The notes under the pieces are model-generated. The model had not been told where the DNA came from, ran no database searches, and worked only from the letters and a program-made list of their open reading frames with translations. The position numbers were made by a program, and so were the translations under genes. Positions 1 to 64,000 of a stretch of 64,000 nucleotides of DNA are shown here, piece by piece (positions within the stretch are counted from its first letter, which is position 1; the number at the start of each line of letters is the position of its first letter). The stretch is from a virus (taxonomy: Duplodnaviria > Caudoviricetes), in IMG/VR virus record IMGVR_UViG_3300014205_000170, positions 384,001-448,000 of that record. The stretch is one strand, 5' to 3'.

Positions 1-1
1 C

Positions 2-1300
2 AAACAAAATGATGGTACACCATTAAATTTAGAAGCTAAACAAAAAATTGATTTTGACGCATTTGAAATTGATTTTGGTTCACCAACTAATCCGGTTGTT
101 AAAAATTTAGATGTTTCTACTGATGAATCACGTCCCACTGCAGAAAGTATTTTAAATTTACAAAGATTGGTTGATAAAGATAATTCTAATAAAGCAGTAA
201 CTACTGATTGTAGTATTTTATCAGTTATGGAAGGAAGAAGCTACAAAATGAAAGTGGAGCTTTTAGGAAATGCACAAATTTCCCCTATGCAATATTTCTA
301 CGTAGCTAGAATGCCTATATTTTCTGGTTTATATCAAGTTATGAATGTTACACATTCTATTAAACCAAATGATATGTCTACAACAGTAGAAGGCATTAAA
401 ATGAGATTTGACGGCTCATCAATGAAAGGAATTGGTCCAATTACTCTAGAGTCTTTAAAAGCTTTAGGAACAACTTCAAATACTGTACAACCAGGAGTTG
501 GAGTTACGTCTCCAAATATTGTTTTACCTACAAATATATTTGGTGCACAACCTGCAAATAATTTACCAGCATCATCAAATGATGAATTGGATTTAATACC
601 TGGAACTTATAGAAATAACAATAAAGTTCCTATTTCATTAGCCAGAATTAACAACAGTGCTGTTGAAATCAATACAGCAGTTGCTTATTTAGAAATGAAA
701 AAAGCTTTTGATGCTGACAATAAAGGAACAAACTTAGTATTAACATTAGCTAGTGGATACCGCCCTCCTTATGATACTATTGATACAGTATCTTCTAAAG
801 GATTTAGAGTACGCGCAAGCAGTCAATATAGCTTACGAGCACAATTTTTAAGAGAGGGGTTAAATGTTGGTACAGCAGAAGCTCCAGAAGTAATAATTCA
901 AACAGGTGCAAATAAAGGCACACAAGTAGGAGTGGATAGTCCTTTGTTGGTTCCTCAACTTACATATTTTACTACATTAGTAGCACCACCAGCCACTTCA
1001 AGTCATGGTAATGGAATTGCTTTAGATATACAAACCGGTACACGTATAAAAGATGCACATCATATTCATGATTTAAATGAAGAAGTATATTCTTGGTTAG
1101 TAAAAAATAGCTGGAAATACGGCTTTGTACGAACTGTGGCTAAAGAAGTATGGCATTATGAATACAATATAGCATGGGCAAAACTAGGACCATATGGAGG
1201 CTTTATTGGGAACAATTTAGCGAATGTAAGTACTCCTGCTGCTAGAGATAAAGCATTGTTTTATGAAGATTTAGGCTTAAACAATTTAGTGATTTCATAA
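2..1300 (+). CDS. C-terminal part of baseplate hub/tail-associated protein with M15B (VanY-like) peptidase domain; 5' end lies outside the window
   Basis: Frame is open from position 2. Hub-like segment (LGNAQISPMQYF..P.FSGLYQV..VTHSI) is followed by SGYR...SSHGNGIALD...EVWHYEY, the SxHxxGxAxD / ExWH zinc motifs of M15 peptidases. Confidence 0.7.
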   Translation, partial: KQNDGTPLNLEAKQKIDFDAFEIDFGSPTNPVVKNLDVSTDESRPTAESILNLQRLVDKDNSNKAVTTDCSILSVMEGRSYKMKVELLGNAQISPMQYFYVARMPIFSGLYQVMNVTHSIKPNDMSTTVEGIKMRFDGSSMKGIGPITLESLKALGTTSNTVQPGVGVTSPNIVLPTNIFGAQPANNLPASSNDELDLIPGTYRNNNKVPISLARINNSAVEINTAVAYLEMKKAFDADNKGTNLVLTLASGYRPPYDTIDTVSSKGFRVRASSQYSLRAQFLREGLNVGTAEAPEVIIQTGANKGTQVGVDSPLLVPQLTYFTTLVAPPATSSHGNGIALDIQTGTRIKDAHHIHDLNEEVYSWLVKNSWKYGFVRTVAKEVWHYEYNIAWAKLGPYGGFIGNNLANVSTPAARDKALFYEDLGLNNLVIS

Positions 1301-1322
1301 TTTTTTTATTTATATTTGCTTT

Positions 1323-2972
1323 GTGTTAAACAAAGAAATTAAAATTTGCAAAATTCTTACATTCTCAGAAGAGGATTTTTTAACATTCAATTTAGAATTT
1401 AACTCATCTGGAGTTGAAGTTATTTTATCTGATACAAAAGATAAAATAGAATTTAATTATCCCACGATTATAGTTGGATGGGAAAATGTAAAAAAAATAC
1501 TCCCAAAACAAAGAATATCACAAAAGAAAATTGATACTAACGTATATTGGGTTTACAATAGTAAAGAAGATAAAAAAACTTCTCTAAAAGAAACCGCATC
1601 TCTCGTTAAATCTTTCTTGTTACGTTGGTTACCAGATATGTATGTTTCATATGATTACGTTTTAGATGGAAGTCTATCAGATTTCTTTAAAAAACATTTG
1701 ACAAAACCTTATGATTTATATATATATTTTTCAGGTAAAGCTTTATTTGTTTATAATCCAGTTGATGCAAAAAAACTTATTGGAATAAATCTTGAAAGTC
1801 TAAAATATGCTGGATTAGACATAAAAAAATCCATAAAAACTATTATAGAAAAATACAATCCAATATGTTTGAGTTATTCAAATATAAACTTATATATATC
1901 TGAAAATCATAATTTAATTTTCAATACTATTGAAAATATTTTCTGGTCAAAACATAATGAAGAAATATCAGAAAAAAACTTTTATGATTTTATTATGGAT
2001 GTTGATGGGGATAGATTTATTCCGTTTTTAATGTTTGAATTAAAGAAAAATCAAATCATATCAGAGAATGAAAAAAAATATATTGATAGATTAATAAGAA
2101 AAGATGTTATTACTCAATGGTTATCTAAATGTGAATTGTTTTTGGATAAAAAATATTTTACAGATAAGACCAACCTAAAAGAACATATCAAATTAAGTTA
2201 TTCAAACAAAAGGACTATTACTGGCAGAATAAATTGTGTAAACAATGAATTTAATCCACAAAAATTACAAAAAGAAGGTGATGAAAGAAAAATCATTATT
2301 TCTAAATTTAAACAAGGGAAAATTGTAACTTTTGACTACAATTCTTTTGAAAGTAAAATAGCTCTTTTTTTATCTCAAGATAAAGATTTTATCGCAAAAT
2401 ACAGAGATAAAGATTTGCATTTTGAAACTGCTAGAATAGTTTTTGAAAAAAATGAAATCAATTCTAAACAGAGGTCAATTGGTAAGTCATTAAATCATGC
2501 CTTAATATATGGTGGTGGTAATGAAGTTTTAAAAAGAATAGTTTCAGACCTAACAGATTCAGAAAAGATTATTGTTAAGGTAAAAGAATTTTTAAAACCA
2601 ATTTTAGATAAGTCAGATGAATTTAAATTGCCTTTTGAAGAATTGGGTTATATGATAAACAGTTTTGGAACTATTGTGAGACCAAGAAAAAAATGGGCAC
2701 ATTTTAGTAATTTCGTTTCCACATTGGCAGCAGATATTTTAGTAGAAAAACTTTATCAAATAAAAGATTTGCTTGAAAATAAAGAATCTAATTTTTTATT
2801 TCAAGTACATGATTCTTTTGTGTTTGATATTCATCCAGACGAAATGAATTTATTAAATGATATAACAACTCTTTTATCACATATGGGAGATTTAAATTTC
2901 CAAGTTGACTATTCTATTGGAAATAATTTTTATGAGTGTACTTGGGCAGAAGAGGAAAATGTAATTTCTTAA
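1323..2972 (+). CDS. Family A DNA polymerase-like protein (polymerase domain)
   Basis: TITGRI; motif A DYNSFE; motif B RSIGKSLNHALIYG; motif C QVHDSFVFD. Confidence 0.8.
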   Translation: MLNKEIKICKILTFSEEDFLTFNLEFNSSGVEVILSDTKDKIEFNYPTIIVGWENVKKILPKQRISQKKIDTNVYWVYNSKEDKKTSLKETASLVKSFLLRWLPDMYVSYDYVLDGSLSDFFKKHLTKPYDLYIYFSGKALFVYNPVDAKKLIGINLESLKYAGLDIKKSIKTIIEKYNPICLSYSNINLYISENHNLIFNTIENIFWSKHNEEISEKNFYDFIMDVDGDRFIPFLMFELKKNQIISENEKKYIDRLIRKDVITQWLSKCELFLDKKYFTDKTNLKEHIKLSYSNKRTITGRINCVNNEFNPQKLQKEGDERKIIISKFKQGKIVTFDYNSFESKIALFLSQDKDFIAKYRDKDLHFETARIVFEKNEINSKQRSIGKSLNHALIYGGGNEVLKRIVSDLTDSEKIIVKVKEFLKPILDKSDEFKLPFEELGYMINSFGTIVRPRKKWAHFSNFVSTLAADILVEKLYQIKDLLENKESNFLFQVHDSFVFDIHPDEMNLLNDITTLLSHMGDLNFQVDYSIGNNFYECTWAEEENVIS

Positions 2973-2973
2973 A

Positions 2974-3450
2974 TTATTGTAATATAATATTGGGTTTTAT
3001 TGTAATGGTTTCATTAACCATTTTTTTATTACCATTTCTCCAGATAGTTGAGTCAATCAAGGCACATTCTTTTAATAACCAAGATTTTATCACTTTTCCA
3101 TCATCGTCTAATTTCATTAAATGAAAATTCTTTAAATTGCTAAAATGGCTACTTGAAAACAGTTGTTGGTACACCCAATCAATAATTGGTTCATTGGAAA
3201 CTTGAGAAATTTTATAATCTATCTTTTCAACCATCACATTTCTGTTTAACACAATACTTTCATTGTTATTATCTGAATTAAACATGAGTTGAATCATGTT
3301 GGTTTCATAATCAATATGTACGTTAGTTGTTAAAAATTTATATTGAGGCTTCTTTCTTACGTATTCTGGCTCTGAAGATAATAAGGTAATTTCCCAAAAA
3401 AATTGACGATAAATATCATTTAATTGAAGAAGGTAAGTCATGCCGGTCAA
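2974..3450 (-). CDS. Divergent tail-tube (gp19-like) paralog/hypothetical
   Basis: C-terminal LMKLDDDGKVIKSWLLKEC...ETITIK resembles the LDxxGxxxxxWxLxg pattern of T4 gp19-type tubes; carries RNVMVEK motif. Confidence 0.4.
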   Translation of the reverse strand: MTGMTYLLQLNDIYRQFFWEITLLSSEPEYVRKKPQYKFLTTNVHIDYETNMIQLMFNSDNNNESIVLNRNVMVEKIDYKISQVSNEPIIDWVYQQLFSSSHFSNLKNFHLMKLDDDGKVIKSWLLKECALIDSTIWRNGNKKMVNETITIKPNIILQ

Positions 3451-3603
3451 ATCCTGTTACTTATAAATAAAGCCATATTTTATATTTACTGTCATTTAGG
3501 ATAATATTATTCAAAAAACTTGCTTTTTAGGTCTTTACTCTTTTTATTTGTTGAAAATGGCCAATATCATATTGGTTTTATAATTAAATGAAGAAAAAAT
3601 ACA

Positions 3604-3945
3604 ATGGGAAAAATTGAAATGATTATTAAGAAGAAATTCGGTAAAAACAGCTACACATTTGTAGTATCTGGACCTTCTTTTCATGAAACAGTGTTAGAAT
3701 CATCAAAATTATCTTTTGGTGACCTTGATAGCTGTGGTGTTTGTCAGAACGATGACTTGCACTTACAGGCGCACACAACGAAGGAAGACGGTTATGAATA
3801 TGCATACGTAAGATGCAGAAAATGTCGTGCAACACTTAATTTCGGTAAACAAAAGAAAGATACTGATGTTGTTTATTTTACCACTAAAGAAGAGAATAGT
3901 AAAAAAGTTCTTGATTGGAAAAAATTTGATAAAGTAGACGAATAA
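3604..3945 (+). CDS. Small zinc-ribbon protein
   Basis: CGVC...CRKC; directly upstream of the recombinase. Confidence 0.6.
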   Translation: MGKIEMIIKKKFGKNSYTFVVSGPSFHETVLESSKLSFGDLDSCGVCQNDDLHLQAHTTKEDGYEYAYVRCRKCRATLNFGKQKKDTDVVYFTTKEENSKKVLDWKKFDKVDE

Positions 3946-3970
3946 TTATTAATATAAAAAGGAGCAAAAA

Positions 3971-5086
3971 ATGGCAAAGAAAAAAAATGATGAAGAAACT
4001 ACGCAGTTAAGTCAAACTGAGCTTGAGGCAAAATTTTCAGGAGAAAATATTGAATCAAGTGAAAAAGAAAATCCAAAAAAGATTAAGATAAAATCCAAAA
4101 GTAATTTTTCTTTAAACGACTATAAAAAAAGAGTTCAAAGCAACACTGTATCTTTTAAACCACAATCTTGGATTAAAATGAGTGAAGCATTTCAGGAATT
4201 AACCGGATTGCCAGGTATTCCAGAAGGACACGTTGTTATGACTACTGGCAAATCAGATACTGGTAAAACCACCTTACTTATAGAAGCAGCTCTATATGCA
4301 CAAAAGCAAGGAATATTGCCAGTGTTTATAATAACAGAAAAAAAATGGAGTTGGGATAGAATTGTTGAAGCTGGATTTGATAAGGAAAATTGTTTGTATA
4401 GAGATGATATTGATACGATTGAAGAAGGGTGTGATTTCATGCAAACAGTTATCAGAGACCAAGAAGAAGGTAGGTTACCACAAGACCTTATATTTTTATG
4501 GGATTCTATTGGTGCCACACCTAGTAAGGCAGAGTTTAGAGCATCAGAAGCTGACTTGGAAGCTATGATGAAAGCAGTAGAAGATGGTAAAGAAATAAAA
4601 GAAGCTAAAGGTGGCGGGATGATGGTTACGGCCAGAGTTTTACGCGAAAGAATTACTCGTAATTTAAGTCATAAAATTTCTGCAACCAGAAAAGAATCTT
4701 CTCCTTATAATTCTACTTTTGTAATTGTAAATCATGCGTATCAATCGCCTCCAGCATTTCCAGGTGGTGTAACAACACTAGTTCCTTATGGAGGTGATGC
4801 AATCTATTTGGCAGCAACCTTAGTGTTTAGAATGGGTGGAGTAACATCTAATTCTTCTAAAGTGAAAGCAGTGAAAGCTGGACAAGAGATTTCATTTGCA
4901 ATAAAATCATCATTTACTATTTTAAAGAACCATATTTCAGATGCTTCTTCCGATGGAAAAGTTATTTGTACACCTCATGGTTTCATTAAAGATGATAAAA
5001 AAGCCATTGATCAATATAAAGAAAAATATAAATCTGGTTGGATGTTAGAATATGACAAACACTGGAATAATGTTTCATTAGATTAA
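3971..5086 (+). CDS. recA: RecA/UvsX-like recombinase
   Basis: GIPEGHV..TGKSDTGKTT Walker A; FLWDSIG Walker B; YGGDA motif. Confidence 0.85.
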   Translation: MAKKKNDEETTQLSQTELEAKFSGENIESSEKENPKKIKIKSKSNFSLNDYKKRVQSNTVSFKPQSWIKMSEAFQELTGLPGIPEGHVVMTTGKSDTGKTTLLIEAALYAQKQGILPVFIITEKKWSWDRIVEAGFDKENCLYRDDIDTIEEGCDFMQTVIRDQEEGRLPQDLIFLWDSIGATPSKAEFRASEADLEAMMKAVEDGKEIKEAKGGGMMVTARVLRERITRNLSHKISATRKESSPYNSTFVIVNHAYQSPPAFPGGVTTLVPYGGDAIYLAATLVFRMGGVTSNSSKVKAVKAGQEISFAIKSSFTILKNHISDASSDGKVICTPHGFIKDDKKAIDQYKEKYKSGWMLEYDKHWNNVSLD

Positions 5087-5109
5087 TTAATTTTATAAAA
5101 TTCTGGATA

Positions 5110-5559
5110 TTGATAAAATATCCAGAATTTCTTTATTTAAAATACATGGATAACAATAAGTTTAATTTGGAAACAAATGTTTATTTCGCATTAGGCCAAG
5201 CTTCTATGTGTTGGTCAGAAATTCCAAATGGAATTTTTCAATCAGAACGATGCAATAAAGTAGCAGAGGAACTTGTTGAAAGTATTGAAAATGATGTTGC
5301 ATCTGCAACGAAAATTTTAATGAAAAATTTACACCGTGACCCAAGTTTATATTGTGGTTATCAAGCTAATATCGCTGTTCAATTTCAAGATGAATGTCGC
5401 AGACAAAACATGGGTATTGAAAATAATTTATTACATCAAATTTCTAATAATGCAGCTAGAAATTTTTTAGATTTACTTATAAATTTATGCGAAACCAAAA
5501 ATGAAAATGCTCAAAGTAGAGAAATTTTATTTGAAAAAATGATTATAACAAGACTATGA
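5110..5559 (+). CDS. Hypothetical protein (start probably ATG 5146)
   Basis: ORF in replication operon; ends with REILFEK motif. Confidence 0.55.
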   Translation: MIKYPEFLYLKYMDNNKFNLETNVYFALGQASMCWSEIPNGIFQSERCNKVAEELVESIENDVASATKILMKNLHRDPSLYCGYQANIAVQFQDECRRQNMGIENNLLHQISNNAARNFLDLLINLCETKNENAQSREILFEKMIITRL

Positions 5560-6584
5560 AAACTTTAATAGTTGATGGTGACTGGAATCTAAAAAGAAAT
5601 TTTATGAAACGTGAACAAATGTTTGCTAAAGGCGAACATTGTGGTGGTTCATTTGGTTTTCTAGAAAGTTTGCGTTCTGTTATAAATAAGGTAATGCCGG
5701 ATAGAACTATTGTCATGTGGGATGGACCAATGGGTGGAAAAATGAGATATGAAATTTACTCTCATTACAAAGAGAATAGAGATAAAAGCTGGGATGAAGA
5801 TTCTTATTTTTTATCAGAGTCTGAATTAGACCATGAATCAAAAAAGAAATATAGTAGATTATTACAAAAAATAAAAGTAAAAAATTATCTTGAAGAATTA
5901 CATATTCGACAAGTCGAGGTTGATACAATTGAAGCTGATGACTTAATAGCTCAATATGTTTTGAAAAAAAAAGCAGATGAAACCATAATAATTTTTAGTT
6001 CTGATAAAGACTATTATCAATTAATTTCAGAATCTGTTTCTGTTTTAAGACCTTCGGATGATTTATTAATAAATTATTCAAATTTTAAAACAACATTTGG
6101 ATATATTCCTGAAAATGCTTTAATTTTAAGATGTTTTGAAGGGGATGATTCAGATAATATTCCTGGCGTTGATGGTGTCGCTATGAAGTCAATCATAAAA
6201 TATTTTCCAAGATTTTGCGATGAAGTTTATGATGTAGATAGATTTATTAAGGAAGGCGTAGAATTGTATCAAAATAAAAAAATAAAAATTTTCGAAAAAA
6301 TCATTGGTTGTCGAAGAATTGTGGAAAGAAATTATATTTTAATGGATTTGCACAATCCTTTTCTTAATGATAAAGCAATAGAAGAGATACAAGAAATAGG
6401 CGAATGTATCATTGTAGAAGATAATAATTTTACACAAAGAAGTATAACCACTGCAATGAAAATGATGATTAAAGATGGATACGATAAGCTTGTTTGGCAA
6501 GAAAATATGGAATTCTTTTTCAGACCATTTTATAGACTAGTTGCAAAAGAAACAGAATATTCTAAAAAAATGTTAGGAAGTTAA
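5556..6584 (+). CDS. 5'-3' exonuclease/flap endonuclease (T4 RNase H / PolI N-terminal type)
   Basis: LIVDG, WDG, YKENR, EADDLIA, SSDKDYYQL, GDDSDNIPGVDG. Confidence 0.9.
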   Translation: MKTLIVDGDWNLKRNFMKREQMFAKGEHCGGSFGFLESLRSVINKVMPDRTIVMWDGPMGGKMRYEIYSHYKENRDKSWDEDSYFLSESELDHESKKKYSRLLQKIKVKNYLEELHIRQVEVDTIEADDLIAQYVLKKKADETIIIFSSDKDYYQLISESVSVLRPSDDLLINYSNFKTTFGYIPENALILRCFEGDDSDNIPGVDGVAMKSIIKYFPRFCDEVYDVDRFIKEGVELYQNKKIKIFEKIIGCRRIVERNYILMDLHNPFLNDKAIEEIQEIGECIIVEDNNFTQRSITTAMKMMIKDGYDKLVWQENMEFFFRPFYRLVAKETEYSKKMLGS

Positions 6585-6596
6585 AAAAAAGATGTC

Positions 6597-6884
6597 ATGG
6601 ATAAAAAAGACAAAGAATTAATTGAAAAACTAAAAGATGCTGGTAAAATTGCTAATTTCTTTTCCTTAAAATTAGAATATAACGGAAAAGTTTTAGTGGC
6701 AAAAAAAGATTTCCCAGCTGATAAATATTCCCCAGAATCTATTGAAAAAAGTAGTTTACATTTTTTAATGGTTGATTGTGTAAGAAAAATTCAAGAAGAA
6801 TTAAGAAAGAATGAAAAAGAAGTGGTAGACAAACTTAAGCAAGAGCAGATTGATAAAATGTGGAATGAAAATAAAAAAGAATAA
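6597..6884 (+). CDS. Hypothetical protein
   Basis: ORF in operon context. Confidence 0.55.
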   Translation: MDKKDKELIEKLKDAGKIANFFSLKLEYNGKVLVAKKDFPADKYSPESIEKSSLHFLMVDCVRKIQEELRKNEKEVVDKLKQEQIDKMWNENKKE

Positions 6885-7113
6885 TCTTTAAACTTCTAAG
6901 TGATTTTTGATAATCACACCTATCCACATGTGAGCAAATTTAGTTATCGAAAATATATTAAAATATATTTTTATTTCATATAAAACTAGATATATTTGTA
7001 CACTAAGATAAACTATCTTGTATAAAATTTATGATTGAGCAAACACATAAATTTTATTGATTGAAACGCCGGGAAAATATGATATTCTATTTATATCATA
7101 AGAAATATTAAAT

Positions 7114-8493
7114 ATGGAAAACGCAGATATTAAAAGTGCAATAAAAAATATAAATCAACCGTTAACTCTGTTGGATTTAAATTTTCAGAAGAAACTTATT
7201 AAAGTTATTATTGAGGATAAACAAGGAGAATTTTCTTCTCAAATCATAGATGTTTTAAAACCAGAGTATTTTGATGGCGTTCACACCAAAACACTTATTC
7301 GACATATTATGGATTATGTAAACAAGTATAACATAATACCAGAATATCAAACACTAAGAGATATAATTAACGAAAAAGAAGCAGAAGGTATTTTAAAAGA
7401 TAATTTACTTGATTTAGTTGGTCTTATAGAAGAACAAAGAATTACTGATAAATTAAACGTAAAAGATATTTCTCTTAATTTTTGTCGTAAACAATCTTTA
7501 AAAAAAGGCTTAATTGATGCTGTTGATAATTGGGAAAAAGGAGATTATGAAAATATATCTCAAATTATTTCAGAAGCGTTAAAAGTAGGAGAACCAAAAA
7601 GCAGTGGACATAATTATATTGATGATGTTGATAAAAGAATGTTGAAAAAACACAGAATTCCGGTACCAGCCATGAAAGGAGTGGATTCAAAAATTGGAGG
7701 TGGTCTTGCCGGTGGTGAACTTGGTATTATTTTATCTCCAACAGGAGGAGGTAAATCAATGATGTTAGTAAAGTTTGCTTGTACAGCGTTAGAAGCTGGT
7801 AAGAATGTTGTTTACTACACATTGGAGTTACAAGAAAGTGTTATTGGCAATAGAATAGATTCTTGTTTAAATGGTATACCTATTAAAGATGTTTTTGAAT
7901 ATACTGATATTATAAAAGAAAAAGTAGCAGAGATAAAAACTAGAGGCGGTAATTTAATTATCAAAGAATTTCCAACAGGTGGAGCTTCTGTAAATACAAT
8001 CAAATCACATTTAAAAGTTTTAGAAAGAAGCGGAATAATTCCAGATATTATCTTTATTGATTATGCTGATATTATGAAAGCAATTTCAAGTTTTTCTGAA
8101 AAGAGATTTGCTTTAACTTCTATTTATGAAGGATTACGTGGAATGGCTATGGAAATGAATATTCCTATTTGGACAGCTAGTCAAGCTGGAAGAGCTGCTA
8201 TTAATAAAGATAGATTTAGTTTAGACACCATTTCAGAAAGTTTAGGAAAAGCACAAACAGCAGATATTATTCTTGGTATTGCAAGACCAGATGAAGAGAA
8301 AGAAAAGAAAAAAGCAACAATGATTGTTTTAAAAAACAGAAATGGCGAAGATGGTTATTCTCTACCATTACATTTTGATACATCGAAAATCGATATAACT
8401 TTAGATGAATCAAATGATATGAAAATAGGTGTAAAAGGTATGAATATTGAAGCGCAACATAGAGCCAATCTTAATGCTGCACAAAATCTATAA
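7114..8493 (+). CDS. dnaB: Replicative DnaB/gp41-like helicase
   Basis: SPTGGGKS Walker A; YTLEL; IIKEFPT; IFIDYAD; IWTASQ; KNRNG. Confidence 0.9.
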   Translation: MENADIKSAIKNINQPLTLLDLNFQKKLIKVIIEDKQGEFSSQIIDVLKPEYFDGVHTKTLIRHIMDYVNKYNIIPEYQTLRDIINEKEAEGILKDNLLDLVGLIEEQRITDKLNVKDISLNFCRKQSLKKGLIDAVDNWEKGDYENISQIISEALKVGEPKSSGHNYIDDVDKRMLKKHRIPVPAMKGVDSKIGGGLAGGELGIILSPTGGGKSMMLVKFACTALEAGKNVVYYTLELQESVIGNRIDSCLNGIPIKDVFEYTDIIKEKVAEIKTRGGNLIIKEFPTGGASVNTIKSHLKVLERSGIIPDIIFIDYADIMKAISSFSEKRFALTSIYEGLRGMAMEMNIPIWTASQAGRAAINKDRFSLDTISESLGKAQTADIILGIARPDEEKEKKKATMIVLKNRNGEDGYSLPLHFDTSKIDITLDESNDMKIGVKGMNIEAQHRANLNAAQNL

Positions 8494-8617
8494 CTTAAGT
8501 TAAGGTTTTAAAAAAAATGTCTTATTAAATTATAGTTTTTTCTTGAAACCGTCCCCTTTTCTCCTCCCTCTAAAAAAAATATGTATTATTTAAAATGACA
8601 ATTAAGATAAAATTACT

Positions 8618-10960
8618 ATGAGCAAATCAATTAAAATCATCAAAAGAAACGGAACAAAAGAAGAACTAAATTATGATAAAATCAACAATGTATTGTTGTG
8701 GGCAACAGAGAACGTAAAAGGAGTAAGCGCATCAGATGTTGCAATGAATGCTAGATTGCAATTTACAGATGGGATTTCCACAGAAGATATACACAAAGTA
8801 TTAATTCAATCTGCTTGTAATTTAATTACAGAAGAAAATTCAAACTATCAATATGTTGCATCTAATCTTGCAAATTATTTATTAAGAAAACAAGTGTTTG
8901 GAGTACAAGATAATCTTCCTTCTGTATTTGATGTAATAAAGAAAAATATCAAATTAGGAATATATGATAAAATTATTTTAGAAAAATATTCAGAAGAAGA
9001 ATTAAATAAAATAAATAAATACATTAAACATCAACGTGATTTTAATTTTGCTTACGCAGGTATTCAACAAGTAATTGATAAGTATTTATTAAAAGATAGG
9101 TCAACAGGTAAATCATTTGAGACACCTCAATTTATGTATATGATGATTGCATTAACTATTTACATGAATTATGACCCAGAGCAAAGAATAAAATTCGTTA
9201 AAAGCTTTTATGATGATATTTCTTTGTTTAAAATAAATTTACCTACTCCTATTATGTCTGGAGTAAGAACTCCAAACAGACAATATTCTTCTTGTTGTTT
9301 AATTGATGTTGCAGATACATTACATTCTATATTTCATTCTAATTCTGCTGTAGGATATTATACAGCAAAACGTGCAGGCATTGGGTTGAACTTTGGTCGT
9401 ATTCGTTCTATTGGAGATAGAATCAGAAGTGGAGAAGTAATTCATACTGGTGTTATACCTTTCTTGAAAATGTTTGAAGCTACAACAAAAAGTTGTACTC
9501 AAAACGGAGTAAGAGGCGGTTCATCAACAACTCATTTTCCTTTTTGGCATAAAGAAATATCTGATATACTTGTTCTAAAAAACAATAAAGGTACTGATGA
9601 TAATCGTGTTCGTAAGATGGATTATTCAATTCAATTCAATAGATTGTTTTATAAAAGATTTGTTGAAGACAAAGAATTAACATTGTTCTCTCCTGGTGAT
9701 GTTCCGGATTTATATCAAGCTTTTTTTAAAACAAATGAAGAGTTTGAAGTTTTATATGAAAAATATGAAAATGATAAAAAAATAAAGACTAAGAAAATAA
9801 AAGCTAGAGATTTAATGAACTCTTTTGTTCAAGAAAGAATAGGTACTGGACGTATGTATGTTATGAATGTTGACCATGTTAACTCTCATAGTTCTTTTTT
9901 AGAATCAATTTACATGTCGAATTTGTGTCAAGAAATTACATTGCCAACTTATCCTATTAATCATATTGATGATACAGATGATAGTGAATCAGAAATTGCA
10001 TTATGTGTTTTATCTGCAATTAATTTAGGTGAATTTAAAGAATTTTCAGAATTAGAAAGTATTTGTGAGAACATTGTACGCTCTCTTGATTTTATTATTG
10101 AAAATCAGGATTATCCAGTAAGAGCTGCTTTAAAAATGTTGAAGCGTCGTTCTATTGGAGTTGGAATAACAAATCTTGCATATTTCTTTGCTAAGAATGA
10201 TGTGAAGTTTGATGATGAGAAAGCTTTATACTTATTGGATGAAGTAATGGAACATATTCAATATTATTTAATTAAAGCATCTGTAAAATTAGCCAAAGAA
10301 TTTGGACCATGTGAGTATTTTAATCGTACAAAATATAGTCAAGGCATTTTACCAATAGATACATACGCAAAAGCAGTTGATACAATTGTTAAAAGAAAAT
10401 ATACGCTTGACTGGGATGCGCTCCGTAAAGACGTAGTAGAATTTGGAATGAGAAACTCCACACTTACAGCTGTAATGCCGGCAGAAAGCTCTGCTGTTGT
10501 AACTAATGCTACAAATGGAATAGAACCACCTCGCGCTTTAGTATCTATTAAAAAATCGAAACAAGGTTTGTTAAAACAAGTGGTTCCGGAAATTGCTCGT
10601 TTAAAAAACAAATATACTTTAGCATATGATTTGCAGTCAAATAAAGGAATTACAAATGTTCAGGCTGTTATGCAAAAATGGGTTGACCAATCTTTAAGTT
10701 CAAATCATTATTACGATATCACAAAATATAAGGACCAAGAAATCCCAACTTCAATTTTAGCTCAAGATTTATTGTATGCTTACAAGATGGGTATCAAGAC
10801 GTTATACTATGCGAATACTAATGATAACAAAACTGACGATTATTCCCAACAAATCAAACATTCAATGGATGAAGGGGTAAAAAACTCTAAAGCGGAAGAA
10901 AAAGAAAGAATAGCCATACTTGAAGATAGCGGATGTGAATCTGGTGCTTGTTCAATCTAA
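8618..10960 (+). CDS. nrdA: Class Ia ribonucleotide reductase alpha subunit with ATP cone
   Basis: IIKRNG ATP cone; PTPIM; SSCCL; SNLCQEI; TLYY; C-terminal CESGACSI. Confidence 0.97.
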   Translation: MSKSIKIIKRNGTKEELNYDKINNVLLWATENVKGVSASDVAMNARLQFTDGISTEDIHKVLIQSACNLITEENSNYQYVASNLANYLLRKQVFGVQDNLPSVFDVIKKNIKLGIYDKIILEKYSEEELNKINKYIKHQRDFNFAYAGIQQVIDKYLLKDRSTGKSFETPQFMYMMIALTIYMNYDPEQRIKFVKSFYDDISLFKINLPTPIMSGVRTPNRQYSSCCLIDVADTLHSIFHSNSAVGYYTAKRAGIGLNFGRIRSIGDRIRSGEVIHTGVIPFLKMFEATTKSCTQNGVRGGSSTTHFPFWHKEISDILVLKNNKGTDDNRVRKMDYSIQFNRLFYKRFVEDKELTLFSPGDVPDLYQAFFKTNEEFEVLYEKYENDKKIKTKKIKARDLMNSFVQERIGTGRMYVMNVDHVNSHSSFLESIYMSNLCQEITLPTYPINHIDDTDDSESEIALCVLSAINLGEFKEFSELESICENIVRSLDFIIENQDYPVRAALKMLKRRSIGVGITNLAYFFAKNDVKFDDEKALYLLDEVMEHIQYYLIKASVKLAKEFGPCEYFNRTKYSQGILPIDTYAKAVDTIVKRKYTLDWDALRKDVVEFGMRNSTLTAVMPAESSAVVTNATNGIEPPRALVSIKKSKQGLLKQVVPEIARLKNKYTLAYDLQSNKGITNVQAVMQKWVDQSLSSNHYYDITKYKDQEIPTSILAQDLLYAYKMGIKTLYYANTNDNKTDDYSQQIKHSMDEGVKNSKAEEKERIAILEDSGCESGACSI

Positions 10961-10995
10961 AAATTATTCTTATATTTGTCTAGAATATTTTTATT

Positions 10996-12078
10996 ATGGG
11001 AGCAAACAAAAGTTTAATAAATCTACAACAGGTAGATTTTACAAAAGAACCTTTATTCTTCGGAAAAGGTCTTAATTTACAACGATATGATAAGTTCAGA
11101 TATGAACAGTTATTTGGTTTATTTAAACAACAATTAGGATTTTTTTGGAGACCAGAGGAAGTATCTTTGGCTGGTAAAGAAAAAACTGATTATGATAATC
11201 TCACTGAACATGAGAAATTTATTTTTACCAAAAATTTAAGTTATCAAATTTTGTTAGATTCTATACAGTCTCGCGGCATTTCTCACTTATTGGAAGATTG
11301 TTCTAATCCAGAATTAGAAGCTTTTGCGAAAACTTGGGAGTTTTTCGAAACATTACATTCATATTCTTACACTTATATTATTAAAAATGTTTATCCAGCT
11401 CCCAGCGATGTGTTTGATAATATTTTAAATGATGAAGAAATCATAAAAAGAACAGGCTCTGTTACTAAGTATTATGATAGTCTTATTGAAAACATTCCGG
11501 ATGATTCATTAGATAATAAAAAGAAAAAATTATACTTGACACTTGTGTCTATTAATATTTTAGAAGGTATTAGATTTTACGTTTCATTTGCTTGCTCTTA
11601 TTGTTTTGCTGAAAACAAAAAAATGGAAGGAAATGCTAAAATAATTTCTTTAATTAACAGAGATGAAAATTGTCATTTAGGCTTTACTCAAATTATTATA
11701 AATTTATTGCGTAAAAATACTGACGAAGGTTTTACACATATTGCAGAAGAATGTGAGCCTATTGTTATAAAGATGTTTGAGGATGCTGCTAAAGAAGAAA
11801 TAGAGTGGGCAAATTATTTGTTTAAAAATGGTGGCCTTTTAGGATTAAATGCTGAGATTTTAACTCAATACATGAAATGGTTAACCAATTTAAGAATGAA
11901 AGGTATTGGTTTAAATCCTATTTTTGAACGTGTAACCAACCCAATCAGTTGGATTAATAATTGGACTAATTCTAAAGGTGTCCAAAATGCACCTCAAGAA
12001 ACAGAAATAGAATCATATATAATTGGCTCATTTAAAAACGATATGGGAGATACTGATTTTAGCGAATTCAACTTTTAA
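10996..12078 (+). CDS. nrdB: Ribonucleotide reductase beta subunit
   Basis: FFWRPEE; LDSIQ; ETLHSYSY; EGIRFY; RDENCH; APQETEI.SY. Confidence 0.97.
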   Translation: MGANKSLINLQQVDFTKEPLFFGKGLNLQRYDKFRYEQLFGLFKQQLGFFWRPEEVSLAGKEKTDYDNLTEHEKFIFTKNLSYQILLDSIQSRGISHLLEDCSNPELEAFAKTWEFFETLHSYSYTYIIKNVYPAPSDVFDNILNDEEIIKRTGSVTKYYDSLIENIPDDSLDNKKKKLYLTLVSINILEGIRFYVSFACSYCFAENKKMEGNAKIISLINRDENCHLGFTQIIINLLRKNTDEGFTHIAEECEPIVIKMFEDAAKEEIEWANYLFKNGGLLGLNAEILTQYMKWLTNLRMKGIGLNPIFERVTNPISWINNWTNSKGVQNAPQETEIESYIIGSFKNDMGDTDFSEFNF

Positions 12079-12138
12079 CATACAAAATCTCCATTTTTTT
12101 CCCTTTTTAGGCACTATTTAATTTTAAATAGTATTATT

Positions 12139-13785
12139 GTGAAAAAGAGGAAAATTACTAAAAAAGAGTTAGAAAATCTTATCTCAGAAGGTGTAAAAAA
12201 ATTGTTTTTTGAAAAGAAAGCAGAACCGGTTACTAAACCAGCACCAACAAAAACCCCTGAGCGTACTAAAAAACCTAACCCTATTAAAATACCTAAACCA
12301 GGTACTTTCCCAAAGCCAAATCCAAAAGCTAAAGCTAAAAATGAAGCTACTGAAATAAAAGCTGAAAATCTTTTAAAGGAGTGGAATAAAATTTTACGAT
12401 TAGAAGATGAAAAGAAAAGGATGAAACGTCTTTTTCAAGAAGCTCCTCTAGATATAGATGGTGGAGAACATCAACCCCACAATTCAATCAAACAAGGAAT
12501 TGAAGGTGAAAAACAAACGCCTTTTAGTGCTGTTGATTTCTTCTCAAGAAGAAGATTAGACCAAAGTACAATAGAAAAAATTGGTAGCGAAGAATTCAAT
12601 GCAATCGTAAGACACATTGGTGAAGAAGGTGTTGGGAATATGAATACTATGGAAATTATGAATGCTTTACAAATGATTGTATCGTATGAAATGAGACATA
12701 GAGGTAATCTTGAAAATTTAGCAAAAACAATCGTTCAAAGAAAATTTGGGCTTTCCGATGAAATCATGGATATGATTGATGCTAAATTAAAAAATCCTGG
12801 TGAAATTGATGCTCCGGATGATGACACTCCTCAAGAAGAGGTTGAACAACAATTTACAGAAGAAGAATTAGAAGTAATCAAGAAAAACGTTGACAAACGA
12901 GTTATTAATAACACATTGATGATGGGTGCTGGTTATAGAGCACATCAAATTTTTGATGATTTAAAAAATTCTTTAGACGGAATTGATGCAAGACTTTATC
13001 CGCTTTACACTAGAATGATGCCTAATGTTGAGTTGTTCCTATGGAAGCTTCCAGTTGAAGAAATGTATGGTCAAAGACAAATGTGGGGTAAATCAGAATT
13101 GAAATGTGATGGAGATTCCTGTAAAGCAGAGGCATCAGCTATTATTTTCCCTATTCTTTTACATGAAGTTGCTAAAGCAGCAGTAGAAATTTTATTACTT
13201 CAGCATCTTGCAGATATACAAGAAAAACATGGAGAAGCTGTTGCAAAACAAGTTGTTAAACAAGCAGATTCTTATATGGATGAGCATTGGTTAAAATTAA
13301 TAGGACCAAGATTGTGGAAATATTTACATGATGCTTTATTGTTTGTTGTTCAAGAAGAGGGTGAAGATTATACCATTATTTCATATGTATTAAACAGAAT
13401 GGCTTCAATGGAACCAGAAGAATTCATGGAACTAATGGATAATACAATTCATGATGGTCCACTAGCTATTGAAAAAATTAAAGTTCTACTTTCGACAATA
13501 AGAAACGATATTGACGCATTTGAAACACAAGAAGGAGAAACACCATCTCCAGAAAATTTGGATGCGAATAGAGAAGATATGTCAGATGAGATTGCAAATC
13601 TATTACGTGCTAATCAAGATGAATTATTAACTCGCACTCCGGAAGAAGAAAGACCAGTTGCAAATCCCAAAAAGAACTTAGCCGATATGGATATAGATGA
13701 ATTGAATAATATTCTTCAACATGCATTAGAGGGTGAAAAATATGAATTGGCTTCTAAGGTTAGAGATGAAATAAGAAAGAGATAA
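12139..13785 (+). CDS. Hypothetical, probably head-associated protein with C-terminal UVR-like motif
   Basis: N-terminal KITKKELENLISE leader; Pro/Lys-rich linker; ALEGEKYELASKVRDEI at C-terminus. Confidence 0.55.
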   Translation: MKKRKITKKELENLISEGVKKLFFEKKAEPVTKPAPTKTPERTKKPNPIKIPKPGTFPKPNPKAKAKNEATEIKAENLLKEWNKILRLEDEKKRMKRLFQEAPLDIDGGEHQPHNSIKQGIEGEKQTPFSAVDFFSRRRLDQSTIEKIGSEEFNAIVRHIGEEGVGNMNTMEIMNALQMIVSYEMRHRGNLENLAKTIVQRKFGLSDEIMDMIDAKLKNPGEIDAPDDDTPQEEVEQQFTEEELEVIKKNVDKRVINNTLMMGAGYRAHQIFDDLKNSLDGIDARLYPLYTRMMPNVELFLWKLPVEEMYGQRQMWGKSELKCDGDSCKAEASAIIFPILLHEVAKAAVEILLLQHLADIQEKHGEAVAKQVVKQADSYMDEHWLKLIGPRLWKYLHDALLFVVQEEGEDYTIISYVLNRMASMEPEEFMELMDNTIHDGPLAIEKIKVLLSTIRNDIDAFETQEGETPSPENLDANREDMSDEIANLLRANQDELLTRTPEEERPVANPKKNLADMDIDELNNILQHALEGEKYELASKVRDEIRKR

Positions 13786-13835
13786 TTATTTACTTTGTTT
13801 AAATTTTAATTTAATTTTAAGAAAAATAATTTTTT

Positions 13836-14018
13836 ATGAAAAAAGACAAAAAAAATCATCAAAAACGAATTTCTGCCTTAAAAAGAAATACAAAAAGGAG
13901 TACTAGATTGAAATCTACGCAACAAAATAAGGCAAATAGAAAAAAAGAGGTAATAGAATACAAAAAGAAAGCTCAGAAAAAATTCGAACAACACATGAAG
14001 AGTTTATTGGGTAAATAA
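13836..14018 (+). CDS. Small highly basic protein
   Basis: 60 aa, K/R-rich; followed by a terminator. Confidence 0.5.
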   Translation: MKKDKKNHQKRISALKRNTKRSTRLKSTQQNKANRKKEVIEYKKKAQKKFEQHMKSLLGK

Positions 14019-14033
14019 CCATTAAATACAGAC

Positions 14034-14062
14034 AAGGCCACTTAAAAAAAGTGGCCTTTTTC
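14034..14062 (+). terminator. Intrinsic terminator
   Basis: AAGGCCACT-loop-AGTGGCCTT followed by T tract. Confidence 0.8.
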
Positions 14063-14086
14063 ATTTTTAACCTATATTTATGAATA

Positions 14087-14773
14087 ATGAAATTGTCGGA
14101 ATATATAAATAAAACTGTTGAACTTGAGATTAAAAAAATACTCAAAGAGCAAGAAGAGGAAGAACAAAAAACTGATGATGAAGTTTTGGTTACCTTCGAC
14201 AAAATGAATTCTTTCATTAAAGATGAAAAACAAGAATCTGATACAGCTATTAAAAATTCATTAAAATTAATGAGTGCTTTAAGTGAGCCAGTAAAAAGAA
14301 GCGCAGAAAATATGAATATTAATGTGCAAAAACAAAGAATTAAGAAGCTTGATACTATGCAAAAAGGTATTGATACCCAAAAAAAGAGCTTTGAAGATAG
14401 CCTAAGAAAGAAACAAACTCAAAGTCAAACAACACAGCAAATTGCTGTACAAACAGAAAATTCTTCTATGCCGGTAATGAAAAGAGAATTTGCCGAAGGT
14501 GACAATGTTAGTCCTACAAGTGTACAACCACAAGCACTTGAAACACCTATGAAAAAAGCTTATATAGTCAAATTTGATACAAAAACAGAACATCCGTTTG
14601 AAGTTAAATTTTCTGAAAGAGGTTTTTCTATAAATGGCACTAGATTAAGTTTTGAGGCACTTGAAAATGCTTTATCCAAAAATTACACCATTGTATTAGA
14701 TAATGGTAGTGGTTTGCCTCTAAATGCCATTAGAATGCAAAAAATACTTAAGTATAAAGATAAGTGGTATTAA
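14087..14773 (+). CDS. Hypothetical, probably virion head protein
   Basis: TATTTAT upstream; EIKKILKE-type N-terminus. Confidence 0.55.
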   Translation: MKLSEYINKTVELEIKKILKEQEEEEQKTDDEVLVTFDKMNSFIKDEKQESDTAIKNSLKLMSALSEPVKRSAENMNINVQKQRIKKLDTMQKGIDTQKKSFEDSLRKKQTQSQTTQQIAVQTENSSMPVMKREFAEGDNVSPTSVQPQALETPMKKAYIVKFDTKTEHPFEVKFSERGFSINGTRLSFEALENALSKNYTIVLDNGSGLPLNAIRMQKILKYKDKWY

Positions 14774-14782
14774 ATACTTTCC

Positions 14783-15226
14783 ATGAGTAAACAGTCTTAT
14801 GTTTTAAGAAGAAAAAGTGTATTAATTGAAAAGTTTATTAATCACACAATATCTCTAAACAATACTGTAAGTCATCTCAATAATATTCCATTATTTTTCA
14901 ATATGGAATATCTTCGAAAAAATAAATTTATTGTCGAAATGAAAATAGATGATAAAATTGTGAATGCCGAGAGCATTCAGGGATTTAAAATTTCAAATTT
15001 TGAAAATGGAGAAAAGTCAATTAAGGTTCACACTGCTATCCATTTAGATACATGGTTAAACGATTATAATAAAGTCAATATTATTAAAATTTACTTATTA
15101 GATTCAATAGGAAGTGAACTTAGAGAGTTTGATTTAGATGTAATATACTTAGGATATTCATTTGATTGTGATTATAAAGAGGATGCTTTGGCCATTCCAA
15201 CTTTTACCTACAAAATAATAGAATAA
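14783..15226 (+). CDS. Divergent tail-tube-like paralog
   Basis: EYLRKNKFIV...LLDSIG...DCDY...TFTY resembles gp19-type tubes (EPkRkNRF...LDPvG...DlDY); N-terminal extension carries KSVLIEK. Confidence 0.45.
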   Translation: MSKQSYVLRRKSVLIEKFINHTISLNNTVSHLNNIPLFFNMEYLRKNKFIVEMKIDDKIVNAESIQGFKISNFENGEKSIKVHTAIHLDTWLNDYNKVNIIKIYLLDSIGSELREFDLDVIYLGYSFDCDYKEDALAIPTFTYKIIE

Positions 15227-15243
15227 TTTTTTTTCACACTCAA

Positions 15244-15275
15244 TTTGTTTTTTTAAAACCTACCCGTTATATTTG
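15244..15275 (+). promoter_or_regulatory. Bacteroidota sigma70-type promoter
   Basis: TTTG (15244) - 20 nt - TATATTTG (15268). Similar elements at about 15886-15919, 17194-17225, 34627-34658 and 43099-43131. Confidence 0.65.
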
Positions 15276-15298
15276 TTTTATAAACATAAAAAAACAAT

Positions 15299-15571
15299 AT
15301 GGAATATTTAGGTTATATTTTTGATTCTCCAGAGAGAGATGAAACAACTGGTAATTGGAATCCAGTAGAAATAACATTCGATGAACAAGAAAGTTTTAAT
15401 GGTGCAACTTCCAAGTTAATTAAAGTTTTCAAACACCCTGATGGCGATGGAAAATGTATTGTCACAGATTCGGAAAGCCAAAAATACATGTTGGACATTA
15501 CTCATGTAACTTTCGATACACAATTTAACTCAATTAGAGTTTTTCCTACTGAATGTAGAAAAATGAAATAA
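15299..15571 (+). CDS. Hypothetical protein
   Basis: ORF downstream of promoter. Confidence 0.6.
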   Translation: MEYLGYIFDSPERDETTGNWNPVEITFDEQESFNGATSKLIKVFKHPDGDGKCIVTDSESQKYMLDITHVTFDTQFNSIRVFPTECRKMK

Positions 15572-15574
15572 TAT

Positions 15575-15868
15575 ATGGAACAAGACAGAATAACAAAAAT
15601 TGAATCTGAACTTTTAGAATTAAAAGCCAGAGCTAGGAATATTGGTTATAAAAACGAAATACCTAGATTGCCAAAAAATATAAGAGTGAAAACGGCTGGA
15701 CTTCAAGAAAGTCTTTTGAGTGGTTTTACGAAAAGACTCTCCAATTGGGAAAGAGGATTGTTGTTAATGGAAAATCCTGGTGGACTTACACTTAAGGCTG
15801 ATAATGCCAGAAATCTAGCAGAGGCTACAACAAATTTGGTTCATCATTTTAACGGAAACACTCAATAA
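15575..15868 (+). CDS. Hypothetical protein
   Basis: ORF in operon context. Confidence 0.55.
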   Translation: MEQDRITKIESELLELKARARNIGYKNEIPRLPKNIRVKTAGLQESLLSGFTKRLSNWERGLLLMENPGGLTLKADNARNLAEATTNLVHHFNGNTQ

Positions 15869-15944
15869 AGTAACTTTATTGACATTTTGGCAGTTTTTAA
15901 AGAAAAAGCACTATATTTGCAATGTGTGAGATAAACACAATAAT

Positions 15945-16394
15945 ATGGAAAAAAATCATAATTGGATAACACCTTCAGACATTTTTGAAGCGACAAATGA
16001 CTTAATGAAAGAAGCTAGTATTGTATTTAAAGAAGCAGATACTATGTTTAAAGACGTTTTTAATAAAAAACGTAACTTTCCAGCCACAAATATCGTTCAA
16101 AACGAAAAAGGAGTAACGCTAGAAATAGCTATTCCCGGATTCAAAAAAGAAGATGTGAATATTTCTTTGGAAGGTAATGTTTTAACTGTATCCTGCAAAA
16201 CAGAGGAAACAAATAGAAATTTTACTACAAAAGAATTCTCATCTAGTTCTTTTACGCGTTCTTTTAATATTTCTCAGGTTTTAGATAAAAATAAAATCAC
16301 TTCATCTTTAAAGGATGGAATGTTGTTTATTGAAATTCCTAAAATTGAAAAAACTACTGTGAACCCAGAAAAGAAAAATATTCCTGTTAATTAA
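15945..16394 (+). CDS. Hsp20/alpha-crystallin small heat-shock protein
   Basis: PATNI; EIAIPGFKKEDV; SFTRSF; DGMLFIEIPK. Confidence 0.92.
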   Translation: MEKNHNWITPSDIFEATNDLMKEASIVFKEADTMFKDVFNKKRNFPATNIVQNEKGVTLEIAIPGFKKEDVNISLEGNVLTVSCKTEETNRNFTTKEFSSSSFTRSFNISQVLDKNKITSSLKDGMLFIEIPKIEKTTVNPEKKNIPVN

Positions 16395-16417
16395 TAAGAC
16401 TTTATACGTTTGTTTTT

Positions 16418-16451
16418 AAGAAGGCAGGAATTATTTCTGCCTTCTTTTTTT
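16418..16451 (+). terminator. Intrinsic terminator
   Basis: AAGAAGGCAG...CTGCCTTCTT followed by T tract. Confidence 0.8.
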
Positions 16452-16461
16452 ATATTTATAA

Positions 16462-17160
16462 TTGATGAATAAAGTACTTAAAATATTTGACATGGACCGG
16501 ACGTTAATTAATACTCCGGATTTTACGCATTTTATTGATGTAGAGAACAATTCTACAATTGATACAGATAAGTATTTCCCCGAACAATTTAAAGCTATAA
16601 AAGCAATATTTTGGAATATTCTAATGACAGAAGTGCATTTTAAAAAAGAAGGAGATTATGCAGTTATCATTAATTCGAAAAACAACTCTAGATTTGATGA
16701 AAGACAACTTTCGCATATTTTTAGTAAAGACCCCAAAGCTGAACAATATTTAGAATTGCATAATGATGAAATTGTAGTTAAACATCCACGAGATTTTTAT
16801 ACGAATCCACAGACTTTAGGATATGCAGTTAATGATGAAATCACCAAAGAGTATGAATCAGCAAATCACAAAATGATTCTGACAGGACGAGGAGAAAAAT
16901 TAAGAGCCGATATTTTAAAAATGTTTAAATTTCTTAATGTACCAGAACCTAATGAGGGGTTAGTTTTGTGGCCAGGAAGTCCAAAAATTAAAGAGTATAA
17001 AACTAATAAAATTTTAGACGCAGCTGCAACAGGAAAGTGGAATGAAATTCACTTTTTTGAAGATAGAGAAGATTGGTTGAGTCATGCACACGTAGCAATG
17101 AATTCTACTTATCCAAATATCAAATTTGTGCCTCATTTAATCACAACTTATAATACATAA
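16462..17160 (+). CDS. HAD-superfamily phosphatase (RNA-repair-type HAD)
   Basis: IFDMDRTL (DxDxT), LTGR, K, FFEDR motifs. Confidence 0.7.
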   Translation: MMNKVLKIFDMDRTLINTPDFTHFIDVENNSTIDTDKYFPEQFKAIKAIFWNILMTEVHFKKEGDYAVIINSKNNSRFDERQLSHIFSKDPKAEQYLELHNDEIVVKHPRDFYTNPQTLGYAVNDEITKEYESANHKMILTGRGEKLRADILKMFKFLNVPEPNEGLVLWPGSPKIKEYKTNKILDAAATGKWNEIHFFEDREDWLSHAHVAMNSTYPNIKFVPHLITTYNT

Positions 17161-17182
17161 AAATTAACGTTTACCATTAAGT

Positions 17183-17214
17183 AACCCGTTAATTTTGAAA
17201 TTAACGGGTTTTTT
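17183..17214 (+). terminator. Intrinsic terminator
   Basis: AACCCGTTAAT...ATTAACGGGTT followed by T tract. Confidence 0.8.
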
Positions 17215-17240
17215 GTTTAACTTTGTAATAATAGAATAAT

Positions 17241-17876
17241 ATGTCAAAAAAATATAATAAAAATTTCTTTAAAGAATTAAAAGAAAAAAGTGCTTTACAC
17301 TACGATTCCATTCCGGCCCTTAATTGGGGAACAACCGAAGATGGTAAATTTATCATGAATGATAGATACCATTTTAATTGGAAAATTCAAGGAGAGAAAG
17401 GACATTTAGTTCCACTTCAATCGGATGTGCGTGAGCATATAAAAACTTTTCAAAAAACAATTGCTGAAGAGAATGAAAAATCTGGCATTCAAAGAAGTGT
17501 TAAAGCTTTTATTGGTGCAGACTCACAAAATCATCTTTCATACACGAGATTTGTTTCTGTTATTGTATTATACGTTGAAAGAAACGGTGCACATGTACTT
17601 GTATCTCGTACTGATTTGCCGAAAATCTACGATTACAGATATAAACTTTTAAAAGAAATAGATATGTTAGGTGAATTAGCAAGAAATTTCCAAGAATTTT
17701 TCAAAGAAATTAATATGGAATTTGAATTACATGGAGATTTAAATAAAAGTGCAAACTTCAAATCTAATGGTGTTGTTGAAGAAGCGACTAATTATATTTC
17801 TTATCTTGGTTATAAATTAAAGATTAAATCTGAGGCATGGGCTGCATCGTATGGAGCAGATTATTTTTGTAAATAA
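17241..17876 (+). CDS. RNase H-like YkuK (DUF458) family protein
   Basis: FIGADSQ, ELHGDLN, KIK.EAWAASY.AD. Confidence 0.75.
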   Translation: MSKKYNKNFFKELKEKSALHYDSIPALNWGTTEDGKFIMNDRYHFNWKIQGEKGHLVPLQSDVREHIKTFQKTIAEENEKSGIQRSVKAFIGADSQNHLSYTRFVSVIVLYVERNGAHVLVSRTDLPKIYDYRYKLLKEIDMLGELARNFQEFFKEINMEFELHGDLNKSANFKSNGVVEEATNYISYLGYKLKIKSEAWAASYGADYFCK

Positions 17877-17913
17877 CTAATTACAAGAAAAAAAAACGGT
17901 CATATTTATTGGT

Positions 17914-18927
17914 ATGACCGTTACCAACAATAAACGTAATGTTAGATATTTATTTTACTCCGTTGGAGGGAAAGTAAAATCTCTTAAATTTGGTCCTTCT
18001 GAAACAAAGGAAGTATCGGATTTAACTTCTTCAACACAAATAAAATATAACGCCCTTGATTTTAAGCTTAAAGGGATAAATGAAAGATTTAATAGAAATT
18101 TTGTATTAAATTTTACAGCTGCTTCAAATGAAGCAAGTGTTACTCCAAGTCCTTTAATAGAAGATTGGTATGATTCTTTATCAGTTAAACCAAGCAATGC
18201 TTTAATGACGGATTTAAATACATTGGTTGATGGAATTGATTCAGATGGAAATTGGAGTCTTTTAGATTTGTTTGGATTGATTGCTGGTATGGAAACTCAA
18301 GAACAACAATTAAAGCCATTAATAACAACAAGTGGTGAAGATTTTGTGATTGTTGGGACACCAATACTAAATAGTAACGGTGCAAGAAATAATACAGGTG
18401 CTGGTTATTTAAATCTTAAATGGAATCCTGTAGATGACGGAGTTCAATATGCAGCTGATAGTGCATTTATCTCTACTCAAATAGGAGAGGCCATTGCAAC
18501 TTTTGGCTCTGAGGCTGGATTTATGGGTGCTTTTGATGAGAGTCAACCAGCAGCGGAAGGAACATCATATCTAACTTACGCAGATTCTCCTACCAATAGA
18601 GTATCAGGAGCTATCAATTTTGATGGTGTAACTTCAACAACACCTGGAATTGTTAATGGAACGACTACATATTATTTAGCAAACGTAATTGTTGGCGGAA
18701 ATTATACCATATATAAAAATGCAGTTACAAATTCTTTGTCAGCAGATGCAGCAACGATTTTAACTAATTTAGATTTTTATGGTTGTGATTTTTCTTACTC
18801 TGATGGGTCGCCTGCATCTAGTTTTGACAATGCTCTTTTACGTCATTTTATGGCTGGAAATGGAACTGCAAATCAAACAGAGATACAAACACGATTAAAT
18901 ACGTTTTACTCTTCTAGAGGTCTTTAA
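17914..18927 (+). CDS. Probable virion structural/decoration protein
   Basis: G/T/S/N/A-rich, beta-type composition; TATTTAT motif upstream. Confidence 0.5.
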   Translation: MTVTNNKRNVRYLFYSVGGKVKSLKFGPSETKEVSDLTSSTQIKYNALDFKLKGINERFNRNFVLNFTAASNEASVTPSPLIEDWYDSLSVKPSNALMTDLNTLVDGIDSDGNWSLLDLFGLIAGMETQEQQLKPLITTSGEDFVIVGTPILNSNGARNNTGAGYLNLKWNPVDDGVQYAADSAFISTQIGEAIATFGSEAGFMGAFDESQPAAEGTSYLTYADSPTNRVSGAINFDGVTSTTPGIVNGTTTYYLANVIVGGNYTIYKNAVTNSLSADAATILTNLDFYGCDFSYSDGSPASSFDNALLRHFMAGNGTANQTEIQTRLNTFYSSRGL

Positions 18928-18934
18928 TGTAAGA

Positions 18935-19615
18935 TTATTTATTTCCTTTATTTGAAATGTTTTTAATAGGCTTTATTGTTCCTTTTGGTTTAAGCGTAGG
19001 TTTTGTTACGGCATCAGTTTGCTCAGGTTCTTGAACTTGTTGTTCCGGTTCTTTAAATAAAGCTTTAATGTTCGGTTTTGGTTTTTGTTGCTCTTTTGCT
19101 TTGTTAGCCAAATCTATTTGAAATTTCTTTATCTCTGGAAAATTCGCTGCTACCTCTACGTTAACCATTCCTTTATCTGCTGCATTATAATTTTTTGGAG
19201 GCACACTAAAGAAATTACCAGTAAACCACATTGATTTTATATTAGAGATTTTAAACATTCTCCATTCATCTTCAATTTCTTGACTTCTAAGACCAGTTTT
19301 CATAGCAGCAGACTCTGACTGTCCCATTCTGTGTACTGCTCTTAAAACTTGATTTCCAGCCTTTGACGTGCCAATTGCTACTGGATATATAATTCTATAC
19401 TTTGAAACTGGCATTTTATACTTTTCATTATTACTTTGAAATAAAATACCAATTTCTCTACCTTCTTTAATGGCTTGAATCATTAAATCTTTATTGAAGG
19501 GTATTCTTTGATTACTATTTCTGAAAGCAGCCTCTTTTTCGGCATTACTTACCTCTAACAGAACAATTCCTGCTAATTTTTGTAATCTTTCTTTATATCC
19601 TTCGCTAAGCAACAT
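18935..19615 (-). CDS. WYL-like domain protein with LSE..RL..LAGI leader
   Basis: RIIYPVAIG.S.AGN.VLRA...WRMFKISNI resembles the WYL pattern. Confidence 0.55.
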   Translation of the reverse strand: MLLSEGYKERLQKLAGIVLLEVSNAEKEAAFRNSNQRIPFNKDLMIQAIKEGREIGILFQSNNEKYKMPVSKYRIIYPVAIGTSKAGNQVLRAVHRMGQSESAAMKTGLRSQEIEDEWRMFKISNIKSMWFTGNFFSVPPKNYNAADKGMVNVEVAANFPEIKKFQIDLANKAKEQQKPKPNIKALFKEPEQQVQEPEQTDAVTKPTLKPKGTIKPIKNISNKGNK

Positions 19616-19619
19616 TTAA

Positions 19620-19943
19620 TTATGAACCTACGTTATCTTGGGGAGGTGTTGGAGGAGTATCTATGGGTTTTTTACTCATAATTTTTTTAAAGCTATCAAT
19701 GATTTTACCACCAAACGCGTATCCGGCAAACAAAAGAATTGCCCACTGCAAAGCGTCAATAATGGTTCTTAAAGAGCCATCGCTAATATCAGTAGCCGGA
19801 TGCATAGCTTTCCAGGTAACAATACCAAGTGTTACGTAATAGGCTACCACAGATAATAACAAATATACTCTTGCTTGTGAATAACTTTTTTGCCCAGTTG
19901 GGTCAGTTTCTTTTAAGATGTCTTTCCAAAGTTTTGTGTTCAT
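19620..19943 (-). CDS. Holin-like two-TM membrane protein
   Basis: Two hydrophobic helices; SQARV motif near N-terminus. Confidence 0.5.
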   Translation of the reverse strand: MNTKLWKDILKETDPTGQKSYSQARVYLLLSVVAYYVTLGIVTWKAMHPATDISDGSLRTIIDALQWAILLFAGYAFGGKIIDSFKKIMSKKPIDTPPTPPQDNVGS

Positions 19944-19994
19944 AAAATAATTTTCATATAAATATGTTGTTTTTATCATTTATACCCTTTATTT

Positions 19995-20948
19995 TTGAAT
20001 ATATCATGGATAAGAATAAGTTACGAACAGTTAAAAACTGTAGACTCAAACGCGATTCACATAAGTTTCAGTGAAATTAATCAATATAAAGATTGTGGTC
20101 ACAAACATCTTATTGAGAAGTATTTGAAATTGGCTATATCACCAACATCAATACATTTAATTTTTGGTAATTCTATACATTCAGCTATAGAAGTTGGAAT
20201 TAGAGATTCTCTAAATTTAGAACAAAGACTTTCTCATTTTACAAACACATTCACTAAAGAAATGATGGATAAAATGATGGGAACTAAAGAATATAATACA
20301 GAATTAGATAATTTTACAAAACAAGGTCAAAATATTTTAACGCTTTTATCTACTGAAAAGATTTTAGAAAAATATGACCTAATAGGTGTTGAAATGGCTT
20401 TATATGAAAAATTATTTTCAAATTTTCATTTTAAAGGATTTATAGATTTAATATTAAAAGATAAAAAAACCGGTAGAATATTAATCATTGATTGGAAAAC
20501 ATCCGGAGAATTGTGGGATGTAGAAAAAAAGAAAAAAGATAAAGTATTCATGGCACAAATGCGATTGTATAAATATTTTTATGCAAGAAAGTTTAATGTA
20601 CCTATTAATGATATAGATTGTAAATATGTTGTTCTAAACAGATTACAATTAAAAAAATGCCCGGAATTAGGTTATGGAAAAATACAAACAGTAGAAATTT
20701 TCTCTACTGATGAAGATATATTAGAAGCAGTTACTCTTGTTGCTGAAACATTACGAAACATACATTTAAACAAAAAATTTGAAAAAGCCAAATTGATTGG
20801 AAAGAAAAATTCATGTTTCTTTTGTCCTTATAAAGCAAATCCTACTTTATGTAATGATAATCCAAATCAATATAAATATATGTTGGATGAACATAGAGAA
20901 AAACGATTACTAATTGAAAGAGGAGAAGAAAAACAAACTGTTTTATAA
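19995..20948 (+). CDS. PD-(D/E)XK nuclease (RecB/Cas4-like)
   Basis: ISFSEI.Y..C; FGNSIH; E..L; GFIDL; IIDWKT; Q..LY; CFFCPY...C. Confidence 0.85.
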   Translation: MNISWIRISYEQLKTVDSNAIHISFSEINQYKDCGHKHLIEKYLKLAISPTSIHLIFGNSIHSAIEVGIRDSLNLEQRLSHFTNTFTKEMMDKMMGTKEYNTELDNFTKQGQNILTLLSTEKILEKYDLIGVEMALYEKLFSNFHFKGFIDLILKDKKTGRILIIDWKTSGELWDVEKKKKDKVFMAQMRLYKYFYARKFNVPINDIDCKYVVLNRLQLKKCPELGYGKIQTVEIFSTDEDILEAVTLVAETLRNIHLNKKFEKAKLIGKKNSCFFCPYKANPTLCNDNPNQYKYMLDEHREKRLLIERGEEKQTVL

Positions 20949-20952
20949 AATT

Positions 20953-21996
20953 ATGGAAAAAGAAAATACAAAAATTGCATTAATAGCTGGTATCACTGGG
21001 CAAGATGGCTCATATCTTGCAGAACTTTTATTGGAAAAAAATTATAAAGTTCATGGTATCATTAGAAGGTCAAGTAGTTTCAATACAGGACGTATTGACC
21101 ATATTTTCGAACATCCAAATTTGAAATTACATTTTGGTGATGTAACTGACCCGTTAAGTGTTGCTGGTTTAGTGTCATCAATAAAACCTGATGAAGTTTA
21201 TAATCTTGCAGCACAATCACACGTAAAAGTTTCTTTTGAGCAACCATATTACACCGGTCATGTTGATGCTTTAGGAACATTAACTTTTATTGATGCTATA
21301 CGCACTCATTGTCCTACTGCAAAATTTTATCAAGCATCAACTTCAGAATTGTATGGAGGAATGGGATATAATATGCCTAAAAAAGGTTATAATGAAGAAT
21401 CTTTGTTTCACCCACGAAGTCCATATGGTGTAGCAAAAATTTATGGTTATTGGATAGTTAAAAATTACAGAGAAGCCTATAATTTATTTGCATGCAATGG
21501 TATTTTGTTCAATCATGAAGGTCCAAGAAGGGGTTTGACTTTTGTTACAAAAAAAGTGACTCATACATTTGCTAAAATGTATTCTACCAACGAAGGAGTT
21601 TTAACTATAGGAAATTTAGACGCTCAAAGAGATTGGGGTTCTGCAAAAGATTATGTAGAAGGTATGTGGCGCATGTTACAACAAGAGAAACCACAAGATT
21701 ATGTTTTGGCAACCGGCGAATGTCATTCAGTACGTGATTTTATTGAAGAAAGTGCAAAATATTTAAATTGGGACATTGAATGGAAAGGCGAAGGTATCAA
21801 TGAAAAAGGATACGATAAAAATACTGGAAGACTTTTAGTTGAAATTGATGAAAAATATTTTAGACCATCTGAGGTTGAATTATTATTGGGAGACTCAACT
21901 AAAGCACGAAAAGAATTAGGATGGGAACCAAAAACCTCATTTAAGGATTTGGTAAAATTAATGATGGATACAGATTTAGAAGATTTAAAGAAATAA
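20953..21996 (+). CDS. gmd: GDP-mannose 4,6-dehydratase
   Basis: GITGQDGSYLAELLL; AAQSHV; YQASTSELYG; PRSPYGVAK; RDWG; FRPSEV..L.GD. Confidence 0.96.
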   Translation: MEKENTKIALIAGITGQDGSYLAELLLEKNYKVHGIIRRSSSFNTGRIDHIFEHPNLKLHFGDVTDPLSVAGLVSSIKPDEVYNLAAQSHVKVSFEQPYYTGHVDALGTLTFIDAIRTHCPTAKFYQASTSELYGGMGYNMPKKGYNEESLFHPRSPYGVAKIYGYWIVKNYREAYNLFACNGILFNHEGPRRGLTFVTKKVTHTFAKMYSTNEGVLTIGNLDAQRDWGSAKDYVEGMWRMLQQEKPQDYVLATGECHSVRDFIEESAKYLNWDIEWKGEGINEKGYDKNTGRLLVEIDEKYFRPSEVELLLGDSTKARKELGWEPKTSFKDLVKLMMDTDLEDLKK

Positions 21997-22866
21997 ATTT
22001 TCTTTAAATAATTTTTGAACGACTTTTCTTACTTCTGCAATATTTCTATGTTTTTTGTATTCCGGACTTTTCCAATCTCTTGATTGATAATGAGAATCCA
22101 AGTCATGATGTATAACATCCTGCACAACTTCTTTGTGCATTTTTGATAAACTTTTTGGAAATATTCCAATTGATGTGTGTCCAAAATTTCCTTGGTCATT
22201 ACTTTGAGCAAAATCATTAATTTTTACACCATCAAATCCACGTTCTTTAGCCATGGCAAAAACCTTATGTGAATGATACTGAACATCTGTAAGGTCGCCC
22301 TCTATTGTTTCCCCATCAGTCATATCGTAAATTTTCAAATCAACATTTGGTACAAGAATAAAAAGACGACCTTTAAATCTAAAATCAGCCGGCATAACCT
22401 CTCCATTGCTTACTTTTAATTTCCAACCATGGTCTCCATATTTATCAGGAGTAGATGGTTTATAACCTAGTGTGTTTGAAAGAAAATTATTTACATAATC
22501 AAATTTTTTTCTTTGTATATCAAGATAATTACTATCAGGTTTGTCTTCTTCTTTCTCTAAAGCAGTAAAAGGATTTTGTATTACTGTATACGATTGAGCT
22601 CTTCCTCCTTTCCAAGTGATGTCATCAAATTCAATACCCATATTTTTCTGAAGAGCTATTAATTCTTTGTTTTCATTTGGTCGGAGAAAAGATTCAGTAC
22701 TTACAAACCATTCACTTGGAGCAACCGGAATATAAGTTTGTGCAATAGAAGAATCAGTAGTTGTCCATATAAGGCCATCATACCCACCACCTTTTAAATC
22801 TTTCTCTTCGAAAGGTTCTCCGGTAGCATGAAATAATTCTGTCCCTTTTTTAATAATTAAATCCAC
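21985..22866 (-). CDS. Possible ADP-ribosyltransferase-fold protein
   Basis: LFHAT...IWTT...A.TY...GFDGV.I pattern; C-terminal EVRKVVQKLFKE motif. Confidence 0.35.
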   Translation of the reverse strand: MDLIIKKGTELFHATGEPFEEKDLKGGGYDGLIWTTTDSSIAQTYIPVAPSEWFVSTESFLRPNENKELIALQKNMGIEFDDITWKGGRAQSYTVIQNPFTALEKEEDKPDSNYLDIQRKKFDYVNNFLSNTLGYKPSTPDKYGDHGWKLKVSNGEVMPADFRFKGRLFILVPNVDLKIYDMTDGETIEGDLTDVQYHSHKVFAMAKERGFDGVKINDFAQSNDQGNFGHTSIGIFPKSLSKMHKEVVQDVIHHDLDSHYQSRDWKSPEYKKHRNIAEVRKVVQKLFKENLFL

Positions 22867-22967
22867 TTATATTTTATTTATGATAAATACTCTAAAATTT
22901 TGAGGTTTATACCTATTTTAAAGTTGCTATTTACATTGAATGTAGTCTGTATATATTTGAATAGTAA

Positions 22968-23258
22968 ATGTATATAAGAAAGCAAATATTGGAGAACCAA
23001 AAAAAGTTCAGAAAAGAAATAGTTGCTGCTCTTAAACTCGAATTTCGAGAAATGAAAAAGGAGCTTGACCAAATACAAACGGCAGATGATATCATCAAAG
23101 AAGAAAAAATAAAACTCTTAAAAAGAGTCAATAAAATTAAAATTGTTCAAGAATTAGAAAAATTCTTTATATCTGAGAAAAACCTATATCCCAAATATTA
23201 TGCTTGGTGGGATGAAATAAATAATCAAGTTATTAAACATAAATACATAGACAAATAA
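22968..23258 (+). CDS. Hypothetical protein
   Basis: ORF; stop overlaps the next start. Confidence 0.5.
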   Translation: MYIRKQILENQKKFRKEIVAALKLEFREMKKELDQIQTADDIIKEEKIKLLKRVNKIKIVQELEKFFISEKNLYPKYYAWWDEINNQVIKHKYIDK

Positions 23259-23662
23259 TGAAGCCTGAAAGACCTAGTACCATATGTGTTCTTATTGATT
23301 TACAATACCACTCTTCAATAAATGCTTTTGAAGAATGGTATGGTGACCAAATATCTTATCAAGAACTTGAACAAAGTAGTTATATCGAATTTAAAGAAAT
23401 AATTTTCAAAGATATTAGTAGAAGCATAAAATTCAGAAAATATGGTAGGATGGGAAATATACTCACTATCAAAGCTGATATGTTAAAATTTGAAATTGAG
23501 CGATTTAAAAAAATGCTAGAAAAGAATAATATTAAGCTAGTGCATGGCTGGATTGTTTCAAATGTAACTATCATAACTGATAAAATGCCGGAAAAAGGTA
23601 CTGTATCAGATGATGATGAAGATAGTGAAAGTAATGATTTTGCTGATTTTGAAGATATTTAA
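23258..23662 (+). CDS. Hypothetical protein with acidic tail
   Basis: ORF in operon context. Confidence 0.55.
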   Translation: MKPERPSTICVLIDLQYHSSINAFEEWYGDQISYQELEQSSYIEFKEIIFKDISRSIKFRKYGRMGNILTIKADMLKFEIERFKKMLEKNNIKLVHGWIVSNVTIITDKMPEKGTVSDDDEDSESNDFADFEDI

Positions 23663-23685
23663 TATATATGAAAGGATAATTAACC

Positions 23686-24435
23686 ATGAGTAAGAATATT
23701 AACGAAGAAAGATTAAAAAAATTTAGAGATATGGGTATTCCAGCGCCTATGAGCCCTGTTGACCCATCTATGCTTAAAGGCCCAGTAAGAAATCTGGAAT
23801 TTGCCGCTAAACTTGAAGCTATTAAAAGAGGTGTGGTAAAAGAAGAATTAAGTACTTTTATTGAAAAAGAAACAGGAAATAAAGGTTTTATACCCATAGA
23901 AACTCCTACAAAAAAGAAACCTCAAAATCAGATAACTGAAACTGCTGAAATAAAAAAACCTTCTGTATCTGGACCAAGTTTCGATTTATATGAAAAAGCT
24001 TTATATGGTGAGAGTCCAAGTGTTTCTTTTGATAAAAATACAAATGCTAGGACATATTCTCACAATATTACTCCATCAGCTGATGATACCGGAACTGATT
24101 TTTTGGCAAATATTAAAGCTCAATTAGCTGCAAAGGCTATGAAAGCGAATCAATCAACTCCAAATAATTCAAAAATAATACAAGAAAACAAAACTAATAT
24201 CCCGGCAGGACATACTCTTGTTAATGAAAATGATTTTAAAGAGGCCGTTACCATGATTGCTTCTGATGTTTGTAAAGTTTTAATTAAAAAATTCATGAAT
24301 GAGTTTTTGACTTCTAAACCAGATTTGATTAAAGAAAATGAAAAGGTTAAGAAAGCAGAAATTATACAAGAGAATATTATAAAAATGGATGGTAATTATT
24401 TTAAAATTACACCAGTTACAGTTAAAAAGAAATGA
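23686..24435 (+). CDS. Hypothetical protein
   Basis: 249-aa ORF. Confidence 0.6.
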   Translation: MSKNINEERLKKFRDMGIPAPMSPVDPSMLKGPVRNLEFAAKLEAIKRGVVKEELSTFIEKETGNKGFIPIETPTKKKPQNQITETAEIKKPSVSGPSFDLYEKALYGESPSVSFDKNTNARTYSHNITPSADDTGTDFLANIKAQLAAKAMKANQSTPNNSKIIQENKTNIPAGHTLVNENDFKEAVTMIASDVCKVLIKKFMNEFLTSKPDLIKENEKVKKAEIIQENIIKMDGNYFKITPVTVKKK

Positions 24436-24842
24436 AAAAGTTAATAGACCATAATGTTAAAGCACAAATAACAAGAGAAACTCCTGAGATATGTTTGGAG
24501 GTAAAATACCAGGATGATTTTACTGATGACCATTATGTTTTAATAAGCGAAAGTAATACTTCCAATTCAAATCTAATTAAATTCAACATTTCTAAAAATG
24601 GTCAAAACATTACTTCTGTTGAAATGAAGGAAAGAAATGTAAATGAATTTTTAAATGAGTTTCTAAACAACACTAAAGATGATGATTTTAATAAAGAATT
24701 TAAATCTAAAATATTTGAAGTCTCATCTAAACAAATAAAAGACTTTTTTGAATTTTACGACAATTCTCTAGTTCGTAAAGGTCTTACTTTAGAAGGCGAA
24801 ATCTTTCGTATGAAAAAGATGGCCGGCATAATAAAAAATTGA
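24432..24842 (+). CDS. Hypothetical protein with C-terminal EIFRMKKMAGI motif
   Basis: ORF; motif shared with other late proteins. Confidence 0.55.
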   Translation: MKKLIDHNVKAQITRETPEICLEVKYQDDFTDDHYVLISESNTSNSNLIKFNISKNGQNITSVEMKERNVNEFLNEFLNNTKDDDFNKEFKSKIFEVSSKQIKDFFEFYDNSLVRKGLTLEGEIFRMKKMAGIIKN

Positions 24843-24886
24843 TTGTTTTCATTTCCTAAGCCTATTTATCATTAAAATTACTTTTA

Positions 24887-25801
24887 ATGATAAAATTACC
24901 TGTAAAAAAAGGCGATAAAGGAGAATCTGCTGCGGAAGTTCAAAAATTGCTTTCCTTAAATGGTTATGATTTGATTATTGATGGAGATTTTGGCTCAAGA
25001 AGTGAATTGGCTGTAATTGACTTTCAATCACATCATAATTTAAAAGCTGATGGTGTTGTTGGAGAAGTTACTTATAATGCTTTAAAAGCAAAGGACGCTT
25101 CTGTGGTAACTCCAAGTATAGCTCCGGCTACAACTGTGGACTATGGAACTTTAGTAGTTAATAAAACTGTTAGACAACCAGATTCACAGTATATCAAAAC
25201 AGAAACAAACAAAACTCAAATATTCTTGCATTTTACTGCCGGTGGTCCAAATGCAAAAAATGTAATTGGTGGATGGAATGCAGATGAGACTCGTGTTTCT
25301 ACTGCTTATGTTATAGATAGGAATACTGGTGAAGTTTTTGAATGTTTTGACCCTAAATTTTGGAGTTTCCATCTTGGTATAAACAATACTAATGGTAGAT
25401 TAGACAAAACTTCTGTAGGACTTGAAATTTGTTCTTATGGCCCACTGAAAAAAGTAGAAAATAAATATTATGCTTGGCCAAAAGAATGGAAAACGGAAAT
25501 TAAAGAAGCAAGTGTTTATAAGTTAGATAAAGCATTTAGAGGGTATAATTATTTTGAATCATTTACTGATGCGCAACTTTCAAATGTTGAAAAATTATTG
25601 CATATTTTAATTAAAAAATACAACATTAAAGTACAACCTTCATTTGATGATAATTGGTTTGAATATAACCAAAACGTAATTGACAAAACTTTACCTGGAA
25701 TTTGGACACATACAACTGTAAGACGCGATAAGTCTGATGTTTATCCGGATAAACGAATTTTGGAAATGCTTAATAGAATTTCTAAAGAAGTGAATAAATG
25801 A
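24887..25801 (+). CDS. Endolysin: peptidoglycan-binding domain + N-acetylmuramoyl-L-alanine amidase (Amidase_2)
   Basis: DGDFG..S..AV..FQ..H.L.ADGVVG; IFLHFTAG; WSFHLG; SVGLEI; WTH...R.DKSD. Confidence 0.88.
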   Translation: MIKLPVKKGDKGESAAEVQKLLSLNGYDLIIDGDFGSRSELAVIDFQSHHNLKADGVVGEVTYNALKAKDASVVTPSIAPATTVDYGTLVVNKTVRQPDSQYIKTETNKTQIFLHFTAGGPNAKNVIGGWNADETRVSTAYVIDRNTGEVFECFDPKFWSFHLGINNTNGRLDKTSVGLEICSYGPLKKVENKYYAWPKEWKTEIKEASVYKLDKAFRGYNYFESFTDAQLSNVEKLLHILIKKYNIKVQPSFDDNWFEYNQNVIDKTLPGIWTHTTVRRDKSDVYPDKRILEMLNRISKEVNK

Positions 25802-26010
25802 GCAAATCAAAAAAAATATTAAATGAGGAAATGGCAAAATCAGAATTAAAGGATTTTGTTAAAGATATCATTAATACAGAATTGAACAAAAAGATAAAAG
25901 ACGGTAAACTTACCGATGAAGAAAAAGTAAAAGATATTATTAAAGATTTATTAAAAAGACACTACAAAACGTTGTGGACTAAAGCTAATTATTTTACAGA
26001 AGATTTATAA
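25798..26010 (+). CDS. Small hypothetical (head-type) protein
   Basis: ORF with ILNEE leader. Confidence 0.5.
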   Translation: MSKSKKILNEEMAKSELKDFVKDIINTELNKKIKDGKLTDEEKVKDIIKDLLKRHYKTLWTKANYFTEDL

Positions 26011-26207
26011 TGACAAGAAAAGATTTAATGAAATTGATAGAAGACGAAGTAACTAAAGTCGCACAGGAACCTATACGAGAACCTATCAGAGAGTTACCTC
26101 AAATTCCTATGTCCAAACTTAATCCAGTTTTTAATCCTGCATTAAAAAACGAGGATGAAATCGATGAATATTTATTTAAAGCAGGAATGAAAGAAAAAAC
26201 AAATTAA
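26010..26207 (+). CDS. Small hypothetical protein
   Basis: MTRKDLMKLIEDEV leader. Confidence 0.5.
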   Translation: MTRKDLMKLIEDEVTKVAQEPIREPIRELPQIPMSKLNPVFNPALKNEDEIDEYLFKAGMKEKTN

Positions 26208-26208
26208 A

Positions 26209-26781
26209 ATGGAAAATCAAAACGAAGCACCTAAAGTTACAGCAGCAGAAGTAGCAGATTGGGAAGAGAATTTTAAAAAAACAGTAAGTCCACTTGTGAA
26301 ATTTGACAAACAAGATAATGGATATTCTATGAAGTTTTATAATGGTGAAAGTGGCATTGATGCCTACTGGTCAGGAACCATTATGTTAAAAGCTGATAAT
26401 TATATAAAATGGAGTTTTTCTGTTTTAAATGGTGTGTTTATGGATGCAAAATTTAATATTGAAGAAAGTAACAAAGGCATTCCTGCAAATCTATATGAAT
26501 TTTATAAAAGTTGGGAAGCAGAAGTTGCTTCTACAATTACAGAACCAGAAGATAAAGGCGACCAAGCACCGCCTCCAATAGCACAACCTGGCGGAACATT
26601 AGCGGGTCCAGAATCAAACAATATACCAGATTCTACAATTGCTACACCTGGCACAGGACAGCTTTCTGAGGGAAGTTTAATTACTAGAACAGGAGTTCCT
26701 TCTGTAAGTAGAAAGAATTTAAAAAGAGAATCAGTGATAATGGATAGCATGGAACGCATGCGAAGATTAGCAGGACTTTAA
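26209..26781 (+). CDS. Hypothetical protein
   Basis: C-terminal ERMRRLAGL motif. Confidence 0.6.
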   Translation: MENQNEAPKVTAAEVADWEENFKKTVSPLVKFDKQDNGYSMKFYNGESGIDAYWSGTIMLKADNYIKWSFSVLNGVFMDAKFNIEESNKGIPANLYEFYKSWEAEVASTITEPEDKGDQAPPPIAQPGGTLAGPESNNIPDSTIATPGTGQLSEGSLITRTGVPSVSRKNLKRESVIMDSMERMRRLAGL

Positions 26782-26791
26782 AAAAAATATC

Positions 26792-27103
26792 ATGAATTTA
26801 TCTGAATCATTTAAAAAAAGACTTAAAGAACTTAGTGGAATAAAAAATGTAATGAATGAAATTATTCTTTTTCCAGATGATGTTTTATTTCCGGCTACTT
26901 TTACAATATTGACTCAACAAGCTGCTGATAAAGCCAAAGCTAAAAATATTGTTCCTTCATATAAACATAATGGTTATCATTTTACCGTTAAAAACAGAGA
27001 AGAGTTAAATCAATTAATGGATTTATATAAAGAAGGTAATAAATATAATAATGAAGATATTATAGGTACAGATGTTAATGATATAAAATTCGGACAATTA
27101 TAA
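26792..27103 (+). CDS. Hypothetical protein
   Basis: MNLSESFKKRLKELSGI leader. Confidence 0.55.
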   Translation: MNLSESFKKRLKELSGIKNVMNEIILFPDDVLFPATFTILTQQAADKAKAKNIVPSYKHNGYHFTVKNREELNQLMDLYKEGNKYNNEDIIGTDVNDIKFGQL

Positions 27104-27287
27104 TTTTTTATACTTTGAGGTTTGGATGTGTGGATAGTCATTAAATAATTAGAAGAACTATAAATAAAAAAAGGCCAGAAATTGGCCTCTTTTTATTTTA
27201 TTGATATCCTAATTTAGTGATTTTCTATTTTAAATGGAGTTTTTTATTTCGAGCCAAAATGCTCTGATTTCAATGTCTTCAATCATA

Positions 27288-27479
27288 TTAACTTTCACTT
27301 ATTTTAGAGTTTTTCAATTTTATTTCTTTGGAATCGTTATTTATTCTTTCTAAAAGGTTAATAAACTTACCAGCTTGAACTTCTGTGAAATTTGTATTGT
27401 TTATACAAAACAGTTCCAAATCTTTATAAGTATTTTCATTTAATTGTGCTTGTAATCTTTTTATTTCTTTCATGTCCAA
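27288..27479 (-). CDS. Hypothetical protein
   Basis: ORF downstream of 27486-27977. Confidence 0.5.
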   Translation of the reverse strand: MDMKEIKRLQAQLNENTYKDLELFCINNTNFTEVQAGKFINLLERINNDSKEIKLKNSKISES

Positions 27480-27485
27480 ACTTAA

Positions 27486-27977
27486 TTAATTTTTTATTAC
27501 TTTCCAAGAAATAAGTGGATTTGATTCATAATTTAATGCTTGTCTAAGAATAACAAATTTGAATTTCTTCCCATTAGCCAAAGTATCATTACCTTGAATT
27601 TTGATATAATCGCCATCCTTAAGTTTCTTACTTTCGCTTGCATCAGTTACTTTAAATAAATCATCTAATTGCCTTTGTACTTTAATGGTTACATCTTGAA
27701 AATTGAAAATAACCGTTTCTCCTGGTTTAGCATCGAAAATACTTTCTTGTTTTTCGTTTGTTGTAGGAGTTGGTTGTGAACCACTATTTGGCATTGTGCT
27801 AGATGTGTTTGTTTGTGCACCGGTTGAGGTAGCAGTGTTCATTTCGTCTAATCGTTGCATTTCTTCCATTAACTTGGATTTCTTGCTTTCAAGCTCAGTT
27901 TTTTTGTCTTGTTTTAAAACTTCATTTTGAATTAGTGAATTCAATTCACTCCTTTTAATTTTTATTTCACCTGACAT
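27486..27977 (-). CDS. Hypothetical head-type protein
   Basis: IKIKRSELNSLIQNEV leader; TATTTAT upstream on minus strand. Confidence 0.55.
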   Translation of the reverse strand: MSGEIKIKRSELNSLIQNEVLKQDKKTELESKKSKLMEEMQRLDEMNTATSTGAQTNTSSTMPNSGSQPTPTTNEKQESIFDAKPGETVIFNFQDVTIKVQRQLDDLFKVTDASESKKLKDGDYIKIQGNDTLANGKKFKFVILRQALNYESNPLISWKVIKN

Positions 27978-28057
27978 ATTAATTGTTTTACCATAAATAT
28001 CTACAATTTACTGAAATTTGGATTGATTTTTTTAATAAAATCTATTTTATTTACATT

Positions 28058-29932
28058 ATGTCAGTAGAGATAAAAAAGCTTAGGACCAATTTTGAGGTCA
28101 GATTTCCTTTTAATAAGGCTTTAAACGAGTTTATTAAATCTCTTCCAAAGGACCAACAACAAACTAAAATGGATACCATTCAGCGAGAAAATGGTACCTT
28201 ATTTCAAGATTGGTACAAAGTAGTTAATGAGGCTGGACTATCTAAGATAATAGATTTTATCAAATGCAATAATTTAAAATTCAAGTTCACCAATATGGAA
28301 CCTGAAGATATTGAAAAATTAAAGCAAGAATTCAAACAAAGACAAAATAGAGGAGAAGAAGCATTAAAAGCCAGAGCTAAAGACTTAGATGTTTCTAAGT
28401 TTGAAATTCCAAACATGGCTCTACAACCATACGCCTATCAAAAACAAGCTGTAATGTTTTTCGAAAAAGCTGATGGTAAATGTATTTTAGGAGATTCACC
28501 GGGAGTTGGAAAAACATTAAGTGCTATTTCATATGCTGTAAAAAACAAACTTAAAACATTGATTGTATGTCCGGCTTCTTTAAAACTCAATTGGAGAAAT
28601 GAGATAGAAAAATTTACACACGAAAAAGCTTTCATATACAAATACAAACCAAAAAAGCGCTCTACCGAAAAAATATATACAAAAGAAGAAGCTTTGTTTC
28701 ATATAATTAACTATGAAGCATTAGAAACATTTGTAAAATTGAGCATATCTCATAAGTGTTCTTATGTACAATGTGGTTGGAAAGAAATCAATACGAAGAA
28801 AAAATATGACGAATGTCCTTCTTGTAAAAAGAAAAAAGCTATAAAATCCAGAGTTGTGGGTACAACTTTTCAAGATAAAGATGGTGTAAACCTAGACCCA
28901 AATGCATATGAATTGATTGTGTGCGATGAAGCTCATTATCTAAAGAACTCTAAGACAAACAGAACAAAGGTCATTAAAAAGGCTTTTATAGACGTTCAGA
29001 AGAAGATTTTACTAACCGGTACAGCAATTAAAAGTGTTCCGTTTGAATTCTTTTCTTTGTTGAATTTTATTGACCCTGCTGAATGGAAAAGTGCACATCA
29101 CTTTGGGGTTCGATATTGTGCTGGTTTTCAAGATGATTTTGGTTGGGATTATTCTGGTAGTTCAAACCTAGATGAATTATACCAAAGAATATCACCATAT
29201 TTCTTAAGACGCTTAAAATCAGATGTATTATCATTTCTTCCTCCAAAAACCTATACTCACATACCTATTGAATTAACAGCAGAAGAATTCAGAGAATATG
29301 CTAAAGTAGAAAAAGGGATTGTTGATGACACTGATGAAACTTCAAATGATGCAGACCACCTATCTAGAATTCAAAGACTTAAAATGTTTACATCTAAAGC
29401 TAAGGCTGAACGAGGTATTACTTTAATAGAAGATATTATTGCTGGAGATGAAAAAGTAGTGGTTTTTACAGAATACCTTTCCACTGCTGATAGAATAAAA
29501 GATTATTTTGGTGATAATGCTGTTTTATTTACAGGACAAAAAAACGTTTCCGAGAAACAAGAAGCTGTTGACCGATTTATGAAAGATGATTCGGTTAAGA
29601 TATTTGTTGGAACCATAGGAGCTGCCGGAGTAGGTATAACACTTACAATAGCCAGCATTGCAGTGTTTATAGACCAGCCATGGACACCGGCTGATAGAGA
29701 ACAAGCGGAGGATAGAATTCATAGAGCTTCCACAACTTCTGATAAAGTTCAAATAATAAGATTAATTTGTCAAGGAACAATTGACGAAGATATCGTATCT
29801 TTGTTACACAAAAAAGAAAAAACAACTTCTTTAGTATTAGATGCGGTCGTTGCTGATAAAAAAGTTCGCAGATTACAAGGAAGTATTTTTAGGGATTTAG
29901 TTACATTAATATTAGATAAAAAGAAGACATAA
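28058..29932 (+). CDS. SNF2/HARP-like helicase with inserted zinc ribbon
   Basis: GDSPGVGKT; CPASLK.NW; DEAH; LTGT; GVGITLT; QAEDRIHR; inserted CxxxxC...CxxC. Confidence 0.92.
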   Translation: MSVEIKKLRTNFEVRFPFNKALNEFIKSLPKDQQQTKMDTIQRENGTLFQDWYKVVNEAGLSKIIDFIKCNNLKFKFTNMEPEDIEKLKQEFKQRQNRGEEALKARAKDLDVSKFEIPNMALQPYAYQKQAVMFFEKADGKCILGDSPGVGKTLSAISYAVKNKLKTLIVCPASLKLNWRNEIEKFTHEKAFIYKYKPKKRSTEKIYTKEEALFHIINYEALETFVKLSISHKCSYVQCGWKEINTKKKYDECPSCKKKKAIKSRVVGTTFQDKDGVNLDPNAYELIVCDEAHYLKNSKTNRTKVIKKAFIDVQKKILLTGTAIKSVPFEFFSLLNFIDPAEWKSAHHFGVRYCAGFQDDFGWDYSGSSNLDELYQRISPYFLRRLKSDVLSFLPPKTYTHIPIELTAEEFREYAKVEKGIVDDTDETSNDADHLSRIQRLKMFTSKAKAERGITLIEDIIAGDEKVVVFTEYLSTADRIKDYFGDNAVLFTGQKNVSEKQEAVDRFMKDDSVKIFVGTIGAAGVGITLTIASIAVFIDQPWTPADREQAEDRIHRASTTSDKVQIIRLICQGTIDEDIVSLLHKKEKTTSLVLDAVVADKKVRRLQGSIFRDLVTLILDKKKT

Positions 29933-29935
29933 ATT

Positions 29936-30661
29936 ATGGAAGACAAAAAACAAAATGAAATTAACTACCCTGAGTATGTGGCAGAGCTAAAAGAATTTGC
30001 AAGTGACGAAGAGCTTGAAAAGTTTTTTACGCGTTTAAACTTTAACTATGGGGGAGGTACAGTTTTGTCTAAAGAACAAGTAGAATCTTTTTTTCATAAT
30101 AATCTTCACAAATCTGATACTCAAGATATACTTACGTTGTATATTGATACAATTAGAATGCTTCGTTTGTTTGATAAAAATGAAAATGATATTATTGGTT
30201 TGAACGAAACTGGAATAAAACATTTACACGACACATTAAGTAGTGAATACAAAGGAAGTGTTGATGACATTAAAAGTGCAGAGTTTAAAAAAGCAACTTC
30301 ACCATTTTTAAAGTTGAATGGTGAATATGGAAATATAAAAGTAGAACTAATAGCTTCTTTGAGAGATTTAAATCACGAAGGTACTCGCATGAATCATTGT
30401 ATTGCAACTTATAGTGATATTATTATCCGTAAACATTATTTAGGTTTCAGAGTTTATAATAAGAAAACTGGCGAAAGATTAACTTTGGGTTGTTTTAGAA
30501 ACCCAGATGATGATAATCTCTATTTTAATCAATTAAAAGGTTGGGGTAATTGTCCAGCAAAAAAAGAGAGTTGCGTGGCTATTATAGAATTTTGTAAAGC
30601 CAAAGGCATAACTATCACAGAATCAGAATCATATGATTTAATGTTAGCATTTATTAATTAG
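29936..30661 (+). CDS. PcfJ-like domain protein
   Basis: L..EG..MNHCIATY...TL...Q..G..N. Confidence 0.65.
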   Translation: MEDKKQNEINYPEYVAELKEFASDEELEKFFTRLNFNYGGGTVLSKEQVESFFHNNLHKSDTQDILTLYIDTIRMLRLFDKNENDIIGLNETGIKHLHDTLSSEYKGSVDDIKSAEFKKATSPFLKLNGEYGNIKVELIASLRDLNHEGTRMNHCIATYSDIIIRKHYLGFRVYNKKTGERLTLGCFRNPDDDNLYFNQLKGWGNCPAKKESCVAIIEFCKAKGITITESESYDLMLAFIN

Positions 30662-30685
30662 TAACTTTTTCCACTATTTTTCGTT
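30661..30685 (+). promoter_or_regulatory. ECF-sigma-type promoter GTAAC-N16-CGTT
   Basis: One of four copies with an exact 16-nt spacer (also 35507, 41817, 49393). Confidence 0.55.
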
Positions 30686-30700
30686 CAAGAAATAGATAGT

Positions 30701-32314
30701 ATGAGTGCACAAAAAAGAATAGATTTTTTAAAAAATCAATTTTCAAAGGTCGATAGAGAATCTTTTGAAAAGCTTATTCAGGCTGACCCAACGCCAGAAA
30801 AGAAATATTCTACTTGGCTATTAAAACTATTTTCAAAATCCTCTTTAAATCTTAATGATTTACCAACTGTAACAGAAGCAATTTCTATTCATGCAGATTT
30901 AAAACAAGACATACCAGAACATTTAAGAGATATAAATAGATTTGACTCTGTTGTATCATTTTTATTTACATTAAATAAATGGCTTGTAAACAGATTTAAT
31001 GAAAATGAAAAAAATATTGAGTTTTTAAAAGCTGGTGGCGATTTAATTTTTGATAATGAGGATTGTACTATTACAAAAGTATTAAGTTATCATGGTTCTG
31101 TTCATTTTGGAAGTGGCACTTCTTGGTGTACGCTCAAGATGGATTCTTATAACAGCTATGCGCAACAAGGGTACTTATATATTTTTACTCCAAAAAATGG
31201 AAAATATACAAAATATTTTGGCAAAAAAACGCAACTCCATTTTGGTAAACATGAATTTAGAAATCATGATAACACAGAGATTAATTTAACAAATATCATT
31301 TTAAATAATCCTGAATTATATGAACCATTTAAAATGATAGATGGTTTACAAAGTGATAATAAAATTTATGATTTTTTCTTTTTTGAAAAACTAACTCCTA
31401 GCGACAAAATAAATGCCGTTTCTACATATGGTTTTTCGATTTTGTCTTTTTTAAAAGAATTCTCATCAGATTTTATCAACAGATTATTCATGGAATATGG
31501 AGAAAAAGCTTACAAACACGTTCCTGAATCTTTAGAAAAAACTAAATCTTATGTTTCTCACGTACAAGATGGTTTGAAAAAATTATTAATCAAAGGAGAA
31601 GAAATTACACATGAGATATTTAAAGAATCAGTTAAGACATTTCCTGAAAATATTTTATTACTAGATTACGATGATGAAGATTTGTGGTTAGAAGTTCTTA
31701 AAAAAGAAGCTTGGTTAATTAAAAAAAGTCCTTTTATAAAGGATGCTCCAAAATTATTAACAGCAGTTAAAAATAATTATGGAATCATTAAATATATTTC
31801 TCCTATAAAAACTTTTTCAATTGAACAAAGGATAGAATTGGCGGAATGTTTGGTAGACGATTCTTGTGAAAATTATTTAGAATATTTACGCGCATTAGGA
31901 GAATTTGATGAAAAAGCTCAAGAAAAACTTGTAAAATTAAATCCTCATTCTGTAGATTATTTAGTTTCAGCTTCTGAAAAAGTAAAAGAACTTTCAGAAA
32001 AATTAATCACAGAAAAACGTAAAGAAGAAGAAGAAGCAGAAGAATTGGCAAGAAAACGATATTATAAAAAAACAAATAAATTTTTAGGAGATTACGAATA
32101 CGATAAAGCTGAATCTTGGGTTGAAATAATAGATAAATATAACACAACCGGAGAATGGAACATTAAAGATATAGTACGTATTATGGAAACTGAAAACGGA
32201 GACCGTTACTATCAAACAAAAGATGGTAGAATGCACAAAACTTTAGATAGTGTACGCAGAACAATGAAAAATAAATATTCAAGCGATTGTGATGGTAGTT
32301 TTAATGATTTTTAA
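30701..32314 (+). CDS. Hypothetical jumbo-phage protein (ADPT..KKY..W / G.GT.WCT type) with helical repeats
   Basis: Motifs as named; 537-aa ORF. Confidence 0.6.
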   Translation: MSAQKRIDFLKNQFSKVDRESFEKLIQADPTPEKKYSTWLLKLFSKSSLNLNDLPTVTEAISIHADLKQDIPEHLRDINRFDSVVSFLFTLNKWLVNRFNENEKNIEFLKAGGDLIFDNEDCTITKVLSYHGSVHFGSGTSWCTLKMDSYNSYAQQGYLYIFTPKNGKYTKYFGKKTQLHFGKHEFRNHDNTEINLTNIILNNPELYEPFKMIDGLQSDNKIYDFFFFEKLTPSDKINAVSTYGFSILSFLKEFSSDFINRLFMEYGEKAYKHVPESLEKTKSYVSHVQDGLKKLLIKGEEITHEIFKESVKTFPENILLLDYDDEDLWLEVLKKEAWLIKKSPFIKDAPKLLTAVKNNYGIIKYISPIKTFSIEQRIELAECLVDDSCENYLEYLRALGEFDEKAQEKLVKLNPHSVDYLVSASEKVKELSEKLITEKRKEEEEAEELARKRYYKKTNKFLGDYEYDKAESWVEIIDKYNTTGEWNIKDIVRIMETENGDRYYQTKDGRMHKTLDSVRRTMKNKYSSDCDGSFNDF

Positions 32315-32324
32315 ATAACCAATT

Positions 32325-33962
32325 ATGAAAATAAAAAGTATAAGATACGGTTTTGCAAATAATTCATCATCATCACATAGTATTGTGTTTCTAGGAGATT
32401 TCAGAGCGGATGATGACGCAGAAGGAACTGATAGTTTTGGTTGGGATTATTTCACCGCTATCAAGGAGCAATCAAAAAAAGAATATCTTTTTGCAACTCT
32501 TTTACAAGCAGGTAAAATGGCTCACTATAATGCAACAACTATTTTAACTGAAAAGATTGGGTGGTTAAATCCAGAAGATAAATTTGATAAATCACAACAA
32601 GGTTCTAATTATAATGAAAGAGAACAATGTTCTCCTCAAATTAAAACTTTTAAAGATTATTCTAGAAAGGTTGAAAAAGATTTACAATTTGAAATTCTTT
32701 TAAAAGATTTTTCAGATGTATTTGGAGAAGAAATGATAAAAAGATGGTTAGATACAGATTATGATGTGGATGAATATATTTCCGGCATTCCTTATATAGA
32801 CCATCAATCTGTTTTAGCATTACCAATACATCCAGATGGAAGTTTGCATGCAAAATTTATAAAACATTTCTTTCAAGTTTTAATTAAGGAGAATTTTGCA
32901 ATTCTTGGTGGCAATGATAATTCAGGAGAACCACATGATTTAGAAGAACGCGAAACTTATTCAGATAATTTATCAATTAAAGCAGTACAAAAAGTATTGA
33001 ATTTTATTGGAACAGAAGGAAAAGGACCAGTTTGTGTTTATGATGAAATTAATAATGATTTTATTTTACAAAAATACAGAAGTGGTGATAAACTTAGAGT
33101 TTCTTTTGAAATAAATTCTACGACAAATAAAAGTGCTTTTCCGGAACTTGTTGATTTGAAAATTACTGATAACTGTGATTATGGTTGTACTTTTTGTTAT
33201 CAATCATCTACAAAAGAAGGTAAACATGGTGAGTTAGAAAACATTAAAAACACTATAAAAACTCTAGCAAATTCAAAAGTAATGGAAATTGCTATTGGTG
33301 GTGGAGAGCCTACGATGCACCCAAATTTGTTAGAAATTTTACAATTTATCCGAGAGCATAATATGCTTGCTTGTTTTACAACAAAAAATTTCGACTTACA
33401 TAAAAGACCAGATTTTGAACAAATAATAAAAACAGCAAACTCTATTGCATTTTCTTGTAATTCAAAAGCAGAAATTGATAAAGTATTACTTATAAAAGAA
33501 GCAATGCGAGATGGTAGAAATTATCCAGGAAGTGAAGGTATAACAGATGTTTATTTTCAAATGATACCAGAACTAATGAGTAATAATGCATTTGATAACT
33601 CTTTAAATAAATTGGGTTATAGAGAAAAAATAACTCTTCTTGGGTATAAAGATTTTGGTTTTGGAGAAAAATATGCACCAAAAAATAGATTTGAAGATTC
33701 CTCTTGGATTGATACTGTAAAAAAATATTCTAAAGATAAAAATATGGATTTTGGAATTGATTCCGTACTTGTATCTAAGTGGAAAAAAGAACTAATTGAA
33801 AAAGGTGTTAATCCTTTAGCCTTAGTTGGAGAAGAAGGAAAATTTAGTTGTTATGTTGATGCTGTTAATATGACAATTCACAAATCTTCATTTTCTAAAG
33901 AAGAGGGTATTAAATTAACCGGACATGAAGAAACAATCAAAGAACATTTTGCAACGTTCTAA
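32325..33962 (+). CDS. Radical SAM protein with N-terminal NSSSSHS domain
   Basis: CDYGCTFC (CxxxCxxC); GGGEPT.HP; N-terminal IRYGFANNSSSSHS. Confidence 0.85.
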   Translation: MKIKSIRYGFANNSSSSHSIVFLGDFRADDDAEGTDSFGWDYFTAIKEQSKKEYLFATLLQAGKMAHYNATTILTEKIGWLNPEDKFDKSQQGSNYNEREQCSPQIKTFKDYSRKVEKDLQFEILLKDFSDVFGEEMIKRWLDTDYDVDEYISGIPYIDHQSVLALPIHPDGSLHAKFIKHFFQVLIKENFAILGGNDNSGEPHDLEERETYSDNLSIKAVQKVLNFIGTEGKGPVCVYDEINNDFILQKYRSGDKLRVSFEINSTTNKSAFPELVDLKITDNCDYGCTFCYQSSTKEGKHGELENIKNTIKTLANSKVMEIAIGGGEPTMHPNLLEILQFIREHNMLACFTTKNFDLHKRPDFEQIIKTANSIAFSCNSKAEIDKVLLIKEAMRDGRNYPGSEGITDVYFQMIPELMSNNAFDNSLNKLGYREKITLLGYKDFGFGEKYAPKNRFEDSSWIDTVKKYSKDKNMDFGIDSVLVSKWKKELIEKGVNPLALVGEEGKFSCYVDAVNMTIHKSSFSKEEGIKLTGHEETIKEHFATF

Positions 33963-34123
33963 ACACTATCGTTTGTTTAAACTCTATTTTTGGAAAATAA
34001 GAAAAGAAATGACAGAAATGTACAACTGGAATCGCGAACGCGGTTATTGGTAAATTTAACGGTGGATTGTTTATGACGTTGGTAATTAGAATTACAAATG
34101 TTCGTTAACAGAAAAATGATAAT

Positions 34124-34342
34124 ATGAAAAACAAAACTTCAAAAAAAGCACAAACCTCCAATGGCATTAAACAATATGTTATGCGAGGTTGCGACTTGAA
34201 AGGAAAAGGTGCAATGTTAGCACTTGGATTGACATACGCATCAAATGGATATAAAGGAGAAATAACTATTGATGCTGACTTTATAACGGCACTATTAGGA
34301 GAGTATGCTGAAATTGCTGTAAAGGCAAGTAATCTCTCATAA
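34124..34342 (+). CDS. Hypothetical protein
   Basis: ORF. Confidence 0.45.
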   Translation: MKNKTSKKAQTSNGIKQYVMRGCDLKGKGAMLALGLTYASNGYKGEITIDADFITALLGEYAEIAVKASNLS

Positions 34343-34344
34343 CA

Positions 34345-34611
34345 ATGAGTAGAAGTAAAAAACAGAAAAATCCTTCTGGAAAAAAATATACAAAACCTAG
34401 GAAAATGAAACCTTATTGTTTGACTGGGGAGAAAAGAAATCACGTAAGTTATCTTGAATCTGGTGCTTCATATGAAAATTATAATAATCCTGCGGATGCA
34501 AAAAAAGCAAGAGACGATTTTCAATTAGAAAGAAAAGCCGAGAAGAAAAAAACTAGGCAACAGGCTAAAAATAAACTAAGGAAAGATTTAGATAATCTAG
34601 ATGAAGATTAA
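34345..34611 (+). CDS. Basic hypothetical protein
   Basis: MSRS.K start; KK..RQ..K tail. Confidence 0.55.
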   Translation: MSRSKKQKNPSGKKYTKPRKMKPYCLTGEKRNHVSYLESGASYENYNNPADAKKARDDFQLERKAEKKKTRQQAKNKLRKDLDNLDED

Positions 34612-34691
34612 AATTTTTAATTAAAATTTGCTTTTTTATAAAATTTTATTTACATTTGTATTCTATAATTAAGAGAGAAAAAATAATCATT

Positions 34692-35228
34692 ATGAAAATT
34701 ACAGTATCAGAAGCATTAAGGTTGAAAAATGAATTAGCAAAAACAGTTCAAGCTATTCATTCTGAAACATACAGAGCTCCTTTAGGAATTACAAAGGAAG
34801 ATGGTCAATCATTAACCGATGAAAAGGATGGTCAAAAATTCAATGAAGCTGTTGATAGATTATCAAAAGCTTTATCTTTTTCAGAAGAAATTAATTCAAA
34901 AATTGCTCAATTTAATAAAGAAAATAAAATTGACGATAAAGTGCGCTCAATGCAAAATGATAAATTATTACTAGGAGTATTTGAAGGTTCTTTAGTGAGA
35001 ACAAAAGCAGCTAAATCGACCAAGTTTGAAAATCTTGGTAATGGAACACGAAAAGCAATTGTTGTGGAATATGTTCCAACTGTTACTTCAAGTGAGGTAA
35101 AATCAAAAATCGCACACTATAAAACAAAATACAGAACATTGCAAAATGAAATTGAAAAATTGAATCAAGGTTTTGTAGAACTTACGTTCTCATATGATGA
35201 TGTTGAATCTTTAGTTTCAGCACAATAA
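34692..35228 (+). CDS. Coiled-coil protein resembling DIP1984-like family
   Basis: SEALRLKNEL N-terminus; LQNEIEKLN C-terminus; sigma70-type promoter at 34627-34658. Confidence 0.5.
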   Translation: MKITVSEALRLKNELAKTVQAIHSETYRAPLGITKEDGQSLTDEKDGQKFNEAVDRLSKALSFSEEINSKIAQFNKENKIDDKVRSMQNDKLLLGVFEGSLVRTKAAKSTKFENLGNGTRKAIVVEYVPTVTSSEVKSKIAHYKTKYRTLQNEIEKLNQGFVELTFSYDDVESLVSAQ

Positions 35229-35230
35229 AA

Positions 35231-35494
35231 TATTCTCAGGCCAGTACATCGGGTGCCGGTGACCTTTACCGGATAGGTTCTAGCGACGATACACTAGATA
35301 GTTTTGAGGAAGTTTCAGAAGAAACGGCCACCGAATCAGAAATGGTTTACAATTCAGATATGAAATCTTAACGATAGCATTGACTCAAAAAGGCTAAAAC
35401 GTAAAATTGCAAAATTTAAGATTGTAAAAAAGAAAAATGATGGGTTCGATTCCCTGAGTATGAAAATGGCTAATTTTTGGAAAACCTGAGATAC
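35231..35494 (+). ncRNA. Putative structured ncRNA downstream of the coiled-coil gene
   Basis: Closing helix CTCAGG/CCTGAG; hairpins CCGGTGA/TTACCGG, TCTAG/CTAGA, GTTTC/GAAAC; A-rich ~7-8-nt repeats; T-arm-like GGGTTCGATTCCC. Confidence 0.45.
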
Positions 35495-35506
35495 CTTATT
35501 TTTAAT

Positions 35507-35531
35507 GTAACCTTTTTTAAAAGTTTGCGTT
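35507..35531 (+). promoter_or_regulatory. ECF-sigma-type promoter GTAAC-N16-CGTT
   Basis: Exact 16-nt spacer; directly upstream of a tRNA-like RNA. Confidence 0.55.
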
Positions 35532-35545
35532 AAAGGATAAGAAAT

Positions 35546-35662
35546 GGCGAAATAGCTTATGCGGTAAAGCAGTTATTTTGATTAGTTTGTATGGTTTTCC
35601 CAAAGAAAGTTGTATAAAATAGTTAGAATGAAAGGAAGGGGGTTCAAACACTTCTTTCGCCA
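35546..35662 (+). ncRNA. tRNA-like RNA with anticodon arm replaced by a ~60-nt hairpin
   Basis: Acceptor GGCGAAA/TTTCGCC; D arm GCTT/AAGC; GGTTCAAA T-loop; no 7-nt anticodon loop. Confidence 0.55.
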
Positions 35663-35686
35663 CAAAAAAAAATAATTTAAAAAATA

Positions 35687-35717
35687 TTTGGATTTTAAAA
35701 AAATCTGCGTATATTTA
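35687..35717 (+). promoter_or_regulatory. Probable Bacteroidota sigma70-type promoter of leader 1 / tRNA array 1
   Basis: TTTG-N19-TATATTTA (last base deviates from consensus G). Confidence 0.5.
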
Positions 35718-35728
35718 CAAAATATAAC

Positions 35729-35818
35729 ATGAGAACAAATACGTCACATAACCATTTTAATAAATCGACTTTTAGTAATAAAAGCCGAATGGGTGTGCTT
35801 TGTGCTCTTGAAAGATAA
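35729..35818 (+). CDS. Attenuator leader peptide 1 (MRTNTSHNHFNKSTFSNKSRMGVLCALER)
   Basis: 15 of codons 3-19 are T/N/S/H/F, the amino acids of the downstream tRNAs; contains antiterminator strand GGGTGTG. Confidence 0.8.
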   Translation: MRTNTSHNHFNKSTFSNKSRMGVLCALER

Positions 35819-35876
35819 TGAGAGTAAAAAAGATTTAAAACAACACACCCTGGCCGCTTAAACGTCAGGGTTTTTT
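35791..35876 (+). promoter_or_regulatory. Attenuator 1: antiterminator/terminator pair
   Basis: GGGTGTG (35791-97) pairs with CACACCC (35844-50), which overlaps terminator ACCCTGGC/GTCAGGGT + T tract (35847-35876). Confidence 0.8.
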
Positions 35877-35902
35877 GTTTTAATGAAGTTCTTTAAAATA
35901 TT

Positions 35903-35975
35903 GGAGATGTAGCTCAGTTGGTAGAGCAAGGGACTGAAAATCCCTGTGTCAGCGGTTCGATTCCACTCATTTCCA
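35903..35975 (+). tRNA. tRNA-Phe(GAA)
   Basis: AGGGA-CTGAAAA-TCCCT; cloverleaf. Confidence 0.92.
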
Positions 35976-36008
35976 CAACGTTCGAATGGTACACGTTAAG
36001 TACCCCAT

Positions 36009-36081
36009 GGATACATAGCTCAGTGAGAAGAGCGCTCCGCTGAAGACGGAGAGGTCGGTAGTTCGATTCTACCTGTATCCA
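36009..36081 (+). tRNA. tRNA-Phe(GAA), second divergent copy
   Basis: CTCCG-CTGAAGA-CGGAG. Confidence 0.88.
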
Positions 36082-36090
36082 CAAATATCC

Positions 36091-36176
36091 GGAAGCTCCC
36101 AGTAGACAGAGGTACACCGTCTTGAAAACGGCTAGGGCAGTAAAATGCCGTGAGAGTTGGACTCTCTCAGTTTCCG
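36091..36176 (+). tRNA. tRNA-Ser(TGA), atypical D/T loops
   Basis: CCGT-CTTGAAA-ACGG; long variable arm; G73. Confidence 0.75.
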
Positions 36177-36207
36177 CAAAAAATTGTTCTTTGAAATGTA
36201 ATTTATT

Positions 36208-36292
36208 GGAGGTTTGACAGAGCGGTAATGTGCTTGTTTGCTAAACAACGGCTAGGATAACACCTACAGGGATTCGATTTCCTTAACCTCCG
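36208..36292 (+). tRNA. tRNA-Ser(GCT)
   Basis: TTGT-TTGCTAA-ACAA; long variable arm. Confidence 0.85.
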
Positions 36293-36301
36293 CAACAAAC
36301 T

Positions 36302-36386
36302 GGAAAAATGGCCGAGTGGTTTAAGGCGCACGCTTGGAAAGCGTGTAAACAGAAGTGTTTCGTGAGTTCGAATCTCGCTTTTTCCG
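36302..36386 (+). tRNA. tRNA-Ser(GGA)
   Basis: CACGC-TTGGAAA-GCGTG. Confidence 0.92.
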
Positions 36387-36402
36387 CACTAAAAAATAAA
36401 AA

Positions 36403-36708
36403 ATGAATAAATACGCAAGACTCCAACAAGAATTAAGTACAGTTGGAGAAGGTAAAATGAAAGGTTTTGGTAATTCAATGATGCCAATTATTAAATCCGG
36501 TTCGTTATTAACCTTTAAAAAAGCAGATGACTATGATATAGGTGATATAGTTTTCTGCAAAGTTAAAGGACGCTACATAGATGCACACAAGATTACAAAA
36601 AAAGATGCACAAGGTAGATGTATGATAGCAAACAATAAAGGATTTGAAAATGGATGGACTACACAAATTTTTGGAAAAGTAGTCGACATTGAAGAACCAA
36701 AAAAATAA
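36403..36708 (+). CDS. S24/S26 peptidase-like protein
   Basis: GNSMMPII.SG...GDIV...HKI. Confidence 0.65.
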   Translation: MNKYARLQQELSTVGEGKMKGFGNSMMPIIKSGSLLTFKKADDYDIGDIVFCKVKGRYIDAHKITKKDAQGRCMIANNKGFENGWTTQIFGKVVDIEEPKK

Positions 36709-36713
36709 ACACT

Positions 36714-36787
36714 GGGGGAGTAGCTATTAATGTTAGAGCGGTCCGTTGTTAGCGGAAGTGTTGGCGGTTCGAGTCCGTCCTCCCCCG
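36714..36787 (+). tRNA. tRNA-Asn(GTT)
   Basis: TCCG-TTGTTAG-CGGA; GGGGGAG/CTCCCCC acceptor; G73. Confidence 0.8.
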
Positions 36788-36792
36788 CAAAT

Positions 36793-36879
36793 TCTTGGGT
36801 TGCTTTAGTGGCCGAAAAGTCCAGACTGTTAATCTGGTGAGTTCATACTCCATCGCAGGTTCGACTCCTGCCCCAAGAG
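36793..36879 (+). tRNA. tRNA-Asn(GTT) with long variable arm
   Basis: CCAGA-CTGTTAA-TCTGG. Confidence 0.85.
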
Positions 36880-36884
36880 CAAAA

Positions 36885-36966
36885 CCATCTAAAAGATGAA
36901 AGTGGTTGTGTAGCTACTCATTTTTATCAGTTGGCAAACGAAGGTTCGAATCCTTCTTGGATGGGC
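36885..36966 (+). ncRNA. tRNA-like RNA (acceptor + T arm, no D/anticodon cloverleaf)
   Basis: CCATCTAA/TTGGATGG; GAAGG-TTCGAAT-CCTTC; one long internal hairpin. Confidence 0.5.
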
Positions 36967-37001
36967 GAAAGTTTAAATTTGTACTTTGAACAAGTTAACA
37001 T

Positions 37002-37088
37002 GGTAGATGTAACCGGTAATGGCAACCGACCAGTTTGTGGAACTGGAATGAAGAAATTCTAACGTGGGTTCAATTCCCATCTTCTACC
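37002..37088 (+). tRNA. tRNA-His(GTG) with encoded G-1 and long variable arm
   Basis: CCAGT-TTGTGGA-ACTGG; G-1/C73. Confidence 0.8.
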
Positions 37089-37105
37089 CAATAAAATTAA
37101 TTGTA

Positions 37106-37750
37106 ATGGAATTACAGATTGAAAAACAATCAAAAGGTGTGAGAATCATCTCAGGTCAAGAAGCAAAGAATAGAAGAAAGGTCTTGAACGATTTGATTAA
37201 ACTTGCAGAGGAAAAACAATATGAAGAAATAATTCTTCCTAGTGTTGAACCGCAAGCAATTTACACTGAAAAAGCAGGACAAGAAATTCTTGGACAAATG
37301 TATACGTTCAAAGATAAAGGTGAACGAGAAATTTGTTTAAGACCAGAAGGAACTGCAACGGTACAATTGATTGCAAATAAATATTGGAAGAACCAAAAAG
37401 ATGTGAAGTTGTGGTATTTTGAAAGATGTTGGAGATATGAGAGACCACAAGCAGGAAGATACAGAGAGTTTTTTCAATTTGGTGTTGAATGGATAAATCC
37501 AAGAAACATTGAAGAAGCAAAAAGAGAATTAATTGATTTGTCAAAAAATATGGTGAAGTTAGTAACTAACGAAATTGAAGTAAATGAAAGCGTAAAAAGA
37601 GGATTGAGTTATTACATCACAGAAGGTTTTGAAATTTCAATTCCATCTTTGGGAGCGCAGAAACAAGTTGTTGGTGGTGGGGCATATAAAGAAGGAATAG
37701 GATTTGCAGTAGGATTTGATAGAATGATGTTAAAATATAAGTTGCCATAG
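37106..37750 (+). CDS. hisS: Minimal histidyl-tRNA synthetase (class II catalytic core only)
   Basis: LRPEGTA; motif 2 RYERPQAGRYREFFQFGVE; RGLSYY; GGGAY; motif 3 GFAVGFDR; only 214 aa. Confidence 0.8.
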   Translation: MELQIEKQSKGVRIISGQEAKNRRKVLNDLIKLAEEKQYEEIILPSVEPQAIYTEKAGQEILGQMYTFKDKGEREICLRPEGTATVQLIANKYWKNQKDVKLWYFERCWRYERPQAGRYREFFQFGVEWINPRNIEEAKRELIDLSKNMVKLVTNEIEVNESVKRGLSYYITEGFEISIPSLGAQKQVVGGGAYKEGIGFAVGFDRMMLKYKLP

Positions 37751-37813
37751 TTCATTTGGAAGAACACTTCCTTGGTAAGGAAGAGGTGGACAGGTCGGAG
37801 CTGTCTGGCAACT
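37741..37813 (+). tRNA. tRNA-Thr(GGT), atypical T loop
   Basis: CTTCC-TTGGTAA-GGAAG; GTTGCCA/TGGCAAC acceptor; overlaps hisS stop. Confidence 0.7.
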
Positions 37814-37835
37814 ATAATAAATAAAAAAAAGTAAA

Positions 37836-38165
37836 ATGAAAACAACAGTAGAATTTAGACAGAAGTTTCTCACCGAACGGGATGAGAGTGGGCGTTTTAT
37901 TGTAACGTCGTACAGAACTGGTAAATTATATTTTGTTGAACCAATAGGTGGTGATAGACCAGCTGATTGGGGTTCGTATAATCCTAGTACTGGAAACATT
38001 GAAAATAAAAAAGGAACAGGAAAATTCAGAGGTTCAATTGATGAGAAAGATTCAATGATAACTAAAGAAAACGGTTTTGATGATATTCATTATGCCGGTA
38101 TTGGTGGTTCTCCATTTAGTAAAATCGATGAATTGGATGCGAAATATCCAAGTTTGAATAAATAA
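37836..38165 (+). CDS. Hypothetical protein
   Basis: 109-aa ORF between tRNA arrays. Confidence 0.65.
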   Translation: MKTTVEFRQKFLTERDESGRFIVTSYRTGKLYFVEPIGGDRPADWGSYNPSTGNIENKKGTGKFRGSIDEKDSMITKENGFDDIHYAGIGGSPFSKIDELDAKYPSLNK

Positions 38166-38197
38166 AAAAGTAATAACAAAAATAAAAAATAGAAATA

Positions 38198-38269
38198 ATG
38201 TTAGTAGTAGTAGCAATCGTAATAAAAAAGAAAAAGAAACCTTGGTCACAAGGGACGATTGCGTATTGA
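38198..38269 (+). CDS. Attenuator leader peptide 2 (MLVVVAIVIKKKKKPWSQGTIAY)
   Basis: AAA AAG AAA AAG AAA run immediately upstream of a terminator and five tRNA-Lys genes. Confidence 0.8.
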   Translation: MLVVVAIVIKKKKKPWSQGTIAY

Positions 38270-38325
38270 CTTTATTTTAATAAAGTTTCATAAGCCTGAG
38301 TCTCTTTGTAGATTCAGGCTTTTTT
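38213..38325 (+). promoter_or_regulatory. Attenuator 2 (1:2 / 2:3 / 3:4 hairpins)
   Basis: GCAATCGT/ACGATTGC and CCTTG/CAAGG (1:2); ACAAGGGAC with GTCTCTTTGT (2:3); terminator AAGCCTGAGTCT/AGATTCAGGCTT + T tract (38292-38325). Confidence 0.75.
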
Positions 38326-38328
38326 ATT

Positions 38329-38413
38329 GCACCTATGGCTCAATTGGTAGAGCAACCGGCTTTTAACCGGTGGGGTCCGTAAGGCGTTGAGGGTTCGAGT
38401 CCCTCTGGGTGCA
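38329..38413 (+). tRNA. tRNA-Lys(TTT) with long variable arm
   Basis: ACCGG-CTTTTAA-CCGGT. Confidence 0.85.
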
Positions 38414-38417
38414 CAAA

Positions 38418-38490
38418 CCTCTTGTAGCAAACTGGTTGTAGGCAATAGTCTTTTAAACTATGGGGCTTGGTTCGATTCCAAGCGGGAGGA
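38418..38490 (+). tRNA. tRNA-Lys(TTT)
   Basis: ATAGT-CTTTTAA-ACTAT. Confidence 0.8.
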
Positions 38491-38501
38491 CAACATAATT
38501 T

Positions 38502-38577
38502 CCATTCGTAGCAAAATTTGGTTTTTGCTCCTGACTTTTAATCAGAATAAAAGTGGGTTCGATTCCCACCGGATGGA
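38502..38577 (+). tRNA. tRNA-Lys(TTT)
   Basis: CTGA-CTTTTAA-TCAG. Confidence 0.8.
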
Positions 38578-38582
38578 CAAAT

Positions 38583-38656
38583 GCTTTCGTAGCTCAGTTG
38601 GTAGATGCATCTCACTTTTAATGAGAGGGTCGCAGGTTCGAGTCCTGCCGGGAGCA
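38583..38656 (+). tRNA. tRNA-Lys(TTT)
   Basis: TCTCA-CTTTTAA-TGAGA. Confidence 0.9.
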
Positions 38657-38677
38657 CTTATTAAAAAACAAAATACA

Positions 38678-38881
38678 ATGGAAGAATATTCATATTGGGA
38701 AATTTGGTACATTTCATGCGAAGGCAATGAAAGATGGACAACAGCAAGAGCTCCTATTGATTGGGAAGAATGGCAAGTTAGAGACCGAATACCCAGAGGT
38801 GGTTGTGGTGATGATGTATCCGAAGTAACATCAGTACACTCAACTTATGACGATGATTATTCGTGGGATTTTACAGAATAA
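38678..38881 (+). CDS. Small acidic Trp-rich hypothetical protein
   Basis: ATG after A-rich context; the longer track ORF overlaps tRNAs. Confidence 0.6.
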   Translation: MEEYSYWEIWYISCEGNERWTTARAPIDWEEWQVRDRIPRGGCGDDVSEVTSVHSTYDDDYSWDFTE

Positions 38882-38888
38882 CAACATT

Positions 38889-38961
38889 GCCTTCATAGCT
38901 TAATTGGTAGAGCTGCAGATTCTTACTCTGAGGGTTGGGGGTTCAAGTCCCTCTGGAGGCA
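38889..38961 (+). tRNA. tRNA-Lys(CTT)
   Basis: CAGA-TTCTTAC-TCTG. Confidence 0.85.
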
Positions 38962-39011
38962 CACTTATTAAAATAATGGTCTATTTATCATTACACTTAA
39001 AAACTATCAAA

Positions 39012-39203
39012 ATGATTTTAGAAGCTTATTGCCTTAAAACAAAACAAAAAGAAGTAATGGTTAATCCTGTAATACATAAAACTGCCAAAGGTGGTTATAT
39101 GGCAAAAGGAGAAAGCAAAGATGGACATAAAATGGCACTCATCCTTGGTAAGGAGAAAGCCGAAGCTGCTGCTGAGGCCGGAATCCCAAAAGAAGGTTGG
39201 TAA
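39012..39203 (+). CDS. DUF5679-like small protein
   Basis: AYCLK.K.K..M.NP...T..G...KG pattern. Confidence 0.55.
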   Translation: MILEAYCLKTKQKEVMVNPVIHKTAKGGYMAKGESKDGHKMALILGKEKAEAAAEAGIPKEGW

Positions 39204-39237
39204 CACAATTAAAGCTTGAGAAAAAACTCAAGCTTTT

Positions 39238-39525
39238 TTAATTTTCCCACCAATCACTGCAATATTCATCTGCCGGTGCTGGTAAGTTTGAATCTCCACC
39301 ATTCCATTGAATCCAATATTTATTATTGCAACTTTTCTTGTCTTCTCCTAAAAATTTACAATTCACACAAGATGAGCCACCTTTAGGTACGCGTATTCCA
39401 GCTTTATGATTTTCAGGTAAGTGATACTCTCCATTTCCGCCATATTCACCTTCGTTTACATGTGCAGATTCTTTAATAACCTTAATTCGATTAAGGATGT
39501 TGTTTACTAGCTCGTCATTTCCCAT
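39238..39525 (-). CDS. Small Cys-rich protein (HiPIP-like Cys spacing)
   Basis: CVNC...C...CSDW. Confidence 0.5.
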   Translation of the reverse strand: MGNDELVNNILNRIKVIKESAHVNEGEYGGNGEYHLPENHKAGIRVPKGGSSCVNCKFLGEDKKSCNNKYWIQWNGGDSNLPAPADEYCSDWWEN

Positions 39526-39569
39526 TATAGTAAAGTTTTGCTATATGTAAATATATCAGTAAATTTGCT

Positions 39570-40115
39570 GTGATGCAAGGTAGATTGGCACATAAATTTT
39601 CAGAAAGTGAAATGGATTTTCTTTTAAAAAATATTGAAAGAGGAACCATTCTTATTGAAACTGGTAGAATAGATTTATCCATATTTGGTACTTTAGGATT
39701 TGACACAAAAATATTTGATGGTAAACCATATAATTATTTACATAAAATTGCCAATGCCGCAGCAATAGAAACAAAAGAATATAAAAAAGAACAAATAATT
39801 CAATTTATAAAAGAATCTGATGATTTTAGCTTAGAAGGTGGTCATTTTACAGATGATGATTATTATGATTATAAATTAATTACATATAAACACGAAATTG
39901 AATCAGAAGAAATGTATTTGGAAAGATTATTGTCAGAAGGAAGAGAATTAATACGTAAAACCAAAGCCAAATTAGCAAGAGAACGCAGAAAAGAAAAAAG
40001 AAAAGTTTTATGCGAAAAAGCACCAAAAAAATATACGCGCTTAAAACGAACGCCAAGATACCCGGAAATAGAAATACTTCCTTTTGACGATGGTGAAATA
40101 CTTCTGCCGTTCTAA
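39570..40115 (+). CDS. Hypothetical protein
   Basis: ORF; contains RKVLCEK. Confidence 0.55.
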   Translation: MMQGRLAHKFSESEMDFLLKNIERGTILIETGRIDLSIFGTLGFDTKIFDGKPYNYLHKIANAAAIETKEYKKEQIIQFIKESDDFSLEGGHFTDDDYYDYKLITYKHEIESEEMYLERLLSEGRELIRKTKAKLARERRKEKRKVLCEKAPKKYTRLKRTPRYPEIEILPFDDGEILLPF

Positions 40116-40172
40116 ATTAAAAAACCCTCATTTTTCTGGGAATTACCCATGAAACTCATTTCCATAAGTTTG

Positions 40173-40913
40173 TTACCAAGTTCTACAAGCCCAATATCTT
40201 GCTTTCCATCTAGGCCCTGGAGTATCACAACGATGTCTTGCTCTAAAAGATTTTCTTCTTGCTGGAATGTTTTTCTTAATCCTCATATTTGGGTCGCCAA
40301 AGTTAACTTTTACAACTTTGCCATTTGGATTTTTTACGAATACTTTAAATTTCTTCACATCACCTCTCATTATTTTTCCAAGCTTAACTTTTCTGCCTTT
40401 ATATTCAGCTTCATTTAAGTTTGAATAATGATTTTCATCAACTTCGTATAATTTAAACTTTTCATTTTTAGAACCAAATCTATTTTGTTTTTTTAAAATA
40501 TTATAAGCCTCTTCTAATTCACCATTATCTAATTCATCTTCTTCGGTTTTTTCTTCATAATCATTAAAAACATCTGGATTTTGAGAAATTAGAAAATCTA
40601 AAATAGCATCCATATTGTGTTCTGCTATTGTGATTTTATCTTGAACCCATGCTGGGAGATTATCGTCTTCATCAACTAAATTATTAATATCTTCTGCCAT
40701 ACTCTTTATGTTTAAAAGAGCTATTTTATAACTACCAGCTTCTTGTTCATCATCTTCAACATAATTATGGTTTTCATTTTTTGAAGATGTTTGAGCTTTT
40801 TTCCAAGCATCTTTTTTAGGGTAGTCTTTATCTCCAGGTTTGGCTGGAGATTCTCCTTTTTTTCTTTTTGTGTGAATATTGTCCCAAAGACCTTTGGATT
40901 CATTTTGATTCAT
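40173..40913 (-). CDS. Multi-module head-associated protein
   Basis: GLWDNIH.KRK.G..PAKPG module; LPAWVQDKIT module; basic C-terminal RRKSFRARH.C...KARYW.C..W module after LNE. Confidence 0.65.
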   Translation of the reverse strand: MNQNESKGLWDNIHTKRKKGESPAKPGDKDYPKKDAWKKAQTSSKNENHNYVEDDEQEAGSYKIALLNIKSMAEDINNLVDEDDNLPAWVQDKITIAEHNMDAILDFLISQNPDVFNDYEEKTEEDELDNGELEEAYNILKKQNRFGSKNEKFKLYEVDENHYSNLNEAEYKGRKVKLGKIMRGDVKKFKVFVKNPNGKVVKVNFGDPNMRIKKNIPARRKSFRARHRCDTPGPRWKARYWACRTW

Positions 40914-40934
40914 ATTTTTTTATTTTTTATATGT

Positions 40935-41762
40935 TTATTTTACATTCATGCCATTTTTAACACCTAATCCTACACCTATACCTTCTTCAACAGCACTATC
41001 AGAGTGTGGAGCATGTTTCCCTAGAGGAATATCTTTACGTATTTTTTCTCTTTGTCCGGCTCTGTTTCTAATTACTTGTGAATCTTCTTCTAAGCTATTT
41101 TCGACTGTATAACCTATTTTGTTAAGCGAATCTATAATAGCTTTCATATTATTGGAGTGCTGTATAGGATGTTTTTGAGTAAATAAATCTATAAATTCTT
41201 TATAAGTATAAGTTTTATCTTTGTTCATTAATTTTGCAACATCTAAAGCATAAGCATCAGCTTGGTCAAAATATATAATTTCATTAATATTCTCTGATGT
41301 TTTTGGTTTCACATCAAAGTTTTTACTTAACTCTGCTTCTAATATTTTTGCAGCTTCGGAATAATCAACTTCTTTTAATTGAAAAAATGCATCCTTTAAA
41401 AAACTATAAAGATTTTTTGTATCAAAAACATATTCTGTATTTTCTTCTTCTTCATTCAAAGAACCACTACCAAATCTTTTTAATTGATTTAATTGCTTTT
41501 CAATTTGTTTTAAAGAATTACCGGTTTTACCATTTTTTGCAGCCTCTAAATCAGCTATCATAGAATCAACATCTAAATCTTTCTCAAATTTGCTATCTCC
41601 TAAATCAACAAACTTATCCCCAGAGTTTTTAATATCTTGCATAGCAGCTTGTTTTGCTGAACCCATCATTTCTTTGCTGTCAAAATCAGTCCAAGCACCG
41701 AGGTCGTGGTAGTTTTCTGATAGGTATTTTTGAATGGCTACTCTTAATTCTTTGTTTTTCAT
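40935..41762 (-). CDS. Acidic hypothetical head-type protein
   Basis: Multiple L/IxE sites; TATTTAT upstream. Confidence 0.55.
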   Translation of the reverse strand: MKNKELRVAIQKYLSENYHDLGAWTDFDSKEMMGSAKQAAMQDIKNSGDKFVDLGDSKFEKDLDVDSMIADLEAAKNGKTGNSLKQIEKQLNQLKRFGSGSLNEEEENTEYVFDTKNLYSFLKDAFFQLKEVDYSEAAKILEAELSKNFDVKPKTSENINEIIYFDQADAYALDVAKLMNKDKTYTYKEFIDLFTQKHPIQHSNNMKAIIDSLNKIGYTVENSLEEDSQVIRNRAGQREKIRKDIPLGKHAPHSDSAVEEGIGVGLGVKNGMNVK

Positions 41763-41816
41763 TTTTGTTGATGATTTTATAAGAATAAATAGGCTATAAA
41801 AACAATGCTTTTAAAT

Positions 41817-41841
41817 GAAACAAAAAATTCTTAACTTCGTT
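41817..41841 (+). promoter_or_regulatory. ECF-sigma-type promoter GAAAC-N16-CGTT upstream of nadD
   Basis: Exact 16-nt spacer; 9 nt before the ATG. Confidence 0.55.
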
Positions 41842-41850
41842 TAAAACATT

Positions 41851-42426
41851 ATGAAAATAGGCTTGTTTTTCGGTTCATTCAATCCAGTCCATATTGGACA
41901 TATGATAGTGGCAAATTACATGTTGGAATTTACGGATTTGGACGAAGTATGGTTTGTGGTTTCACCACAGAATCCTCTAAAAGATAAGTCAATGTTAATT
42001 GCAGAAGCTGACCGGTTGAATATGGTCAATATTGCAATAGGAATCAACGAAAGAATTAAAGTCAGTAATGTTGAATTTGCATTACCACAACCTTCTTATA
42101 CTATTGATACATTAAATTTATTAAAAACTCAACATCCAAATGATGAATTTGTTTTATTAATGGGAACAGATAATCTGAATGGTATTTATAATTGGAAAGA
42201 ATCCGAAAAAATTCTTAATGATTATAAAATTTATGCTTATTCAAGACCCAACACAAATTCTAATATTGTGTTTTTAAAACATGAAAATGTTCAAATACTT
42301 AACGCAAATTTAATTGATTTATCCTCTACATTTATACGTCAAGGAATTAAAGACAATAAAGATTTACGTTATATGGTTCCGGCTGGAGTATGGCAATACA
42401 TAAAAGAGAAAAAATTGTATGAGTAA
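41851..42426 (+). CDS. nadD: Nicotinate/nicotinamide-nucleotide adenylyltransferase
   Basis: GSFNPVHIGH; SPQNPLK; SYTIDTL; MGTDN...W; SSTFIR. Confidence 0.95.
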   Translation: MKIGLFFGSFNPVHIGHMIVANYMLEFTDLDEVWFVVSPQNPLKDKSMLIAEADRLNMVNIAIGINERIKVSNVEFALPQPSYTIDTLNLLKTQHPNDEFVLLMGTDNLNGIYNWKESEKILNDYKIYAYSRPNTNSNIVFLKHENVQILNANLIDLSSTFIRQGIKDNKDLRYMVPAGVWQYIKEKKLYE

Positions 42427-43042
42427 AGAGTTTTTTACACAATATAATCAATCAAAAAATGACATTTACTTAACTAAGAAATTTGCGAATTTTTTAGTAT
42501 GTAGAAGTGATTTAGAATTGGCAAATAAAAAAACGACTTATGCAGGAAAACCAAGATATCAATATGAAAATATTTTTTTATATCCTTTTAGCATTGAGGT
42601 GGATTTTACTTTAAATGAACGTTATACTTTAAAAGAAAAAGAACGTTTATGTATTCTTACTAAAGGGAAAACTGTACATTTGATTGGAGTATATTCACAA
42701 CTTAAATGTAAGCATGGATGTCCTTCTAAAAGTTGTGCTGGTGGTGATTTTTTAACTGCCCAAAAAATTTTAAAAAAACAAAAAGGTCTTAGGGGTAATA
42801 TAGGAGATTTATTTTATTCTTTATCTGATAAAAAGTTATTTGATTTTTTTGAAACCAGAGGTTATAAATCAAAATTTAAGATTAAAACTCAACCGGATAG
42901 AATATCGTTTACAAAAAGAATTTATAATGATTCGCAAGCAAATAAAGTATATGATGATTTATATGATTTTGATACACAATACTCTCCTACTGGTAACTCC
43001 ACAAGGTTTGTTTTGATAGAAAAACAAGAAAAAGAGTTTTAA
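42419..43042 (+). CDS. Hypothetical protein
   Basis: ORF; ends with RFVLIEK. Confidence 0.55.
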   Translation: MSKEFFTQYNQSKNDIYLTKKFANFLVCRSDLELANKKTTYAGKPRYQYENIFLYPFSIEVDFTLNERYTLKEKERLCILTKGKTVHLIGVYSQLKCKHGCPSKSCAGGDFLTAQKILKKQKGLRGNIGDLFYSLSDKKLFDFFETRGYKSKFKIKTQPDRISFTKRIYNDSQANKVYDDLYDFDTQYSPTGNSTRFVLIEKQEKEF

Positions 43043-43098
43043 TTTTTAAAATTTATTTGCTTGATAATCAATTAATTAAAACAAATATTCAAAATTTA

Positions 43099-43131
43099 TT
43101 TGGTTTTAATGAAACATTCGTTATATCTTTG
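43099..43131 (+). promoter_or_regulatory. Bacteroidota sigma70-type promoter of leader 3 / tRNA array 3
   Basis: TTTG-N21-TATCTTTG. Confidence 0.7.
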
Positions 43132-43204
43132 CGTATAAGTAGGAAAGAAATTTTTTGAAAAATAAAAAATTCTTACTATTTAAAATAAATAAGAGAAATC
43201 TTCA

Positions 43205-43345
43205 ATGAAACAAAGGTTCACATATACAACAAAAACTTCAACTACTTGGCCGGTTATGCCGACAACAGTGGGGGCAATTTGTATTATTATGGCCGGCGAT
43301 TATAGCCGCGATAATAAGGGTGTGTTAAACCAAGGAGTTTCATGA
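43205..43345 (+). CDS. Attenuator leader peptide 3 (MKQRFTYTTKTSTTWPVMPTTVGAICIIMAGDYSRDNKGVLNQGVS)
   Basis: Codons 13-36 contain all 12 amino acids of the downstream array and only one other residue (Ser). Confidence 0.82.
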   Translation: MKQRFTYTTKTSTTWPVMPTTVGAICIIMAGDYSRDNKGVLNQGVS

Positions 43346-43410
43346 TGAATACATAAAACTTACGGAATTTAAAAATAACACACCCGGACTATAAAAAGTT
43401 CGGGTTTTTT
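43318..43410 (+). promoter_or_regulatory. Attenuator 3: antiterminator/terminator pair
   Basis: GGGTGTGTTA (43318-27) pairs perfectly with TAACACACCC (43376-85), which overlaps terminator ACCCGGACT/AGTTCGGGT + T tract. Confidence 0.85.
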
Positions 43411-43525
43411 ATTTTCCAAAAAATTAGTCAAGCAATGACTTAAAAGTTTGCAACGTTTTTTGACATATTGGTAACATTAAAAAGGTAATTAGGAATGGTT
43501 GTGAAATAATTCCTAATTACAAAAA

Positions 43526-43601
43526 GCGGAAGTAGTATAGTGCGTCATTATATTGCATTGCCAATGCAAAGATGGGAGTTCGATTCTCCTCTTCCGCTCC
43601 A
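43526..43601 (+). tRNA. tRNA-Gly(GCC)
   Basis: TTGCA-TTGCCAA-TGCAA; encoded CCA. Confidence 0.88.
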
Positions 43602-43604
43602 CAT

Positions 43605-43679
43605 GCCGTAGTAGCTCAGTTGGTTTAGAGCATTCGTTTCATACGCGAAGGGTCACAAGTTCGAGCCTTGTCTACGGTA
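43605..43679 (+). tRNA. tRNA-Met/Ile2(CAT)
   Basis: TTCGT-TTCATAC-GCGAA; identity (Met vs lysidine-Ile) unresolved. Confidence 0.8.
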
Positions 43680-43692
43680 CACTAAAAAATAT

Positions 43693-43782
43693 TGCGCGGT
43701 CGACTGGAGTTAGGCTACCAGCGGGGTCTCATAAGCCCTAACCAGAAATGGAACGTGAGTTCGAGTCTCACCTGCGCTTCCA
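43693..43782 (+). tRNA. tRNA(CAT), initiator-like, long variable arm
   Basis: 1:72 mismatch; GGGGT-CTCATAA-GCCCT; CCA. Confidence 0.75.
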
Positions 43783-43911
43783 ATTCGAAATTAAAAAGTT
43801 GTACAGCTTTTTAAAATTAGAAACCGTTGCTAGTCGGTATATAAAGAATGGTAGAAATACAGAGTAGATTAATTACCTACAAAATATTTTTGCAGCAACT
43901 AGCGCACATTT

Positions 43912-43985
43912 GGCCTTTTAGCTCAATTGCGAAGAGCATCTGTTTTACATGCAGAAGGTTGTCAGTTCGAGTCTGACAGAGGCTA
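43912..43985 (+). tRNA. tRNA-Val(TAC)
   Basis: TCTGT-TTTACAT-GCAGA. Confidence 0.88.
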
Positions 43986-43997
43986 CAAAAAATAAAT

Positions 43998-44072
43998 AGA
44001 CGCTTAGCTCAGTTGGTTTAGAGCATCGGTCTTACAAACCGAGGGTCACTGATTCGAATTCAGTAGTGTCTA
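43998..44072 (+). tRNA. tRNA-Val(TAC)
   Basis: TCGGT-CTTACAA-ACCGA. Confidence 0.9.
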
Positions 44073-44077
44073 CATAT

Positions 44078-44152
<75 letters not shown>

Positions 44153-44160
44153 ATTAAAAT

Positions 44161-44245
44161 ACACGGTTAGCCTAGTGGTCGATGGCATCAGTCTCCAAAA
44201 CTGACGAATTAAATTTCCGCGTGCGTTCGAATCGTACACCGTGTG
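44161..44245 (+). tRNA. tRNA-Trp(CCA) with long variable arm
   Basis: TCAGT-CTCCAAA-ACTGA; G73. Confidence 0.85.
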
Positions 44246-44257
44246 CAAAAACAAAAT

Positions 44258-44340
44258 GAGAGTTTATACCGTAGGGGTAGCGGGAATGCCTGTAGAGCAT
44301 TTATCTTTCGATTCGGGTGGTTCGACTCCATCAGCTCTCA
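44258..44340 (+). tRNA. tRNA-Tyr(GTA)
   Basis: AATGC-CTGTAGA-GCATT; variable arm. Confidence 0.82.
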
Positions 44341-44426
44341 CACTTTACAATCCTGCTTATTTTATCGTCCTGATAAAATAAGTCCAAAGAAAATCTTGGT
44401 AATAGGGTCCTTGAGGATTGTAATAC

Positions 44427-44500
44427 GCAGGTAACGCATAAGTGGTGGTGCACCAGACTTCCAATCTGGAATAGAGCCGGTTCGATACCGGTTACCTGCT
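44427..44500 (+). tRNA. tRNA-Gly(TCC)
   Basis: CCAGA-CTTCCAA-TCTGG; U73. Confidence 0.85.
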
Positions 44501-44750
44501 CTTTAAAATTGTAGATTTTGAATCTTCGGACAACTTGGAAAGACAAGTATAAAAAAAGAAAAAAAAATATGAAAAATTGAAATAATTAGCTGATTAAAAA
44601 TACATTAATAATTTTATCCTTAGTGTATATAATAAACAGTAGAAACTTAAAATGTCGTATCTACGAAGATGATTATGAAACTTCTGTTTACGATTTAAAT
44701 AATAACATTCGAAGAAGAATGTTGAAGACAAAAAAGTATTTGGAAATTAT

Positions 44751-44816
44751 GCCGGAATGTGACGCGTAGATACCTGTGCAGGTATCAAAATCGGGTGAAA
44801 CCGAGTTCTGGCACCA
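44751..44816 (+). ncRNA. Mini tRNA-like RNA ending in ACCA
   Basis: GCCGGAA/TTCTGGC-A-CCA; two internal hairpins; no D arm. Confidence 0.5.
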
Positions 44817-44820
44817 ATTA

Positions 44821-44894
44821 CGGGGTGTAGCTCAGTTGCGAAGAGCGCTCGGTTTGGAGCCGAGAGGTCGCAGGTTCAAGTCCTGTTACCCCGA
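44821..44894 (+). tRNA. tRNA-Pro(TGG)
   Basis: CTCGG-TTTGGAG-CCGAG. Confidence 0.9.
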
Positions 44895-44898
44895 CTAT

Positions 44899-44972
44899 CG
44901 AGATGTAGCTCAGTTGCGAAGAGCGCGTGCTTTGGGAGCATGAGGCCGCAGGTTCAAGTCCTGTCATCTCGA
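44899..44972 (+). tRNA. tRNA-Pro(TGG)
   Basis: CGTGC-TTTGGGA-GCATG. Confidence 0.9.
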
Positions 44973-45049
44973 CAAAAAGTTTTCGGAATAAAAAAACTTC
45001 CCAAGTAATTGGGTGCTTGTTGAGACAAGCAGCAAAAAGTCCGAGCTTT

Positions 45050-45124
45050 ACTGTCTTAGCTCAATTGGTTTAGAGCTTTTGCCTGATACGCAAAGGGTTG
45101 TTGGTTCGAGTCCAATAGACAGTA
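45050..45124 (+). tRNA. tRNA-Ile(GAT)
   Basis: TTTGC-CTGATAC-GCAAA. Confidence 0.88.
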
Positions 45125-45129
45125 CACAT

Positions 45130-45204
45130 AGTTTCGTAGCTCAATCGCGTTAGAGCACTACACTGATAATGTAGAGGTTGGCAGTTCGAATCTGCTCGAA
45201 ACTA
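45130..45204 (+). tRNA. tRNA-Ile(GAT)
   Basis: CTACA-CTGATAA-TGTAG. Confidence 0.9.
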
Positions 45205-45217
45205 CAAAAAATAAAAT

Positions 45218-45290
45218 GGTTCCGTGGTCTAATGGTTTAGGATACTTGACTGTCTATCATGGGGTGGGAGTTCGATTCTCCTCGGAACCG
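45218..45290 (+). tRNA. tRNA-Asp(GTC)
   Basis: TGA-CTGTCTA-TCA; G73. Confidence 0.82.
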
Positions 45291-45318
45291 CAAAACGTTG
45301 GAGAACGTAAAACTTAAT

Positions 45319-45393
45319 GGTATCGTAGTTCAGCTGCGTTAGAATGCTCCCCTGTCACGGGAGAGGTCGCCGGTTCGAGTCCGGTCGGTACCG
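45319..45393 (+). tRNA. tRNA-Asp(GTC)
   Basis: CTCCC-CTGTCAC-GGGAG. Confidence 0.92.
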
Positions 45394-45478
45394 CTTGGAA
45401 GCCGAATGTTGCAAAGCATTCTACCTAAAGTACACGGGGTGGTGAAAACCAGCTTCTGAACGTAGTACAAAAATAAAT

Positions 45479-45553
45479 GGGACCTTAGCTCAATTGGCTT
45501 AGAGCGCTTGATTTGCATTCAAGAGGTTGTGGATTCGAGTTCCACAGGCTCCA
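45479..45553 (+). tRNA. tRNA-Ala(TGC)
   Basis: CTTGA-TTTGCAT-TCAAG; G3:U70. Confidence 0.88.
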
Positions 45554-45558
45554 CAAAC

Positions 45559-45619
45559 GGGGGATATGGCAAAGATGCATCGCCAGAAGTTACGGTTAAT
45601 TCTGTAGCATCCTCCACCA
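45559..45619 (+). ncRNA. Mini tRNA-like RNA ending in ACCA
   Basis: GGGGGAT/ATCCTCC-A-CCA (G3:U wobble); hairpins TGGC/GCCA and CAGAA/TTCTG. Confidence 0.5.
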
Positions 45620-45628
45620 ACTAAAAAT

Positions 45629-45701
45629 GGGGTGTCATGTACCAAGGCTGGCGAATGTGCTTTGCAAGCACGTTGGGTGAGTTCAATTCTCATACGCTCC
45701 A
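45629..45701 (+). tRNA. tRNA-Ala(TGC), atypical D arm
   Basis: TGTGC-TTTGCAA-GCACG; G3:U70. Confidence 0.78.
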
Positions 45702-45716
45702 CAAAAATTAAAGAAT

Positions 45717-45801
45717 GCCAATATCGCATAGTGGTCGATTGCACCTGATTTGTAATCAGGAACTGAATAAGACAGCGGCGGTTCGAATCCGTCTATTGGC
45801 T
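45717..45801 (+). tRNA. tRNA-Thr(TGT) with long variable arm
   Basis: CCTGA-TTTGTAA-TCAGG. Confidence 0.85.
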
Positions 45802-45803
45802 CA

Positions 45804-46050
45804 AAAAAAGTAAAACAAAGGATTCATCGCTGATTATTATTAATTTAATTAGAGGAAGTTCGCGACTGCAAAACCTAATGTAGGAGGGGGTCCTGAAAAC
45901 CGCCATTTGTACTACAGAAGCAGCAACCTAAACAGCTTAAGATTGTCGGTTTATCTATGAGAGCGGGTTAGGGCAGCCATTAGGCCATTGGAAAATGAGA
46001 TAAATGATGAGTTAAAACAAAATCGCGGCTACGCTTATTTTACTTTTTTT
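45804..46050 (+). ncRNA. rnpB: Compact RNase P RNA
   Basis: CR-I GAGGAAGTTCGCGA and CR-V AACAAAATCGCGGCTA form P4 with a bulged U; P1 AAAAGTAAAA/TTTTACTTTT; P2 ATTCATC/GATGAGT; ACAGAA; AGATAAATGAT. Confidence 0.8.
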
Positions 46051-46095
46051 ATTTTAATATTATATTCGCCTATAGGTTAAGATAGAAAAAAAAAC

Positions 46096-46806
46096 ATGAA
46101 ATATTATGTATATATGTTATTTGATTTAGAAAATCCTTTTTATATTGGTAAAGGAACAAAAAATAGAATGTACGAACATTATAAAAGAGCTACAAAAACA
46201 AAAATAAAATCTCCTGTTTTAGATAAAATTAGAAATATCATTTTAAATAATAGACAAGTGATTTATAAAAAAATTTTTGAGTCTGATATAGAATCAAATG
46301 TTATAAAAAAAGAAATAAATACTATTTTAGAAATTGGTAGAAGAGATTTAAAAACCGGACCACTGTTGAATTTAACAGATGGTGGCGAGGGAGTAACCAA
46401 TTACATTTGGTCAAAAAAACATAAAAAAAATCTTAGTAAATCTATTAAAAAAGCAATAAAAGAAGGAAGATATAATCCTCCAGGAAATATAATTTTAAGA
46501 GAAGAAAAATACAAAAAAACAATGTCTAAAAAAATACAGGAATATTGGAATAGCGAAGAAGGTAAAAAGCATAAAAAAAGAATTTCTGTAAAAAACAAAA
46601 AAAAATTAGATGATGGAAAACGAGTACTATCAAAAAAGGCCAGACAAAAAATGAGAGAATCAGCTTTAAGAACTAATAAAATAAAAAAACAAAAATTAAA
46701 ATGGTCCCGTGGCCGAGGGGAGACGAAAGTCGATAGGCTCAGTTCTGCAAAAACTGCCACATTTGTTCAAATCAAATCGGGACCTCAACAAAATATGCCC
46801 TCGTAG
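46096..46806 (+). CDS. GIY-YIG homing endonuclease (free-standing, Seg/LEM-3-like)
   Basis: YYVYML...PFYIGKG...R...H; E...I..IGRRD..TGPLLNLTDGGEG; basic C-terminal repeats. Confidence 0.85.
   Translation: MKYYVYMLFDLENPFYIGKGTKNRMYEHYKRATKTKIKSPVLDKIRNIILNNRQVIYKKIFESDIESNVIKKEINTILEIGRRDLKTGPLLNLTDGGEGVTNYIWSKKHKKNLSKSIKKAIKEGRYNPPGNIILREEKYKKTMSKKIQEYWNSEEGKKHKKRISVKNKKKLDDGKRVLSKKARQKMRESALRTNKIKKQKLKWSRGRGETKVDRLSSAKTATFVQIKSGPQQNMPS
46703..46785 (+). tRNA. tRNA-Cys(GCA) with D-loop hairpin insertion
   Basis: CAGTT-CTGCAAA-AACTG; U73; GAC-GAAA-GTC in D loop. Confidence 0.78.
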
Positions 46807-46869
46807 TTCAACGGATTAGAATACTAAACTACGGATTTAGAGATGGGGATTCGAATTCCTCCGAGGGTA
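46797..46869 (+). tRNA. tRNA-Arg(ACG)
   Basis: CTAAA-CTACGGA-TTTAG. Confidence 0.88.
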
Positions 46870-46874
46870 CAAAA

Positions 46875-46970
46875 ACAGAAATAGTTCAGTTGGTAAAACA
46901 CCCGAATCCAAGGGACCAGACCAAGTATAAACAACTTGAAGATTCGCAGGTTCGATTCCTGCTTTCTGTT
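46875..46970 (+). ncRNA. tRNA-like RNA with remodelled anticodon region
   Basis: ACAGAAA/TTTCTGT; TAGTTCAGTTGGTA D arm; GCAGG-TTCGATT-CCTGC; no canonical anticodon arm. Confidence 0.55.
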
Positions 46971-46978
46971 CTTAAAAT

Positions 46979-47051
46979 GTCCTCATAGTTCAATGGAGAA
47001 GAGCGTTCGTTTCCTAAACGAAAAATCCAGGTTCGAATCCCGGTGAGGATA
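46979..47051 (+). tRNA. tRNA-Arg(CCT)
   Basis: TTCGT-TTCCTAA-ACGAA. Confidence 0.88.
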
Positions 47052-47057
47052 CAATTG

Positions 47058-47525
47058 TTAGGTAAGATTTCTAAAAACAATTTTATTTCCCTCTCCAATT
47101 TCTCGGATAATTCCTTTCACTTTAATGTTATCAATATTTTCCCACTCTGTAATATCTTTACTTGCTGCTGGTGTTGAGTTTTTATGAAATGCTAATGTAA
47201 TATGTGGCATATCGTTTACTGAATAATATCCAAATGTTTCTACTGCAATTGCATTAGCAGATTTACCAATCGCCTTTATAATTAAAGTAACTTCTTTATT
47301 TAAGTCTCCTCTTAAATATAAACTTTCCGGAAATTCTCCGGTTTTTATTGTCATGTGAAAATTATGCGGTTTACGCCAACCTTGATTAATAGGAACGTAT
47401 TGCTGAACCAATTTTTCAATCTTAGCAATTTCAGAAGGGTCTTCAATAACCACACCAGAATAGATTACGTTCTGCTTTAGGCTTTCCATAATCATTTTCC
47501 TCACTATCTTTCTTAGATTGCTCAT
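47058..47525 (-). CDS. 2H phosphoesterase (2',3'-cyclic phosphodiesterase, tRNA-ligase CPD-like)
   Basis: Two HxT motifs: HMTI and HITL. Confidence 0.75.
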   Translation of the reverse strand: MSNLRKIVRKMIMESLKQNVIYSGVVIEDPSEIAKIEKLVQQYVPINQGWRKPHNFHMTIKTGEFPESLYLRGDLNKEVTLIIKAIGKSANAIAVETFGYYSVNDMPHITLAFHKNSTPAASKDITEWENIDNIKVKGIIREIGEGNKIVFRNLT

Positions 47526-47576
47526 ATTGTATTAAATAGGGTTTAAAAGCATCTTTTTAGAGCTATTTATCTTCAA

Positions 47577-48089
47577 ATGAAAAACATTCGAAAAGTTATA
47601 AGAAAAGAACTGTTTAAGCTTTTGGAAAATTATCCAGCAAGTACAGTTAATGACCCATCTGCTCCATGGAATCAGTCAGACCCAAAATTTTTAGAACCAA
47701 AAGTTCCAGGTAGTAATCTTTTTGTAGCAATTTATTTTAACAATGAAATTACTATTCTTAAAAATACACAAGATAATTCAAAATGGTTTTTTTACAATGA
47801 TTCAGTTGAAAAAAATGATTACTTACCATATTCCGGAGCAGAGGATGAAAGTGTTTTTTTAGGTAAAGATGATGATGGACCAATATTCGACGAAAAATAT
47901 AATTGGGAATTGAATGGTCCAATAGTTCAAGATTATATTAATGATAATTTAGAAAATTTAAGCCAAGGCGAGGGAGTAAAAGGGTATGAAGATGGAATAG
48001 ACCTTGTTAAAATAGATGAGCCTCTTATTGTAGCCTTAACTGGTTTATACCGTGACCCAAAATTACAAGAAGTTTTATTAAAGGCATAA
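47577..48089 (+). CDS. Hypothetical head-type protein
   Basis: IRKVIRKE..LLE leader; YP....DPSAPWNQ motif. Confidence 0.6.
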   Translation: MKNIRKVIRKELFKLLENYPASTVNDPSAPWNQSDPKFLEPKVPGSNLFVAIYFNNEITILKNTQDNSKWFFYNDSVEKNDYLPYSGAEDESVFLGKDDDGPIFDEKYNWELNGPIVQDYINDNLENLSQGEGVKGYEDGIDLVKIDEPLIVALTGLYRDPKLQEVLLKA

Positions 48090-48123
48090 TTGACTTTTAA
48101 CTATAAAAAGTTTTAATTTACAC

Positions 48124-48528
48124 ATGCCTATTTCATTTTTTCCTCCAACACAAAACAATAATTCTCTTGCTGATAAATGGGCATCCTCTGGATTATTAGA
48201 TGGATTACATACTACTACTAATACTAATATTGCTTCTTTATTAGAAAGCCAAGCAAGTCAACTTTTATATTACGAAGAACCTGAAAATATATATACACGA
48301 ATAGTTATTTTTGAAAAGTATAAAAAATATAAAGTATATAGAAATTCTAATTCTAGTTTTGAAAGTGTAGGCATACCAATGGTTAGAAGAGTTTTTTCTC
48401 AAATGATTGCTCAAGACCTCGTATCCGTACAACCACTAGCAGCACCAACCGGTACTTTATTTTTTTTCGATGAAATCGAACGCGAAAACGTGTATAAGAA
48501 AAGGGTATTAATTGAAAAGGATATTTAA
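48124..48528 (+). CDS. Truncated major-capsid (gp23-like) N-terminal fragment protein
   Basis: KW..SGLLDGL....NIASLLESQA and IPMVRRVF...IAQDLVSVQPL..PTGTLF.FD match gp23-type N-termini; only 134 aa. Confidence 0.7.
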   Translation: MPISFFPPTQNNNSLADKWASSGLLDGLHTTTNTNIASLLESQASQLLYYEEPENIYTRIVIFEKYKKYKVYRNSNSSFESVGIPMVRRVFSQMIAQDLVSVQPLAAPTGTLFFFDEIERENVYKKRVLIEKDI

Positions 48529-48729
48529 ATGATAACACCACAAATAAATTTTGGTTTAGATTGGAAATATAATCTATGGGGACACCAAACTAATGTTTAT
48601 TCTAGAATTGTTATTGTAGAAAAGATTAAAAAGAATATCTTTATATCTCCTGGTGTTTACACTATAGAACTTGATGTAGATTATATTGATGCTACTATGT
48701 ATAATGTATTTATTGATTTTGAGCAATGA
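48529..48729 (+). CDS. Small protein containing tail-sheath N-terminal motif
   Basis: FISPGVYTIELD; preceded by RIVIVEK. Confidence 0.55.
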   Translation: MITPQINFGLDWKYNLWGHQTNVYSRIVIVEKIKKNIFISPGVYTIELDVDYIDATMYNVFIDFEQ

Positions 48730-48968
48730 TAAAATCTTTGGCTAAAAATATACTTCAATCTCAGTTGATAAATCTTCTTGGAAAAGAATTTGAAATCAGC
48801 AGTATTAGTGATATGTATATCACTAATCATGATGAACATACTAGATATGTGATTATGGAAAAGTATCCTGAAAAAGAAAATGGTAATTCAATCATCAATG
48901 TTAATGTTGAAATAAAAAGACCAGCAACTTATATAAAAACTTCTTTTCAAATAGAACAAATTGATTAA
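48726..48968 (+). CDS. Small protein with weak tail-sheath C-terminal resemblance
   Basis: INVNVEIKRPATYIKTSFQI; RYVIMEK. Confidence 0.4.
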   Translation: MIKSLAKNILQSQLINLLGKEFEISSISDMYITNHDEHTRYVIMEKYPEKENGNSIINVNVEIKRPATYIKTSFQIEQID

Positions 48969-49363
48969 TGCTACGACTAGGAAAGCCTATAACAATTGCA
49001 ACACAAATAGTTGAAACTACTGCCTCAATTATCTTTAAAAATGAAGAAATTATTATAACAAAAATTGATGAGAAATCATTTGGTCACTTTTTTAAAAAAC
49101 GTACAATTCAGAATGAACATGTGTGGTCGATATATTATTTAGAAGATTATGAGTATTTTAATTTATCAAGAACGCGAACAATATTAATTGAAAAATATCA
49201 AAAAAAAGGTCATTTATATTGGCATTATGACTTTTATGAACCGGTTCAACTCATAGGTAAAGGTTCTGAATTGGATGGATATGAAGAAATGTTTAGTGAA
49301 TTATTAGAAAGAAACAGCATTTTTACTCCGGAAACCACTTTAATTCTAAAAAGAACTTTATAA
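48968..49363 (+). CDS. Hypothetical protein with RTILIEK motif
   Basis: Translationally coupled to the previous ORFs. Confidence 0.5.
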   Translation: MLRLGKPITIATQIVETTASIIFKNEEIIITKIDEKSFGHFFKKRTIQNEHVWSIYYLEDYEYFNLSRTRTILIEKYQKKGHLYWHYDFYEPVQLIGKGSELDGYEEMFSELLERNSIFTPETTLILKRTL

Positions 49364-49392
49364 TACTCTGTAAATAAGGATTTTACGTATTT

Positions 49393-49417
49393 GTAACAAA
49401 TTAAAGATATTTACGTT
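49393..49417 (+). promoter_or_regulatory. ECF-sigma-type promoter GTAAC-N16-CGTT
   Basis: Exact 16-nt spacer upstream of ORF 49430. Confidence 0.55.
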
Positions 49418-49429
49418 AAAGTAATAAGG

Positions 49430-49861
49430 ATGAAATTTATTCACGTCATAACGAACCACACCCCTGAAGAAATGGACCAAATCGTTTCTCAGTTTGATAA
49501 GATTTCTTATGAGCTAATGGTTGATTTCTATAAGAGCTTTAGTTATGTGGAATATGTCACGGAAAGTGGCCATATGGCCATGTATGCCCTTATTAGAGAA
49601 CATTCTATAGAAAAGCTATTACAAGAATATATCAAATGGGAAGTTGATTTCTCATATGCAGACATTACAAAGCCGGTATTATTTAGTAAGCTTAAACCTC
49701 AGATAAACAACGAACAAGATAATCTTCAATTACAAGGTATTGTTGAAGGGTTTTTAGAAGATTTTGTAGATATTGATATGGTCCTTGACAAAATCAGCGA
49801 AGATAAAGGCATGCAAACCTTAACAGAACACGAAAAAAGGATTTTACACCCAACCTTATAA
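49430..49861 (+). CDS. Hypothetical protein (C-terminal D..LDKI...G...LT..EK..L motif)
   Basis: ORF followed by a bidirectional terminator at about 49866-49897. Confidence 0.6.
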   Translation: MKFIHVITNHTPEEMDQIVSQFDKISYELMVDFYKSFSYVEYVTESGHMAMYALIREHSIEKLLQEYIKWEVDFSYADITKPVLFSKLKPQINNEQDNLQLQGIVEGFLEDFVDIDMVLDKISEDKGMQTLTEHEKRILHPTL

Positions 49862-49940
49862 AAGCAAAAAACCTACTTTTTTAGAGTAGGTTTTTTTGTG
49901 CTCATACTTATTGCGAATCAGTACAAACGTCGTAGGAATA

Positions 49941-50396
49941 TTATTCTCCAGCAGTTCCCATAGAGAAGGCACCTTGACCTCCCATTTTACTTGCTAGTCT
50001 ATCAAATGCTTTTGTTTGAGCATTCCAGTTTGCATTTTTACCATTACCGGCTAAAATTGCTAGACCACCATTTGCCATCATAAAATTGATTAATGCAGTC
50101 TTTAATGTATTTACATCAGTTCCTAATTGTTTTGCAGTATTAGCAATAGTTTTAGCATATGTTTGATTAAATGCTTGCTCTGCTTTTTGCTGATTCCACT
50201 TAGTACCCATGAATTGTCCTAATTTGTTACCAAGACCAAAAACTTCTTCAAGTTCATCAACTTCATACATCTCATTCAATTGAGATACAATTTGGTTTTT
50301 TCTATCTTCAAGTTCTTTAATCTTTTTGAATTTTTTTACTTCTTCATTAATAAGATTAGAAATTTGTGATTTTGTTATTTTAACGGTCTTGCTCAT
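49941..50396 (-). CDS. Head-type protein with KITKSQISNLINEEV leader
   Basis: Shared N-terminal motif. Confidence 0.6.
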   Translation of the reverse strand: MSKTVKITKSQISNLINEEVKKFKKIKELEDRKNQIVSQLNEMYEVDELEEVFGLGNKLGQFMGTKWNQQKAEQAFNQTYAKTIANTAKQLGTDVNTLKTALINFMMANGGLAILAGNGKNANWNAQTKAFDRLASKMGGQGAFSMGTAGE

Positions 50397-50455
50397 TTTT
50401 ATATGTTTTTTAATAAATACACGGAAAATTCTTTTATTCCGAGATTAGGTTTAAA

Positions 50456-50602
50456 TTAATTTTCCTTTGAAAGATTTTCTAAATCAGATAAAATTTTAGC
50501 TTTTTTTCCCTCTAAACACAATTTCTTTTTAAATTTTTTAGCTTCTTTTGAGATAATTTTTTTCAAATCTTCTACAGATATTTTAGTTACTTTTTCTTCC
50601 AT
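50456..50602 (-). CDS. 48-aa protein consisting only of the shared head-type leader (not in ORF track)
   Basis: MEEKVTKISVEDLKKIISKEAKKFKKKLCLEGKKAKILSDLENLSKEN. Confidence 0.55.
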   Translation of the reverse strand: MEEKVTKISVEDLKKIISKEAKKFKKKLCLEGKKAKILSDLENLSKEN

Positions 50603-50622
50603 TTGAATGTTTAATATAAATA

Positions 50623-51267
50623 ATGAGTAAAAAACTAATTTCTGTTCACATTTTTGAATTTTCAGCTATTTTTAAACTTCTAGATACATATTTATCTCTA
50701 ATGAAAGAAAATTCTCAAGAAAAACTTATACGTACTATTATAGTATCAAACAAAAAGGATGTATTTCGAATTCATGTTTTTGAAAAATCATTGAAATTTG
50801 ACCCTCGTTTTGCTTATGGCTTAAGTAAGAATGATACTATATATCAGATGGTGTTAGATATTGAAAAAATGTGGATAGAGAAGAAAATCGAACTATCCAA
50901 CATTTTTGATATGATGATTGATGTAGTAGGGAAACACGAGAGTTATTTAGAGCAATTTTATTTAAAACCTGAAGAGTTGAATTTTAATGGTCAATTGTCA
51001 CATTTAATTTCTTACTCATCAGTTGATGATAAAAAATACGTTTATTTCATGTGTCGAAAAAACAAACATAAATTGAAGAAAATTACTAGAGAAGAGTTTG
51101 AAAAAAACATGAAAAACGAAGAGGTGGCTAAGTCATATGTGAATAATTATTCGATGAAAAATGCTACTTTTTACAATTATAGAATGTCTGGCATTAGAGA
51201 TAATGGCAGAAATTGCTACCTTATGGTAGTTGGAGATAATTTAAAAGTCGGTTTTGTTAAGAACTAA
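50623..51267 (+). CDS. Hypothetical protein (start probably 50701)
   Basis: ORF. Confidence 0.55.
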   Translation: MSKKLISVHIFEFSAIFKLLDTYLSLMKENSQEKLIRTIIVSNKKDVFRIHVFEKSLKFDPRFAYGLSKNDTIYQMVLDIEKMWIEKKIELSNIFDMMIDVVGKHESYLEQFYLKPEELNFNGQLSHLISYSSVDDKKYVYFMCRKNKHKLKKITREEFEKNMKNEEVAKSYVNNYSMKNATFYNYRMSGIRDNGRNCYLMVVGDNLKVGFVKN

Positions 51268-51303
51268 AAATTCATTATATTTGAATGGTCAATATTTTGA
51301 ATA

Positions 51304-51786
51304 ATGAAACCATTTAAATTAATTCCTTCATTTTCCTTTTCTGAAAAAGATTTTAAAGAATCTATATCTAAAGAACATTGGGATGACATTCGACAAAAAG
51401 CACATCAAAACAGCTTTGATTGTTATGGATGTAATTACTCTTCTGATAACAAAGAATCTTTACAACTACATTTACATTGGTACGACGGTATTGATAAAGA
51501 CACTGCTGAATTTGTATTATTATGTAAGGCTTGTCATGCTGTTAAACACTTCGATATCGCCGTAGAAAATGGTTGGGTTGTATTGGTTAATTCTGTTTAT
51601 TCTCAAGAAGAATTAATTAAGAGAAATCGAAGCGCAAAAACTATAAAAAAAGATATAGAAGAGCATAAAATAATACTTCTAAAAAAGCATCCTTTAGACT
51701 ATTTAAATGAACTTAAAGAAAGCGAATTTAATAGAAGTGAAAAAATAAAGTTGCTTTTTGGAAATAAGTTTTCCTGGTCTAAATAA
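51304..51786 (+). CDS. HNH-like zinc-binding protein
   Basis: W..IR...CYGC...LHLH...LLCKACHAVKH. Confidence 0.65.
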   Translation: MKPFKLIPSFSFSEKDFKESISKEHWDDIRQKAHQNSFDCYGCNYSSDNKESLQLHLHWYDGIDKDTAEFVLLCKACHAVKHFDIAVENGWVVLVNSVYSQEELIKRNRSAKTIKKDIEEHKIILLKKHPLDYLNELKESEFNRSEKIKLLFGNKFSWSK

Positions 51787-51838
51787 TAAAACCTAAATTT
51801 CCCTTTTTCTATCCTATTTATTTCAAAAACATAGGATA

Positions 51839-52612
51839 ATGGCAACTATTAAAAAAATCACCCCAAAAGAATTCAGAGAAATGGTTCTTGCAGAAGCAAA
51901 AGCTATTAAGAAAAAATTATATGAAGAAGAAGCATATAAAACTCTTGAAGACCCAATTGAACAAGATATGAATCAAAACGATGGTTTAGAAGATTCAGAT
52001 AAAGCATTAGTATTTAAAAATGCTGATAAAACAGAAACCAAAAAAGGAAAAGCTAACAAAACGGCTCCAGCGGATGTTAAAATGAATGCAAATGCTAAAG
52101 ACGGTGGTAGTGATGAAAAAGCTGCTACTGCTGTTGAAGTAAAAGCAGGTGCTGAAAAAGGTGGAAAGGGCGTAACTGCCGGTCAAGCTAAAGCTAATTT
52201 TCAATCAAAAGAAGGTAATCCTAAAAAAGAAGTTTCTCAACCATTTGTTGAAAAAAGTGAAGAGAAAATGAATACTATGGATTCTCTTACTGATAAAGAA
52301 ACTAAAACTTATGTTGAAGCAGGTGCTGAAAAAGGTGGAAAAGGCGTAACAGCTGGACAACACAAAGCAGTTGTTAAAGAGAAAGCTCCAGAAACCAAAG
52401 ATAAAGAACCTATCACTAAAGGTATCCAAACTGACCAAGGAAACTCTAATAAAGAAGGCGAAACTAAAGATGCTCCTAAAGTAAACTTAAAAGAAAGTTA
52501 TACTAAGAAAGAATTAATTGAAACAATTAAGAGAGAAGCAGCTAAAATAGCTAAAAAAGCTATGTTACAAGAAGAATTAAAAAGAATCGACGACGAGCTC
52601 TCAAAACTCTAA
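51839..52612 (+). CDS. Probable prohead scaffold/core-type protein
   Basis: K/E/A-rich; repeated AGAEKGGKGVTAGQ; leader motif at both ends. Confidence 0.5.
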   Translation: MATIKKITPKEFREMVLAEAKAIKKKLYEEEAYKTLEDPIEQDMNQNDGLEDSDKALVFKNADKTETKKGKANKTAPADVKMNANAKDGGSDEKAATAVEVKAGAEKGGKGVTAGQAKANFQSKEGNPKKEVSQPFVEKSEEKMNTMDSLTDKETKTYVEAGAEKGGKGVTAGQHKAVVKEKAPETKDKEPITKGIQTDQGNSNKEGETKDAPKVNLKESYTKKELIETIKREAAKIAKKAMLQEELKRIDDELSKL

Positions 52613-52714
52613 TTTTCATTCTTAATTTTAAGAAATCCGGCAAATTATAAAATTTGTCGGATTTTTTGCTTTTAAAAAAGTTAAAATATATATTTGAATT
52701 ATCAATTAAACAAA

Positions 52715-54778
52715 ATGAAGCAATTAATAACCAAAGAAGAAATTTCTAAAAATTTTACCTTTCATTACGATGATGAAAAAAACGGATGTGATTTGTTTTT
52801 TTGCAGATGCGGCTCTGTTATAACAACAGATAGAAAAACAACTGCAACTGAAATGAAAATCAGCGTAAGAAATGGACAAGACATTTCAGATATCACAAAT
52901 CTTTTTGACGAAAATGCGTTAACGCGTATTGCTGTATCTTGCAAAGATTGTAAAACAGATTATTCATTAAAAGAAAATTATGGTTTAATTCAAGAGACAA
53001 ATAAACAATTTTTTGAATCTTATTTCTTTGAAGAAACGGATACTTACATTAAAATAATCAAGCAAAGATTTTTAGGAGCGGTTTCTTTTAAAGAAAAGCG
53101 TTCAATGTTAGTTGTGTCTTCTGAAGGTGAACCTTTTTTAGAAGTTCAAGAGGCTATATCTTATATTAAATTCAATAAAGCAGATAAAAAATTATTCTTT
53201 AAGGATTTCACAACAGAAGAACAGGAGTTTAATTTAGATAAGGTTATGTCTAATTCAAAAAAGTTTTTCTTAAATGGAGAATCTAAAATAACAGATAGAT
53301 TATTTGAAGTACACCTATTTTTAAATAGAATCGCAAATTTCGTTTCTGATTCACGTAATATTAATATTATCGATGAATTAATGAGTCAAATGGTAGGTAA
53401 ATCTGGACTTGATATTATTACTAAAGTAGCATCAATATTTTTGGGTATTATATGCTATTCTAATCTATCAACTATTGCCCTTACGAAGGGTACTGTCTTT
53501 TTGTTTGATATGATGAATGATTGTACTTTACCTAATCCACAAGAATTATCTGATAATGAAGCAACTTCTCCGATAAAAATATTTAATTATTTAGTTAACT
53601 ATAAAAATGAAGAAATTAGTAAAGAATTAGATTCTTATGACCAACAAAAAACAGGTTATGCATTTATAACTAAAAGTGGTAAAGAAATTAATTTAAACTA
53701 TAAAGCATCCAGATTTGATAAAGAAAAACAAACTTCAAGCAATAAAACTGGAGACATATTTTTAAGAGAAGACATTACAAAGAAAAGTGTTTCTCCTTAT
53801 ATATTCAATAGTATACAAAATTTTGCTGATTATAAAACAATAATAAAATATACCAAATTCGTATCTTATGATAATGTTATTGATATTGTAAAAAAACACA
53901 ATATTAATTTATTAATTTATTTGTTTTCAAGTATTGAGTTTAGAGCTGACATGAATTATAAGAAATTAAATCAAATCATTCATTTGGCAACTAGTTATTT
54001 AGAGAGAAGAAGAAAAATACAAACTCACAAACATGTTTCTGATTTAAAATTTACTAGAGACAAATTTGCAATAAAAGAAATAGAAAGCTCAGAAGTACAA
54101 TCGGAAATAGAAATTCCTTTAGATTATTATTCATTAGTTAATTTTGATTTCACTTCATACGATGATAGTTTACGAATGATTCGTTCTTTAACTTGGGACC
54201 CAGATAAAGAATTTTATAAAATTAAAAAAATAGATGAACTAGAGTTATATCACAATAAACTTACAGAGCATTTTAACTTATTATCAAATGATAACAAAAA
54301 TAAAGATTTTGTTTCTTTCGTTAAAAAATATACTATACTTGAAGAATACGAAGGTAAGTTAGCGGTAAAATTAATTAAGACTCCTGAACTACTTTTAAAA
54401 TATGCTAATGACATGAAAAATTGTGCTGGTTCTTATGTAAACCGTGTTTCAAATGGACAATATGTATTGTGTATGGTAAGTGATATTGATGAAGAAAGAA
54501 CTAAAATAGACCCTGAACTTTATATGTTGGGATTAACAGCTAACAAATATGGTGAGTTAGAATTTGACCAAATAAAAGCAGCTTGTAATGTACAAGGTTC
54601 AGATAGGTTTAAAAAGAATGTAATGGATTTCTTACAAGAAAAAGAAATACCTTATAGAGAACTTGCTGATTTACGATTATCTACCAGTCGTGGCACTTCA
54701 GCAGAATTTATTAATAATCTTGCAAACGATGATTTAATTAACTTGTTACGAAACAATCCAAGACTTAATCAAATTTAA
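52715..54778 (+). CDS. PcfJ-like domain protein with N-terminal zinc ribbon
   Basis: CRCG...C..C; L...ANDMKNCAGSY...Q..AACN. Confidence 0.65.
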   Translation: MKQLITKEEISKNFTFHYDDEKNGCDLFFCRCGSVITTDRKTTATEMKISVRNGQDISDITNLFDENALTRIAVSCKDCKTDYSLKENYGLIQETNKQFFESYFFEETDTYIKIIKQRFLGAVSFKEKRSMLVVSSEGEPFLEVQEAISYIKFNKADKKLFFKDFTTEEQEFNLDKVMSNSKKFFLNGESKITDRLFEVHLFLNRIANFVSDSRNINIIDELMSQMVGKSGLDIITKVASIFLGIICYSNLSTIALTKGTVFLFDMMNDCTLPNPQELSDNEATSPIKIFNYLVNYKNEEISKELDSYDQQKTGYAFITKSGKEINLNYKASRFDKEKQTSSNKTGDIFLREDITKKSVSPYIFNSIQNFADYKTIIKYTKFVSYDNVIDIVKKHNINLLIYLFSSIEFRADMNYKKLNQIIHLATSYLERRRKIQTHKHVSDLKFTRDKFAIKEIESSEVQSEIEIPLDYYSLVNFDFTSYDDSLRMIRSLTWDPDKEFYKIKKIDELELYHNKLTEHFNLLSNDNKNKDFVSFVKKYTILEEYEGKLAVKLIKTPELLLKYANDMKNCAGSYVNRVSNGQYVLCMVSDIDEERTKIDPELYMLGLTANKYGELEFDQIKAACNVQGSDRFKKNVMDFLQEKEIPYRELADLRLSTSRGTSAEFINNLANDDLINLLRNNPRLNQI

Positions 54779-55698
54779 GGAGCAAACGGATTGTCGTTTG
54801 TAGTATTTTCGATGTATTGATTTGGCACAAGAACCATGTTGATGGGTTGGTCTGCAAATTCTTCTCCAGCAAAATTAGCTACATTCCCATTAAAAATTAA
54901 ATCATTTAAGGGCGCAAATCTCTCTTGTATTGCTTGTATATATTTATTTGGCAACGTAATGTCTGCTTTTTTCCATTTTATTTCACCTTCCTTAATTTGG
55001 TGTAAAAACTTATAATTATAAGTACCATCCCACTCAAAGGTCGTTTGTTTAATATTTTGTAAATCGTACTTAAAGTGTTCTTTTTCTCCAATAAAATCAT
55101 GAATTGCATTCATAACAAATTGTGTGTTATTGGTCAAATCAAAATATTTTACAAATAATATTCTTGAAAGATTTCTATTTTCGATTGCATCTTTAAGTGC
55201 CACTAATGGAAATCCTACTATTCCATCTTCGTTTGTATAAACACCAATTCTACGGTCAAGTGTTGCGAAAGCTCCTGGGATTGATTGTTCATCAGCATTT
55301 TCCAATAAAAGTGTTTTTTGATACTGAGCTTCAATGGAGCCAATAATTTCTACTGGGTCTCTATAACACCAAATTATTTTAGATTCTTGGTTTGATAATA
55401 CATTATCTAATAATGGTAAATTATTTACCCATGCTCTACTTTTATCAAAAACAATTTTTTTATCATTAAAATATCCATCTAAAAATCCTTTAAGTCCACT
55501 CCTGAAATTTTCATAAGTTTCTATTCTGTCTTGAGCTTTAAAGGTTGGGTTATGAGAAAAAGTGCTCCTCATATTTTTAAGCATATCAATTATTCCAGAA
55601 GTTGGAGTAACGTGAAAATTAGGATTAGAATTTAAGATTTGACACAACAAAGTACTGCCAGCTCTTGGCAAACCACTTACTATATTGAATTTTTCCAT
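54775..55698 (-). CDS. Sulfotransferase family protein
   Basis: 5'-PSB SGLPRAGSTLL; DKSR.W; 3'-PB RDP.EI..S; V.Y.DL. Confidence 0.85.
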   Translation of the reverse strand: MEKFNIVSGLPRAGSTLLCQILNSNPNFHVTPTSGIIDMLKNMRSTFSHNPTFKAQDRIETYENFRSGLKGFLDGYFNDKKIVFDKSRAWVNNLPLLDNVLSNQESKIIWCYRDPVEIIGSIEAQYQKTLLLENADEQSIPGAFATLDRRIGVYTNEDGIVGFPLVALKDAIENRNLSRILFVKYFDLTNNTQFVMNAIHDFIGEKEHFKYDLQNIKQTTFEWDGTYNYKFLHQIKEGEIKWKKADITLPNKYIQAIQERFAPLNDLIFNGNVANFAGEEFADQPINMVLVPNQYIENTTNDNPFAP

Positions 55699-55757
55699 GA
55701 TATTATTTTATACAAACATAAGGTTTAGTATAAAAAAATAAAGTTTAAAACTGTTTT

Positions 55758-57083
55758 TTAAGACAATTCAACCGATTTTGTACTACCGCCTATTCTGAAT
55801 TTTAATAATGCGTTTCCAGTAGAACCAGAAACTGCCCATAAATCTCCATCATTAAGAGTGCTTGGGTCTGCTGTTAAAATTGGAATGTTAATTGGGGCAA
55901 CTGTTGTGGCTGTTACAACTAAAGTGCTCGTTGTAGTAGCTCCAGTTACGTAAAGATTATTAAATATGGTAACTCCCGTATTTGGGTCTTGAAACAAACT
56001 AGAATTTATCAATGATGCAGAACCATTCCAAAGGGGGATAAAGTTTGAAGTTCCTACTCCTTGTATTGCGGTTGAGAATATTGATTGAAATACCAAAGAT
56101 AAATCAGTGCTTCCAGAATAAATTGTTTTACCACTAAGTGTGTTAGCGCTAAATCCATTTGCAAGTCCTGTACCTGATAGTGTTAAACCATTAAAAGAAG
56201 GGGAAGCAACAGTATTGATTATTGGGTTTGCAGCTGTACCACCGGTTAGAATGTTCGAGCCTTGACCTACTACCTGAATTGTGGTATTTGCTTGTTGAAA
56301 TATGGAATATAAGTTCGTGTTGCCACTTAATATAGTTCCGCCGCTTAAAGTTGTTGCGCTTAATCCTGGTGCTAAAACTGTACCTGTAAATGTCGCTCCA
56401 CTTAAATTAGCTTTAGTAGAAATTTGCCCATTTATTATATCCAAATATGTTTGTAGATTGGTACTACCAGTATAGATAGTTCCGCCACTTAAAGTATTTG
56501 CCGAAAAACCATTAGCAAGACCAGTACCAGAAATGGATATACCATTAATAGATGGTGTCGCAACTAAACTTACAATTGGATTTGTAGCTGTTCCTCCAGT
56601 GTTAATGTTGGAGCCTGGAGCTACGATTGTTTGAGTTCCAGAACCTATTTGTTGAAATATATTATATAGATTTGTCGCTCCACTAAATATTGTTCCTCCA
56701 CTTAAAGTTGTTGCGCTTAATCCTGGTGCTAAAACTGTACCTGTAAATGTCGCTCCACTTAAATTAGCTTTGGTAATAAGCTGTGAATTAAACGTATTAA
56801 ATAAGGTTTGTAAATTTGTACTTCCAGAAAATAATGTGCCTCCGGAAATTGTATTTGCTGAAATAGAATTGAGAGAAATATTATTGCTTAGCGACATTCC
56901 AAAGTGGTATATAGCTGGACTTGTAAACCCTGATGACATTGTTATGTTTGTCCCAGCGGACACAATAGTTGCACCGGTTGTAACTGCTGTGATACCTCCA
57001 CCAATTAAACTAAAGTTGTAATTGATTTTATCTCTACCACCATTTGGTGTATCAAAGGTCTCTATTGTTTGGAAAACACTCAC
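55758..57083 (-). CDS. Fibre/decoration-type structural protein with SAxTLSGGT repeats
   Basis: G/S/T-rich repeats; N-terminal GRDKINYNF motif. Confidence 0.65.
   Translation of the reverse strand: MSVFQTIETFDTPNGGRDKINYNFSLIGGGITAVTTGATIVSAGTNITMSSGFTSPAIYHFGMSLSNNISLNSISANTISGGTLFSGSTNLQTLFNTFNSQLITKANLSGATFTGTVLAPGLSATTLSGGTIFSGATNLYNIFQQIGSGTQTIVAPGSNINTGGTATNPIVSLVATPSINGISISGTGLANGFSANTLSGGTIYTGSTNLQTYLDIINGQISTKANLSGATFTGTVLAPGLSATTLSGGTILSGNTNLYSIFQQANTTIQVVGQGSNILTGGTAANPIINTVASPSFNGLTLSGTGLANGFSANTLSGKTIYSGSTDLSLVFQSIFSTAIQGVGTSNFIPLWNGSASLINSSLFQDPNTGVTIFNNLYVTGATTTSTLVVTATTVAPINIPILTADPSTLNDGDLWAVSGSTGNALLKFRIGGSTKSVELS
56344..56771. repeat. 71-bp exact direct repeat (56344-56414 and 56701-56771)
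   Basis: Identical CTTAAAGTTGTTGCGC...AAATTAGCTTT copies 357 bp apart, in frame. Confidence 0.9.
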
Positions 57084-57193
57084 TTGTTTCTATTTAGGAA
57101 TAAATAGTTCAGAAAAACTATTGGGTAGGAAAATTAATTAAGCATTTCCTTTGTGGTTAAAACCTCATTTTTTTGTATTAAACACTAGAAACA

Positions 57194-57676
57194 TTGGCCT
57201 CAAAAAGTAAATATATTTTTAAATACAATAAGGATAATAGCCTGTATAATTATGTTGAACTTAATAAAGTTGACAAAGTAATTTCTTATTTTAAAATTGA
57301 GGATAAAACTTTGGTTAGATACGATAGAAGTACAGACACAAAACAATTGATAAAATTCAAAAAACCGGTAAGATTAGAACAAAAATTTATGGCCAACGAG
57401 AGTTTTATTACGGTGTTTGATGTTCAATCAAACCAATCTGTCCAACATAACATGCCTGAATATGAAAGAAGGATAACTTTGGTTAAAAACAATGTATCAT
57501 TATCAGATTTTGGGAAATATGTTATCGAGAGATGGAAACAAATAACCAATAAAGAGTTGATTAAAGAGAAAGATGGATTGACATTTAAAACTATTGATGA
57601 CTCTATTACTAGTAATTTAGGAAAAGCCACGGATTTTTTTAAACACCAAAGATTCAGCCTAAAAGCGAAAACATAA
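57194..57676 (+). CDS. Hypothetical protein
   Basis: ORF. Confidence 0.5.
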   Translation: MASKSKYIFKYNKDNSLYNYVELNKVDKVISYFKIEDKTLVRYDRSTDTKQLIKFKKPVRLEQKFMANESFITVFDVQSNQSVQHNMPEYERRITLVKNNVSLSDFGKYVIERWKQITNKELIKEKDGLTFKTIDDSITSNLGKATDFFKHQRFSLKAKT

Positions 57677-57736
57677 TAGGTAAAATACCTTTTTTAAGCT
57701 AAAATTTAACTTATTTGGACCTATTTAATCTTAAAT

Positions 57737-58219
57737 GTGTCTATAATGAAAAAACGCAGCGTAAAAAGTTGGTTATTTGAAAATATTATCAATGAATCTG
57801 AGCAACCTTTTTATAGGTTAGCTCCAACAGATGTGAAATCAATAGCTAATGCTACACTAAATTCAAATAAAAAAGTTTTCTCATTGTCATTTACAACAAA
57901 TGATGGTAGAGATATGAAATTAAAGGTGAAAGATAAATTGTTTTATGATTGGTCAAAAAAGCAACCAGATAACAATGATAGTGATACTATAAAAGAATTT
58001 TTGTTTTGGTTTTTGAATAATTCGAAACCAAGGGAAGATAAAATGATTGCTGAAATTGTAGATGAATATAACAACTTAATTGGCGACGAAGATTTACCTA
58101 AAGATGTAGATAATAGAATGATAGGTCTTTCCTCGGTTGATTCTGATATTGCATCTTATCAAACTAGAACAAAATCGAAAAATTATAATTCTTGGGGACT
58201 TGGATTTATAACTTGGTAA
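57737..58219 (+). CDS. Hypothetical head-type protein
   Basis: ORF with IxE sites; TATTTAA upstream. Confidence 0.55.
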   Translation: MSIMKKRSVKSWLFENIINESEQPFYRLAPTDVKSIANATLNSNKKVFSLSFTTNDGRDMKLKVKDKLFYDWSKKQPDNNDSDTIKEFLFWFLNNSKPREDKMIAEIVDEYNNLIGDEDLPKDVDNRMIGLSSVDSDIASYQTRTKSKNYNSWGLGFITW

Positions 58220-58234
58220 TTTAAAAAAAAAGAC

Positions 58235-58693
58235 ATGAAAAAAAACAATAATCAAAGAGATAGAATGAAACAACTTGTTCAATCTTTTGAAGAAAAAAAT
58301 GAAATTATAAAAGAAACTGAAACCAAGAAAGTAGATGAAGAAGCTCTTTTAAAAGAATCAGGACGTTTAAAAGAAATTGCTAGAATTGATGAATGGATTA
58401 CTAATCCAAAATTAAATCCAACAGCTCAATTTACCGGTGGTCATGGAGTAACTGTTAACACATTTATTCCTAACACTGCTGAACAAAATGTAAAATTATA
58501 TAATCCCAATTATACATATTTACAAGCAAGTGAGGCTTTAGAGTTGTCGATAAAAAGAGCCATCGAATCAGGGTCTCCTATTAATGACCTTGGATTTTAC
58601 GAAGAAGTAAATTGGAATTTGAATAACATGGGTTTTAATTCAAGAATGCCTTTAGATATTAAAACAGCTATGAAAAAGATGTTGTCTGCCTAA
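58235..58693 (+). CDS. Hypothetical protein
   Basis: ORF. Confidence 0.55.
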   Translation: MKKNNNQRDRMKQLVQSFEEKNEIIKETETKKVDEEALLKESGRLKEIARIDEWITNPKLNPTAQFTGGHGVTVNTFIPNTAEQNVKLYNPNYTYLQASEALELSIKRAIESGSPINDLGFYEEVNWNLNNMGFNSRMPLDIKTAMKKMLSA

Positions 58694-58708
58694 ATATCTT
58701 AAACTATT

Positions 58709-61318
58709 ATGAATCTCACAGAAAGCTATATTGACAGACTTTCCCTGCTTGCCGGTATTCTTTTTGAAAACAGAATTGATAAATTACGTGCTCAAAAATT
58801 TCCAGAAGACATAGTAAATTTTGCTTTAGAATTTGCAAAAGAAACATCTCGTAATAATTCTGATTTATCTATAAATCAAAATCAATATATCCCTTGGATT
58901 GCACAACAAGCCAAAAACAATCCTGAAATTATGACTGACAAGGATAAGCTTGCAGTAATAACAAACTGGATTAAAAAATCAGGATATAATAAAATCAATT
59001 CTACTGAACCGTTTAATACGGTATATGATAAAGCAAAAGAATGGTTACGTTTAAAAAACATTAATGTAAGTACTGGAGAAAGAATAGAAGGTGGTAAAGT
59101 TGTAAAAAAATATCCAAACGATTATCAGTGGATTCAAGCAACAGAAGTAAATTGGTGTATAAATGTTGGAGAAAAATATGGCTGGTGCTTTAATCAATTA
59201 AACAGAGCAGAAAGATTTGTAGGGTTAGGGGATATTGGTGTGAATAATAAAGGTTATTTTTTATTAAACAAAAAACTAGAACCTGTTGTTGCATTACAAT
59301 ATAATTCTAAAACTGGTATTGTAGAAGACATACAAGGTATTCATAATCAATTAATAAGTGCCGATTTATTCCCTTATATAATAGATATTTTTAAAACTTT
59401 TTCTATTATAACAGACATTCAAGGACATAAATTAACCTTTTGGAATTCAATAATACAACCTGAGTCAAAAAAATTTCAAACAGATTTGTTTGCATTACCA
59501 AATGTAAAAATTCCTGTCAACATCAAAATACAAAATGGTGTCGATTTAAAAGACGAAGAATTAAAACAATTAAGCCCAACAGTAAAACTTACATATGGTT
59601 ATGCTCATTTATTAACGCCAGAAGAAATTAAAAGTCTACCAATTAAAGATAAATTAGATAATGGATATCGATTAAGCGATTCAGAAATTAGATTATTGTC
59701 AATAGATGACCGAATAAACTATGGATATATTACTGATGAAGAAAAAAGAGAATTACCAATTAATATTAAAATCGAATATGATATTGCATTAACTCAAGAA
59801 GATTTGAATGTTTTAAATCAGCCCATTCTAACTAAGATTAAGCAAATTATAGACGAAGAAGCAGACCCAAAAGATTTATTTATCAAAAAAGATTTCAAAG
59901 ATTTCAAAGAATCTTATGTTGATGATGAAGGAATACATTTAGATATTACACAAGATGAGTATGATAAAAAATATTCTGGCTTAGATGAATACAATAGATA
60001 TTATGAACATTATTCAGCCTCTGATAAAGAGTTGGATTCAGAAGAATTGAATTATATGGATTCTTATTTAGATAAAGAAAATATTCAAACTTTAAAATAT
60101 TTATCTGAGATATTAGGTGTTGAACAAGATTATAATTTTGAAGAAAGTGAAAATATTAAAAAGTTTATAGAAGAAAATTTAGAAAATTCCGATGATATTC
60201 TTGAAACTTTTTTATATGATTTAAGTAGTATACATGGAATTGCCAAAGAAGAAGAAATAGAAAAAACCTTAAAAGAAGAACAAAAATTTAAATATAAAGA
60301 TGGGTATTTAATTTTACCTTGGAAAGATTTATATGAATTTTTATCTAAAAAAAGTCCAATTTCCGATTTTAAAGAATTAGAGGACTTAGAAATAAATGGT
60401 GAAATTAATTTAGAAGATATAATGTATAATTATACTTCAAGTTTAAGTGAGAACTTAATTAAAGATTTAAATGAAACTATAAAAAGTAAATTAAATAAAT
60501 CTTTAGAAGATATTGAAGCGAATCCAGGATATTTTAATAATGTTGCAGATTTTAAAAATCTCATTAAGAGTTTGAACTTTGTTTCTGGAAATTTTAGTTT
60601 TTATGGTTCTATCAAAAAATCGGGACCTGTTTCAGTACATAGAGGTAATGCTAAATACAAATTGGAATTGCCTAAAAAAAATATTTTTATACAGGAAGTT
60701 AATTATATTGAAAGAAAGATTTCCATATTTATAATAGAATACACAAGTAAAGAAAAAAATAGAGTAAAGAAAATGTTAAAAGGAGATATTCCATATGAAA
60801 ATTTAGCCAGTTATATTCAACAATATTCATTGTTTGAAGCTAAGTTACGCAAAGAAATATCAAAACTTTTATCAGAAGATTTTAGATTTTTATATGACCA
60901 GCAAACTTATACCCCATCTCAAGATGTGGTTCAAACTGCACAAAACGCTTTAAACATAGTTCAAAAAAATAAGCTTGTTCAATCAGACGGTTCAAATGAG
61001 GGGTCTGGCTTACAAAAGGCTCAATCCTTAGTATCTAAACAACCAATTTCCCATGCTCAATTAAAGCGTATGAAGGCTTTCTTTGACAATAACTTACAAG
61101 CCGTTAGAAACGAAAAAAGTGCCGGAAAAAACATAAACAACTCTCCTATAATTCAAAAATGGGAACTTTGGGGAGGAGATGCTGGTCAAAGATGGGCTAA
61201 TACTCACATTAACAAAACTCAAAGTTCTAACAAAACTAGTAAAGGCGTTCGAAATTCTGACATGATAGCTCGTGATAACAGAATAATGGACCCTACCAAC
61301 ACTAGAATACACAGATAA
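58709..61318 (+). CDS. Large multi-domain virion-associated protein
   Basis: LTES..RL..LAGI leader; PcfJ-like middle; short tandem repeats; C-terminal RM..FF...W.LWGGDAG..W module. Confidence 0.6.
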   Translation: MNLTESYIDRLSLLAGILFENRIDKLRAQKFPEDIVNFALEFAKETSRNNSDLSINQNQYIPWIAQQAKNNPEIMTDKDKLAVITNWIKKSGYNKINSTEPFNTVYDKAKEWLRLKNINVSTGERIEGGKVVKKYPNDYQWIQATEVNWCINVGEKYGWCFNQLNRAERFVGLGDIGVNNKGYFLLNKKLEPVVALQYNSKTGIVEDIQGIHNQLISADLFPYIIDIFKTFSIITDIQGHKLTFWNSIIQPESKKFQTDLFALPNVKIPVNIKIQNGVDLKDEELKQLSPTVKLTYGYAHLLTPEEIKSLPIKDKLDNGYRLSDSEIRLLSIDDRINYGYITDEEKRELPINIKIEYDIALTQEDLNVLNQPILTKIKQIIDEEADPKDLFIKKDFKDFKESYVDDEGIHLDITQDEYDKKYSGLDEYNRYYEHYSASDKELDSEELNYMDSYLDKENIQTLKYLSEILGVEQDYNFEESENIKKFIEENLENSDDILETFLYDLSSIHGIAKEEEIEKTLKEEQKFKYKDGYLILPWKDLYEFLSKKSPISDFKELEDLEINGEINLEDIMYNYTSSLSENLIKDLNETIKSKLNKSLEDIEANPGYFNNVADFKNLIKSLNFVSGNFSFYGSIKKSGPVSVHRGNAKYKLELPKKNIFIQEVNYIERKISIFIIEYTSKEKNRVKKMLKGDIPYENLASYIQQYSLFEAKLRKEISKLLSEDFRFLYDQQTYTPSQDVVQTAQNALNIVQKNKLVQSDGSNEGSGLQKAQSLVSKQPISHAQLKRMKAFFDNNLQAVRNEKSAGKNINNSPIIQKWELWGGDAGQRWANTHINKTQSSNKTSKGVRNSDMIARDNRIMDPTNTRIHR

Positions 61319-61396
61319 AATTAAAGTTAATCATTAACTTGATTTTGTCATTTCAGCCTTTTATATTTGTCCTATAACATTTAAACACATTAAAAA

Positions 61397-61975
61397 ATGG
61401 ACAAAGATTTAGAATTAAAATTAAAAAACTCTACACCAATTTATCAAAGTATCGAAAAGTTTGAAGATGCAGATGAAGAAATGCTTTTTATCGCAAATCA
61501 TATCAAGCGTACAACACAACACAATGAATATATAGAACCAACAAGAATTAAGTTTTTATATTCAAATAAACCAAAAAAAGATGGAAGTAGCTATAGTCTC
61601 TTTGACCTTTTTAAGCGTAATGATATGGATAAAATGATTAATGATACTTATGATTTTATTTTAACTATATTTTATGATGTTTGGAAAGACCTTGCTCCAG
61701 ACCAAAAATTAATCATGTTAGACAAAGCTTTATGTGGTATAGATATGGGAAATATGGAAAATCAAAAGATTGGAAAAAACCCACCAGACTCAAAAGAATA
61801 TAAATCTAACATGCGTTTTTATGGTGCAGACAAAGTAATGAACACTTCTGATACTGTAGATTTGGCTTGTAGAAGAATTTTAGAAGAGAGAAAAGAGCAA
61901 CAAAAATTGGCTAAAGAAGCGGCTGGAGGTAAGAAAAAAGGCAAAAAGCATGCTGATGTAGCAGAAGATTTTTAA
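61397..61975 (+). CDS. Phage metallopeptidase-like protein, active site apparently degenerate
   Basis: DFILTI..DVW..L...QK..MLDKALC, where HExxH would be expected. Confidence 0.45.
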   Translation: MDKDLELKLKNSTPIYQSIEKFEDADEEMLFIANHIKRTTQHNEYIEPTRIKFLYSNKPKKDGSSYSLFDLFKRNDMDKMINDTYDFILTIFYDVWKDLAPDQKLIMLDKALCGIDMGNMENQKIGKNPPDSKEYKSNMRFYGADKVMNTSDTVDLACRRILEERKEQQKLAKEAAGGKKKGKKHADVAEDF

Positions 61976-61977
61976 TA

Positions 61978-62280
61978 ATGAAAAGTTCAAATAACATATT
62001 AAATGCAGTTATATCAAAACTTCAAGCTGAAAAAGATGAAGTTATTGTGCAATTGGATTTAATTATAAATAAAAACCTATCAGATAAGGGGGTTTCCGGT
62101 CTTGTAGACCAAGCAACACTTATGTTTAAAAAGCTATCAGAAATTGATTTAACGATTGAAACTGTTCTGCTTACAATAGAGAATAATAAATCAAATCAAT
62201 TTATTCAACAAATAGGAGAATTATCAGAGCTTATATCTAAAAACAATAAAAATACAGAAAACAATGGAGATAATCCTTAA
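61978..62280 (+). CDS. Hypothetical coiled-coil protein
   Basis: ORF. Confidence 0.55.
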   Translation: MKSSNNILNAVISKLQAEKDEVIVQLDLIINKNLSDKGVSGLVDQATLMFKKLSEIDLTIETVLLTIENNKSNQFIQQIGELSELISKNNKNTENNGDNP

Positions 62281-62503
62281 AATATTCTTGGGCTTACTAA
62301 GTATAGCCTTTGGTTATATATCTTATTTTATTCTTAAAGAATACAATAAGTTTAAAAAATCTGATGATGCTGAAAAAGCATCTCTTATGGAAAAATTCGT
62401 TTTAGGAGCAATCACATTCAGTTGTGTATGTTTTTTAGGAGTTTTAATATGTTTTAGTATTACTTTAATGTTTAGTACTATAATAATACAATTGCCTTTT
62501 TAA
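62264..62503 (+). CDS. Small two-TM membrane protein
   Basis: Two hydrophobic segments. Confidence 0.55.
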   Translation: MEIILKIFLGLLSIAFGYISYFILKEYNKFKKSDDAEKASLMEKFVLGAITFSCVCFLGVLICFSITLMFSTIIIQLPF

Positions 62504-62773
62504 ATGAAAGATTGGTGGAAATATTCTAAATTAAGATTCTACTATTTAAACACTTTGTGGAATTATAATTTTTGGTTAAAAACTACCCGCGTTTATGAAA
62601 CCTTTGTTTCAAGTGAAAAACCAAATCGTTTAGGAGAAACAAAGTCGCCAACAGCAAGAAAAAGATTTAAAGGTTATCTTTATAAAGGTAATATTTACTT
62701 AGATAATCCTGGTATTCCAAATATACCTAGAGATGTCTGGAATGCTTGGAAAACCAAGGGATTAATCAAATAG
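62504..62773 (+). CDS. Hypothetical protein
   Basis: ORF followed by a terminator at about 62777-62805. Confidence 0.55.
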   Translation: MKDWWKYSKLRFYYLNTLWNYNFWLKTTRVYETFVSSEKPNRLGETKSPTARKRFKGYLYKGNIYLDNPGIPNIPRDVWNAWKTKGLIK

Positions 62774-62863
62774 TGAATCCGATGTAAACAAACATCGGAT
62801 TTTTCATTTATATCCAATTAGATTTTAGTAATTTCTTTCTATTTATTGACAAATAACCTTATA

Positions 62864-64000
62864 ATGGCTAAACCGAAAGATAACGAACCTTCAACAAATT
62901 CAGAAGTACAAAGGTCTGATGAATTTCAGAAGGAAGTAGAAATAAAAGAAACTACAATGGAAGTAGCAAAAGATTTACTTGAATCTACTACTGAAAATGA
63001 ATTTTCTAAATTAGGCTATGAGGAAGTTAGTAAGTCTGCTGGAGAATACGGTACAGAAAAAAAGTATGGTGCTGGTGTTGAACAAAATCAATTTAAAATT
63101 AGAGTAGCCGGTAAAACAAAAACAAGTCTTGAAAAACAAGTAATGTTAGGTGCTAAAAGAATCCAATCTGATATAAATTTTTCATATAATGGAAAAATGG
63201 TTAATGTTGAATATAAAACAACAGAAGCCGGTTTTTTCAGGGGTGTTGATAGTAATTCAATTCCTTATACTTTTACTAAAACCATTACTATTGATGGGTC
63301 TAAAAAAACAGAATTAGAAAAACAAATGAAAGAACTTTTTGCAATAGGTGCAAAAAAAGAAGTTGGATATCTTACTAATACCAAATTAGGTGTTGAGGAT
63401 ACAACAGATAAAAGTACAACTTCAACCGTTAATGAAAACCAAGAATCAATGAAAAAATTAACTATTAAAAGTATATTTTCTAACGAAGATATATCTGATG
63501 CTCTTAACGAATCTAAAAATTCAGATAACGTTAAAAAACAAAACACTATTCCTTTAGATAAAACACATCCTTTTGATAAATCTGATGAAGAAGTTGATAA
63601 AGACAAGTCTTTGCTTTTTGATGATAAAGAAGAAACTGATGTAAATGAAGTAACAACAGCAGGTCCTTCTGGTGCTGGTGCCGGAGCGTTTTTAACCCCT
63701 TTTGCTTTTAAAGGAACTTCTTATGGCAAATATAAAGGTAAAAAGAAACCAACAATAACAAAAGAATACAATGTTGTTCCTAACAGCGAAGGTTATAATT
63801 CAGATGGATTTTGGCAAAAGGTTAATGTTGATGCTCTTAAAGATACACATCCTCTTGGAATGCCTGGAATTAAACCAGGAAGCAAAGAAGAGTGGGATGC
63901 AACTACAAAAGGCGATAAAAACAAATTAAAAAGACTTGGCTTAAAAGAAGAAGTTGAAGCTCCAAAAGTTAATCTTGATTTAACAAAAAAGAAAATATTT
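62864..64000 (+). CDS. Head-type protein, runs off the window end (not in ORF track)
   Basis: ATG 62864 after CTATTTAT; frame open to 64000; NEVTTAG..GAGAF.TPFAF motif. Confidence 0.7.
   Translation, partial: MAKPKDNEPSTNSEVQRSDEFQKEVEIKETTMEVAKDLLESTTENEFSKLGYEEVSKSAGEYGTEKKYGAGVEQNQFKIRVAGKTKTSLEKQVMLGAKRIQSDINFSYNGKMVNVEYKTTEAGFFRGVDSNSIPYTFTKTITIDGSKKTELEKQMKELFAIGAKKEVGYLTNTKLGVEDTTDKSTTSTVNENQESMKKLTIKSIFSNEDISDALNESKNSDNVKKQNTIPLDKTHPFDKSDEEVDKDKSLLFDDKEETDVNEVTTAGPSGAGAGAFLTPFAFKGTSYGKYKGKKKPTITKEYNVVPNSEGYNSDGFWQKVNVDALKDTHPLGMPGIKPGSKEEWDATTKGDKNKLKRLGLKEEVEAPKVNLDLTKKKIF

Follow-up and report, generated by a model that had tools for sequence, protein, structure and literature searches.

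A probable leader-peptide transcription attenuator in front of a phage tRNA array

Phage tRNA genes are usually regarded as passively expressed cargo. The locus described here raises the question of whether a phage can release a tRNA array on demand through leader-peptide attenuation, a mechanism that is itself textbook knowledge (trp, his). The locus lies in a 64,000-nucleotide stretch of DNA (the window, i.e., the whole stretch that was analyzed), which corresponds to bases 384001 to 448000 of a 518,809-bp IMG/VR phage genome with direct terminal repeats and a G+C content of ~29%. Among cultured phages, DNA relatives yielded matches of tRNA size only. ARAGORN called 51 tRNA genes genome-wide, clustered in plus-strand blocks, and a preliminary description had proposed that a leader peptide gates one of these blocks (attenuator 3). 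We consider it likely that a phage tRNA operon is gated here by a leader-peptide transcription attenuator, with feedback on tRNA supply. The reading is directly supported by the anatomy of the locus, by a conserved reading frame, by a leader composition that matches the array and shifts with it, and by the co-variation of the pairing arms. The proposed 12 amino acids, isoacceptor-level matching, and RNase P RNA did not hold up as they were written.

The locus begins with a promoter at 43099 to 43131 on the plus strand, which, from the consensus as generally known, we take to be of the Bacteroidota type. It comprises a −33 TTTG (43099 to 43102), a 21-nucleotide spacer, and the −7 box TATCTTTG (43124 to 43131), which is unchanged across all orthologs. 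The pattern TTTG-N17-23-TAnnTTTG has a single match over positions 43099 to 47100, namely, this leader promoter, while the window as a whole contains 16 promoter motifs (7.7 expected). A 5′ untranslated region (UTR) follows (43136 to 43204, plus strand), with an A/U hairpin at ~43140 to 43178 (−5.0 kcal/mol) and a conserved start context, and leads into an ORF of 46 codons plus TGA (43205 to 43345, plus strand), whose sensor part spans approximately codons 4 to 34. The arrangement of TTTG-N21-box promoter and 46-amino-acid ORF in the preliminary description is thereby confirmed. As in leader-peptide attenuators, the short ORF stands upstream of the array and is enriched in the amino acids that the array serves, and an intrinsic terminator lies between the leader and the regulated genes. 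This terminator (43382 to 43415, plus strand; −12.9 kcal/mol) has a 9-bp stem with five G-C pairs (arms 43382 to 43390 and 43397 to 43405), a 6-nucleotide loop, and a U-rich tail, UUUUUAUUUU, and is invariant in the orthologs.

The distance from the terminator to the first tRNA of the array is 120 nucleotides. This interval (43421 to 43520, plus strand) holds a 55-nucleotide box (43421 to 43475) that all orthologs share and that occurs once in the genome, and a hairpin at 43485 to 43520. The 12-bp hairpin varies in sequence between phages while its pairing is kept, and it is absent in one ortholog (L003). Box and hairpin together could be a processing site or an unrecognized promoter. No promoter consensus was found inside the array or past the terminator, and the gap between terminator and first tRNA has neither a Bacteroidota consensus nor sigma-70 spacing that is conserved across orthologs; an atypical promoter could still lie there. 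We infer that the leader promoter is the one that serves the array. A separate observation concerns the end of the leader, where an ATG overlaps the stop codon (ATGA, 43342; 43342 to 43356, plus strand) and opens a mini-ORF of 2 to 4 codons in all orthologs, preceded in the window by AAGGAG. We dropped it as a meaningful element, since 2 to 4 codons are the chance expectation in A/T-rich sequence and the overlap is probably fortuitous.

The array that would be gated (43526 to 47052, plus strand) contains 19 tRNA genes called by ARAGORN, covering 11 amino acids (Gly, Met, Val, Trp, Tyr, Pro, Ile, Asp, Ala, Thr, and Arg), and two tRNA-like genes. The order of the called genes is Gly(gcc), Met, Val ×2, Met, Trp, Tyr, Gly(tcc), Pro ×2, Ile ×2, Asp ×2, Ala ×2, Thr(tgt), Arg(acg), and Arg(cct). 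The first tRNA-like gene (43693 to 43785, plus strand) combines a CAT-type anticodon loop with a long variable arm and was called by neither ARAGORN nor Rfam; its site corresponds to a second tRNA-Met(cat) in related arrays. The second (46875 to 46970, plus strand), located between the two tRNA-Arg genes, scores 41.8 bits in Rfam and carries a long insert; at the matching place, L005 and L027 have, according to ARAGORN, a tRNA whose anticodon has four bases (aggg). Relaxed ARAGORN settings gave no believable identity for either gene, and the twelfth amino acid of the preliminary description can therefore not be placed. The array is also interrupted by an ORF resembling GIY-YIG endonucleases (46096 to 46806, plus strand; Pfam PF22945, E = 2.7 × 10−8), and just past it, on the opposite strand, lies a weakly LigT-like phosphoesterase ORF (47058 to 47525, minus strand). 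Beyond the window, ARAGORN reported three tRNAs with irregular anticodon loops (agaa, agaa, and ca) at genome positions 4818, 17799, and 37497.

The preliminary description had suggested that the gated unit also includes the RNase P RNA. An element of ~240 nucleotides (45810 to 46047, plus strand) matches the class A model RF00010 over its full length, with large deletions, at 32.2 bits (E = 1.1 × 10−8), below the gathering threshold of 100, in a search limited to 45790 to 46100 (311 nucleotides). Wider Rfam searches, over the 64 kb and over 43000 to 47600, missed it. Five relatives retain the element after tRNA-Thr(tgt), and its P4 strands, which in class A carry the conserved GAGGAA and ACAnAA, are invariant except for one compensatory change (G-C to A-U) in L002, whose copy has no Rfam match at E ≤ 1. 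With 32 bits against 100 and the unmatched L002 copy, the suggestion is not supported as phrased. On the sequence, the element is probably RNase P-like and cotranscribed with the array.

How closely does the leader mirror this array? Codons 13 to 36 (43241 to 43312) were said to contain all 12 amino acids of the array and none of K, E, N, L, or F. The second half of this statement was borne out by reading the sequence, as K, E, N, L, F, H, and Q are all absent. The calculation that had been proposed alongside it gives P ≈ 1.4 × 10−5, from proteome frequencies, for 24 residues without K, E, N, L, and F, which together make up 37% of the proteome (Leu 8.5%, Phe 5.2%). The first half stood in part: the segment holds 13 kinds of residue, including all 11 amino acids that ARAGORN assigns to the array, and the other two, Cys (TGT) and Ser (AGC), have no cognate tRNA in the array. 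Likewise, the AGG codon assigned to this segment exists, but as codon 4, outside codons 13 to 36. Among 1,336 ATG-initiated ORFs of 30 to 80 amino acids in the 519-kb genome, three include 24 consecutive residues among which all 11 amino acids occur, and the leader ORF alone combines full coverage with 22 of the 24 residues in the set. In long ORFs, 4 of 105,947 stretches of 24 residues reach a coverage of 10 with 22 in the set. Over the whole leader ORF, 32 of 45 residues belong to the array set (P = 0.003), and residues outside it include K2, Q3, F5, K10, S12, C26, and S34. As a side observation, the leader ORFs of the window and of two distant phages (G001 and G003) mostly contain one or two Cys codons ahead of arrays that lack tRNA-Cys; this applies to all four G001 leaders. 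The TGT codon is invariant among the attenuator 3 orthologs, of which only L003 has an array ending in tRNA-Cys(gca).

This composition could also be the side effect of a transmembrane-like segment. The ORF would then encode a small hydrophobic membrane microprotein followed by an ordinary constitutive terminator, and the tRNAs would be transcribed from a start farther downstream. Codons 15 to 31 are indeed hydrophobic or small (W, P, V, M, G, A, I, and C), and the conserved box after the terminator could conceal a promoter. A hydrophobic stretch without Leu or Phe would nevertheless be odd in this proteome, and the sister leaders described below (poly-Gln, poly-Lys, and Ser/Arg rich) are not membrane-like. 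The explanation also has to contend with an arm complementary to the terminator that sits within the end of the ORF and co-varies, as well as with the lack of a consensus promoter past the terminator. We regard a membrane microprotein as very unlikely.

To find orthologs, we searched IMG/VR and JGI metagenomes with a 21-nucleotide anchor from the conserved box 3′ of the terminator, outside the ORF, and obtained six distinct loci whose upstream sequence was available (the window, L002, L003, L005, L025, and L027). The ATG with the same start context, the frame, and the TGA are kept in all six. Indels in the ORF, of which there are at least four, are all multiples of three; those in the UTR and the antiterminator loop have other lengths. 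Ten codon variants are synonymous, among them one Ser change from TCA to AGT that requires three base changes. Between the window and L002, a neighboring protein is 43% identical and the leader region 85%. In the variable part of the leader, 16 of 19 replacement residues fall within the 11-residue set (10.4 expected from single-base neighbors), Leu and Phe do not occur among the 19, and each ortholog leader retains the full set of 11 array amino acids. The start, frame, stop, in-frame indels, and synonymous variants show selection on the leader as a reading frame, as in leader-peptide attenuators. The preliminary description had named as adverse evidence homologous loci that keep the RNA structure and lose the frame; the six loci keep both, which favors translation of the leader.

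The same loci bear on whether the open frame is incidental and the leader an RNA-only switch, either T-box-like or bound by a protein. Codons 31 to 41 and both antiterminator arms are nucleotide invariant across orthologs, and the RNA fold is more stable than those of shuffled sequences (z = −3.98), as such a switch would predict. Because of this invariance, the amino acid content of codons 31 to 41 may be a by-product of RNA constraint. The survival of the frame through at least four indels of 3n length, next to indels of other lengths outside the ORF, and the ten synonymous variants, including TCA to AGT, are at odds with an incidental frame. Moreover, the T-box model (RF00230) had no match at the gathering score over the 64 kb, neither it nor any other cis-regulatory family matched at E ≤ 1 over 43000 to 47600, and a single RNA reading 11 tRNA identities would be implausible. 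Hence, we find an RNA-only switch scarcely credible and return to a translated leader.

Since the arrays of the close orthologs are nearly the same, any co-variation of leader and array has to come from distant homologs. In L003, the leader retains Trp, Tyr, and Arg codons for which ARAGORN calls no tRNA in the array behind it. Within the genome, every larger tRNA block is preceded by a matching short ORF and a terminator: seven successive Gln codons precede four tRNA-Gln genes, five Lys codons precede five tRNA-Lys genes, and a leader containing T, N, S, H, and F stands before Phe, Ser, Asn, His, and Thr tRNAs. A comparison of leader-to-array enrichment scores between five leaders and five arrays placed the actual pairing first among the 120 permutations.

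Two distant phages, G001 (372 kb) and G003, were reached via the promoter/UTR pattern and have their tRNAs grouped differently. The homologous attenuator of G001 precedes Asp, Gly, Tyr, Met, Pro, and Ala tRNAs, and its 23-codon leader consists of G, Y, P, A, D, and M, with C and T in addition; that of G003 precedes Ala, Pro, Asp, Tyr, Ser, and Gly tRNAs, and its leader consists of G, D, A, M, Y, P, and S. Both sensors are free of Val, Trp, Arg, and Ile, and only the window-type leader and array have them. In G001, tRNA-Trp belongs to a Ser/Arg block with the leader W, S, S, R, R, R, S, S, S, R, and tRNA-Val to a Gln/Phe/Arg(acg) block with many Q, F, and V residues in its leader. Judged from these sequences, the shift of the leader with array content in G001 and G003 is the strongest evidence that leaders match their arrays.

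Alternatively, the leader might control the terminator as a general gauge of translation speed or amino acid supply, and any slowing, whether by global starvation, host shut-off, or a ribosome-targeting defense, would then open the array. Its 11 to 13 residue kinds sample more than half of the code, it contains Lys, Gln, Phe, Ser, and Cys codons without a corresponding tRNA in the array, and the occlusion logic laid out below does not depend on the position of the stall. Against such a gauge stand the narrow leaders of the other blocks (seven Gln, five Lys, or Ser/Arg/Trp), the way in which G001 and G003 leader content follows the regrouped tRNAs, and the exclusion of the abundant Leu, Glu, Asn, Phe, and Lys from codons 13 to 36, together with the lack of Leu and Phe among the replacements. 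We consider a general gauge unlikely, and a leader matched to the tRNAs that it would control is the reading followed below.

We then asked how such a leader would be coupled to the terminator. The 5′ arm of an antiterminator (43318 to 43327, plus strand) occupies leader codons 38 to 41 and pairs perfectly over 10 bp with a 3′ arm (43376 to 43385, plus strand) whose last 4 nucleotides (ACCC) are the foot of the terminator stem. The claim of a perfect 10-bp antiterminator overlapping a 9-bp terminator was thus correct, with an overlap of 4 nucleotides. The duplex is more stable than those of shuffled sequences (−17.2 versus −9.0 ± 2.1 kcal/mol), and the leader stop codon sits within the apical part of the antiterminator hairpin. 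Because only 4 nucleotides overlap, the full terminator is compatible with a 6-bp remnant of the antiterminator; the foot of a terminator stem beside the U-tract provides the base pairs on which intrinsic termination depends. Over 43318 to 43405, the antiterminator state has an energy of −22.9 kcal/mol and the terminator state −21.3 kcal/mol, and this near equality fits the need of a switch. Transcription produces the antiterminator 3′ arm ahead of its terminator counterpart, which should give a free 5′ arm the kinetic advantage.

In 8 of 10 attenuators tested from the window genome, G001, and G003, the segment most complementary to the terminator 5′ arm falls within the last 4 to 9 leader codons, and in 6 of the 10 it beats shuffled sequences at P ≤ 0.05. 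The arms co-vary, because the complement sequences differ between attenuators while staying complementary. A mutually exclusive antiterminator with co-variation in the G001 and G003 homologs is likewise a feature of leader-peptide attenuators, though here the overlap is 4 nucleotides. Candidates for a trp-like 1:2 anti-antiterminator were limited to weak ACA/UGU pairings of 4 to 6 bp, which were not convincing; the ACA-rich codons 5 to 9 pair weakly with the antiterminator arm, without co-variation support. An additional hairpin inside the ORF (codons 27 to 38; 43285 to 43316, plus strand; −11.8 kcal/mol) has a nucleotide-invariant 3′ strand and is retained in the RNAalifold consensus of the six orthologs. 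In the folding models, it is possibly an RNA polymerase pause or timing hairpin; neither this role nor that of an anti-antiterminator has co-variation support.

The ribosome was modeled by masking 32 nucleotides around each A-site codon and computing a partition-function fold. With the ribosome at codons 36 to 46, the terminator had a probability of 0.95; at codon 34 or earlier, the antiterminator was allowed, with outcomes for codons 14 to 32 varying with the length of RNA folded. The fold model, the energies, and the placement of the arm favor a reading in which fast decoding stops transcription and an upstream wait opens the array. Transcription would start at the Bacteroidota-type promoter, and a ribosome would translate the 46-codon leader. 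If decoding were fast, the ribosome at codons 36 to 46 and the stop codon would cover the antiterminator 5′ arm and the inner hairpin; with the arm covered, the terminator (43382 to 43405) would form, and transcription would end ahead of the tRNAs. If the ribosome waited at an upstream sensor codon (Thr, Tyr, Trp, Pro, Val, Met, Gly, Ala, Ile, Asp, or Arg-AGG), the arm would stay free and pair with 43376 to 43385 once that segment was made, which would deprive the terminator stem of the four base pairs at its foot. The polymerase would then read into ~20 tRNAs for the same amino acids and the RNase P-like RNA. In logical terms, the leader would be an OR gate with ~11 amino acid inputs, and its loop would close on tRNA supply.

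The preliminary description went further and held that the leader codons match the array down to isoacceptors. For Arg, the sole informative case, there is some agreement. The window leader has AGG and CGC before tRNA-Arg(cct, acg) and avoids AGA, which accounts for 64% of Arg codons. In G001, the leader before Arg(tct, cct) has only AGR codons (four), and that before Arg(acg) only CGY codons (two). Against the claim, the L005 and L025 leaders contain an extra AGA, and no tRNA-Arg(tct) was called in their arrays. In addition, the CGC codon lies in the nucleotide-invariant hairpin, 8 nucleotides before the antiterminator arm, and because of this short distance a stall at CGC would block rather than free the arm; codons 35 and 36 (CGC and GAT) are both too near the arm to induce. 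Leader codons are rarer and more often G/C ending than expected (P = 0.015), which RNA structure could explain equally well. We put forward only tentatively, as possible rather than probable, a fuller scheme in which the genetic code is split among approximately five gated tRNA regulons and attenuator 3 is an 11-input OR gate that opens ~20 tRNAs and the RNase P-like RNA when any one of its tRNA species is scarce or damaged, with Arg resolved at the isoacceptor level (AGG versus CGN). Under this scheme, tRNAs could be replaced on demand, for example, when host defenses cut or deplete particular ones.

A further proposal was that attenuator 3 shares its origin with attenuator 1, which precedes the first tRNA array and has a paralogous antiterminator core, GGGTGTG/CACACCC (35791 to 35850, plus strand). 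This pair of motifs is present before arrays 1 and 3 only, and none of 100 shuffled sequences produced one. In one relative (L003/L004), the orthologs of attenuators 3 and 1 have nearly the same promoter, UTR, and terminator, and the ORF body alone differs. The common origin is thus borne out because promoter, 5′ UTR, and terminator are shared in this relative. By sequence comparison, attenuators 1 and 3 appear as a common chassis with exchanged sensors.

How does this locus compare with known systems? The enterobacterial leaders of ilvGMEDA, ilvBN, and thr are multivalent attenuators that respond to two or three amino acids and control biosynthetic enzymes. As in these, codons for several amino acids in a short leader would set the choice between antiterminator and terminator. 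Unlike them, the phage leader samples ~11 amino acids and would control tRNA genes. Its ORF contains the antiterminator 5′ arm, 5 to 9 codons ahead of the stop rather than after it, and a clear 1:2 anti-antiterminator was not found. With hisL, trpL, pheL, and pheM, it would share the relief of termination by stalling at hungry codons, and pheM, the leader of pheST (phenylalanyl-tRNA synthetase), applies the same logic to a gene of the translation apparatus. These four leaders sense a single amino acid through a run of identical codons, to which the seven-Gln and five-Lys leaders of the phage are closer than attenuator 3; to our knowledge, none of them controls a tRNA gene. An attenuator-like leader of E. 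coli tRNA-Phe genes, considered as a possible precedent, was discarded, as pheV in K-12 has a promoter of 105 nucleotides and no leader ORF. The described leader-peptide attenuators that we know of all regulate biosynthesis or synthetase genes, whereas the targets of attenuator 3 are tRNAs and an RNase P-like RNA. T-box riboswitches resemble the locus in sensing the state of tRNA and in placing a terminator/antiterminator switch before translation-related genes; unlike the phage leader, they are RNA only, read one specifier codon, and have conserved Stem I and T-box motifs. In full-text searches of the literature, we found no account of leader-peptide attenuation applied in phages to tRNA genes with 11 inputs.

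If the favored reading is true, the virus monitors the speed of decoding at individual codons and replenishes precisely the tRNAs that are scarce, forming a closed feedback loop on the translation machinery itself. Attenuation would be extended to RNA genes and to viruses of Bacteroidota, with a valency of ~11 compared with three in ilv. The locus would also offer a testable handle on why giant phages carry tRNA arrays, be it codon-usage mismatch, host shut-off, or tRNA-cutting defenses, and leaders of this kind would be compact natural sensors of single-tRNA availability.

Finally, the distant phage G001 (L032 to L035) encodes on its reverse strand tRNAs with CTA and TTA anticodons, i.e., of the amber and ochre suppressor types, one of which lies within an Asn/His/Thr/Lys block. 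These tRNAs hint at stop-codon recoding in G001.

Follow-up and report, generated by a model that had tools for sequence, protein, structure and literature searches.

The phage examined here encodes, at positions 48124-49363 of the window (the 64,000-nucleotide stretch of DNA that was analysed, part of a 519-kb phage genome), four translationally coupled ORFs of 134, 66, 80 and 131 aa, the first of which is a miniature gp23-type capsid protein and the second a carrier of the tail-sheath N-terminal donor strand. All four ORFs contain a short peptide tag of the form [RK]-x-[IVL]-[IVL]-x-E-K (five copies, all internal), and the operon has been kept under purifying selection. The arrangement had been described from the sequence alone as four coupled small ORFs, and its coordinates and junctions are borne out exactly: ORF1 ends in a TAA that is directly followed by the ATG of ORF2, ORF2 and ORF3 overlap in ATGA, and ORF3 and ORF4 overlap in TAATG. 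The features discussed below are the following, in window positions except for the last.

48090-48120, plus strand: promoter-like motif 5' of ORF1 (TTGACT at 48090-48095, 17 nt, TTAATTTA at 48113-48120)
48124-48528, plus strand: ORF1, 134 aa, mini-gp23 composed of block 1, tag, block 2 and second tag (Pfam, phrog_138 and own capsid matches)
48157-48267, plus strand: ORF1 residues 12-48, capsid-protein N-terminal block 1 (KW.SSGLLDGL...LLESQASQLL; phrog_138 alignment)
48298-48318, plus strand: ORF1 tag copy 1, RIVIFEK, residues 59-65
48346-48474, plus strand: ORF1 residues 75-117, capsid-protein block 2 (IPMVRRVFSQMIAQDLVSVQPLAAPTGTLFFF; PF07068 match at residues 77-114)
48499-48519, plus strand: ORF1 tag copy 2, KRVLIEK, residues 126-132, preceded by ENVY as in homologs
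48529-48729, plus strand: ORF2, 66 aa, tag followed by the sheath N-terminal donor strand (sheath profile, hhalign)
48604-48624, plus strand: ORF2 tag, RIVIVEK, residues 26-32
48631-48681, plus strand: ORF2 residues 35-51, mimic of the sheath N-terminal arm (NIFISPGVYTIELDVDY; sheath N-terminal HMM positions 3-19)
48726-48968, plus strand: ORF3, 80 aa, conserved, with a central tag RYVIMEK (residues 40-46, 48843-48863) followed by YPEK
48891-48962, plus strand: ORF3 residues 56-79, C-terminal strand (NVNVEIKRPATYIKTSFQI) with weak likeness to the sheath C-terminal donor strand (GKIQLKPTPTLEFIDLTFQV)
48968-49363, plus strand: ORF4, 131 aa, small protein predicted to fold (AF2), with tag RTILIEK (residues 70-76, 49175-49195)
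49866-49896, no strand: first terminator-like hairpin downstream of the operon, after the next gene (49430-49861)
Genome 355857-357416, minus strand: the phage's own major capsid protein, 519 aa, adjoining the scaffold and protease genes

Capsid and sheath segments in the operon

The two gp23-type N-terminal blocks claimed for the 134-aa ORF1 are supported by significant matches to both profiles and to the phage's own capsid protein. ORF1 matched the Pfam Gp23 profile PF07068 with E=5.5e-9 and 36.3 bits (cut-off 24.4) over residues 77-114, a match that spans only positions 2-39 of the 376 in the profile, and the major head protein family phrog_138 with E=2.3e-10 over residues 12-115. Comparison with the phage's own 519-aa capsid protein yielded 76.6 bits (E=2e-19, 38% identity across 108 aa; the maximum obtained with shuffled queries was 29 bits), and residues 12-48 also match the capsid proteins of relatives. 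Block 2 aligns with T4 gp23 residues ∼94-127, the most conserved stretch of gp23, with V99, R100, R101, A108, V114, Q115, P116, P120, G122 and F125 invariant; a published description of the Gol region also ranks it as the best-conserved part of gp23 (PMC3014915).

Homologs of ORF1 with the same build (126-230 aa) are present in other metagenomes. Members of the family have stayed 35-48% identical and retain the capsid invariants, which together with the tags make up its conserved positions. In a phylogenetic tree, the mini-gp23 family stands apart from all 29 full-length capsid proteins (support 96/89), which argues for an old, separately evolving lineage. A locus search for relatives with ORF1 or ORF4 as a single sequence gave no match. 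With 134 aa and an AF2 model that predicts no stable fold (pLDDT 51), ORF1 is not a full-length shell-forming fold of the HK97 type, which needs ∼450-550 aa; the lack of a predicted fold of its own fits peptide binding by augmenting another protein.

The sheath N-terminal signature ascribed to ORF2 proved to be a property of its family. The ORF2 segment 'IFISPGVYTIELD' is identical to the N-terminus of the phage's own sheath, 'VFVSPGVYTREQD', at 9 of 13 positions; compared with that sheath alone, ORF2 scored 24.3 bits, which is below the shuffle maximum of 27.7. Against a profile of 39 non-redundant sheath N-termini it scored E=4.7e-6 and its orthologs 1.9e-9 and 2.4e-7, and when the ORF2 and sheath families were aligned by hhalign, P was 7e-6 over sheath residues 2-28; a further hhalign value for the arm segment was 3e-8. 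The donor strand (SPGVYxxExD) is thus contained in ORF2 residues 35-51. The sheath core domains are absent from the operon: six-frame genome searches with PF04984 and PF17482 returned the 773-aa sheath gene as sole match. Orthologs of ORF2 were found in the metagenomic relatives L082 and L083, in the L085 clade and in the 389-kb genome G003. In native sheaths, a conserved handshake mesh has the N- and C-terminal strands as its donors (PMC5807055, PMC8195476), and a free copy of such a strand therefore has an obvious binding site. Structure prediction of sheath residues 25-772 together with ORF2 gave scores of 0.45, 0.18 and 0.19 against a mark of 0.32, values that favour neither binding nor its absence.

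Homology searches with ORF3 or ORF4 returned only the query itself, and their orthologs were located through synteny. The ORF3 homologs (81-109 aa) share DDNTRFVIxEKYPEK. Aligned by hhalign, ORF3 gave P=0.016 against the full sheath (best alignment with sheath residues 701-766) and P=0.029 against the alignment of the C-terminal arm, and searches with a sheath C-terminal HMM and Pfam PF17482 did not match it. The likeness to a sheath C-terminal strand is accordingly as weak as the sequence-only reading had put it, and an origin of ORF3 from that strand is suggestive only. ORF4 is modelled by AF2 as a confident fold (pLDDT 81, pTM 0.73) with a loop of low confidence (residues 63-80, below 50), and the tag is predicted to sit within this exposed, disordered loop. 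A search of the ORF4 profile against 1.84 billion representatives recovered four small homologs only, with no capsid protein among them; one of these, P0018, carries no tag at the corresponding loop, nor do the neighbours of P0018. HMM searches and hhalign detected no capsid or sheath similarity in ORF4, and Foldseek searches of its fold against PDB and BFVD gave no match at E<=0.001. With VIA-align the best Z was 4.9, and sHSP and CS domains made up many of the top rows, with aligned cores that span 63-70 residues at ∼3 Å. Searches of Pfam, PHROGs, NCBIfam and PADLOC returned no match for ORF2-4.

The proposal that the operon consists of capsid and sheath fragments thus holds for ORF1 and ORF2 and is suggestive for ORF3, while ORF4 is not a detectable fragment. 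The alternative of a single shattered capsid paralog collinear with gp23 was rejected, ORF2 being derived from the sheath. When aligned to the capsid family, the ORF3 and ORF4 families gave non-significant P values of 0.27 and 0.2 in hhalign and no match in HMM searches; capsid-like strings noticed by eye in these two proteins (LEDYEYF, IGKG, FTPE) found no support in the profile searches.

All frames are intact in four orthologous loci (L085, L087, L090, L091). Values of omega in these loci range from 0.09 to 0.61 (ORF3 dN/dS 0.11-0.14), and nonsynonymous change is depleted in ORF1 (p=0.001), ORF3 (p=8e-6) and ORF4 (p=1e-6), with a pooled binomial p=1.7e-12. The view that the operon is not pseudogene debris is confirmed by this purifying selection. 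Lack of a profile match to gp23 or gp18, or neutral decay in relatives, had been named as findings that would speak against the sequence-only reading; the matches are significant and the ORFs are not decaying.

Synteny of the operon is kept in L082, L083 and the L085 clade. The promoter-like motif ends 3 nt before the ATG of ORF1, and the homologs are preceded by a motif of equal spacing (TTGAyTTT, ∼17 nt, TTAATTTG or TATATTTG, 4-5 nt, ATG; compared in L082, L083, L085, L087, L090 and L091). The motif, which is conserved, resembles the Bacteroidota sigma-A consensus (-33 TTG, -7 TAnnTTTG). By this likeness the promoter is most likely of host type, and from its host-type appearance we infer early expression of the operon. 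A sigma-70 promoter scan was uninformative (15 sites, 15.4 expected), an Rfam search inside the operon gave no match, and the downstream hairpin is a possible transcript end. The operon lies 75 kb from the head module, outside the structural module and amid tRNA genes and small accessory genes, with a gene for a GIY-YIG homing endonuclease 1.3 kb upstream. There was no sign of an alternative genetic code, the capsid and sheath genes being open under table 11. A read-through fusion of ORF1 and ORF2, which share one frame with a single TAA between them, was rejected because in L082 and L083 the two homologous genes overlap, by 1 and 4 nt respectively, and hence lie in different frames.

A peptide tag on many small proteins

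The motif said to join the four ORFs is present in all five quoted copies; it is not private to the operon, being found genome-wide on at least 72 small proteins. Strict matches in the ORFs of the genome number 48, compared with 1.06 +/- 1.0 in 200 shuffles, and a one-round tag HMM identified at least 72 tag-bearing proteins (median length 102 aa) where 3 are expected by chance. Among 72 of these the tag lies at the C-terminus in 39, at the N-terminus in 23 and internally in 10; N-terminal copies include MRIVLIEK and MDIIKRIVLIEK, and NVYTRIVLIEKY is a further example of a tag peptide. Synonymous variation of its codons shows that the motif is conserved as peptide and not as repeated DNA; a DNA-level repeat or mobile element as its source was rejected on these grounds and because the flanks of different copies are unrelated. 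Further tagged capsid fragments are encoded at genome positions 308534-308767 (C-terminus) and 469916-470308 (middle part). The tag is, in short, portable.

Relatives differ in their tags. G003 lacks this tag type, and 39 of its proteins start with an N-terminal MRKxFY instead. These include an ortholog of ORF2 (ORF2-family HMM E=2.4e-6) and four capsid fragments at E<0.01, and the genes form tandem arrays of variable small genes. Sequence comparison thus indicates that the tag has been swapped between lineages, with the same ORF2 body under a different tag in G003. In the smaller relatives G001 and G005, whose capsid proteins are 82% and 70% identical to that of this phage, both tags and small fragments are absent. 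G004 has similar fragments as untagged fusions with enzymes, one a dCMP deaminase and the other a GT2 glycosyltransferase; a 5-mer, 'YIKQI', considered as a third tag in this genome looks like a DNA repeat in a spurious frame.

Possible roles of the tagged proteins

Our leading interpretation, which we put forward tentatively, is that the four ORFs encode modular handle-plus-bait proteins that bind capsid and sheath subunits, or the sensors of these, and link them to a reader of the tag. The handle would be the lineage-specific [ST]-R-x-V-[LI]-x-E-K, a portable and exposed short linear motif read by one common putative partner. The bait in ORF1, ORF2 and possibly ORF3 would descend from a virion protein, as a short contact segment duplicated long ago: for ORF1 the pair of N-terminal blocks best conserved in the major capsid protein, for ORF2 the sheath N-terminal donor strand, which in real sheaths completes the handshake beta-sheet of a neighbouring subunit, and for ORF3 perhaps the sheath C-terminal donor strand. 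Half of the operon falls outside the bait label because ORF3 and ORF4 have no demonstrable virion-protein origin. Made early from a host-type promoter, far from the structural genes, the proteins would use the bait to dock on acceptor surfaces of capsid and sheath subunits not yet assembled, and the handle to couple the captured subunits to the common partner. The net effect would be that virion assembly is blocked or timed, most plausibly in competing co-infecting phages. HSP20 as the reader of the tag is an idea only.

The two functions suggested by the sequence-only reading, sensor decoys and dominant-negative assembly poisons, are both compatible with the data. Mobile elements are established users of such interference with virion assembly, Tab (PMC10884400) and Tai (PMC11364771) being examples. 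A weakness of the poison reading is that a target at conserved interfaces would include the phage's own capsid and sheath; we assume self-protection by timing or turnover. The untagged G004 fragments fused to enzymes fit a docking or regulatory module at least as well as a poison. A broader extension, which we regard as doubtful, is that giant T4-related phages run a modular targeting system with a handle and reader per lineage and grafted baits, in the manner of PROTAC-like inter-viral warfare; such a system would capture rivals' unassembled virion subunits, or the host sensors of them, for sequestration or destruction by a common machine.

We consider it rather unlikely that the proteins are decoys for host immune sensors, in which copies of conserved capsid and sheath epitopes would keep the sensors busy from early on, with the tag routing the complex to sequestration or degradation. 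Block 2 of ORF1 is the equivalent of the T4 gp23 region holding the Gol peptide, a linear gp23 segment that is sensed with EF-Tu by the Lit protease (PMC3014915); conserved cores of virion proteins, capsid and tube among them, are what many Avs/STAND sensors detect (bioRxiv 10.64898/2026.01.04.697583); and the apparent early promoter would suit action ahead of the late proteins. A fragment with a sensed epitope should, however, trigger the sensor and not blunt it, a 29-residue gp23 region being what defines Gol function (PMC3014915). Moreover, what Avs sensors read is a folded core, and ORF1 is not predicted to fold; the tail sheath is named only as a possible, still undetected sensor target (bioRxiv 10.64898/2026.01.04.697583). 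The sheath donor strand would also be a poor non-self signal because host contractile systems share it.

A packaging role for the tag appears unlikely. Like the T4 capsid targeting sequence, the tag would load proteins into the prohead; cleavage there by the T4-type prohead protease, behind the Glu in [LI]-x-E-K, would free peptides with near-native ends for injection into the next host. The consensus of the T4 prohead protease is L/I-x-E, and the tag core [IVL]-[IVL]-x-E-K contains this pattern as a sequence match only. The N-terminal copies (MRIVLIEK and MDIIKRIVLIEK) resemble the ten-residue signal of T4, the scaffold beside the capsid gene opens with repeated I-E-K and L-I-E sites, and the tandem arrays of N-terminally tagged genes in G003 resemble the polymorphic internal-protein loci of T-even phages. 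Cleavage of ORF2 after E31 would place the sheath arm 5 residues from the new N-terminus, compared with 3 residues in the native arm. The tags are, however, mostly C-terminal (39 of 72) or internal, unlike the T4 signal; the G003 tag offers no protease site because MRKxFY holds no Glu; the promoter is apparently of host type and the operon remote from the head module; and a purpose of packaged sheath or capsid peptides is not evident.

That the proteins act as chaperones or timers in the assembly of the phage's own particles, with strand mimics capping sheath and capsid acceptor sites until assembly displaces them, seems to us very unlikely. PapD-type chaperones cap pilins similarly, ORF2 and perhaps ORF3 correspond precisely to the pair of donor strands in the handshake sheet, and the family is conserved along with the phage lineage under purifying selection. 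Yet the operon resides among tRNA and accessory genes and not in the structural module, the tag is common to dozens of unrelated small proteins, G001 and G005 assemble the same capsid and sheath proteins without such genes, and the arms of the ORF2 family are far more variable than the nearly invariant arms of real sheaths.

Neutral debris, that is, pieces of strongly expressed late genes scattered by illegitimate recombination or homing-endonuclease traffic and open by chance, is largely refuted and scarcely tenable: the upstream GIY-YIG gene, the annotated partial alt duplications alt.-1 and alt.-2 of T4 (record AF158101) and the unrelated gene contexts of the G004 fragments would suit it, but the intact frames with depleted nonsynonymous change in four orthologous loci, the retention of capsid invariants at 35-48% identity, the conserved promoter motif and the retention of the ORF2 ortholog under another tag in G003 all stand against it.

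Comparison with known systems

If the handle-plus-bait reading is true, these would be the first natural contact peptides of structural proteins excised and reused as free-standing tagged effectors, and giant phages would address large sets of small proteins by a lineage-specific peptide code. A pull-down with the tag would then be an experimental handle on the putative hub protein, and the operon might represent a new form of inter-phage competition or immune evasion and a source of peptides ready for use as inhibitors when contractile sheaths or T4-type capsids assemble. Whatever the function, selected capsid and sheath mini-genes, one body with two tags, fit no described class of phage gene. 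Taken together, the operon and the different tag of its relatives point to a hitherto undescribed means by which virion proteins are interfered with or reported on.

Portable peptides that address many proteins to one partner are known from encapsulin cargo-loading peptides, whose partner is an HK97-fold shell, and from the IxI/V motifs of sHSPs, whose partner is the alpha-crystallin groove; unlike these, the tag has no sequence match beyond the V-L-I core. The phage's HSP20 (window 15945-16394) carries a C-terminal IPV of its own.

The T4 capsid targeting sequence of IPI, IPII, IPIII and Alt is similarly a short peptide common to unrelated small accessory proteins, the present tag ends in hydrophobic-x-Glu as does a prohead protease site (a sequence match only), and the variable tandem arrays of tagged genes in G003 recall the T4 internal-protein loci. 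The T4 sequence, however, comprises ∼ten residues at the extreme N-terminus, whereas the tag here is mostly C-terminal or internal on at least 72 proteins and differs completely between related phages, and some of the tagged bodies are pieces of capsid or sheath, which have no counterpart in T4.

Tab and Tai (PMC10884400, PMC11364771) are likewise small accessory proteins, encoded by phages or satellites, by which the tail assembly of another phage is stopped, and they require self-protection against autoimmunity. They are not known to be fragments of the blocked structural protein, they carry no shared tag, and they are prophage or satellite defences, while the operon belongs to a lytic-type megaphage. 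In chaperone-usher pili (PapD/FimC) and in the handshake mesh of sheaths (PMC5807055, PMC8195476), a beta-strand provided in trans completes the sheet of another subunit, as ORF2 may do; PapD and FimC are folded and unrelated to the subunit, whereas ORF2 is an excised strand joined to a tag, and its binding is putative. The T4 Gol peptide (PMC3014915) and ORF1 have in common the best-conserved segment of gp23, which acts as a peptide recognisable on its own; Gol is a portion of the capsid protein in its full length and sets off a suicide protease of the host, whereas ORF1 is a separate conserved gene. Lastly, T4 alt.-1 and alt.-2 (AF158101), a partial duplication of the start of alt, are also small ORFs derived from part of a larger virion-associated gene. 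In contrast to that local tandem relic, the fragments described here are dispersed, tagged, conserved across lineages and under selection.

The operon and its surroundings

The virus record (518,809 bp with direct terminal repeats; the window comprises bases 384001-448000) encodes a gp23-type capsid protein; among cultured phages, those nearest to the virus are Flavobacterium myophages. The window is AT-rich (G+C about 30%) and alone carries 32 tRNA genes. The sequence-only reading had described an operon of four coupled small ORFs; coordinates and junctions (in order TAA then ATG, ATGA and TAATG) agree with it:

48124-48528, ORF1 (134 aa)
48529-48729, ORF2 (66 aa)
48726-48968, ORF3 (80 aa)
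48968-49363, ORF4 (131 aa)

The operon is surrounded by tRNA genes, a GIY-YIG homing-endonuclease gene and small genes without known function; the head module is 75 kb away and the sheath gene 106 kb. Nearby features include:

46096-46806 (+), GIY-YIG homing-endonuclease-like gene (PF22945, E=2.7e-8), 1.3 kb from the operon, with the last tRNA genes immediately downstream
46875-46970 (+), third tRNA-like gene, between two tRNA-Arg genes (Rfam tRNA 41.8 bits, gathering score 29; 96 nt, hence an insertion of about 23 nt; no ARAGORN call)
47058-47525 (-), gene upstream of the operon with a weak LigT/2'-5' RNA ligase match
47577-48089 (+), gene upstream of the operon sharing the N-terminal start M..[IL]RK.[IV]RK with 47058-47525
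49941-50396 (-) and 50456-50602 (-), adjoining genes with the common N-terminal motif K[IV]T/S..Q/D[IL]..LI.EE.KKFKK, present too in their homologs at metagenomic loci L082 and L083

The start M..[IL]RK.[IV]RK marks six of the genome's proteins (7 matches; shuffles, 0.18), is kept in the relatives' homologs and may represent a second, rarer common label.

Contigs with ORF1 homologs are syntenic, the order being LigT-like gene, 170-aa gene, ORF1 homolog, ORF2 homolog, ORF3 homolog, C5 DNA methylase and a homolog of the gene after the window operon; the L085 clade has an ORF4 homolog between the last two. The C5 cytosine methylase gene (PF00145; L082:6186-7076, L083:6188-7057, L085:6075-6953) thus separates the ORF3 and ORF4 homologs in that clade, and is absent from the window, where ORF3 and ORF4 meet at 48968. 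In front of every ORF1 homolog stands a conserved promoter-like motif consisting of TTGAyTTT, a spacer of about 17 nt and TTAATTTG or TATATTTG, which ends 3-5 nt before the ATG. This motif resembles the Bacteroidota sigma-A consensus, from which we infer that the operon is transcribed early by the host polymerase.

Capsid and sheath segments

By its sequence matches, ORF1 is a true gp23 fragment. The gp23 kinship claimed for it was borne out by PF07068 (E=5.5e-9) and phrog_138 (E=2.3e-10), and comparison with the phage's own 519-aa capsid protein yielded 76.6 bits (shuffled queries, maximum 29). The retained blocks span residues 12-48 and 75-117; the second aligns with T4 gp23 residues about 94-127 and retains the invariant residues there. 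This T4 stretch is the most conserved of gp23 and contains the Gol peptide (PMC3014915). Structure prediction gave no fold for ORF1. Its short homologs (126-230 aa, 35-48% identity) have the same build: tag (the shared peptide described below), block 1, insert, block 2, then ENVY-x-x-R-V-h-h-E-K. In a tree of 87 shared columns, the ten mini-gp23 proteins (ORF1 and short homologs) form a group with long branches, apart from every one of the 29 full-length capsid proteins (support 96/89); they are therefore an old paralogous lineage rather than recent copies.

Pairwise, ORF2 (IFISPGVYTIELD) does not score above chance, judged by shuffles, against the sheath N-terminus (VFVSPGVYTREQD). When all 2,246 ORFs were searched with a profile built from 39 non-redundant sheath N-termini, the ORF2 family ranked directly below sheath itself (E=1.9e-9, 2.4e-7 and 4.7e-6). 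The 4.7e-6 match, together with profile-profile comparison of family and sheath (P=7e-6), bears out the sheath N-terminal signature proposed for ORF2. Its homologs retain tag and sheath arm; one has two arm copies, and in another the match extends to about 30 sheath residues. The weak C-terminal sheath likeness ascribed to ORF3 is suggestive: the best local alignment does fall at the C-terminal strand (P=0.016-0.029), and HMM searches for sheath did not find ORF3. For ORF4, HMM and profile-profile searches detected neither capsid nor sheath ancestry.

Two further observations concern sheath. A 166-aa ORF at genome 448526-449026 (+), 526 bases past the window end, matches the N-arm profile with its last 15 residues (E=0.011) and may be another sheath-arm display protein. 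Among the relatives' sheath genes, the match of one clade (L122-L131, L162) is about 530 bases longer than the others', with 17 stops in straight translation, which suggests that an intron or a homing endonuclease has inserted within the gene.

An exchangeable peptide tag

The shared motif is a genome-wide tag: its core, [RK]-x-[IVL]-[IVL]-x-E-K, was counted 48 times among the genome's ORFs, against 1.06 +/- 1.0 in shuffles. Its Arg, Val, Leu, Glu and Lys residues are encoded by freely varying codons between unrelated flanks, so selection acts on the peptide. A one-round HMM (threshold 7 bits or more) retrieved 72 proteins, against 3 in shuffles, with a median of 102 aa and none above 268 aa; 39 carry the tag C-terminally, 23 N-terminally and 10 internally. 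Two other capsid fragments elsewhere in the genome bear the tag as well:

308534-308767 (genome), tag and capsid C-terminus
469916-470308 (genome), two tags and capsid middle region

The predicted ORF4 fold is confident (pLDDT 81, pTM 0.73) except at the tag-bearing residues 63-80. In a distant homolog, P0018, it is just this loop that has no tag, and none of the P0018 neighbours bears one. On this model, the tag forms an exposed module that is portable between proteins. The idea, and it is only an idea, that the phage's own small heat-shock protein could read the tag comes from a weak likeness of ORF4 to beta-sandwich folds (Z<=4.9). The HSP20 groove binds I/V-x-I/V peptides, which makes the protein a candidate reader of the tag's V-L-I core.

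15945-16394 (+), HSP20 gene (PF00011, E=3.8e-21), with the canonical I-P-V anchoring motif at its C-terminus

Four related genomes were compared in full; with the window's own, this makes five genomes behind the co-occurrence of tags and fragments.

Tags and capsid or sheath fragments in the related genomes
G003, 389 kb: TRxVLxEK-type tag absent (shuffles 1-3); small fragments present, tagged; MRKxFY start in 39 proteins (shuffles 0-1), many of them arrayed in tandem
G004, 372 kb: no tags; small fragments present in other settings
G005, 291 kb: no tags; no small fragments
G001, 232 kb: no tags; no small fragments

A search of the window's genome for MRKxFY N-termini found none. In G003, a 64-aa MRKxFY-tagged protein (MRKKFYHAFKKHKIIFMSPGIYTREIDRSFV...) matches the sheath N-arm profile (E=9.5e-7) and, over 45 residues, the ORF2-family profile (E=2.4e-6), which makes it an ORF2 ortholog that bears a different tag. 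Tagged capsid fragments there cover block 1, block 2, the C-terminus and a segment near residues 404-432; another tagged ORF, of 61 aa, has by eye the look of the spine helix. One tandem array (G003:C1:222859-229682, +) holds about 22 small genes, each starting MRK.FY.

G004 encodes one tagless mini-gp23, a fusion of dCMP deaminase (PF00383; C1:16446-17321, -) with part of the capsid protein (HMM positions 381-447, E=2.4e-16), and a GT2 glycosyltransferase (PF00535; C1:179372-180172, +) whose first 22 residues are sheath-arm-like (E=8e-4; initial peptide MTKMLSPIFVSPGFSSVEYD). About 17 short ORFs with 'GY.YIKQI..KSG' in G004:C1:320000-348000 (-) are probably a dispersed DNA repeat in a spurious reading frame, possibly a regulatory element. 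Lineages thus exchange the tag while keeping the fragment bodies, and such fragments can also be built into other proteins as modules.

Possible roles and selection

In all contractile systems, neighbouring subunits contribute an N-terminal and a C-terminal arm as the two donor strands that complete the handshake sheet of each sheath subunit (PMC5807055, PMC8195476). The obvious target of a free N-arm copy, perhaps of a C-arm copy too, would be the acceptor site of an unassembled sheath subunit; the capsid blocks of ORF1 are likewise the most conserved gp23 segments. Because of this acceptor site and this conservation, the best-supported reading is that the capsid or sheath segment acts as bait, binding virion subunits or whatever else recognises such segments, and that the tag would bind one common partner.

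Three variants of this bait-and-tag reading are possible: the proteins may serve in rivalry between co-infecting phages, they may be decoys that engage host sensors, or the tag may be a T4-type signal for capsid targeting. Tab (PMC10884400) and Tai (PMC11364771) are precedents for accessory genes that interfere with assembly.

Neutral debris is effectively excluded, as the earlier reading had argued from the intact frames: all frames are intact among four close loci, and the nonsynonymous fraction is reduced (binomial p=0.001, 0.16, 8e-6 and 1e-6 for ORF1 to ORF4; pooled 1.7e-12). The dN/dS ranges in relatives, 0.09-0.61 overall, were 0.15-0.61 for ORF1 and 0.23-0.55 for ORF2 (close loci), 0.11-0.14 for ORF3 (informative pairs) and 0.09-0.23 for ORF4; the neighbouring methylase gave 0.02-0.16 (informative pairs, 0.02-0.05). 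These comparisons indicate that the operon is conserved and under selection.

Two points favour T4-type capsid targeting. The T4 prohead-protease consensus is L/I-x-E, and the tag contains this putative protease pattern. Moreover, the N-terminal MRK.FY arrays of G003 resemble the polymorphic loci that encode internal proteins in T-even phages.
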